From assembly GCF_033153115.1 (NCBI RefSeq), contig NW_026889750.1, positions 26,598,001-26,662,000 of the forward strand: a DNA stretch of 64,000 nt, in the 5' to 3' direction. Of the stretch, positions 1-64,000 are shown one piece after another. Source of the stretch: Saccostrea echinata. Lineage: Eukaryota. Position numbers and translations under genes: made by a program. Below the pieces are notes generated by a model. The model saw only the letters and a program-made list of their open reading frames with translations, searched no databases and was not told the origin of the DNA. How positions within the stretch are numbered: position 1 is the stretch's first letter; every line of letters starts with the position of its first letter.

Positions 1-3000
1 TGTTCGACGGAAGATCCTTGCACCATGGCTTATCAAGAATGTCACAATATTCCTGGTTCTTATCAATGCGTCTGTCAGAAAGGATTTGAAGAGAGATCTG
101 GGAATTGTGAAGGTAAAAATTCTAATTCAGTAAGCAACTTTGATTTTGCTATTGGTCCAAATCGTTTTCAGCTTTGATTTTTGCCTTTTTTCATTTATTC
201 ATTCTTCATTGCCTTGCTTTTCCAAAACTTATTGAGACATTTCAATCAGATATTGATGAATGCGTGAACCGCCCTTGCTCTCAACTGTGCAATAACACTA
301 TCGGAGGTTACTCATGTGACTGCTTTAATGGGTTTCAACTTGTTGGTGAAAGTCAATGTGTTGATATTGATGAATGCAGCTCTCCAATCAAGCCATGTGA
401 TCAAGTTTGCACAAATACGCTAGGCAGCTTCAAGTGCAGTTGCCATGTCGGGTATTTCTTGAATACAACAAATAGAAGAGATTGCTATGGTAAATACTGA
501 AACCTTTGAGTACATTATACTCTGCATTTTTTTTTTATTATTATTACTATTTTTTTTATTATTGTTGTTTTCAAAAATTCTTTAACATTTTGTAGCAAAG
601 ACTGAATGTTCAAATGCATCTGCATCCTGTTCTCAGAAGTGTGGAGTTAAAACTGATGGGTCAGAGTACTGCTTCTGTGAAAATGGCTACTTATTAGATG
701 TAGCAGATAACCGAACATGCATCGGTAGAAATACTTTTTGCGATTTGCAAGAACTTTTTTTAAGGGTTTTCTATTTTGAATGTACATATTAGAAAGACAC
801 ATGTATTTACATGTTTTATTGTAAAATGAATTTCATGACAATATAATTCCAGATCAAGATGACTGTTCACCCAATCCCTGCAGTCAAACGTGTGTTCAGA
901 ATGCACCTGGTCAGGGTTACTGGTGTACCTGTGAAGTAGGAAAAATGGTAGATCAAGACAAACGTACATGCATAGGTAATATGAAAACAAGAGTTTAATA
1001 TAAAATAAAAAAAATTACTATCGATCTTTTAAAATTATTTCTTAATTAAAATGAACTTAAATTAAATGAAATTACATGTAACCTTGAATCATCATTTATT
1101 TGCTTTGCTTTGATTAGATTGTACAAAGTGGAGCTTTGGTCTCAATTGTGCCAATCAGTGTTCCTGCAACATTCAAAACTCCATGTCTTGTGATCGTGTT
1201 ACTGGTGCTTGTACATGCAAACCAGGATGGAGTGGAACAAACTGTGAGAGTGACATTAACGAGTGTAACCAATCAGATGCTTGTCCCCAGTCCTCTACGT
1301 GTGCTAATTCCGTTGGCTCTTATACTTGTTTGTGTGATGACGGCACAGCCATGGCGGATGGAATCTGTATTGGTACGTTTATCAATATTGATAACAGATG
1401 TCCAGAGATTCACAGTGGTCGTTATTATAATAGTAATATAATGAAAAATAATTCAAAAAGAAAACACGAAAAAAAAGAAAACACGAAAAAATTAACACAG
1501 TAAAGGTTTAGCGCTATCATTTACAAATCTTAGTTTGTAAATGAAAGCGCTAATGAAAGATTTGTAAAGGAAAGCGCGTTTTCTTTTTGAATTACATGTC
1601 TTTTCAATACTGATATATACATAATGGGTAGAATGCTTTTAAGATATAAATTAATCGCACTGATATTGAAATGGTTATCTCTGCCAGATAATAATGAACA
1701 TTTAAATTTGCTTCCAAAACGTAACTGATATTTTGATTATGTTTAATTTGTCTTCAGAGTGTTCTGGAAACACGTACGGACCAAATTGTGAATTCCAATG
1801 CCAATGTGATCGAAGAAACACAATGATATGTGATAAAAGCAACGGTACCTGCTATTGTCGAGAAGGCTGGACAGGTCTTAATTGTTCTACAGATTTACAC
1901 GAATGTACTCTAACTCCTAATATCTGTGGTGGGAATGCAGTTTGTATTGAACAGCCGGGTTCCTTCAGCTGTCAGTGTGTTCCAGGCTTCGAAAAAACTT
2001 CCTCCAGAAGTTGTTTAAGTATGTTAACTAGGCCACACCAATAAAAAAGTTTTTGTTCGTCGGACCCGCGCGCTCGTATTTAAACAAAACTATACAAATA
2101 ATATTAATTTAAATTTCCACACCATGGAAATTCTGTGCTATTTTCGTATTTTAAATCTGCTTACTCTGCAAATCAGAAAAAATATAATTGTCCGCTCAAA
2201 TTTTTTCACGCTCTGCCTAAAAATTTTGCCTACAAAAAAGTAATGATATTATTATTAATCCGCTTGCCCGCTCGTACTTTTATCATCAAATGTCCGACGA
2301 ACAAGAAATTAAATTGGTGTGGCCCTATAATAGAATGCTAATTTTATGTACGATGAATTACAATGTAATGTTTAGTTTCTTTTGAAGCATAATGACAATA
2401 TGGACATATGTTTACAACTAAAAAGTTTCTATTTCTTACAGTACTATCTGACCTAGTCTTACAAGAAAAACTGAAAAATGTTGCAGATATTTCTGCTCTT
2501 TAAATAGTTAATAATGAATTACTTAGTAAATCTTATAAACGAATGCAAATCTCTATGACGCGTTTTAGATTGTTAATTTTGAATTAAAAGCAATGATTAT
2601 CATAGCTGAAAGTTTAGTTCTTTAACTTCTTGAAACACAGATATTGATGAGTGTGCAATAGGTACCCAAACCTGTGATCCAAACTCCCGATGTACAGATA
2701 CCATTGGTAGTTATATATGTACTTGTGAAACTGGGTTTGCAGGAGATGGACATACTTGTTTAGGTAGGATGTTATTTATTCATTCTTTAAATGAGGATTT
2801 GTAAGCTGAAATAAATTGTTAAATTTAGCTGCAAACGTAGTAAGATTTAAAAAGATTTAACTATTCGCTTTTTATTAGATATAAATGAATGTTCGTCGCC
2901 GAGCGTCTGTGATCCAAATTCTAAATGTAACAATACCTTTGGAAGCTTTGAGTGTATATGTGATCCTGGGTTTATTGGAAATGGAAAAAACTGCACAGGT

Positions 3001-4168
3001 GTGTATTTCCTTCTTCATTTTTAGGTTCTATTAATACGATTATGCCTAAATTAATGATAAGCTGTTTTCCGTGCTCAGAATTCTTATATATATTCAAACA
3101 AAAGAGTACACCAATAAATCAATTTACCAGGTAATGAAATTTGAACTATCCACAAAATATACTTCATTGACAACAGATAATTATTATGTATCATCAACCG
3201 TCCCTAAAAATGATTAAATGGTTGTTTTTGCAATGTTTAATTACCATTTTAATGTGCTTGTCACTTTTAACAATCTTATAGCATTGATATTCCACGTTTT
3301 TTGTTTGATTTCATAAAGACGTAGACGAGTGTTTGGGTGGTGTATCAGGTTGTCATTTTCATGCTGTTTGTAAAAACACAATGGGAAGTTTTCTCTGTGA
3401 GTGTAATGACGGTTTTGAAGGCGATGGAAAAACATGCAAAGGTAACAAATTATGCCCTTTATTATATGTTTTCTCTTCAATTAAATATTCTGAAAGATTA
3501 TTTCAAATGTTTTATCTTTGTTGCTGTACCAGATATTGACGAATGTTCACGAAACATGTCTTCATGTGATACGCATGCGCTCTGTAACAACACTAATGGT
3601 GGGTACACATGTACCTGTCAACCAGGATTTCATGGCGATGGCCTTACCTGCTCAGGTATCATATAATGCCTCAGATACATTTTAACAATGATGTACCTAA
3701 ACGATTTATTTTCATATTCAGACTATTTTTTTGTTTGTCCTTTTAATAATCCCTTCGGTGTTAATTTTCCTATAGAAAATGATGAATGTGAGGAGAAAAC
3801 TCACAGTTGTCATCCCAATGCCTCATGTATCAACACATTTGGGAACTACTACTGCGAATGTAAACCAGGTTTCTTAGGTAGTGGAAGAACCTGTAGCGGT
3901 AAGTTTTAAATGTTTTTGAAAAAAACATTTATGATAAACTGTACAATGAATACTGTTTGTAGGTCTATATTGTTATCGGGGGAAAATATTTTTTTAACTT
4001 AGATGTCAATGAATGCTCTGATGGCACCAGTGGCTGTCATCTAAATGCTACTTGTCACAACACTGTGGGCAACTTCTCCTGTACGTGTGACAGTGGTTTC
4101 TTTGGAGACGGCTTCTATTGTAAAGGTCAGTATTTATGTTCTCTTTGCATTGATAAACATTTCGATTC

Positions 4169-4224
<56 letters not shown>

Positions 4225-7200
4225 GATTTATTCAACGTTCAACGATGTCTTTTTAATTATTGAAATTGTTGTGTTACTTCAGAATGCTTTGATATGACGT
4301 TTGGTGTTAGCTGCAAGAGCCAGTGCTTGTGTAATATCAGCAACACAAGGTCATGTGATAAAGTGACAGGGGCCTGTTTATGTAAAAATGGTTGGCGAGG
4401 AGAGACCTGTAATGAAGATATCCCTGAATGCACAGAAAGACTGGAAATATGTGGACCAAACGCTCTATGCACAGAACTACCCGGGCACTTCAACTGCTCA
4501 TGCCTGAAGGGATATCAATTTATGCCAAATCGTCTCTGTGAAAGTAAAAAAAAAGTTGTATCTTAAATTGCTCGATAGATTAAAACAATTTTTAGTAATT
4601 ATGAAACCAAAACATTTGCAATGGTATTCCTGTTTTTTTTTTTATTTAAGATATTGATGAATGTTATACCCAGCAACAAAACTGCCACACCAATGCTCAA
4701 TGCAATGACACTGATGGGCATTTTATTTGTACTTGTAAACCCGGATTTACTGGAAATGGAACGTTTTGCAGAGGTATGTTTGTTTTTTATCTGCTCGTAT
4801 GTACATTTAGACATTAAATCATAGCAAATAGTATCTATAATAGTAAATTGTCTAAAAAGAAAAAAATATTGAGTTAACAATGAATGCAGTCAAATCAATA
4901 ATATTTTTGTCTTTTTTTCTTCATTTTTTCTTAGCAATACCTAAGGAACCTAGCATCCTTGGTAAATATTAAAGATCATAATACATTTTATGCTGAAAGC
5001 AGACTCTGTAGAATACTAATATTTGATAAAATAGATAACAGTGTTTTTTATTATTCTCAAGTTCTGAAACATTTCAGACCATTTATTCGACATTTCTCTT
5101 AAAACAGATGCCAAAGAAGACAAATATAGGATAAAAGTTAGGTTTGATATACAGACCGATCTAAATACTCTGGAAAATCAGTATGTCCAGGTATACCAAC
5201 AGATGACCACAGCGGTAAGTCTTAATAAGGCTAACTAAACCCAGACAAAAAGACTATAAACAATTCATTTGAATTAGACTGTATTTTATTACTTTTTTTG
5301 CAGCTTACCTCGTTTTATCAAGCGACCATAACTGGATTTGAGAGAGTGATCATTCTTCACATAAGGTAAATTCAATTTTCTTTTCGCATAGTGTGTTCAC
5401 AGTTTACTTATTTGTACTTAGAAGTTTTACTCTTAGGAAGATAAAACAATGAGGATTGATAATCTGTTTGTACTGCAGCATTGGAAGTCTTATAGTTGAT
5501 CACGAGTTGGTGACAGAAAAGGCAACTTCTAGTGTACCAAAGGCGGACATTACAAAAGCCTTACAACGTCTATCTAATGGAGATGTCAAGATTGTGTATG
5601 ATGGCAGAGAACAAACAATTCTGTCTCTGGAATTGAAAAATGCTGAAACAAACAAATTTGGTGTGTTCAGCTTGAAATCTTAGAGACCTTTAGATTGATA
5701 AAACATAACTTCTTTATAAATACCTTACAGAGTGAAAATATTGTTTATATTGTACAACTTGTTTGTAAAAATGGATTCTGAAATTTTTTTTTTTTTTTTG
5801 TCATTATAGTTAATGTCAGCTCCTTGGGGTTATGCAATATCTATCAAGCCGTACAGCCGTGCCCCAAGAGTCATGCATGCTCCGAAACAAACGGAAATAT
5901 CGCCTGCAGGTATATGTTTATTTTTCTCACAAAGTCAACCTTATTTAGTCTCTTATCATTTTTGAAATAAAGTATCAATCTGAATTACACTTATTTTGTT
6001 TTATATGCAATCCACTCTTTGCATTACAGCCCATTGCCTATATCTGGTAAGAGAAGTAACTATTTCGTGACTACTTATGTTAAGTTATTGCTTTTTATAT
6101 AACATTATTTGAATCCAGATTATGTTTGATGGAAAATTTGGTGCAACGTTTTACATACTTTCGGTAACGAAGGGAAAAAAAAGATCATGATAGCTATTTT
6201 TTACCAAGGTTAAAATAAATATACTAATCAATTGGCCAATTTTACAGAAACTTACAAGTTGATAGTGGGGCTGGGGATAGGTATTTCGTTTGGAGTTATT
6301 GTTCTTTTGGTACTTGTCATCGTCTTGGTTTACCTGAAGAGAAGACGTGATACAAGTAAAGGAGAGCCTATTCCAGACTACGATAATAGATCCGTGAAAA
6401 GGTGAAAATTTGCCATACGACTTAAGCCTGCAGATTGACAAAAAGGATAAGATTGACAATCTATTAGAAAGTTTAATTAGTAATCATTAGTTTTTTTAAA
6501 TGAAATTTCAGTCAATTTTTTTCATTTGAAATCTTAACTTATCAAAGGAATTCTTGTCCTTTATTTATTTGATGTTTTATTTACAGCGGTAGCACCGATG
6601 ATTCCTTGATACATTCATCAATAAAAGGAATGACAAAACGCTTGGACACAACAGGGAAGCGCGGACCTTTCAGTTTTGGAAATGATTCCTGGAGCAGTGT
6701 CAGCGACACCAGTGTCAAGGCTGTCAAATCGTCCTCGAATTCTTTCCGCAGAAGTAGTAAGTTTCATTTCATTCATAAATCATCGTAGACTTAGTGTCAA
6801 ACTCTTCTGAATATTTACATCTTATCTCACCTGTGTCCTCGAGAAGCATACTGTAGATTCCTAAATACACGCGAGGAATTAATTATTAAGAAGCACCACT
6901 CGCGAAATAAAATTACTTATTTCAATAATACTTTGAATATACTATTATCGGTTATAGGGAGTTCAGATAAATTACAATGTCTGTTCAACGAACGAAGAAA
7001 TCTACTTAAGTGGAGATCAATGCTGTAAAATCGGGGTGTGATCATTAATTAAAATAAATCGAGAAAAAAGTGAATTCTTCCTTGCATACTGTAGGTATTT
7101 TTTTTTCATATCAAGGCCCCTTGGTCAAAACGAACTACGTAGCGCTGGGGATGTGGGTGTGAGGTGTGTAAAAATTTACGTTTGAAACAAATTAGAAAAA

Positions 7201-7869
7201 AGTTTCTCACAGCAGTGTTCCAGTTAGTTACATTGCAATGTTGGATAGAATCAGGTTCGTTGAAATTATGGCCCCGTGACTTGGTTATGATCGCTGTAGG
7301 TGGCCGAGATTAAGAAATACTAGTAAGAGAAAACACCTTTAGTTAATTCTGTTTTCCTGAAGAACACCAGGGTCAATTTTGTTCAACGACAAACATCACA
7401 TAGAGTCGGTTTTGCATAATGAAAAACATTTTGATACAGCAATAATCCAATTTTTATAAGTACTCGTCTAAGGAAGGAAAATCTTTCATTTCTTAAATGA
7501 GTACACAAGCACCCTTTAGTACCGCAGATTCACAATAATCTACCGCGGAATGACCATACATTAATATACTTCATAATTACAGCTTTATCAGGGGCAAGAA
7601 TTAATTAAGATCGTTTGCTAGGAAATGTGACTAAATCATACACTGATTGTAGTAATTGACGTTGTCTCTTCTTTCCAATTTTTCTACATATACAGTGTAC
7701 AAAGAATTCTCCACTAGATAAATCTGTTTTTCTTTCCCCCTCTCAAGATCTATAAGTGTCATTATAGTTATATTAAGTGCCAAAAAAAAAATCAAAATAT
7801 TAAATTTATTATTGAATACTTGTATTAAGGAAAGATCTGTATTTTGTTTACACAGATTATAACATGTAA
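1..7869 (+). CDS. 3' part of a multi-exon gene for an EGF-repeat/SEA-domain type I membrane protein (fibrillin-/mucin-like). Inferred exons: <1-112, 250-489, 596-724, 853-975, 1118-1372, 1758-2018, 2641-2763, 2879-2998, 3319-3441, 3533-3655, 3776-3898, 4003-4125, 4283-4543, 4651-4773, 4935-4961, 5108-5214, 5304-5365, 5479-5660, 5810-5909, 6030-6046, 6248-6401, 6587-6756, 7856-7869
   Basis: GT-AG bounded, mostly phase-1 exons encode cbEGF repeats (DIDEC...C.NT.GSY.C.C..GF) and laminin-type EGF modules (C.C..CD..TG.C.CK.GW.G..C). SEA-like region ...FERVIILHISIGSLIVDHEL, TM segment LIVGLGIGISFGVIVLLVLVIVLVYL followed by KRRR. The last small exon (NYNM*) is less certain. Confidence 0.88.
2031..2324. 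mobile_element. Intronic MITE with GGCC termini, probably non-autonomous Zator-type
   Basis: TIRs ggccacaccaat...ttgttcgtcggac / gtccgacgaacaag...attggtgtggcc, with a 3-bp TSD CTA on both sides (2028-2030, 2325-2327). Confidence 0.8.
4172..4220. repeat. (TA)n microsatellite, intronic
   Basis: Read directly from the sequence. Confidence 0.95.
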
Positions 7870-8569
7870 GAAAAGACTGTGAAGATAATTATGCCTGCCA
7901 CTCAGACTCGCTGCCTTGAATACATGTATATACCCGGTGTCTGTTTAATTGTATTTCTGTAAATCTGGTTTACTTTGTTTTCTTCTTTATTCATTTTTTG
8001 TCATTAAGTTTCATAAGGTAAAATCTTCCATTTTATATGCATTTGTGATTACTTTCAATTTAACCTCCTGATATGTAAGAATTGCTTATAAAATAATATG
8101 CTTTTATATATTGTATAATTGTGCTTGCACACGTTTCATTAAAATTTAATAAAAACCTATGTGTATTAATTATATTATGAAAAATACATTATGTATTATC
8201 GTGTATTTGTTCTATATTATACTTCATGTGTAGAACTGTCTGTTGTTCATTATAGTTACTAGAGTGGAATGTTCATGATATGCAAGTATACATTGTGAAG
8301 ACTCTGTCTGTATTTCTGTATTGGTGAATCACTTTGACCTTGCAAATACATTATATATTCTAAAGCATGTATCTAAACTTTGATCCGTTTTTATATCGTA
8401 ATAAACTTTGATCATTAAGAATACGTCTAGATTTCTTTTTTTAACATGTAATGACTCTGATAACCTATTGCGGTCAGAATACCCTAATCGCTGAAACTTC
8501 TGAAAATCTTAGGGATTTATACTCGGATGGCAAAAGAATTCCACTGATGGCAATAAAACAAGCTTTGTG

Positions 8570-11500
8570 TATTGTAGACCTATGATCATGTTGCTATTTT
8601 CCACTTTTAAATAAGTAGGTCAATGACCTACTTTTCATGCTGGAGACCCCTGAGTATTTCCCCCTTTCACATGCTTAAAAGTTTGCGTTATGATCAAGAC
8701 TTTCATTCTCATCAAAATATAACAAGTAATGGAACGCTTTCATAATGAAGTAAAGGGTAGTGTTACTAAATGAAATGAACGATTAGAATTTGGGCAATAA
8801 ACATGTTTAAACAATTCTATCAAATATTACATTTAATACAAAAGCAGGGGATTCATACATCAATTTTTCATGTATGTCTTCGGGTGATAACGTAATGTCT
8901 TTAAATTCGATACCTATCTCAAATGTTTCTGAGAACGATGAAGCGTCATTTGGAACGTCAGTTTTTTTTAACGTCATTTAAATATTTTCTTAAACTTTGA
9001 TTGCCTGTATCTCGGTAATTATTCTGAATATTTAAAAATCAAACTTCATACATGTATTTGGTTATTTTACACTATAATCTATCATAATCCATTGAAAAGT
9101 GAATTTTGATAATTTCTACCTTTAGCTAGGCTTAAGGGCCCTTTTTATTGCAAAATATTTTAATTTATTTATCGTCGTACCATTTCTTTTCCAAAGGAAA
9201 TGGAATATTTATGATTATTATTTTTTTACGTATCATTTTGCTGATTATCATATCTCAATGAAATGCTGTATCAAATCAATATGTTTCAAAAACAAAGTTA
9301 TTATCTATCCTTTAACCTATTTACCAAAAACAAAAACATCAATGTTTTTGTGTGTGCCGGGGAGAAGGGGGGGGGGGTTAAACTGGCATTTTTTAAGCAT
9401 ATATTGGAATAAAAAATGAAATAAGTAAAAATGTTAAAAACAGGGTTTTTCAATCCTTAACACCAAGAAAAAAAGGACTTTTCTGAGCACAAAAGGCCCT
9501 CTCCGAATACAGTCCTTTACAAGTCCCTTTCATCCTAATGTCCTAAAGCGGATTCATTGGAGATGGCCACCATATCCATCTCAACGATATCTAATTCAAT
9601 CGGGATTGGTTCATATTTGTATATAAGTAATGTTTCTTGAATTTCACATTTCAGTCTTCATGACATTTTTAGTTAGATATTGAATTTCACATTTCAGTCT
9701 TATGACATTTTTAGTTAGATATTTCTATAATGCATCAATTAACAGGAAAGTTTAAACTCTAAAATCTCTTATTTGCCAGCCAATTGTTTTTCTGGGCATG
9801 TTTCACATATTGTTTAATAAATGTCAATAGTATTGAGGACATATTACATCCGCATAAAATACAAAACATACTGACATATATATAATCGAACGCTGGGTCA
9901 ATTTGAAGGGTTTTGAAAAGTTTGTCTCAAGGATGACGTTCACTCAGGGTTTTAGTTGACAGAAATGGAATGCTATATAGTACAATATGTTAAATCAAAA
10001 ATTGTTCTTTGTGGACAAAATAACCATTTTATAACTTAATATCAATTTAAAAATGTCATACTTTATTATTGAAGAAAAATATGCAAGAACAAAAGCAAAT
10101 TTATGGTGATGCAGAGTTAATTCGGACTAAATTTCAATTTTTTTTTCATTTTTTTTCACATTTTTTTTCCATTGCAATATTTTTCTTATAGTTAAGATTC
10201 ATTGTGTTTTTTAACACCAGTTTGCAAATACGAGGGTTGTCCGGTAAAATCGTGGACAAAGCGTTTTTCTCGAAAAATAATGGGCGCACTAAGCTGAAAT
10301 TTTCAGCAAATGTTTATTCATCATATTTAAGTGCATCTTAATTTTTTTTGATAAAATATAGACAAAAATAAGGATTTTATTATGCTTGAATGTGCACAGG
10401 GTACGGTCCTACGGCGCACGATAAAAAAAAAACCCAGTTTCATTAGCGAATACACGAGTATTATTTTGAAATAAAAGTAATAAATAGATAAGGTTTGGGT
10501 AAAAATTATCCTATTTTTATTCCACCATCTATTATTTCGTCTTTTGTAAAATATCAAAGCATTTGTTTAATTTTTGGCAGTTTCCCGAGCATTTGAAATG
10601 GGAAAGTGGTCCGTATGTTTTGTTCTACCCGCGGACCCGATCAAAAAGATTCCTCTTAGAAAACTCCAATTTCACTTGTATACTAAAGATCTAGTGATAT
10701 TTTTATATTTTTTTTTCCTTCTGTAGTCATTTAAAGTTTCTTAGGGCGTCATTACTACATCTAAATCAAGCTGAACTGTTCTCCGGTGCGCCGTAACGTC
10801 ACCAAACGTCGCCATTTTTTGTGTGTTGCATTGACAAACAGCTACTGACAATAGCAAAAGACGATGTCACTGTAGACACACCAGTTATGGACAGTACTCT
10901 CACTATCATTCAACTAAATAGGCTATCTTATATTGACGGTGTGTTCCCCGAACGTCTACTGGACTAAACCAACATCTAATTATCACACTCAATTAAGGGG
11001 CCCTCTAAGGGGTACAGGTAGTCTACAATCATTTATGAAATAGCTTTACCTGTATTTTTTGAAGGGGGCATTCTACAGCAACAATAATTTTTGGATCTTT
11101 AAGGCATCTCTTCTGAAACATGATTTCAGCATGGAAAGATTGATAAAAGATATTTATTGTTTTACATGATTTTTTTCAGGGGAAATGTAAAAATCTTGAT
11201 GATTTTATCCATTAGTTTTAAAAAATATGCTTTAAAAATGTTTTTTATTTTCATAAATAATTTTTTTAGCAAAAATTTTAAAAAGCTTATCTGATTTTTC
11301 TTGACATTTCTTTTTTTTATTAAATATTTATATTACATGTATGCATTTATTTAGGGCAAACTTTAAACTCTAAAGGATCTTATTTGCAATCAAACAAACT
11401 TTTCATTTTCTCCTTAAAAAGCCACCAAAATTCATAAAAAATTAATTTAAACTAATATCAATCTTTCCATACTTAAGTCATATTGTAGAGGAGATATCTT

Positions 11501-12961
11501 AAAGATCAGTTAAATAAAATATCCATGAACATGTAAGTAGCATTCTTTCTTAAACAGGAAAACTCGCTAGATCATATCATTTTTCTTATATATTATTAAA
11601 TGAGTTAAATAAATTTTGCTTTAGATACTTTTAATTTAATTTAGTTTTAATCACCGTTTCAAACCATTAATTTTAAATATTATAACATGTTAATATGTGA
11701 TGTAAGTGATGCTTCAAGTGCCAACTGTTAGGTTAAAGAAAGTTATGTTTGAAAATAATTCATAACATGCTATTTGTTAATTTAAATGTGTTGTGAAGTT
11801 ATGTTTCTTTTTCGTATTTTAAATAAAAATATTTATTACATGTACATGTATATGAAAAAATATTTATTCACTGCCTTCAATTATGGCAAGTATTTAATCA
11901 ATAAATCTGTGTCTTTAGTACACAATTTTATCAGTAAATATTAAATCATTTAATTTTGTCTAGTTTGTTAAATTAAGGTAACACAGGTAAACTCTACCTG
12001 GACCCCTTAGAGGGCCTCTAAATTGAGTGTGATAATTAAATAGTTGTTTAAGCGAGTAGACGTTAGGGGAATAAACCTCATAACTTACAAATAAATCTTC
12101 AGAAGGTCCCCTGTGTGTGCGAGATTGGTTCCTCGACTGTTTATGGAGAAATAAAGGGAAAATCAAGTATGTGCATTAATGAAATCCCCGAATTTAAGTG
12201 GGGCTTTCCAACTTTTATTAAGCAAAGAGGAAACGTGACGCTGCTTTAGACACTTTGACGTTATCATCCGTGCGCCGTAAGGCGATAACACGCATAACAT
12301 AAAGTCTCATATTTTGTTTATTTGAGCAGATATCTATTTGAAATTCACTATATTGATGAAAAATGTACTAAAAAGTAGTGAAAGTTTTAGAACGCAGTGA
12401 TGATTATTTTTCATTCTAGACAACTTGTCCACGATTTTACCGGACAACGCTCGTATTATGTGTGTTAAAGGTCATGTATTATTTCAAATAACTGAATGGC
12501 ATGCAATGAAGAATTTCAAAAATATGGACCAAAACCAATCCAGACAACATCTCTCAAGAATTCGATCATTGACTTCTTTTAATTTTAATATCAGCATAAT
12601 AAGGGCAATATAAGTTAACTGCGGTTATAAATAGTTTAGAATCATTATGTAGATTTAATTTTAAAAATGGGTAAAAATTAGAAAATTAACAATTGAAATT
12701 CGGACTGAAATAATTAAGAAGTTTATTGTTCAAACTCTAACTGTTTACTTATATTTAGCAAAACTATTTCATGTATGTTATATTTCATTATCCAAAGAGC
12801 TTAGTTACTTGTTATATTTTGTAAATTAAAAAAAAAATTGGTCATAGTGTAATGAATTGAGGTATTTTCCAACAAATACTTAGGGGCCACTAGCCTGAAA
12901 AGTAGGTCATTGACCTAGTTATTTGAAAGTAATAAAATCACTACAATCATAGGTCTTCAAT
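8570..12961. mobile_element. Non-autonomous DNA transposon with long imperfect TIRs, hosting a nested mariner-like insertion
   Basis: attgtagacctatgat...aaataagtaggtcaatgacctacttttca (8571-8637) is the reverse complement of tgaaaagtaggtcattgacctagttattt...atcataggtcttcaat (12896-12961). Similarity continues inward (caaaatataacaagtaa). Confidence 0.7.
10231..12453. mobile_element. Non-autonomous Tc1/mariner-type element, about 2.2 kb
   Basis: TA|cgagggttgtccggtaaaatcgtggacaa ... ttgtccacgattttaccggacaacgctcg|TA: ~29-bp TIRs, TA TSD, no transposase ORF. Confidence 0.85.
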
Positions 12962-14534
12962 GTACAGTAAGAGGAATTTTTTGTCATCTGAGTAACCGTC
13001 ATTCTTAATTACAAAATTTGATTAACAGATTCACCCTCGTTGTTGCGATATACATGTAAATTGAATCAGTCGGGTGAGTAAACCCACTAAATTAACTCAC
13101 CATCAATACTTATGTTATCAGTATGACTCATTTCAGGTATCTTGAGCAGGGTGTGAGACATTACATTAATGTGTACTTTTATACGAATGTATGTTAATCA
13201 CAAGTAGGAAGCGTTCTATATACTAAACCTTCAATTTTTAGAGTTCAGACAGAAATCGCACATCGCCGCCAACGTGGTTTTTTTTTCTTAGACCGTCACT
13301 TTGATATTATTTTACCTAGAATCCAGTGATTATAATTTTCTACGAATGTATTAATCTTGCAGTCAGTCTTTTGTCTGATATTAAAAAACCAAAAGGGCAC
13401 ATTGCGTACGAGATAAATAAAAAGTTCTCTTCAAACTCTATGAGGCAGAAGTAAAAAGAGTGGGTACAGGTGGGATTAAAGGATGTCCTGCGAAATGCCA
13501 ATATGAATGTACTTACGGAATTAGTCCTTCAATTGTGCGCAAGTATGGACTACAAATGTTTTTGGGAATGTGCTGATAATTTTCAGAAGAAACATATGTG
13601 TTGTTTACTTAAAGGGGCTGGGACACAGATTTGAAGCTCATATTTTCTAACATTTTCCAAATAATATCATGACTTATATGTTGCTAGAGCATTTCACACC
13701 GAAATATATTAAAAGCGTGTTTAGAAACTTCTTTTATGTGGAAATTATTAAAACTACAAATTTCGGGACGTGTTTGATTGACACATATCCTTGCACGTTC
13801 ACAAAGTAAACTGTATCCATAATACTTAAGAAAAGTAGGAATTTTGTTGTGTATTAATAAAAAATATGAAAACTATAATCCAGAAAGTTTAGAGTAGAAA
13901 TGCAAGAAAGCAAAACCAACTCACCAGTATTGACAGTCCGTGCTCAGTGATGTGTGCATACTGAACAAATTGAACACACCCGGTTAAATGTACACACTAA
14001 CAATAACAGAGCTCGTACCCTGTTTACAAACACAGATGTCTGACGTGATGTTACGAAGAATGTCGTTGTTATTGAATTCTTAGAATATTCATTTAAGGGG
14101 AAGAAGGACCTTGAGCTGACAAAAATACTTGTCATTCAATTTTTTTCATATTTTGTATATTTCTAATCAAGTATGTCCCACATTTCTTAAAGCAATTATA
14201 TCATTAGTTTTCTTACCTTATTTTAGAGATATTGATTGACAAATACTATACCCTACAGTACCTCAGTGGAGTTTTAATTCTCCATGGTTCCGGGCTCATT
14301 ACTCTGTCCATAATGGAATTTTTTAAGCATATATAAAAATATGTAAGTAGACATGTGTCTTTTAAAATATTTCAGAGTAGGGTTCAAAATTCGAAAAAGC
14401 AAGATTTTTTTTCTATCATACTGCATCTAGATAGGGAAAATTACGTACTTTATAAGACAACTTAAACAATAAAAAACATAATTTACAAAAAATTCTATCA
14501 TTCAATATTTTTAAATTTACGTTGATCAATGTAT

Positions 14535-14785
14535 TATTTGTTGTTTTACGTCCCGTTCGAGAATTTTTCACTCACACAGAGACTTCACCATATACCGGTT
14601 AAGGGCTTCAAATTTAGATCTTTATACTCGGCACTCAGGGCCATTGAGCAGTGGGGTTCCTTATCGTGCCAACGCCTACCGTGACACGGGGCCTCGGTTT
14701 TTAACACAAGGAACAGTTGCTTCCTATTTTTTATCGACTTAGGTCATGATCAGTCGGGGCCGTGATTCGAACACACGACCTACCA
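14535..14785 (-). mobile_element. tRNA-derived SINE, family B (degraded)
   Basis: Reverse complement matches the 48130-48384 copy (aaaccgaggccccgtgtcacggtaggcgttggcacgat; gagtgaaaaattctcgaacgggacgtaaaacaac tail), with a B-box-like gttcgaatc. Confidence 0.7.
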
Positions 14786-15229
14786 AATTTACGTTGAAAT
14801 GCAAGTCCTTCAAATCATTGATTAACTGTAAAAATTTCGAATGGTGAAGCTGATCTCAATATTACACAAGACAACGTTAAAGAAGTTATAATAAGCATGA
14901 CAAAAACTTGTCATGTTTACATTTCTTGAGTACGGGAAAAACCAACTTTGACGTCACATGTAAGATAAATCAGCGAAATAAGATACTGTATATCTACATA
15001 AGATTTCCGTCATCACCCATGCAAAAATAATTTTTGTGTTCCCCGTTTCTCAAAAATATTTTATCATATACTGATTATGACCTGTTTTTACATAATAATA
15101 CCGCCCCTGTATTCACCGAGTATGATCTTCCTGTACTAACAGATCGTGAATGACGTCACCGACTTGTTGGACGCGCAGTTTAGGGAAACAGAGGAGTGGA
15201 TCAATCTTTTTCATAATTTGTTAATGTTT

Positions 15230-15566
15230 ACAAGAATGTAATAACTCATCAAAGTAAAGTCACATACCAAAAATCAGCACAGTACCTGCAATCGTTTAGA
15301 AGAAAATTGCGGAAAACCCTGAAAAATTGAAAAGGTCGTAATTCCGTCAAAAAGCACTGAAGAACAAAATGCAAACTTGATCTGTAACTCATTAAGATAC
15401 ACTCACATGCCAAAAATCAGCTCAATATCTGCACGCGTTTAGAAAAAAACGTGCGGAAAACCAAGTGGGACAGACTGACAGACAGACAGAGGGACAGCTG
15501 AATAGACGGACGGACAGACTCGGAGGAAACCTATAGTCCCCTCCGGTTTCACCGGTAGGGGACGAA
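15230..15566 (-). mobile_element. Helentron-type non-autonomous element (HINE), copy 1, 3'-truncated
   Basis: Reverse complement of the 15624 copy: gtcccctaccggtgaaaccggaggggactatagg head plus a GTCY microsatellite. Confidence 0.7.
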
Positions 15567-15623
15567 AAGGCGTAAACTGTTCCAACCCACGTTGTACCAG
15601 TATAACTTGGGTAACTATTAAAT

Positions 15624-16076
15624 TTATTAGTTCCCTACCGGTGAAACCGGAGGGGACTATAGGTTTCCTCCGAGTCTGTCCGTCCGTCTGTCTGTCTATC
15701 TGTCCCTCTGTTAGTCTGTCCCACTTGGTTTTCCGCACTTTTTTCCTAAACGCTTGCAGATCTTGAGCTGATTTTGGTATGTGAGTGTATCTTGATGAGT
15801 TACAGATCAAGTTTGCATTTCGTTTCGCTTCATTGATTTTTGAGAGAATTACGGCCTTTTCAAGTTTTAGGGGTTTTCCGCAATTTTCTTCTAAACGCTT
15901 TCAGACATTGAGCTGATTTTTGATATGTGACTTTACCTTGATTAGTTATAGATTAAGATTGCATTTCGTCCCGCTTCATTGACTTTTGACGGAATTATGG
16001 TATTTTCAATTCTTAACGGGAACCAGATTACACTTGCCGGTAGGGGACTAATATTGCTAATGCAATACTCTCAGAT
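15624..16076 (+). mobile_element. HINE copy 2, same family
   Basis: Head hairpin, (GTCY)n, two internal repeat units, 3' subTIR ccggtaggggac and hairpin attgctaatgcaat. Confidence 0.75.
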
Positions 16077-16187
16077 CCCATCATTAAGTATAGTAAATAA
16101 AACAATTTCTCCTTGAAGAATGCCTTCAAATTGTACATGTTTTAAAAGTAACGTCACGAATTGTTACGTTTTTGACGATATGAACTA

Positions 16188-17073
16188 ATTTTTAGTCCCC
16201 TAACGGTAAAACCGGAGGGGACTATAGGTTTCCTCTGAGTCTGTCCGTCCGTCTGTCTGTCTGTCCCACTTGGTTTTCAGCATTTTTTTTCTCTATGCTT
16301 TTGAGAATTGATTTGAAACTTGCTATGTACCTTTATAGTGATAAACTACAGATCAAGTTTGAATTTTATCATGTTTAACAAATAGGTTCTAGAGTAAATC
16401 AGTTTTAAACATTCCTCTTTTTTATAATAGTTCAAGATCGGGTTGGTGCTGCACTATTTTAATGTTACAAAACGAGGTTGTCAGGTTTAAAATTATTGAT
16501 TTCAAATTTGCTAGGTAGCTTTATAGTGACAAACTATAGATCAAGTTTTAAGCATTCCTCTTTTTAAAATCGGGTTCAAGATCAGGTTCGTGCTGCACTA
16601 AAATGTTCTAAAAACGAGTTTGTCGATTGTGACAGAAGACGGTAAAGTAATATTGTGCATTGTTTTCCACAATTCCTACCAGCGAATACTTAATATACTT
16701 GGCAAAATAGTAGCAGATGCAAAAAAGACTGAATATTTTCCCCGATTTGAATGTTTTTATATCCCTATTTATGTATAAGTTAAAGCCAGAGATTTTTTAT
16801 CGGGTGTTAAATGCCAGGTTAGGAAAAACGAGTAACGTAAGCAATTGTCGTGTTATTCATACATTATGTGATTTTAGTCAAACACGTCTTTGTAAGACAG
16901 ATTTCATTCCAACATTTCATTCATAAGCAAGTAATCCGAAATATCCACATTTGGGGTAGGGGTGGGGCACAGTTATCATATACAGGGTCTTATAAAATGA
17001 CATCCTAAAAAGAAATGGGATACCGGTAGGGGATATGTACTGCTTATGCAATACTCTCAGAATGCTTGCTTTT
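16188..17073 (+). mobile_element. HINE copy 3, same family, different internal sequence
   Basis: Same head, and a 3' end of accggtagggga...tgcttatgcaatactctcagaatgcttg. Confidence 0.75.
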
Positions 17074-17460
17074 ATCCAAGTAAAAAGGCGTTACAATAAA
17101 AAATAAATTATTAATTATTGAATTATTTGAAATTCATATACAGAGTACACGACAATTAAATTGTTGTGTTATCATTTTATGAATTTATAATAATTGAATG
17201 ATTATACAACCAACCAATTTTTCACCCATTACACATAGCCAATATACGTTCCGACAAAAATCTTGATTGGTTACAAAAGAACACTCAAACAATTATCTTG
17301 AAACGGAAACATCGCAGAGATACTGTCTGCTACTGATACTTCACATAGAATGTTGTTTCATTCTAAATGTTCAAAACATCTTCCTAGAGCAAACATGTCC
17401 TAAAAACATCATGTGTGAAATACCTCCCAAACTGAGTCATGTTTTGAAAAATCTTTGATA

Positions 17461-18286
17461 TATGGTGTTCCGTTGGGGCCACTCGCACCTTCGCACTCTC
17501 GCCTTTAGGGCGAAGATGCGAGAGTGCGAAGTGGCGAAGGCGAAAGTGCGAAGGCGAGAAAGTGCGAAGATGCAAAGGTGCGAGGGCGAAGGTGCGAAGT
17601 AGAAGGAGCGATCCTAGTTTCGCTCCTTCGCATTCTCGCCCTCACACCTTCGCACTTTCGCCTTCGCCTTTTTTGTGGAGTTCTCTATCGTTTGAAGATA
17701 ATTTTATTTATAAAAATGGCGTCTGCAGAAGAAGATGAACTATTCAGTCTGTTGCGAATATATTTCCAGCAAGGATTTTCGCATAATGAAATTCGAATGT
17801 TATCGTATTTAAACCACGGTATTGAATTAAGGTATGCTATTTAAGAAAAGTCCCAGGAGTCTTGAAGTGCACACACATATAGTGGGCATTACGTTTTAAA
17901 ATATAGAGTTACATAATCATGATAATGTTCAAGCCTAGTTTTACACTTGTTAACAGGTTGAAAGATATGTCAGATAACCCTGTAAAATATTAATGAATTT
18001 TTAATAATTAACTGATAGTAAGCACGACATAATGTTGCTTACCATCCATTTTGGCGCCGTCACACTAATCTAGCGCATGCGTACCAATAACATCCAAGAG
18101 CCCATTAAAATTAACTCATAACGACAAAGAGCTCCATAGTAGTAAAATGCGAAGGCGAAAGTGCGAAGGCGAAAGTGCGATATTAGTATCGCTCCTTCGC
18201 CTTCGCTCCTTCGCCTTTGCACTCTCGCATCTTCGCCCTAGAGACGAAGAGTGCGAAGGTGTGAGTGGCCCCAACGGAACACCATA
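17461..18286. mobile_element. Internally deleted IS3EU-like DNA transposon
   Basis: TIRs tatggtgttccgttggggccactc(g/a)caccttcgcactct; TAY..RTA ends; subterminal gcgaaggcgaaagt repeats; first exon MASAEEDELFSLLRIYFQQGFSHNEIRMLSYLNHGIEL (17716-17831) followed by GT. TSD not resolved. Confidence 0.65.
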
Positions 18287-18651
18287 TATATATATATGAT
18301 TATTCTAATAAATAGCATGCTCATAGTAAATCAGCTATAAATTATAATCATAAAAATCAGTTTAATTTTATTGTTAGATAAGCTGAACTTGTTCCAATTA
18401 CTAGTTACTGTAATTCAATCGCAACTTTATATAAACAGATTTAATATGAAGTACAAACTGTTAAAACGCTAAAAGACCATTATTTAACAAGTGTTTTATC
18501 CGATACCTTTTTGCAAAAAATTGTTGAACAGGTTTGCAACAAGTATTACAGTGTACATGTATTTCGCTAGTGGTATTATATGTATGGTGCCATACTTATG
18601 TCCCCCATGCAAGTTTTTTTTTTCCACGAATACTATCAATATGCAAGATAT

Positions 18652-19688
18652 TGTTACGAAATTCATTTCTTCACGTTGTGTATTTAAACCAGTTGATCAC
18701 TCGCAGCGTATAAATAGTGTACTATCCAGTCGTTGTTTTCATTAGATTAATATGTATAGTAACAATATAACACGTGCTATGTTTGTTATCAAATAATCGG
18801 TAAATAGTTGTAAAATATATTGATTATATGCTGTCAATCGTATATTATTATTTTGAGTCGGGTTCACTGTTTTTCGACCCGGTCTCGATCTCGATAGCAT
18901 GTTTAATTTGAAGTTATTTATCACGTTTCATCTAGGAACATTTCATTGTCATTGTTTATATCAACTTAATAAAGTAATAGCTACTTGTACTTATCAAATT
19001 TTGGAAGATAAAATCCCATTTTGTATGGTTATTAATGATTCTCCATTAGAAAACTTCACTGCGTGCACTTTCCCTGATTTGTTTATTCCGGAAGTGGCGT
19101 AGGGTCGTTTCGGATCAGTGATTGGTTAATTGAAGTAACCAGTCGGTACAGTAAGAGTATATAATCAGCGGAAAATTCATCTGCTAGGAGGAGAAAGGGG
19201 GGAGAGAAATTCGGAAAGCAGAAGCTGAGAAGCATCTCCCATATACACCCTATTACTAGGGATGGCTACACAAAGCAGATGGGTAAAATTTATATTACAC
19301 TTAGTTACATTATATTTAGATATATAGGCGCTGAGATATCCCTGTGGGAGGCCCATAAGTAGAGCTGGGAGACCCATCGACGGGAAAACGTATGGGAGGA
19401 TCTATGGGAGTTACATTTTATTAATAACAGTATAAAGGGCTTATAAATTAGGTATCAACAAAATATTAAATTAAAGAAAATATATTTTCAGTACAAGTAG
19501 CTAGTTTTTATAATCATTTGAGGAGATTTAGATTATTCATACGGGTTGTGGGAGTGACATATTTTCAAGGTGTCAGATATTGTGATTTTTATTATTACAA
19601 TAGTCATATCAAATTGTACATAGTGTAAATCAATCTTATTTGTTGAACTTTTATCCTGACTTAAATATTCATTCCAAATAAAGTTAAC
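18652..19688 (+). repeat. 5' LTR of the Gypsy element, missing its last ~60 bp
   Basis: Matches the 3' LTR up to ...aaataaagttaac, then runs straight into gag-like sequence. Confidence 0.9.
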
Positions 19689-21186
19689 AAGTTTTTAGTC
19701 CCACTGTATCCGTCATGGAAAAACGGGAAAGAAGGTATCTCAGCAGCCATCTCTCCCATACCTGAAAATGCAAGTGTTTCATTAGTTAGAATTTTACAAG
19801 AGCAATTTTCTAGTGAATTTGCGAAGATGAACCAAAAGATAGGAGAGCAATTTGTAAGCATTAGGGAAGAAATTGATAGGAAGTTAGAGAATATGCAAGA
19901 AGAAATTTTAAAGTTTAAACATGAATCCAAGAATTTATGGGAACAGGATCAAGTAAGGGTAAAATGTGCCCATATAAATGACAGACCCCCGTATCAAATG
20001 CCATTACATGTAGGTTATGAAAATTTAAGGGAAAATCGGAACCCAAGCTCGTTCAACCATTATAGAGTGGGAGGAGCTAATGGGATGAATAGAGGGATTA
20101 TTGATGATCAATATAACCTTACGGGTGACCTCCCTCAAATTAGTAGGAAAGATTCAAGGTCAAGGTCAGGGATGGGAGATTACCATCAGTTACCCAATAT
20201 GACCAGATTTAGCACCCCTGATCAAAATGAGAATAGGAATATGTTAACGCCCACTGGGGATCCCCCCCAGGGAAAAAGCCAAACCCAGGATATTTGATGG
20301 GAATGAGGACTTTGACGACTATCTCTCACAGTTTGAGATAGTTGACGACCTTAATAATTGGGATTATAGAACCAAATCTTTACAGTTAGCGGGTCATTTA
20401 GCTAAAGATGCATGTGGTTTGTTGGGAGAGTTGAGCCCAGATCAGAGAAGGGATTATGGTACCCTGATAACGGCATTAGAAAGACGTTTTGGGGCGACAG
20501 AAAGATCTGAGATGTTTAGAGCAAAATTAAAAACCCGGGAAAGGGGTAAAAATATGAGCATCTCCGAACTAGCTCAGGCAATAAAGAAATGACCCAGGCA
20601 AGCCTATCCCAGTGCTGAGCCAAGTCTCACTTACTTAATGTGTTAGCATTAGATCAGTTTATAGATGCGTTACCAGATCCCGACATTAGGCTGCGCCTTA
20701 GGGAGGCCCGACCTAGGGATATTAGTGAAGCAGAAACTCTTGCAATAAGGTTAGAAACTTATAGGTTGGCAGATACACAGAAATGTTCAAACAATGTAAA
20801 TGCCATAGATTCTAGTGGGAGTAAAAACACCCATGATTCATTGACAAAGTTATTAGGAAGATTGAATGAGAACATAGAAAGGTTGGAAAAAGCAACCAGT
20901 AGACAGAATCCCAGCCCACTTATTAAAAGGGGAAATTGGGAAAAATGTAAATCAGAGAAATAACCAGAGAGATTTTGGTTGGAGATTCCAAAAATCTAAT
21001 TATAATGGCCCAAACCATAGGAGGGAAAATGGGAGTAGCTATTCTTGGAAAAATCAAAATGGGACTGCCTCAAACCAAAGTCCCAAACAGGGAAATTCAA
21101 GCACTTGTAAACAACAGGGAAACTGTCCCGTGTCGACTTCGTGGGTAGGAAATCGGCAAACATTAAGGGGAGGCCCACTCCATAAG
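19689..21186 (+). pseudogene. gag: gag, frameshifted and 5'-deleted
   Basis: Capsid-like motifs FDGNEDFDDYLSQFEIV..LNNWD and LALDQFIDALPDPDIRLRLREARPRDISEA spread over broken frames. Confidence 0.8.
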
Positions 21187-21197
21187 AAGTAATTGAA

Positions 21198-24100
21198 ATG
21201 AAACCCCAGAAAAATGAAACAAAGTGTCAAAAAATTGTTAGTGATTCAAAGGTTAATGATATGTTTTTGACCTCAAATGAGGGAAATGAGAGTGAAAAGG
21301 TTGAGAGGGACAAGGGTGAAAACTCTGTCCCAAAAGAAACCCTTACTCAGGCAACAAAAGTAGTTATTCATAATGCAAGCAAAATTAAATCAGGTATTTT
21401 TGTTCCCACACAAATCAATGGGAAAGAATGTAGATTTTTAGTAGATTCTAGGGCAGATGTTACCATTATTAGCACCCGTTTTTTAGAGAAATGTTTGGAT
21501 GGGGAAGCACCTTTCTTAGAACTATGATGTGAAACTAGTCTCTGCTACAGGGGACCCAATACCAAATAGTGGGAAATGTGAAGTCCATTTCAAAATGGGG
21601 AAAAATGAAATCACCCACAAAGTGATAGAAGCTGATATTAGGTACAGTGGTATCTTAGGTTTAGACTTCATGACTGAACATTCATGTGATATATTAGTTC
21701 AAAAGATGCAGTTTACGTGTTAAGAGTCAGGAAATCCCTTGTTTAGATTTAGTAGTGATGAGGTAGATTGTACATTTAGAGTTGCATTAATGGAGGACGT
21801 GAAAGTACCTCCCAACTCAGAATTTATTGCCCGAGGTAGAATATTAGATTCTATTCCTAAATGGGATGAGGCATTGGTAGAGCCAAATATAGAATTTATG
21901 GGTAAACATGAAGTGCTAGTGGCTAGAGCACTTGTTAACCCCACATCTGGGACAATCCCATTGAAAGTCATGAATGTGTCAGATAGGGAAATTAAACTCT
22001 ATAAACATAGTCTTATGGGAGCAATGGAGAAAGTCTCTATGTTTAGAGATGACATTTTAACTGATTCAGAAATCAGCTTGGTAGAAATACCCCATTAATT
22101 TACCAGAACTTCTGAAAAATTTGTATGAAGAGTCATGTATTGGGATAACCGAAATTGAAAAAGTACAATTAAAGGATTTACTTGTAAAGTATCAGGGTTG
22201 TTTTTCTAAAGATTCAGAAGATATGGGACTTACAAATATGGCAGAGCATAGAATATATACTGGGAATAGTAGACCCATTGAGCAAGCCCCTAGAAGAATC
22301 CCTCTTGCTAAAATGCAAGATGTTACTAGAGAAATAAAAGAAATGTTAGCTAAGGTAGTGATTGAAGAATCAGATAGTTCCTGGAGCTCCCCAATAGTTC
22401 TAGTTAAAAAGAAAGATGACTCAATTAAGTTTTGTATAGACTTTAGAAAACTCAGTGAAGTTACTTTAAAGGATAGTCACCCTATTCCTAGGATAGAGTC
22501 AATCTTAGATGCCCTCTCGGGAACAAAATACTACTCGACTTTTGATTTGAAAAGTGGATATTTGCAGGTTAAGGTAGCAGATGAAGATAAACCCAAAACA
22601 GCGTTCTCAATTCCGGGGGGGGGGGGTCATTGGAATTTCACCGTCATGCCAGTTGGTTTGTGCAATGCACGTGCCGCCTTCCAAAGGCTGATGGAAAAAG
22701 TACTCTCTCATTTATCATGCGAAATTTGTATGGTATATCTTGACGACATAATTGTCTTAGCCCCCGACTTTTCCCAACACCTAAGGAACTTAGAAAAAGT
22801 GTTTAGTAGATTACAGCATGCAAACCTTAAAATCAACCCTAAAAAGTGTAAGCTTTTAGAGAGGGAAGTGGCATACTTGGGACATATTATAAGTGAACAG
22901 GGAATAAAAACCGACCGTGACAAAATTGATGCGGTCCAAGATTGGCCCATACCTAAGAATGTTAGGGAAAGAGGGACAATATGTGATAGATATGGATGCC
23001 TCAAATACAGGCATGGGGTCTGTCCTATCACAAATCCAAGATGGAGAAGAAAAGGTCATATGTTATTATAGTAAACTATTTAACATGGCTTAACGCCGAT
23101 ATTGTGTGACTAGACGGGAATTGTTAGCTATTGTTCAATCCATCAAACACTTCCACCATTATCTTTAAAGACAAGTATTTAAAATAACAGACCATGGTTC
23201 GTTACGATGGCTTTTGAAATTTAAAAATCCCGAAAGACAAATAGCTCGTTGGTTACAGACACTAGCTTCTTACCAATCTGAAATAGAGCACAGGCCAGGT
23301 CGCTTACATGGGAACGCGGATGCTTTATCCCGTAGACCTTGAGCTGATGTAGAGTGCACATACTGTGCTAAGGCAGAGGTAAAATACTTACCTGAACAAC
23401 TCGTACAGAAATGTTCCATTGTTGAAACTAGTTATTGGCACCTACAAATAATGAAGATAAAAGTAACATAGGAAATTTTGATGTAGGAAAATATCAAAGA
23501 GGAGACCCAGATTTAACACGTTATTAAATTTGGTACAAAATGGGACTCGGCCCAATTAGGGAGATATATCCCATTTAAGTAAAACTTGCAAATTTTATTG
23601 GGTAAGATTTGAATCTTTAGAATACAGACACAATATTCTATATTACGTTCATGATGGGTTGGATAAGAAATATTGTATTGTGATCCCAAAAGTTTTAGTG
23701 GGAGAAGCTTTGACCCTGTTAAATAACAGTACTACAGGAGGTCATTTAGGTATTAAAAAGACCCTATTCAAAGTAAGGGAAAGACATTTTGGTACAAAAT
23801 GAGTAGTGATACAAAACATTGGTGTGTAACATGCGACATTTGTGAATCTAGAAAATCCCCTAATAGGAGAATATTCCCCACTTCAAAAATATGTGGTTGG
23901 CGCTCCTCTTGAAAGGGTGGCAATTGACATTATGGGACCATTACCCAAGTCCAATAAGGGAAACCTCTACATATTAGTTATGGGCGATTATTTTACAAAA
24001 TGGGTGAATGCAGTTTCCATACGTAATCAGAAAGCCACAACAGTAGCTCAAAAGTTAATTGATAGAATAGCTAACATTTTTGGAACGCCCATGCAAATCC

Positions 24101-24765
24101 ATAGCGATCAGGGAAGATCATTTGAGTCAGATGTATTTAGGGAAATGTGTAGAATACTTGGGATTGAGAAAACCCGAACCTCACCATATAGACCTCAATC
24201 AGATGGTTTAGTAGAGCGTGCAAACAGAACAATAGAAAATATGTTAGCATCATTTGTCTCCCAAAATCAAAAAGATTGGGATGAACATTTATCCTTACTC
24301 ATGTTAGCTTATAGGTCCGCCCAGCATGAGGCGACTGGTGTGAGTCCATGTGAGATGATGCTTGGTAGGCATGTTTCTCCCCCAGCTGCTATAGTATTGG
24401 GAAGGCTACAACCTGAAAATACATTACAAATGTCAGAGTATGCTTACATATTGTCTCAAACTATGGATAAAATACATGAGTTTGCTAGGGATAAAATAAA
24501 GTTAGCTACAGAGAAAATGTTAAGAGAATACAACTCAAAAATAAATTTTCAAAAGTTATGAAGAGGGGGAGCTTGTGTGTTACTATACCCATAACCTTAA
24601 TAAAATGGGATCGCCAAAGCTCCAATGTTATTGATCAGGACCATACTTAATTTTGAAAAGAATCAATGATGTTGTATACAAAATAAGAAAAACAACGAAA
24701 AGCAAACCCAAGGTCGTGCACTATAATCTGTTGAAGCCTTACAAAGGAATTAATAGACCCAATTA
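21198..24765 (+). pseudogene. pol: pol (protease, RT, RNase H, integrase) with stops, frameshifts and a deletion
   Basis: PR FLVDSRADVTII; RT SSPIVLVKKKD, FDLKSGY, YLDDII; RH DASNTGMGSVLSQ, TRRELLA, NADALSR; IN GGHLG..C..C, AIDIMGP, IHSDQGRSFES, GLVERANR, and a GPY..VVHYNLLKPY tail. Confidence 0.95.
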
Positions 24766-24910
24766 GTTATATGGGAAAAATATTTAGCCTAGAGTTTATT
24801 AAATAATTTATCTTAAAATTTATTATGTCATTTTCTGCAGTTTTATTTATTCCCATGTTTGATATTCTTGAATATCATCACAGAATAAGGGACTAAGTAT
24901 CACTTTACAG

Positions 24911-26010
24911 GTTCAGAGGTTTAGATGTGGACTGTGTGAGTGCGAACGAGAGTTTACCAAGCAGAGCCACTGCGAGAGGCATATGACGGCCGTTCACTCA
25001 GGCTTTGTTTTTAAATGCTCGTCATGTGGAATGATACTGGACCGCAAGGACCAGAATCACGGGTGTGAGGCAGGACCCTGCAGAGAGTGAAGAAGACCAC
25101 ATTAACACTCACCCTGGAGGAGGAGAAGGAATTTGAGGTGTTCCAGCGAGGGAGGGGGAGGCACGGTAGAACCTTTAATGAGGGAGCCCCCCTGGCCTTC
25201 AGCGATCAGCCGTACCATCCCAGCCAGGCTAAGAGGAGGGCACATTCAAGAAACCGAGAAAGGGAGGAAGCAAGCAGAGATGCCCACCCCGGTGCCACCA
25301 CCCTTGCCTTCTGAAAGGAACAATCCGCTTTGCAGAACCCCATCCCGCCAGTTGATGTAGTCAGCATGAGTAAGACGCAGGATACACCAGCTTCCACCCA
25401 TGAGTCACCACACAAGAGCCAATTAACACCAGAGGCAAGGAAGTCATACAAGCGACTTTTTGGCGACACACTCAGCTATTCGGAGGATGAAGAGGCCCTT
25501 CTATCCCCAGATGTATCAATAACGGAACCCCCAGTGACGTCCACACCCATTCGTTCAGTAACGACCACCACTGAAAGGGAGTTTGATAAGAAGGACGCCA
25601 CAGTACAAGCATCTCTTCCCTGCTATTTGTTCCATCCAGCTACGATGCCACAGGATCGAGTAGGCTTGGATGTTGGGGGGAGGCTGTTTGTGACAACTCG
25701 AGCCACTCTGAGGAATCAACCAGATTCACTGTTCTTCAACATGATGGAGGACCCTGCTATCGTACACGCTAAGCGATAGTGGAACCTTGATGTGTATTTC
25801 ATAGACAGAGAATCTACATATTTCGATACCATTCTTCACTTTCTCAGAGACGGGGCCAAAAACATAAACTGTCATTTACCTAGTGATACCAAAACCCTAC
25901 GGAAAATCCATATTGAAGCAGTGTATTACAAGTAAGAGACTTTGGCGGATATAATCGGTAGCCATATGTTCGTGATGATCATGGGCCACAAAGTGTTCCA
26001 GGAAGAATGA
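24911..26010 (+). pseudogene. Extra ORF inside the Gypsy element: C2H2 zinc finger(s), P/S/T-rich linker and KCTD/T1-type BTB/POZ domain (disrupted)
   Basis: From 24911: FRCGLCECEREFTKQSHCERHMTAVH-SG-FVFKCSSCGMILDRKDQNHGC. 25657-25960: RVGLDVGGRLFVTTRATLRNQPDSLF..YFIDRESTYFDTILHFLRDG..LP..LRKIHIEAVYYK*ETLADII, which reads in one frame through two stops (25777, 25933). Confidence 0.85.
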
Positions 26011-27007
26011 CTGTTAGTGAGTAATGTATAATGTTTATTTTGAATAATGTCCATAATTTTGTAATTTTGCATTTGTTTATATATGAACATGTGTAATTAT
26101 CTGATGTTTAGTTTATGGTAACAGAATTATTAGTATTCGAGATGTACATGTAAAGCCTATTAGATTCCAATTGATTTTGTATTTGTTGTTATTAATATAT
26201 GGATACTTGAGAGTAGTGGAAGTGATATTGCTAATTCTTTTGTACATTGCCAAACATGTATCATTATGTTATAAAAAGATTAGCCTTGAATATGACCTCG
26301 AGTTAAGAGTGATACAATTGGTTACCATTTTTTTCATTAATGTTATTTGTTGTTCATTTTATGCATACATGTCATTGTACATATACATTGCATCGTTGTC
26401 GTTGATTTATACTTACTTGTATATAGCTGCAAGTGATGATCTAAGTAGGCCCATGTCCAGTTACATTCGGGACGAATGTTTTCTTCAGGATGGGGCTATG
26501 TTACGAAATTCATTTCTTCACGTTGTGTATTTAAACCAGTTGATCACTCGCTGCGTATACATAGTGTACTATCCAGTCGGTGTTTACATTAGATTAATAT
26601 GTATAGTAACAATATAACACGTGCTATGTTTGTTATTAAATAATCGGTAGTTGTAAAAGATATTGATTATATGCTGTCAATCGTATATTATTATTTTGAG
26701 TCGGGTTCACTGTTTTTCGACCCGGTCTCGATCTCGATAGCATGTTAAATTTGAAGTCATTTATCACGATTCGTCTATGAACATTTCATTGTCATTGTTT
26801 ATATCACCTTAATAAAGTAATAGCTACTTGTACTTATCGCATTTTGGAAGATAAAATCCCATTTTGTATGGTTATTAATGATTCTCCATTAGAAAACTTC
26901 ACTGCGTGCACTTTCCCTGATTTGTTTATTCCGGAAGTAGCGTAGGGTCGTTTCGGGTCAGCGATTGGTTAATTGAGGTAACCAGTGGGTACAGTAAGAG
27001 TATATAA

Positions 27008-30000
27008 GGCCAACCTTTTTTTATTTCCTGTTTTACGGGAGCGCCGACCCTAATTTGAGCCAAAATCAAATAAAAATAAAAGTGTCTAATTCATGTTTTA
27101 ATTTTATTTCTTCCGCCGAAATCTTACAGACGAATATTCAAAAAATAAATAAAACCTTTTTTTCCACTCGGCATACCTCGACCGATTCGTACCTTATCTA
27201 TGAAGGCAACGAAATCATCCAGCTTTGTCGAATGTAAAGGTTTTTCTAATTGGCTGACATCAATTCACTTATCCAGTCAAAGAAGTCGTAACATATATTG
27301 ATAGTAAAGGCCAGTAACTCTAATTCAAAGTATGGATAGTTCGGATAGCGCCAAAATGTCAACATCGCCAAGATCGGAGAGTTGTGAATATTTTAAAATA
27401 GTCACTATTAACGGTGAAACATCGAAGTCATCGATAAGAAAGATCCATTTTAGTTTAACTATTAATGATGTAGTTAATGAAATAGACGACACCGTGATTT
27501 TGCAAAACTGTTATGCAGAGGGCCATGTGGCAGTTGACGGCTCTATGAATTTCCACGTCTTGAAAGATTTTGGGTATGTATGATCTTTAGGATTATCTTT
27601 TTATGAATTTAAGTTTAACACAAATTATTTTATTAAGAAATTACGATTGAACTGTACGGAGTAGCGTGACAGAGGAAATTCTTTCCTTCGTTAAAGACGA
27701 GAATGACGATTGAAAATTATTTGGATTAGATCTATTATCTTGAAGTTAAAATTATTGTAAATAAATCGTCTCTAATAATAAGGTGTAAATATTAAAATAG
27801 TTGTAGAACAGTGACTCTGTATGTCAAGTCCATACATGACACCAAAAAGGAATCCAGAATCGGGTCATCCTCCATTTTTGATGTTCTGATGAAGGCCTCC
27901 AGAACCTACGAATACTTTCCCCAACTGAGGTTTGTTATTCAATATTCATTTTTTAAATAGGAGTGAGTGCATATTAAAATAAGTTTTAATATTTTAGGTA
28001 AAAAAAAAATATGGAGTTTTATTAATAATTATTGCACGGCCATGTTACATTGAACTTGAAACTAGCTAGATGTCGATTCTAAAGCTAAAACATTGTTTTT
28101 AAATAGAACTCCAAATAATAAAAAAGATGAACTCTTTAATCACACTGTTGCATGGATGAAAGAAAACAAGTGGGGTTTTACATCACAACAGGTGTCATCA
28201 CTTGGTAAACATGTAGTTTCAACACTGACAGAGGCCCTTTGGTTCCTTCACCCATTCTAGGAGAGGTTTAAATCCAGGGGAATTGATATTCCCAAACCAT
28301 TGAATCCTATGACTGGGTATCGAGATTTGAAAAATCAAAAGAAGAAAACGCCTCAGGTACTATTCTTTTAAAACAAAATTATATATACAAGTTTTCAGTC
28401 TTTAACAATTCTGACAAAAATTATAAATATATTTTACAATGTACTTTTTAAAAAATATTTTAAGCTTTCTTGTGAAGAATTGAAGAACAACTGTGAGAAA
28501 ATTTCCGAATTATTGCTGGTCCCTTGGATGAATGCCGAAAATAATAAAAAAAATTCAAGACTATTATTGAAGAGCTGGTATCGCAAATATCCAAATACGT
28601 CACTTTTTTGAATAGAATGAATGAGAGAACCCAGAAAAATCATGAAAAAACAGAACCTGTGAGGGATTTTAAAGACAATTGGGAATTGAAAACTATATCA
28701 TCTCATAGTTTGGGTTCTTCTACTCATCCAGACTATCTTGCAATTGACAAAGCATTAGAAGAAGAACCATTTTATAAAGTGGTTGATTCAATTAACTTTG
28801 AACCTACTGACAAAGAATTAAGAAGAACGTGGATCAAGAACTTAGTTGTGTCATCAACTATAAATCTATTCTCTTATGTAGATATGGAAATTATCTGGGT
28901 AATATTAACCTTGTTTGGAAGATTCCCTCTGAAGGGAAAACCGTGATCCTGCAGAAGTCGCTAGAAACATAAACTTAATAAAAGAAAATGTATTAAAATT
29001 TGCAACACGTCGCATGAGAAAAGATTTCATTAATTTATATCATTGGAAGTGTAAAATACAGCAAGTGATTCTAAGAAGCATGTTTGACTTTCTGACTGAT
29101 TTTGAACCTCCTACTACAAACCAAAAAGAGGCAGTAAGTAATGGATGAAAGATTTTTGAGATATCTTGTAGAACTGGATGACCCTGATGTAATTTTTGAC
29201 TTAAGAAAACATAATGGAAGGCCAAATGATCCCAAATTTGAACCTTTCTGGGAGGGTTTGGATAAATTACTTCAGGAGAAATCAGCTGTGCATGAACGTA
29301 GACAACAATGTGCAGTATTTACGATTTGCAATGTCAGTGTAAGATTTGAGAGAGCAAGTTATGGAGAAGTTACCACCTGGGTCATCTGCTCCATCAGTTT
29401 CATGGATTCGGCTCAATTTTCATCCTAAGAACCCTTATCTTAAAAGTGCAGCACAATATACAGGAAAATTCAATTTGAAGTATTCAGTTCAGCAAAGGTT
29501 ACTCAGGGTACAACACATGGATTCAGACTACTGCAGACAACAGTTCTCACTGCTTAAATCCTTTGCTGTGAAATGGAAGGACTTAAGCATTTTTCAGAGT
29601 TTGGATGACAAGGCCATTGTGCCTTTTGGAAATCCAGAACAACCAGTTTCCACTGGTGTTCGATCACATCATGGAGCAATTGTGGCAAATGAAAATAGAG
29701 TTGTTGCACTGGATCATGACTTCGTCATAGTGCTGAAACAGTGAAGATAGTGCGCAACTATTTTTCCGAGGATGATGTTAACTGTCAGTTTCCTATTGTT
29801 ATTCGCTACACTGATGGAGGGCCTGACCATCGCACCACATTTAAAGGTGTGCAGATGTCATGTCTATTCGAATTTATTGCTTTGGATCTGGACATGTTGG
29901 TAGCAGCCCGTACTGCACCAGCACAAAGTTACCACAACCCTGCTGAACGTGTTATGAGTACCCTAAATTTAGGACTACAGAATGTGGCCCTGGAAAGAAC

Positions 30001-31173
30001 AAAAATGCGTGCAGAGTTTGAAATGCAAGCAAAGTCTCTCAACAGTTTAAAAGCTATTCGTAATGCTACAAAGAGAAATGAGGGACTCAAGAGAGCATTT
30101 TCAGAGTCGATGGATTATCCCTTGTCTATTGTCTATTGATTTGGAAGACTGAAGTGGACAGGAGAAAAATTAATGTTCATGAGGGAGCTTCAGAGGATGA
30201 ACTTAGTGAGTTGAGCAGACTACTCCAGGTCATAGATCCATTGGTAAATTTTGAGGATCAGAAAACATGGAATTCTTTAAAGCTACAGAAATTCATGGAG
30301 AACCATTGTCAGAAAAGGCACTACATGTTCAAGGTATTTTTTGTTTAAAAGTAATATACATTGATGCATCCTGATATGAAAATTATTTTAGTTGAATGTA
30401 TGATAATATCTGAATTACTTAATTGAAATAACTATAGTGACATAATGCTACAATAATTTTTTCCTGTTAGATCAAGAAATGTACTTCAGATCAGTGCGCA
30501 TATTGCATCCTTTGTCCACCAAGAATCCCATTGGATGTCTTTAAGAATCTTCACTTTGTGCCCGATCCTGTGCTGGAAAATGACACCTACCTGGATTTTG
30601 AGAAGATCTATGGTACCAATACAGAAGAAGTGGCCAGACCTAGTGCACAAAAAGCACCAGAAAAATCTGAGAGGGACAAAAAGTTCAAGGCAATTCTAGT
30701 CGCAAGTATGTGTCCAACATGTCCAACTTATAATATATGACAAATTTCAAACATATAATTTTATTATCATTTATAAATAGATTAAATAAAATTACATTGA
30801 TAAAAAGGTCTTGCGACCTGTGAAAACTAGAAATGCAAAAAAAAAAAAAAACAAAAACAAAAAAAAAAAAAAAACAAAGAGGAGAAAGTGAAATTTTAAT
30901 AGAAACAGTTTATCATCATAAATCTCATTTAAAAAATTGCTGTACATCAAAGTTTATTCTTTTCAGATTTTTTCTATGAAATTTTAGGTAATGAAAAACA
31001 AAATTCCATCCAAAATAAGAAATAAAATTTTTAAACACAATTTTTTATTTTATTTTTATTTTTCTGACCGACTGCTTGAATTTGAAACTTTTATTTTTAT
31101 TTTTATTTCGACCCCCCGACTGAATTTTGAAAAAAAAAATCCCGTAAAACAGAAAATAAAAAAAATGTTGGCC
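27008..31173 (+). mobile_element. Zator-type DNA transposon, decayed autonomous copy
   Basis: ~33-bp TIRs ggccaac..tttttattt(c/t)ctgttttacggga and a TAA TSD (27005-07, 31174-76). Confidence 0.85.
27332..30706 (+). pseudogene. Intron-containing Zator-like DDE transposase, disrupted
   Basis: Motifs SLDDKAIVPFG, ALDHDF, YTDGGPDH and ARTAPAQSYHNPAERVMSTLNLGL; C-terminal C-rich region; GT/AG introns (e.g. 30334-30470). Confidence 0.8.
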
Positions 31174-33574
31174 TAAGCAGCGGAAAATTCGTCTGCTAGG
31201 AGGAGAAAGGGGGGAGAGAAATTCGGAAAGCAGAAACCGAGAAGCATCTCCCATATACACCCTATTACTAGGGATGGCTACACAACGCAGATGGGTAATT
31301 ATATTACACTTAGTTAAATTATATTAAGATATGTAGGCGCTGAGATATCCCTGTGGGAGGCCCATAAGTAGAGTTGGGAGACCCATCGACGGGAAAACGT
31401 ATGGGAGGATCTATAGGAGTTACATTTTATTAATAACAGTATAAAGGTCTTATAAATTAGGTATCAACAGAATATCAAATTAAAGAAAATATATTTTCAG
31501 TACAAGTAACTAGTTTTTATAATTATTTTGGAAAATTTAGATTATTCATACGGGTTGTGGGAGTGACATATTTTTAAGGTGTCAGATATTGCGCTTTTTA
31601 TTATTACAATAGTCATATCAAATTGTACATAGTGTAAATAAATCTTATTTGTTGAACTTTTTTCCTGACTTAACTATTCATTCCAAATAAAGTTAACGTA
31701 CGGGAGTGGAAAGCCCACAAAGTTGCCCCACTCTCTCCCGAGGTGGGAGACGCAACAATATAATAGGTCAACATTAAACTTATTTAATATGTATAATAGT
31801 TAACTTGCAACATATAAAGCATTAAACAATTTAAGTCCTTCAAAAAATGTGACCAGATATAGCATGATATTTGAAAAATGAATCTAAATTGTGGTTACAT
31901 GCACTTTGTGATAATGTAGTAAACATGCAACTTATGTTGGCATCACATTAAGGCATGTCAGCATACAACTTATTTATGTAACTTGTCTTGCAAATAAATT
32001 ATGTTAAATATGCAAATCATACACTGTATGTCGACCTGTAACAAATGTGTCAACACGTCAAGATTATTTGTACATCCAAGATATTTAATAACTTTTGGAG
32101 TAAAACATGGCAAACTTTTATATAAAAAATAATTGGAATATATCACAGGTTTTTTTCCCCTGAAATTTGAATGTGCACTGTATTGTTAAAGTGTGTAAAT
32201 CAAAAATGTTGAAAAAGAATATTACGCATAACATGTGAATGTGAAATGCAGGATCCCGATTTATCTCGTGCTTTTCTTCCTAATTTGGTGTACTTACTTC
32301 ATTTCCATATTATTACGTGTAGCTTTATTTTAGTTCTTAATTTTCACAATTCTGCTACAATAAAACTATAAAGTATATTGAATATGGGCAGAATTATCCT
32401 TGGCCTACAGGTTGATCAAAATAATTTTCAAGTTGATGCAATAAGTTGGAGGTAGCGTGATTTTCCTACATATCAACATGCTACCAAGTAAATAACTTGT
32501 TTGTCGATACCACATGGTAACACTGAAACATAGCATGATAATAAAATTAATATATCAAAACTGACCTTCAATACAGCATAACCAATTTATTCCAAAGAAT
32601 AAAAAGAGCAAAGGTACTCAGTCTAATTACAATAATGAGCTATTAACAGTTGTGCGAGAAGTTCAATATCTTTGAATACTTTTATCTAGAAAAATAAATT
32701 TTGATTGGCAAAAACTCTAAAAACAGGTAAGAAATGTTTATGCAATGCAAGATAAACATGTTTACCACTAGATATATTATTGCCTATTAGCTACTATGTC
32801 TGACCAAATTCTTTATTATGGATCTAAAGTATAGGGTTCTGTAAACAAGTTCTCCATATAATTTATAATAAGGTGTACACTTTTTAAACTTTCAGAACTA
32901 TAATTGTAGTGGTATTCCAACAAAATCTTCCTTCAACCCATTTATGCCTCTGCGTAAATAAAAAAAAGTTTTGAAATTTCGACAGAAAACTTTCCTTACA
33001 TTTGCAGTGTGTATAAGGTAAAAAAATATTCAAAATTATAAAGAATAAGTGTCACGTAGAGAAAAAGAATGAATTCAAAATTCTTGTAGTGGTTAAACAC
33101 AGTAATTATCATTAATAATTCTACGATGGGAGTTCTGAGTGGTTTTCTTACCGTAAAAAATGCTAAAAATTAATTATTCATGTACAGTGCACTGTATGGC
33201 AATTATTAATTGTAATCAGTTTTTTAAAAAAATGTAAGTAATGAACACAAGTTCTTGCTTGAGATTTGCAGAGAGATGATCGAATTTCTTTCCAAATTTC
33301 TCTATTACTCTTTTTTGTTAAGGAATTTTGCGTCTGTTTTATAAAGAGTTTCCTTAATCTAAATCAAAATACAAGGAATGATCATTGAGAGAGGTAGTTT
33401 TGACTTGATGTACAAAATTTTCTTTCAAGTGTTTTTAAATGCTTTTATTATTAGATGGATCATAGGAGCTTTACTTATTAAAGATTATTTATTTTCGAGA
33501 AATTTATATTTTATAAAATTAAAGTGTAAATATTGATCTTATCTATTTCATTTTTGACATTGAATTTATTAATT

Positions 33575-34115
33575 TATTCAAAAACTTCTACATGAGAAGA
33601 AAACAATCGCTGTTGCCTTCAACTCGACGTTTATATCGACGACGTATTATCAATTAACAATAGTTACTATCATTCATATGTCGACTCGATATATCCGAGT
33701 GAACGTGAAGTAAAGGACACTACAGAGTCTACCATATCTGTTTCATATTTGAATGTTTCACTGACTATAACATAAGGACCAACTAACAATTAAACTGTAT
33801 AACAAACGAAATGACTTCAGCTTTTCCATCGTCAACTTTCCTTATTTATGAAGTAATATTCCGCTATGTTTCATACCAGTTATTAGACCTTTGTTTTTAT
33901 TCTGAATTTGACGAAGGAATATTCTGTCTACCTGATCAATAAATATGGTCATGGCGGGTGTGACCGATCAGGAGGAGATGCTTACTCCTCCTAGACACCT
34001 GATCCCACCGCTGGAATTTCCAGGGGTCCGTGTTTTATGCCCTGTACACAGATTTGTATTGTTTATAGAATTGTTGAGATCGATAACTGTTCGTTATCTT
34101 CACCTTTTTTCATAG
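33575..34115 (+). mobile_element. Penelope-like retroelement 3' fragment, internally deleted
   Basis: RT remnants YIDDVLSINN...KDTTES..SYL...LYNKRNDFSFSIVNFPYL*SNIP; 3' region shared with the 57706 copy. Confidence 0.75.
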
Positions 34116-34753
34116 GGTACCTGCCGTTACCCTAGGAAAAATGGAGACAACAAAGTATTGATGAAAATATATCACCATTGTGTATTTAAGTGGGGGAAAC
34201 AGCAATGTGTTTCGGCGGTTTGATATCGTATTGCTGAATGATCAAAACTTTAAATTATATCAGGGATCCAACCGTAAATTCTATTGTAGTAAAACAGATT
34301 TTGTAGGCAAATCACCAATACTTTTATGTTTAGCATATGCAATCATTGGTTTGTTTGAAAGATTTGTTTGCATGTTTTCTCTGTTGAAACCATTGACCAG
34401 TATTTTAATAATTTGGATTTCAGACATTTGATTTTTGGGTCATTCTTTGTAATTAGAACATTAGGTATTTCCTTTGGTTTTTTGGCTTTACATTCCATAA
34501 ATACATACATTAATAAATCTAATTAAAGTATGAATCATTATTTATTTTGTATTATCAAACATTACAGATTTTATGCAAAAATAAAAAACTTTTAAGGCTC
34601 TTTTTCTTATAATCGAATCGAAATTATTCAAAAACCGAGGTTTTTCTTTGAACCAAATCGATTCGAAAATTTTCTGATTCGTGGCGTCCCTAAATATTAA
34701 GAATATTGGTCTTTTCCAAATCGTTATCAAATCATGTATGTATTGGATTTTTT

Positions 34754-35393
34754 AACAAGAGGCCCAAGGGCCTTAACGGTCACCTGAGTATGATACAATA
34801 ATTTAAAGGATGCATAGAGTATAATATGAACTGAAAGGTGAAGCTTTGTTGCCCAAAAGAAAAAAAAAATAGGGTGATCATGATCAACAAAATAATTGGT
34901 CTTAATATTCATTAACAGTTCATAAATTAGGTTCTAATCTGTTCCCATTTATCACTATCACCATACGGTATATTAACAAATCATCAATGCTTTTGTACTA
35001 TTTTAATCCCTTGATGAAATCTCTTACATTGGCCTCTCTTGGTCTTTGATGAACATTTAATAAGACAAGTTATTTTTGTCTCATTTTTATTTATCTACTA
35101 CTTACAAGTCTATCTGATCATTAAAACAATGAAAGTACTTTTTGTATTATATAATAAAAGTTTTTGCATAATTCTCTTATTCTATTTACCTTTCAAGTAC
35201 ATTATTTACAGTGATTAATTATCAAAAGTAAATGGCAAAGGGGAATAACTCCTCTCAGTAGAATACAAACTAATAGAGCCCTGGCCAGGACCAGAACACT
35301 TGACCAAATGGTCCAGATGTTAAAAAATCTGATAAAAATTCCCTTCCTTATAAAAATTTTTACTCTATTTACCTCAGATATGCCCAGGTGCGG

Positions 35394-35426
<33 letters not shown>

Positions 35427-37401
35427 ACAGATTCACTATATAATCAATAGAGCCCCCCCCCCCCCCCCCGAAACACCAGAGCTTCTGACCCTGGGACCAA
35501 ACAGGATTATTTAATAGAATTAATGCATTTTCACTATATTATCAAGAGCCCCACCCTCACACCAGCACCTCTGACCCAGGGGTCATGAAAATTCACTACT
35601 TTGAAAGAAGCACTCTTGCTCATCATAACTATACACTTAGCTTCTTTGCTTTTTTAACCAGAAGCAGAAAAGAATATTTTCAAAGAAATTTTGCTTTTTC
35701 ACTTAATAATCAATAGAAGCCACCCCCCCCCCCCTTCACCAGAACCCTTAAACCTGGGGTCATAAAATTCACAATTTTGGAAGAGGCATCCTTGCATATC
35801 ATAACAATGTACTTAGTCTGTATAAACAATACCCAGGGGCAGAGAAGAAGATTTTCAAAGAAATAATTCACCTTGACTATAGGATCTATATAGCCCCGCC
35901 CTAGCACCAGAACTCCTGTCCCCGGGGCCATGAATTTCCCAATTTTGGAAGAGACATCCTTGCTTATCATAACAATGTACTTAGTTTGTTTAAATAATAC
36001 CCAGGAGCAGAGAAAAAGATTTTTAAAGAATTAAAACATTTTCACTTTATAATCAATAGAGCCCAGCCCTAACACCAGAACCCCTGATCCAGGGGCCACG
36101 AATTTCACAATTTTGGAAGAGGCATCCTTGATTAGCATAACTATGTATTTAATGTGTTTCAATAATACCCAGGAGTAGAGAAGAAGATATTCAAAGAATT
36201 AATGCATTTTCACTATATAATCAATAGAGCCCCACCCTAACACCAGAACCCCTGACCCAGGGGCCATGAAATTCACAATTATGGAAGAGGCACTCTTGCT
36301 CATCATAACTATGTACCTAGTTAGTTTATCTAATACCCAGGAGCAGAGGAGAAGATTTTCAATGAATTAATGCATTTTCACTATATAATCAATAGAGCCC
36401 CGCCCTAACACCAGAACCCCTGCCCCTGGGGCCATGAAATTCACAATTTTGAAAGGGGCACTCTTGCTCATCATAACTATGTACCTAGTTAGTTTATCTA
36501 ATACCCAGGAGCAGAGGAGAAGATTTTCAATGAATTAATGCATTTTCACTATATAATCAATAGAGCCCCGCCCTAACACCAGAACCCCTGCCCATGGGGC
36601 CATGAAATTCATAATTTTGAAAGGGGCACTCTTGCTCATCATAACTATGTACTTAGTTACTGAATTTAATACCCAGGAGCAGAGAAGAAGATTTTCAAAG
36701 AATAAATGCATTTTCACTTTATAATCAATAGAGCCCTGCCCTAACACCAGAACCCCTGCCCCTGGGGCCATGAATTTCACTATTTTGGAAGAGGCACTCT
36801 TACTCATCATAACTATATACTTAGTTAGTTTATTTAATACCCAGGAGCAGAGAAGAAGATTTTCAAAGAATTAATGCATTTTCACTTTATAATCAATAGA
36901 GCCCCGCCCTAACACCAGAATCGCAGACCCTGGGGCCATGAATTTCACAATTTTGGAAGAGGCACTCTTACTCATCATAACTATATACTTAGTTAGTTTA
37001 TTTAATACCCAGGAGCAGAGAAGAAGATTTTCAAAGAAATAATGCACTTTCACTATATGATCTATATAGCCCCGCCCTAGCACCAGAACCCCTGACCCTG
37101 GGGCCATGAATTTCACAATTTTGGTAGAGGACTCAGTGCTCATTACAATGATTCCAACAGTTTGACTGCTTGATGTCCAGTAGTAAAGAAGAAGATTTTT
37201 AAAGATTGCATTAATTTTGGTGGTTTTAGCCCCACCCCTCAGGCCCCAGGGGGGCAGGGACCATGAAATTCACAATTTTCGTTCCCCTTTACCCATAAAT
37301 GCTATATGCCAAATTTGGTTGAAATTGGTTGAGCGGTTTCAGAGAAGAAGCTAAAAATGTTCAAATGTTAAAGCACATCGCACGCCGACGGACAAAAACG
37401 G

Positions 37402-37441
<40 letters not shown>
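34754..37441 (-). mobile_element. Helentron-type HINE carrying a satellite array
   Basis: Head ttttaggtcacctgagtcactcaggtgacctattgc (reverse strand, at the 37441 end); 3' subTIR actcaggtgacc plus hairpin aggcccttgggcct-cttgtt at the 34754 end. Confidence 0.85.
35270..37330. repeat. 168-bp tandem array, about 12 units, Cg170/BIV160-like oyster satellite
   Basis: The marker aatcaataga at 36051 and 36891 is 840 bp apart, i.e. 5 x 168. Confidence 0.9.
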
Positions 37442-37933
37442 AATTTATATGATATGGAATAACTGCAACGTAGTTAACTTTATGATATGGAATACATGTT
37501 ATTGCAACAAATGTTAACTTTATTTTATTTAAGTAGGTTAATTTATTGATAAGTTTGTATTCAACATAGTGATCATAAACGTACTTCTGATTACTATTGA
37601 AAAAAAAAATCTTAAAATTTTATGTAAATCATGAAATATGAAGATAACGAATATCCAATCTCGAAAGTCCAATGGAACATTATTCAGTATATAGAAATTT
37701 CAACTTTTCAAAATAGCGTAAATCATACTAAGATCTTTTATATTTTTAAGATGATAAAAAAAAGTAGTAATTTATATGGCCGTACAGGTAAAAAAAAATT
37801 CCATTTAGCCGATCAACAATAAGTCACACCGCCGCGGTGTATACATGGTTGCAGCTAGGACCGCGATGAACTAACCGCAAGGGTGTATCGCGGGAAGGAT
37901 TAACTGTACTGTATATAGTTTAAATATCTTCTC

Positions 37934-39090
37934 AAAACTAGATATATATGTCCGTAGGACAAGAACACCCCCCCCCCCCCCCCCCGAAGGTTCATTAATA
38001 ATGCAACGTGAAAATTTTTATTAGTGTATGAAGTTTCATGAAAATATCTGGAATAGTTTCTTTAAAACTGAGTTTTTTACAAAATAAAAAGTAAAGTCGA
38101 AGATCATTGGGAAGGTCAAGGTAGAAACAACTGGACACAGTTGATAAATTCTCACCAAATGTATCAATGCGTAAGCCTACATAAAAATATCTTGAATCTT
38201 TAGTTTCTTTAAACTGAGCTTTAAAGATAAATTTAAGAAAAGTAAGGTCAAAGGAAAGCTCAATTTCAAAATTGTTGATGCGATTGAATAGCCCTCATCA
38301 ATATGTATATTAAGCATATGAAGTTTGAATAGTTTCTTTGAAATTTAGCTTAACACAAATTTGAAGTCAAAGTCAAAGGAAAGGTCAAAATGTTGATGCA
38401 GTTGAATAGCTCTCACCAATATGTATCGGCATATTATTTTGATTATCAAAATACTGAACAGTTTCTTTGAAACTGAGCTCAAAACTATTATAAGAAAGGT
38501 AAGGTCAAGGTCACATGAAAGGTAAAAAATGTCCATGCAGGTGAACAGTTCCATCAATATGCAGAGGCATATAAGGCTCGATAAAATATCTTAAGTTTCT
38601 TTGAAATTGACATAATTACTAATTTAAGAAAGTAAGATCAAGGTCAAAAATGTTGAAGCAGTGAAATATCTTTTATCAATATATATCAGCATATAAAGTT
38701 TGATCTGAAGAATTTCTTTGAAACTTAGCTGAACACAAATTTAAGAAAAATGAAGTCAAGGTCAAAGGAAAGGTCAAGGTAAAAAAATGTTGATGAAGTT
38801 AAATAGCTCTCATTAGTTTGTATCAGCATATAAAGTTTGATAGAAATATCTTGAATAGTTTCTTTTAAACTGACATAAACACTAATTAAAGAAAAGTGAG
38901 ATCAAAGGGAAGGTCAAGAAATGTTGATGCAGTTGAATAACCCCCATCAATATATATCAGCAAATGAAGTTTGATAAAAATATCTTGAATAGTTTTTTTG
39001 AGCCAAACGCAAAGTGTGACGGAAGAACAGAAGGACTGAACATGGATAATTATGACAAACACTATCATATGCCCCGGCCATGACGGTAGA
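37934..39090 (-). mobile_element. Helitron/Helentron-type non-autonomous element with degenerate ~120-bp tandem repeats
   Basis: Minus-strand 3' hairpin tgtcctacggaca followed by ctagt; recurring aaggtcaaggtcaa...gttgatgcagttgaatag units. Confidence 0.6.
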
Positions 39091-40515
39091 AAAATCCAAA
39101 GGCTGTCAAATATATAAGCAAGGAATCTTGTGTTACATACTAGATCCAATTTTATCTTTTAAAAAAAACTACAAGGCTTATTATGCGTATTATCCTTTTT
39201 TAGAACAAGACTACAAACTGTCTATTTTATCTTCAAGAATTCTGATATCGAGTAAATTCAAGATCATTCATACATGTACCATGGCACTGAGGAGCGTACA
39301 AAGTGGGTCCAAAGTTTTCATAGAAAAGTTAAGGAAAATAGTTTTAAGTCGTAGAGAAAAAAAGGCTACAGAATGGACAAATTTAGGAGCAAATATCCTC
39401 ATGTAGTGTAAAAATAATCCATGACTCCAAATGCTAGGATTTAGAGGTCGAAAGTTTGTCAACGAAATAACAAAGAAAAAGAAAATGCTTGCATAATCAT
39501 TTACGCCTAGATTAAAAATGGTGCCACAGAAGGGATCCAAATTTTGCATAGAAATGTAATGTGGAACTCTTCAAAAATCCTTTTCTCAAGAAAAACAAGA
39601 CCACTATTTAATAAATTTATTTGCAAGCATCTTCATGTTGAGAGGATCAAGTTTCTTCAACAAGTCGCCAAACGATACTTAGGAGGCAATGAAAGGAATC
39701 AAAATTTGAAAAGGAGAATCTTTTTAAATCTTCTCAAGAACTACAGGGCCACCAACCTGTCCAATTTATCTGCTGGTATCATCACGCAGTCCAAAATCAC
39801 TTGTCTTCAATACTTCTCCCTGAAAGAAAAGGTTAGAAGTCAGTGATTAAAATTATAGGGAAAACATCTTTTAAAATACAACTTATTAATTTAATTTTAA
39901 AAGGCTCTTTTGTGGTTAATATTCATATAATTAGATTGTTAGTATTCAAATTATCATATCAACGAAAGTGCAACTTAACAGATATTTAAACTTTTCTAAG
40001 CTTTTGAAATGCTACACATGCAAAGCATTTGTACTATTATTTTATTTGAAAAAAAAAATGTAGCCAATGCTCATATTTTTTGTAGATTATCAGAAAGCTA
40101 ATATTTTTCTTCAAATATGGAAAATGTTAATTTATTTTATCAGAAGACTTTTAAGTTTTCAAAATCTGTATCTTTATTTCGTTAAAGGAAGTGTTTTGCA
40201 TATTTAAAGAAAAATGAACGTTTCATACCTTGAAACTTTTAAGTTAATTTCAATTAAAGTTCAAGATACATGTTGTTGGTTTACGGCAAGACATTAAATA
40301 GAAGTAATCAGATCTAGAAACTTTATGGCCATCAAATTTTGCCTTAAGTTTCATATGTCTTCCCTGACAAATGATTATATAGATACCGACAACAACTGTG
40401 GCCTTGACTTTTAAACAATATTTTCACAATATTTATTCTACAATAAACAAGCTAGTAAATTGTATCAAGCTGTTGTTGAGGAAATCTAAAAATCTTCTCT
40501 TCACTAAGAATGCTT

Positions 40516-40662
40516 TGTTACAATGCCAAAAGTAATAACAATGCAAAATGTAATAAACTGGGATTATTACATTTTGCGTTAATACATTTTGCGTCGAGAT
40601 CAACGCAGAATGTAATAACGCGAAATATAAAAAAAATACTTATTACATTTCGCGTTGTAACA
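40516..40662. mobile_element. 147-bp MITE with TGTTACA..TGTAACA ends and a 6-bp TSD
   Basis: ATGCTT at 40510-15 and 40663-68; internal acgcaaaatgtaataa repeats in both orientations. Confidence 0.8.
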
Positions 40663-40684
40663 ATGCTTGTAATACATAATGTTT

Positions 40685-40812
40685 TGTAGTTGGATATGGA
40701 ATTTATTTCACAAGTGGGACAATTTTAGGCTGTATTACGATCGCGAAGTGCGAGTACAAACATTAAAAAAAATCCAGTCTCACGAGTGAAATAAATTCCT
40801 TATTCAACTACA
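40685..40812. repeat. Inverted repeat with 35-bp arms, possibly a Crypton-like non-autonomous end
   Basis: tgtagttggatatggaatttatttcacaagtggga / tctcacgagtgaaataaattccttattcaactaca. The family assignment is tentative. Confidence 0.55.
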
Positions 40813-42351
40813 AGATATTGAACTTTCTATTTATTACATTTTCTTTGATTTTTCCCTTTACCTCTGTCTTTTTGTAACGCTGTGTCATACGCTGTGACGT
40901 CAAATTGAGCGGTCGAGACGTCATAGCTTAGCAAAAGCGAATATCGGGAAATATCTTTTAAATGATGCGTAACCTGTGCAACTTTTGTAAACAAATCTGA
41001 CAGTAAGGTCTGAAGACGATTAATTTCTTCTGCAAAAAATCTTTTAACGCCTGATTTTAAGAATTTTTTTTGCAGAACGTGGTTTGCGCGTATCAGGATA
41101 TCGAAAATATGAGTTGTTAGATTAGCTCGTGAAGCGGTTAAATTAAATTTTCAGCCAAAATGAATGTGCAGACCAGAGCTGTTGAAACGTAGAACTGTCA
41201 AAGTCGTAAAGTATCCCCATCTAAATTATTACATGAGATGATTGTTTAGATGAAATACGGTAACCGTTTATTCGAGGCGTATGATGTCCATTAGTATTTA
41301 AAGGTCATAGGAGACAATTACCTGAACATATTGAGTTACATACGGGAATAAGTTCATATGAGCTTGTAAAATAAGACTGAAGTTGTTTTTTGGATTTTTA
41401 ACGCAAGATAGCTACAGCACAGTCGATCAAAATTACTCAGTCGTGAAAATTCACTTTGACTAACGTTGCTTATCTCCCTTAGCATATGACGTCAGTAAGG
41501 CCCAATCGCTGTTCAAAGCTATGCATTGTTTACAAACTATCATGTCATTTTACAGCTTAATTTTTAAAGATATCATAATCATGGCTAAAACCTAGTATAA
41601 ATATACGATCTTCAAACAAGCAAGTATTTCTTTTTAAAAATTCCATTGCATATTTGCAAGATGTTTGCATGTTTTATCAATCAAAATGTGATCATTTTCA
41701 TCGTTTGACACTTCGATCTATTGAGAGAAAAATAAAGCAATCGAGAGAGAGAAAGAAGGGAGAGTGAGAATGAATTCTTTTTTCATAACCAGGGCAGTTG
41801 TTTTTATGAAATCATTTATTTACAACCTAGTTTTACTTTCACACAGAGTCCAACACTGTCAGTATGACACTTTTTTTGACAAACAATACGTACCTGCTGC
41901 GTTAAGTATCATATGACTTTAAAAAAAAAAAACAAGAAAAAAATTTCTTGTGATACTGTTTTATATAATTAAATCAATTCTTATCATTTGACACTGTCTT
42001 AATATTCACTTACTCATGTACAACATCACCACCAATACCCGATCTCTGGCGCCCCCCTCCCATCCCCCTTGTTATTTCTTATTTCTTTCATTTTGTAATT
42101 GAAAGTTCTTGAAATAATCGTGTCGTTTTTAAACACACTGCAGATGGGTTAAAAACAACTCTGGCAAGAACTTTACGTAAACTTGTATATATATATGGGA
42201 GTTAGTACAAACGACGTTTAAAAAAAAAAGCAGCTCTAACATGTGGAAATATATCTATGAAGAATAAGGATTCTACCAAAATCATTATCATAGATCAGTA
42301 CTTATCATCGTATACAAACCTGTTTATTTTTCCAGTGTGCATTATATTTAT

Positions 42352-42389
<38 letters not shown>

Positions 42390-42617
42390 TAAAGGATATA
42401 ATTTCGAAAGTTTTAGCATCTGTTAAAAAGAACATTAATATTGAAATTGTAGTGTCGCAAATGATGGATGGATTTTCAAACTGATCACGGACTGTACTGT
42501 TCACTACTATACATACCGATTATTTCAAAATTCGATATTTTAGAGTCAAACCGTGTCTGCACAAAGTATCGGCATCGTAACAATCTCATCTGCTCTGGGC
42601 TCAACATTTCTTCTTTT

Positions 42618-42622
42618 TATAT

Positions 42623-42707
<85 letters not shown>
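42618..42707. repeat. (TA)n microsatellite
   Basis: Read directly from the sequence. Confidence 0.95.
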
Positions 42708-42710
<3 letters not shown>

Positions 42711-43040
42711 TTTTTACAGCAATATGTGTGTTTCGGATCGGGGAATACGAAACTTCAAAGACGTTGACATTTTCAGTGGTTCACGCTTATCATGGACTTC
42801 AATACCACCGGCCCCGTGTTTATTTTGGGGAATCACATTAGAGATATTCCCCATATAAGTGTCATATTCTTTCTTAACAGAATATTATAGGCTTAATCAA
42901 AATTTTTATTCATATCATAAAAGGTCACTTTTAATAAATTATTCTATTTTATGTTGCATTATGCGATTTTTCTTGGAATAAAAAACGACTTATTAACTTT
43001 TTTTAATGACGATGGAATCCTTTTGGAATATCGTATATGT

Positions 43041-43261
43041 TTGTTTGTTTGTTTGTATGTTGTTTAACGTCCCTCTAGAGAATTTTTCACTCATGTGGAG
43101 ACGTACGCCACCACTTGCCGGTGGAGAGCTGCAAATTTTGTCCTATACTCGGCACTTACGGCCATTAAGCAGTGAGGGATCTTTTTCGTGCCAGCACCTA
43201 CTGCGACACGGGACCTCGGTTTATACGGTCTCATCCGAAGGACCGGTCTCCACGTCCCACA
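43041..43261 (-). mobile_element. tRNA-SINE family A, 5'-truncated
   Basis: Matches the 52336 copy; (AAAC)n tail; TSD ggaat(a/g)tcgtatatgt. Confidence 0.85.
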
Positions 43262-44500
43262 GGAATGTCGTATATGTGTATTAAACAGGGAAATATTTTT
43301 TTGTTTCTAAAGGTTTGATGCAGAGTAAGTAATCGAAGTTGTAGCTTAATTTAAGCATAATTTTATATAGGATATCCATCAGCATCATCCTCCGATAAAA
43401 AGCCCCCGTTTTGAGTCGCCGTGCCTTATTAACGACTCGTTCAAACTGAATTGACTGAACTACGAAATCAGATAACTCACCTGAAAACATAGATACATTT
43501 ATATTTACAAAAATAGCTTAAATTAACTAGATAAAAATATAGTGGAAATACATTAGTCTAATGCTCTGTTTACATCAGTGGGCTCTTGTGACGTCATAAA
43601 ACCACAAAATCAAGAACGATAAGCGGGTAAGAAAAGTAACAAGTGGAAAAGTTTTCACCTTTATTTTTCGGTAGAACAAAGGCCAAAAAATATTACTACT
43701 CGTAATTTAACATTCTTTCATATATAACTTTAGGTTTAAAAAGTGAAATCCTAGTGTTAAGAATTGTTTCCTATGACCTTTAAATCCATGTAATATTGCC
43801 TGTGGACAAGTGAAAAACTTAAAAAGTTACATACCGTCTACATTCAAATGGCCACATCAGTAAGTAACCACATCCAAACTCGATTCCAGTCTCTGCTATA
43901 TCAGGAGTTTCTGTACTCCAGATGAACGACAAGACAGCTGACCCTTACAAAATGTAATAACCCAACAGAATGCAAGTTCTCGCAGGAGAGTGCATATGTG
44001 TTGCATATGTACTATGTACCAAATATAAACTCATCTGGCAAACTAAACATTTGAAATGGGCGGGCAACGATTCGAAGCGGAATCTTAGAAAACATTGTTC
44101 AAAGTTAACTTTAATCCACCTAAGCTATTATCGTACACACGTGTTGATGATTGATCCAGAATACCACTATTTTTTTCAATTTCCAAATATTAAATGATAC
44201 ATGTAAATATCAAATTTTGGAAATAACTAATTAGATCTGTACTTGAAAATATAAACAATCTGCTTTCCAATGCCAAGAAAATATTTACATTACAATGACT
44301 TGTGACAAGCCTTTCTGTGTCCGATTTGCTAGTACATCTAAGTGAATCAGACCTTTGGCTAGCAATTTAAGTGCATGAAAGGGAGTTTTTGAGTTTGAGT
44401 AGCCACCAGCACCCCCTTTTGGTCAAACAAGAAAATAAAACTATAATCTTTCTGGTCATCGTAGAAATAAATAATCTGTACTGCAAAGGCATTTGTGGAA

Positions 44501-44870
44501 TGTGGCGCTCACACAGGTTCGATCGCCGGTGGTCAGATACATGTCAGATACATGTAGTTCGGTTGATAGAGCATCTGACTGGAGATTCAGGGGGCGGTTT
44601 GAATCCCGGTTTGGTCCGTCGCAATTTTCTCCTTTCCTAATTTGGTGCCGTGTCATGCCTTGGAAGTGATCATGACAGGCGAAAAAATCTGCCACGGAAG
44701 AGCCTGGGTTGGTGCCTCGGGGGTGAAGACATTTAAGTAGTGTGGTGGTCAAACGGGTTCGATCGCCGGTGGCCAAATAGCTCACTTGGTTGAGCACTTG
44801 ACTGGAGGTTCAGGGAGTCCGGGTTAAAATCCCGGTCAGGTCCGTCGCGTTTTTCTCCTTTCCTGATACA
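44501..44870 (+). mobile_element. TRIM-sized LTR element with tRNA-like LTRs (Ajax-type)
   Basis: Two ~130-140-bp direct repeats (44501-44641, 44741-44870) start TGTGG, the second ends ..ATACA, and each has A/B-box-like motifs. PBS tggtgccgtg at 44643 is complementary to the tRNA-His 3' end. No TSD found. Confidence 0.7.
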
Positions 44871-44924
44871 CATGAAATAAAAAAAAATCACTGATTCACC
44901 AAAATTAATCCCCCCCCCTTTTTT

Positions 44925-45940
44925 TTTTAGCTCTACTGGTCAGAAATCAGAAGAGCTTATGCAATAGTAAGGTGTCCGTCTGTCTGTAAACAATTTTTCA
45001 AAATGCTACTCCATCTGCAGTTTTAGTCTGATTTCAATATAACTTGGCACACAAGTAGACTACACTAAGATACATAATTCTGTTTATCGGTTTTTGATTT
45101 CGATGAACGGTGTTGCCATGGTTACTAAAAATAGGGATTTCTGGGAAGTACTTTGAAAACGCTACTCCTCCTACAGTTTTGGTCTGATTTCGATATAACT
45201 TAGCACACAAGTAGACTATATTAATTCTGTATATCAGTTTTTGATTTCTATGAACGGTGTTGCCATTGTTACTAAAAACAGAAATTTGTTTGAAATACTT
45301 TCAGAACGCTACTCATCCTACAGTTTTGATCTGATTTTCAATATAGTAGATTAGGCTATGATACATAATTCTATATATAATTTTTTGATTTCGATGAACG
45401 GTGTTGCCATGGTTACTAAAAATAGAAATTTCTGTGAAACTCTTTCAAAACCCTTCTCCTCCTACAGTTTTGGTCTGATTTCTGTATAACTTGGCACACA
45501 AGCAGACTACACTAAGATACATAACTCTGTAAATCGTTTTTTTTTTATTTTGATGAACGGTGTTGCCATTGTTACAAACAGAAATTTCCTTGAAATACTT
45601 TCAAAATACTATACTCCTCATACAGTTTTAATCTAATTTCAGTATAACTACACTAAGATACAAAATAGTCTTTATTGTTTTTCGATTTTGTTGAATGATG
45701 TTGCCATGATTACTAAAATAGAAATTTCTGTAAAATTCCTTTAAAAGGCTACTCCTCCTACAGATTTAGTCTGATTGCAATAAATCTTAATAATACAAAA
45801 ATCTCAATAAAACAAAAAGAGACTACACCAAGAATCATTATTCTATGTATTGCTGTTGCTAAGTTTCAAGTCCATCTTCCATTGTTATAATTAAGTACAA
45901 ACCAGTAGAGCCACAGTCTCGTCAGAGACTTCTGGTTTTT
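44925..45940 (+). mobile_element. HINE with ~150-bp tandem repeats, about 5-6 units
   Basis: Head ttagctctactggt, GTCY tract, repeated atgaacggtgttgccatggttactaaaa, 3' subTIR accagtagagc and hairpin agtctcgtcagagact. Confidence 0.8.
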
Positions 45941-46507
45941 TAAATCTAAAGGTTGTCCCCTGAAAGACATTTTCTATACTAGTACATTCACTCGATTTAA
46001 AAAACATTAAATAGGAATTTTTTTGTTTTATTTCAAAAATATTGTAGACATGCATGTAAAGTGATATCATTTGCCTTCTGAATCAGTCATTAACACACTG
46101 CTTATGAGAATAGCTTAGATGGATTGAAAATTAATTTTGAGCTAGAATTTCGAATGTTTTCTCAGACTTCCGGGTTGAATTGTACTCAATGATTTTATTG
46201 TTTTGACTGTAGCAGATGGAAACATTTCCAAACTTGCCTGTTGATGAAAACACAGGAACAGCAGTTCTTTTAGATATAATGATACTTTTAAAAATTATAA
46301 AGCTTTAGAAAAGGTATTAAACAATTTACACATTCAAAAATCTACAATTATTTATTAACACAAGTAAGAATACATAATAATTACAAAAGTTGTTTAGAAG
46401 AAAGAGTCACTGCATGAATAACAGGAGCACGTTTTGACATACATGCAATCAATATCAGTACTACATATTTTTTGTAATGGTGATGGTACATGTACTAATG
46501 AACAATT

Positions 46508-46712
46508 GGACGTGGAGACCGGTCCTTCGGATGAGACCGTATGAACCGAAGTCCCGTGTCGCAGTGCATGCTGGTACGAGAAAGATCCCTCACTGCTCAA
46601 GGGCTGTGGGTACTGAGTACAGTTCTTGTGCAGCTCTCCGCAAGAGGTGGCGTCTCATTATAAGTGAAAAATTCTCGAATGGACGTTAAAACAAACAAAC
46701 AAAAACAAACTC
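46508..46712 (+). mobile_element. tRNA-SINE family A, 5'-truncated
   Basis: Body match, (AAAC)n tail, TSD atgaacaatt. Confidence 0.85.
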
Positions 46713-46887
46713 ATGAACAATTAAAGAATCGAACTGAGAAATAGATATACAAGAATTTGAAAGCAGGAAAATTGGCTGCACTTGCAGTATATTGATAGTT
46801 CTTGATTCAGAGAATGAATTTGAGGAAAATGTGTGTGAGAATGTGATTGAATTTGCTAAAAGAAAAAAAATTATACGTTAAATCCAA

Positions 46888-47328
46888 ATGCTTCATTTGA
46901 AGAGTTTTTTGATGCTCTCAGAAGTTATTTGGATAGAACTCTTGCAGTCAAATTTCAAACAGTACAGTTTCTTAAACTCATCAGATGTATGGCATCATCA
47001 AAGAGTAGATCGCATTACTGCATCATCTGTGTTCAACTGCTATTTCAGTGGTCGATATGAAAATGGTTGCCTTGATACGCAAATATTTGGTAAAAAATAT
47101 GCTACTTCAGAATCTACGTGTATACCTGCACTTGAATGTGGTAGAAAATATGAAGTAAATGCTAGAGATATATTTGAAGAATTAAATGTGAAAATTCACA
47201 CACATCTAAGATATTCGGCCGCAGACTTAATAATTCATGATGAGCTTTCTTTCATAGGCGCCTCACTTGATGGTTTACTAGAGGGTATCTCAAAAAAAAA
47301 AAAATCCAAAGGAGGCAACAGAATGTGA
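46888..47328 (+). pseudogene. YqaJ-like (lambda-exonuclease family) nuclease remnant, transposon-derived
   Basis: W...RVDRITASS, G.KYE..A and LIIHDELSFIGASLDG resemble the YqaJ motifs W..R..RITAS, G...E..A and LGASPDG. Confidence 0.65.
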
Positions 47329-47735
47329 TTTTAAAAAATTGAGTTGAGAAATGGATGTTCTGTTTTAAATTAAAACAGTAAATCTCAATATTATTGTCAA
47401 TTGCTGTGTTAATTGGCTGATAAAGCGAACATATTGTGTCTTTTTTAATACACACAGTCTTTTTTTTTCCTGAGAGAGTGCTCTTTGATAGACAAATATG
47501 GGAATATACATGTATGAAGGAAAAAAATTGTCAAGTATTATCAGACATATATTCTTCCAAAAATCATCAGCAAAAAGAATTGAAAAAAATGGGAATATAT
47601 GAAGGGAAAAAAATTGTAAAGTTTTATCAGACATGTATTCTTCCAAACATCATCAGCAAAAGGAAGTAAAAAAGTAGAATGTATTTTTTTCTTTATCATG
47701 AATAAGTAGTTTGTTGGGAAATTACAATACTTGAT

Positions 47736-48033
47736 GTCGCCCCGCGTGGCGCAGTTTTAGAGCGGTTGCTCTAGAGTCGCGGAGTAAGGAGTTCATCCAT
47801 ACCTCGCGGGTTCGAATCCCACTGTGGGACGTGAAGACCGGTCCTTCGGATGAGACCATATAAGCCGAAGTCCCGTGTCGCAGTAGGTGCTGGCACGAAA
47901 AAAGATCCCTCACTGCTCAATGATTGCAGAGCATAGGTCAAAATTTGCAGCTTTTCACCCGCAAGTGGTGGCGTCTCCATATGAGTGAAAATTCTCGAGA
48001 GGGACGTTAAACAACAAATTAATAAACAAGCAA
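47736..48033 (+). mobile_element. tRNA-SINE family A, full length
   Basis: A box tggcgcagt..tag, B box ggttcgaatccc, Deu/Nin-like core cttcggatgagacc..ccga..aaagatccc, TSD aca(a/g)tacttga. Confidence 0.88.
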
Positions 48034-48129
48034 ACAGTACTTGACTGGAGGGAACCTTAATATAGAATTTTAAAAAAGGAGTATGAAGTGCTTGCTTTAT
48101 TACATCAATCTCGTATCTCTAATTAAACT

Positions 48130-48384
48130 CAGTCGGAAGAGCGCTCGTTTCGTGATCGAAAAAATTCAAATCACAGCTGAGACTGACGTAAGTCGGTAAA
48201 AAATAGGTAGCAACTGTTCCTTCGCTAAGCGCTCGGAACTTTGAATTGAAAGTTGCGGGTCTTTCGGATGAGACCTTAAAAACCGAGGCCCCGTGTCACG
48301 GTAGGCGTTGGCACGATATAGAACCCTCACTGCTCAATGGAGTGAAAAATTCTCAAACGGGACGTAAAACAACATACAATCAAT
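48130..48384 (+). mobile_element. tRNA-SINE family B, internally deleted
   Basis: Shares core and tail with family A but has a different head; TSD tctaattaaact. Confidence 0.75.
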
Positions 48385-49987
48385 CTAATTAAACTTTCAT
48401 TTGAAACCTAAAGCTGATTTTTAAAAATTACATATTAGATGATGAAATCATTATATTTTTAGCTCTAATAACGACGAATTCAATGATCTTTCATTATACA
48501 AACATGTCCGGAAAATATATAGTTCTAATTATTCAGATATATATTATCCTCAGGTTCTTAAAATCAGCAGTTCACAATTGGAAATGCTCACAAATATTTC
48601 ACTGAATTCACAAAGTAATATGAATATATCCAGGTTATTTCTTTTTTATTTACTATTATAGTTAATCATATTATAAAGGGAAATCTTCAAATCCCAAATA
48701 TATTTTCAGGAAACATTAAAAAGCACCAATTAAGCGTTTTCTAATTGAAACAGTTGATGAACAAGTATATTTTAGGATAAAAACAACGATAGGTATCCAG
48801 GCAATCGGGAAAAATAGCATTGTTTGTTCCCCACTTTCGCGAAAGCGAAGGGACATTGAATCTCATTCGTCTGTCACAAAGACTTTAACCTTGGTCATAA
48901 CTTTTGAATGAGAAAAGATCGGGCTTTCATATTTCACATGTACATTACCTGTGACAAACCTCTCCAAATATACTATGATTTTTGACCTTTGACCATGAAA
49001 TTTGACCTACTTTTCAAAACTTTTAACATTATCAAAATTGGTCATAAAATTTGAATGAGAAAACATAGGGCTTTCATATTACGTATGTACATTACTTATG
49101 ACAAGGCCTTTCTAAATATATTGTCATGATTTTTAACACCGTGACCTTGAAGTTTCAAAATGTTGTTTGCTTATAACTTTTGATTAAGAAAAGACAGGGC
49201 TTTCATATTTGACCTGTGTGTAGTGTATTTGGGGTTGTTTTTATATTATAATTTAGATCGGGCTCGGGTGCCCATTTATCTCTCTCTCTCTCTCTTCCCG
49301 CCAAGCTGGGTGCAAGCCATGATGTCAGAGCTGCCTCATTTTGTAAGATAACGAATCAATTTTTTGTAATTAATACATTATTTTTTTACCTTAAGTGATT
49401 TGAAAGTCTTCATTCTATTGGGAAATCACTTTATTGGCGTCGCCGGTAGGATTTCTGACGGTCTTATGAGACTATAGCGTTTCTCTACTATAAACTACTT
49501 ACTTCAGTACTGTGATGGCGGAACAGAGACAAAACTATGGTAAAATTAATCCGCGATTTATTAGTGCCCGCTATATGCTATATAAATGTACAAATACAAT
49601 AATAACGGAGCTGACAGAGACAGGTCTGTACTCTGCAGCAGATAACAGAAAAAGAGAGCGAGGATAGGTACACGTCACGGCAGGTGCGTCGTGTACCACG
49701 TGGTTGGAGGTAGCAGGGCAATTCGTGCCCAGTACCTCCAAGACCACCACAAGACCGAAGCGGTGCCTAGGGGACACCGCGAGGTCTGGCCACGTGCAGT
49801 TGATAATGTTCTAATATTATGTCGGCGGAATAGAATCAGGTATAAGTAATAAAATTTGCAAGAAATCAGTGATTTGAATATGTAGTTATGTGAATTGATT
49901 TTTCTGTTGAATTGTGATGTTTTTGTGCACTAGGGCAGTAGGTCAACCCAAACTTTAATCTGTTGTCAGTTGTCCCAAAAAGGAGTT

Positions 49988-52025
49988 ATGAGTGAAAAGA
50001 AAAGGTTATTTGGTCGAGTTAAGGAGAGTCCTGAACGCATGAGTGGCATGGGTGTCCTGGGGGGCAAGGTAGCTAGGTCGGGTGGTTTGGCAGGGGCCCA
50101 GGGGCAGGATGCTAATGCATGTGGTGGCTCTCAACCTGAAAGGGTAGACCAACTTTTCGGGTTGTTGACTCCGTTTAGACCACCAGTATTTAGTACCCCA
50201 GGTATTAGAGAGGGTGAGAATAGTACTGTAGTTGGGGAAGTAGATATGCCCCTCACCCTTGGGAGTAATGATAGGCCTGTAATAAATACAACCACTGACA
50301 TGGGGACAACTGGGGGTGGAGAACATCAGAGCTCTGGGGCTATACCGAGCAATTATCAGACCCAATTATCCAAGTTGACCCAGATTCTTGTAGGGAAGTC
50401 AGAGTCCTCAGGAGGTAGCCACTCCCTGGAATCTAGTTTTAGGGAGGATAGCCATAGTACTGCAGTGAACAGGCCCCCTTGAGTAGCCCCACAGGGAATC
50501 CTGGGTCAGGTGTCTTCTCTTACGTGACTAATGTACCAAGCAACACCCAGGTTACATGTACCAGCACTAGTGTAGTGTTCTCACATGGGGGTCAATCTGA
50601 ACGGAGCAGTAAAAAGAGACAGTGTAGGGTCTCCTTTTCAGATGGGTATGGTGGTAACCCAGTAATTTCTCCCAGTCAAAGTGTTGGTCAGGGGAGTGGG
50701 TTTAGCCATGCTTCAGGCATAAATAGGGTTAGGACACAGTCGCACAACATTAAGGGGGCAGTGTCCTGGGTGGAGCCCAATTATAGTATCCTAGGTCCAT
50801 CACATCCATGTATGTCAGATTACTCTATGCCCCAGGAGGCATATGCATATACAAGTAGGGAATCCCCCGGGACTCAGAGTCACTCATGTTCAGCATCGGG
50901 GCAGAGGTTTTTTAGGGGTCAGACACGAATTGGGGCTGTGCCAGTCAGTTCGAGAGTCCAGCTGTGGATCTTGAGCCAAAAGAGAGTAATGTATTAGGTG
51001 TGCCTCTTTGCAGTAGGGAAAATACCCCTGGAAGACTCTTGGGGTCATCTCATAGTGACTCGTTAAGATTTGGGCGTAATATCCCAGCAGAGGCTAAGAG
51101 TTTAAGGTACACGGGTAGCTTAGAGTGGGGTTTGTTCTATGCTAAGTTTAGGACTTTGGCTAGGTATTATGGGTGGAACGATGATGACAGTCTGTTAGCT
51201 CTTAGCATCTCGGTAGAGGGGCTTGCACTCAGATATTTTCACCTTCTCTCCTCGCATGGTGAGGATATGAATTTTGGCGAAATAGTGTCCCGGTTTGAGC
51301 AGCGTTTTGGGAAGAGCACACTTCAAGTAGCTCCACAGGTTGAGTTTAACTCTATGACTCAGCAGGCGGAAGAGAGTTTAGAGCAGTGGAGCGATCGTGT
51401 CATGGAGACCGCGCAACATGCTCTAGGGGCGAGAGTCCGGGGACAAGTGCTCCAGGAGCAGGCAGTCCTGCGGTTCGCGATTGGCTGACTGGATGCACGA
51501 GTCGGTAGGAGACTGTTAGACAATCCCCTGTTAATTTAGATGAGGCTGTTCGTCGTGTAAAGACTTATCAGCTAAGCCGCCAAGCCCTTACCCCTCCTCA
51601 CATAGGGGTGCGCTCTGTCTCGTTAGACAGTCAGTTGTCAGGTGCAGAGCGGTCAAGTTCTCCCCGACCAGCTCCATACAGGACGTCCCATAAAACCTGC
51701 AGTGGCCAGAACTTGCTGAAGTCCAAGCTAAGTCCTTATAATAAGTCAGTACATAGTAATGAACAAAAGACCTCAAGGCAAGCAAGGGGACTCTTTCCCC
51801 AGGTCACGCAAGCGTCGACGACGGTCAGGTCTATGTTTCAAATGCCTTCAGCCTGGGCATTTCCGTCGTGAGTGTCCAGAAAGATTCAAGTCTGAGTCCT
51901 CAACTTCTTCAAATGAAGGTGGTGAGACTTGGAGCAATAGGAACAAGTCAGAGCCGCTGAACAGACCCCAGGCCTCTGCAGGCCAGGGGCAAAAGAGGCT
52001 CAAAAACCACAAGATGTCACTGTGA
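49988..52025 (+). pseudogene. gag: gag with a long low-complexity N-terminus, capsid-like domain and CCHC knuckle (frameshifted)
   Basis: YTGSLEWGLFYAKFRTLARYYGWNDD..., Q..EESLEQWSDRV, CFKCLQPGHFRRECP. Confidence 0.85.
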
Positions 52026-52335
52026 AGGGCTGGGGAACCTGGTTCCACAAGACTAATTAGAAGGTTCATGCCCCTTGTTCTTTGAGTGGGGCTAATCAGG
52101 TGACTCATTGCCATTATTTTTAAGTTGATTCTTGGTGTCCTGATGCAGATGTGAGACGGTGTTCTGTGTTCCGGAAGTCCAGGGAGGATCCATAATGGCG
52201 CGTTCGCGAACACCGCCAGAAGCAGATGGTCCGAAAGAACTGGGATTTGTGTTGAACTGTTAGTTTGTTAAGCAAAACATAATTTGGACAGTTAATGTTA
52301 AAAAGATTTATTGTGAGTTTTATATTATGTAAGCG

Positions 52336-64000: not shown

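Follow-up and report, generated by a model that had tools for sequence, protein, structure and literature searches.

Mollusc Ty3/Gypsy retrotransposons carry, between pol and the 3' LTR, an accessory gene that encodes an N-terminal zinc-finger domain together with a BTB domain of the KCTD/T1 type at the C-terminus. This gene is real, conserved and widespread, and one broken copy of it lies in the window, the 64,000-nucleotide stretch of Saccostrea echinata DNA (contig NW_026889750.1) analysed here. An earlier reading of the window, made from its letters alone and hereafter designated as the sequence-only reading, had already proposed an element-encoded accessory gene in the env position. To this picture are now added a splice acceptor in front of the gene, a predicted coding mini-exon in the LTR, relatives of the gene that lack the BTB, and young sister elements from which the gene is missing altogether. 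On the basis of sequence, structural models and analogy, the product is tentatively read as an oligomeric, DNA-binding self-regulator of the element that would act in trans, with a probability of about 0.45.

The literature searched, which comprised few subscription papers and had Repbase, Dfam and GyDB outside its scope, yielded no description of such a finger-BTB gene from Gypsy elements, and novelty is thus probable rather than proven. Likewise, in the available portions of two surveys of LTR elements in molluscs and annelids, the terms "BTB" and "zinc" were absent from PMC8556966 and the term "ORF" from PMC6238403.

The element in the window and its accessory ORF

The Ty3/Gypsy element spans positions 18652-31757 and has the tetranucleotide ATAT on either side as a 4-bp target-site duplication (TSD); 4-bp TSDs likewise flank eight of its relatives (Table 1). 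Its LTR termini read TGTTAC...CAACA, and its internal part follows the order gag, protease (PR), reverse transcriptase (RT), RNase H (RH) and integrase (IN), with RT and integrase assigned by Pfam. In an intact relative (L098), gag gives weak matches to Retrotrans_gag and SCAN. By comparison with the C43 copy, the 5' LTR region has suffered a deletion of about 242 bp that removed the final ca. 60 bp of the LTR, the primer-binding site (PBS) and part of the leader; the PBS is present in all four sister copies shown. The 3' LTR is interrupted by a DNA transposon of 4166 bp, inserted at the TATA-like site of the LTR, which had no Pfam match and which, from its motifs, we take to be Zator-like. 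Elsewhere in the window, clusters of inverted and direct repeats (15241-16581 and 17458-18289) resemble nested small non-autonomous elements, and a tRNA-Ser(aga) was called by ARAGORN at 56466-56556.

Table 1. Features of the Ty3/Gypsy element, with positions counted from the first letter of the window
Feature	Position	Strand	Remarks
5' TSD ATAT	18648..18651	+	repeated at 31758-31761
5' LTR, truncated	18652..19688	+	95-96% identity to 3' LTR
Predicted first coding exon in the LTR (MATQSRW, 7 codons)	19262..19282	+	phase-0 donor GT at 19283
gag, broken by frameshifts and stops	19716..20963	+	–
pol (protease, RT, RNase H, integrase), broken	21186..24767	+	RVT_1 E 4e-33; rve E 1.5e-16
Pyrimidine-rich tract and AG splice acceptor, abutting the ORF	24890..24910	+	AG in 9/9 listed
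N-terminal zinc-finger domain	24911..25200	+	C2H2-like finger, H-S-G link, C2HC-type second finger, helix; frameshifted near 25066-25069
Linker, basic then S/T/P-rich, predicted disordered	25201..25650	+	KRLFG motif; frameshifts; stop 25312
KCTD/T1-type BTB (PF02214), C-terminal	25651..26010	+	in-frame stops 25777, 25933
Polypurine tract (PPT)	26487..26498	+	–
3' LTR, first part	26499..27007	+	–
Nested DNA transposon, 4166 bp	27008..31173	+	GGCCAAC inverted ends, TAA duplication
3' LTR, second part	31174..31757	+	second copy of mini-exon and donor; ends CA, then TSD ATAT

The sequence-only reading had described a sense ORF remnant between integrase and the PPT, inside the LTR and TSD limits, and the coordinates agree: the ORF (24911-26010) starts behind the end of integrase (ca. 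24767) and stops short of the PPT. This copy is indeed broken, by frameshifts in the finger domain and the linker and by three in-frame stops. When its two stops were read as X, the BTB reached 57.2 bits on the Pfam profile BTB_2 (cut-off 21.4) and covered profile positions 1-89 of 94; the same Pfam check failed for the finger, which remained at 15.1 bits under a zf-C2H2 cut-off of 25.2. The GC content of the ORF is 0.498 versus 0.38 for IN and RT, as had been surmised by eye. This offset from pol recurred in all six other elements measured, and GC3 also differs from that of pol.

Distribution, inheritance and loss of the gene

A DNA search of the S. echinata genome returned 11 matches at eight places. 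Seven of these are copies of the window's own Gypsy family (the window and six sisters), each with the ORF between integrase and the 3' LTR/PPT. The ORF is broken in all seven, a deletion having removed the BTB from one of the six sisters; at the eighth place there is a BTB remnant, and the DNA retrieved around it contains no pol. A protein search gave 108 matches, of which 20 of the more distant ones were read in their genomic context. The finger domain was present at 17 of these loci, the other three being host KCTD genes with a BTB only. RT and IN lie directly upstream at 16 of the 17 finger loci, and the remaining one has an IN tail. Altogether, a related ORF occupies the same site in about eight further lineages of this genome, and it is fully open in 13 copies from five lineages (252-428 codons from stop to stop). 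An intact ORF, which the earlier reading had proposed to look for among sister copies, was found in other lineages and in no copy of the window's family. The one-off insertion that it had considered as an alternative is rejected, since the segment is kept both in sister copies and in other lineages. A locus that might have passed for a replicating gene-only element (L122) lacks support as such: the LTR upstream of it is incomplete and lies directly against an inverted LTR, and a PBS is missing. Accessory ORFs of this kind account for much of the weaker BTB_2 signal in the genome.

In an integrase tree (51 rows, FastTree, midpoint root), elements with finger and BTB, elements with the finger only and gene-less sisters fall on one side of a branch with a support of 95. 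The tree of the finger domain roughly parallels it, and RT identity between gene-bearing lineages is 52-66%. A tree test for a single origin of the element BTBs gave a p-AU of 0.068. The finger-only relatives (L136, L138 and L139, with L136 and L138 in Gypsy elements, and proteins P0030-P0032, P0035 and P0037) are ca. 200-230 aa long; their own Met follows an acceptor-like AG, and in place of the BTB they end in a short conserved motif. Among 31 more distant Gypsy loci (L249-L279), weak matches to the finger profile follow pol in 22, none with a BTB, while a sense ORF of at least 170 aa follows pol in 24; these ORFs are BTB-free and belong to several unrelated types rich in Cys and His. To judge from these loci, accessory genes with zinc fingers seem to be a general feature of this Gypsy group.

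Organism names, looked up for 26 homologous proteins, extend the range of the gene to oysters, mussels, a scallop and a snail. Homologues with both finger and BTB came from Saccostrea, Crassostrea/Magallana, Mytilus, Pecten and Gigantopelta, and a Mercenaria gene model has the finger only. Naturally intact homologues include the RefSeq models XP_078324263 and XP_062606823. Beyond the S. echinata genome, linkage to Gypsy is suggested by gene models in which parts of pol are fused to the ORF (P0116, P0217, P0151 and P0207) or an integrase tail is joined to the BTB (P0008), together with two metagenome contigs (L161 and L163) that have IN ahead of the finger. A motif scan of metagenomes gave 21 matches, which comprised three clear members, one weak member and a remainder due to chance; the single match in viral contigs was also by chance. 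In the source databases, these homologues are filed as host genes under names such as "uncharacterized", "potassium channel regulatory protein" or "trichohyalin-like".

Substitution rates were estimated by the Nei-Gojobori method on natural in-frame stretches. Between the window and its sisters, dN was 0.10 for the finger and 0.15-0.18 for the BTB with dS saturated, and amino-acid identity was 70-83% despite this saturation. The linker had a dN/dS ratio of 0.18, and one finger pair without saturation had a ratio of 0.08; in one recent pair of BTBs, both from broken copies, the ratio was 0.39, near the RT control of 0.32. These comparisons support purifying selection on the accessory gene, and a neutral remnant, the outcome that would have told against the sequence-only reading, is rejected by the low dN combined with saturated dS. 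Family-wide inheritance and selection together uphold the earlier view of a gene encoded by the element. Since dS is saturated in the ORF yet low in IN (0.32) and RT (0.19), both unsaturated in the comparison of the window with sisters L005 and L006, the accessory cassette has probably been swapped between Gypsy subfamilies.

Ten sister loci are devoid of the accessory gene (L243-L248 and L287; L240-L242), although in pol they are nearly identical to gene-bearing elements, with up to 98.6% identity at the DNA level. Five of them have LTR pairs that are 99.85-99.92% identical, and the gene was lost at least twice among young sisters. In the L104-type family, gene-less copies outnumber gene-bearing ones (7 versus 3 examined). 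The accessory gene is thus needless in cis, and because young sisters multiply without it, it either acts in trans or is optional.

Predicted protein and predicted message

The conserved ligands of finger 1 are C-x2-C-x3-5-F-x8-H-x4-H, followed by S-G. The canonical C-x4-C finger of the sequence-only reading was not recovered, its third Cys being unconserved, and the second finger proved to be far from degenerate: the cysteines of its C-x2-C ... H-x1-3-C pattern are near-invariant (55-56 of 56 alignment rows). Across the proteins scanned, finger 1 scored 15.1-16.2 bits, below the Pfam zf-C2H2 cut-off of 25.2. BTB_2 reached 45-68 bits in all nine BTB-bearing proteins scanned, with no match to PF00651, the BTB of the ZBTB class, and every full-length member in the alignment has its BTB at the C-terminus. 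For intact homologues, AF2 models built on a 57-row alignment predict a confident finger domain (residues 8-102, pLDDT 93-97), a disordered linker and a confident BTB.

The modelled finger domain had no fold match at E<=0.001 in PDB or BFVD. Its best Foldseek match is weak (E 0.16, prob 0.89, 41 columns) and falls on C2H2 fingers; for the finger in VIA, the values were Z 5.5 and rmsd 1.4 with 42 aligned residues, with Z 4.0-4.5 for DNA-bound fingers, and the weak matches include the fingers of Kaiso and ZBTB7A. The top-ranking folds are thus DNA-binding fingers, if only at weak scores. Given its position below the Pfam cut-off and this lack of a fold match, the domain could bind RNA or protein. 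In the helix of finger 1, R occurs at +6 in 17 of 18 sequences, and positions -1, +2 and +3 differ by family, a pattern that is no more than suggestive of a family-specific reader. Basic clusters C-terminal of the finger were seen in the alignment in most members, and the net charge of the finger domain is positive in 11 of 12 proteins. An [RK]RLF motif, presumably cyclin-docking-like, occurs in only 4 of 26 linkers, three of the four being close kin.

Ahead of the finger the ORF lacks a start codon, and it begins immediately behind the pyrimidine-rich AG, which abuts the first codon in all nine copies or families listed. A candidate first exon lies in the LTR, where an ATG and six further codons are followed by a phase-0 GT. 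An ATG with an in-phase donor was present in 16 of the 20 family LTRs in which the region was located, out of 26 examined. Equivalent exons in the other lineages checked read MSGSESRW, MTLQEQGSEEFRW, MEPQEPIRM, MDNSDPERM and MSQQQLFQPDHPAPK, and the LTR of L110 offers a weaker candidate only. Three independent gene models start with such an exon. The N-terminus of the RefSeq model P0001, MADPMQTRW, matches the LTR exons MADLMQTRW and MATQSRW; the start of P0093, MSQLQLFQPDLPATK, matches the L104 LTR exon, MSQQQLFQPDHPAPK being the LTR exon that corresponds to this model; and P0010 has a short first exon where P0018, from the same cluster, instead reads into the intron frame. In the AF2 model, exon-1 residues R8-W9 open strand 1. 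From these gene models and sequence signals, the ORF is likely expressed by splicing from the LTR mini-exon. With a donor upstream of the PBS, the spliced message would lack the PBS. In unspliced RNA, the LTR ATG gives an upstream ORF of 13-23 codons in the five elements checked. The mini-exon is kept in all six gene-less L104-type LTRs and lost only in L241 and L242; exon and gene are thus but loosely coupled, and a loss of the mini-exon with every loss of the gene is not general (two of nine only).

Assembled contigs, from runs of which none is recorded as RNA, were inspected at L098. No sense LTR-to-acceptor joint was present in any of the four runs, which consist of contigs with the RNA type guessed and in which absence is not demonstrable. 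Two contigs of run X5 leave the L098 LTR exactly at the predicted donor (3234) and continue into non-element sequence; these may be chimeric transcripts started by the LTR.

In runs X2 and X3, the contigs that overlie the L098 ORF show splicing on the opposite strand. Within L098:3663-10000 and the 3' LTR, CT..AC joints (3851/6500, 6600/7282, 7435/8383, 8501/8850 and 9721/9810) outline an antisense transcript, spliced from several exons, that spans most of the accessory ORF. Such joints came from all four runs (two studies, RNA type guessed), with individual joints varying by run, and the X2 and X3 contigs continue past the end of the LTR into non-element sequence. In the big exon, antisense frames reach 136 aa at most. 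This transcript could be a host silencing precursor or an antisense RNA of the LTR.

Resemblances to known systems and possible roles

The retroviral accessory proteins include Tas and Vif. A spliced or separate gene with likely action in trans, on the element or against host defence, is common to the present gene and to accessory proteins of the Tat/Tas/Vif type (partly PMC7264820, in excerpt), and an accessory gene with likely action in trans is also found in the VANC anti-silencing proteins of VANDAL DNA transposons (PMC13547354, in excerpt). No sequence or fold relation to either was shown, however; the element class differs, and a function in our case is only proposed. The extra ORFs of Ty3/Gypsy elements between pol and the 3' LTR, env-like and others, as described in the accessible part of PMC7264820, have the same position and sense, a likely spliced message and presence in most copies of a family. 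The present ORF differs from them by its finger and BTB content, by a start codon and donor inside the LTR, upstream of the PBS, and by the lack of a hydrophobic segment. An env gene is rejected by the absence of transmembrane-like hydropathy in all 12 intact proteins (top 19-residue values 0.27-1.38), and the sequence-only reading was right that the gene is not env-like despite its env position.

With KCTD5, 9, 10, 13 and 17 (PMC5664961 and PMC10856315, both in excerpt), the product shares the BTB_2/T1 domain by Pfam, sequence and fold. KCTD proteins have an N-terminal BTB and then a C-terminal domain, whereas here an element-encoded BTB stands at the C-terminus, behind a finger domain and a disordered linker. 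KCTD1 isoform b likewise links a transposon to a KCTD BTB, through a Crypton-derived N-terminal domain placed before it; in the excerpted account, however, KCTD1b is a fixed domesticated host gene (PMC3212892), and here the BTB travels in active LTR elements. ZBTB and insect BTB-zinc-finger regulators combine zinc fingers and a BTB in one chain, as here, but in the reverse order, with another BTB class; moreover, the present protein has only two fingers, the second of which is not C2H2. Identity with ZBTB is rejected on the passing BTB_2 score, the missing PF00651 match and the reversed order, in line with what had been noted from the letters.

In the self-regulator reading, the ATG mini-exon of the 5' LTR would be spliced to the acceptor before the ORF, as the gene models suggest, and the basic clusters would direct the product to the nucleus. 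There, the finger domain, to judge from its fold, may bind the element's own DNA. By analogy with KCTD proteins, the BTB would oligomerise the protein, and its ring would chiefly serve to raise the avidity of a short finger domain; the beta1-beta2 hairpin, which builds KCTD rings (PMC5664961, in excerpt), is conserved in the alignment of element BTBs. The protein would then regulate transcription of the element in trans, probably as an activator or anti-silencer rather than a repressor, with recruitment of CUL3 as a possible added function. A trans-acting DNA-binding regulator is favoured since the finger is the constant part and the gene is needless in cis. Gene-less young sisters are as expected of a product acting in trans, and they fit plain dispensability equally well.

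Retroviral Vif/Vpx and poxviral BTB proteins work through cullins. A doubtful but serious alternative is that the BTB ring binds host CUL3, with the finger selecting a silencing or restriction factor of the host to be degraded, or with the ring titrating CUL3. It would be consistent with action in trans, and the N-terminal exons of host CUL3 were found in the genome. The nearest host BTBs (L205 and L207, 33-45% identity to the element BTBs) carry the motif MFSGRH, which we take to be that of KCTD7. Among solved structures, the best sequence matches of the element BTB are the CUL3-binding KCTD5 and KCTD9, and most KCTDs tested bind CUL3 as 5:5 complexes (PMC5664961, in excerpt). By fold, however, the matches are KCTD structures at a TM to target of about 0.8, among which the non-binders KCTD1, 15 and 16 rank equal, and finger-only relatives persist without any BTB. 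In human KCTD BTBs, the alpha2-beta3 loop contacts CUL3 and decides binding (PMC10856315, in excerpt). Across element BTBs, this loop varies from about 4 to 16 residues, often with a proline, which leans against CUL3 binding as a universal role. It is similarly doubtful, although conceivable, that an element-encoded, sequence-specific zinc-finger adaptor, started from a coding exon in the LTR and equipped with a captured KCTD ring, brings CUL3 to element chromatin and removes silencers there, with gene-less sisters exploiting it in trans; if this were true, animal Gypsy elements would possess a broad, so far undescribed group of accessory genes with zinc fingers, of which the present gene is the BTB-armed member.

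It is rather unlikely that the protein is a self-limiting repressor or an insulator-like factor that dampens or shields the element and spares the host, with gene-less sisters as escapers. The great youth of the gene-less L104 sisters and their excess over gene-bearing copies would agree with such a role, as would repression by KCTD1 through its BTB (PMC3212892, in excerpt) and the host-encoded finger-plus-BTB insulator complexes that act on Drosophila gypsy (PMC4935592 and PMC3383448, in excerpt). Gene-bearing families are equally young, however: of the 17 finger loci, 14 yielded an LTR pair, and 10 of these pairs are at least 99.4% identical. Retention over lineages as divergent as those compared above by RT is also more readily understood if the element profits from the gene.

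More improbable still is that the protein serves the particle or the pre-integration complex, in RNA export, entry into the nucleus or tethering to target sites, instead of acting at the promoter. The basic clusters, the positive charge of the finger domain and the production of retroviral helpers from a subgenomic spliced message (PMC7264820, in excerpt) would suit it, but the TSDs of eight young elements differ, and gene-less sisters still integrate. Finally, a captured host fragment carried as a passenger without function for the element has very little left in its favour: its GC and GC3 unlike pol, its repeated loss in young sisters and its decay in the window's family are outweighed by 13 open copies, by retention across bivalves and a gastropod, by the absence, at the 17 finger loci whose surroundings were inspected, of any stand-alone host gene of the same architecture and, above all, by saturated dS with conserved protein sequence, which largely refutes it.

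Extra genes of animal Gypsy elements are mostly regarded as env, and here numerous families with recent activity carry a conserved gene of non-env, regulatory type that ranges from oysters as far as a snail, exists in naturally open copies and has a message structure that can be tested. The gene may give access to the ways in which LTR elements of animals oppose or adjust silencing, comparable to VANC for plant DNA transposons. There are also consequences for annotation, in which element ORFs masquerade as host genes under unrelated names, and the LTR exon with its ATG and donor can also start chimeric host transcripts.
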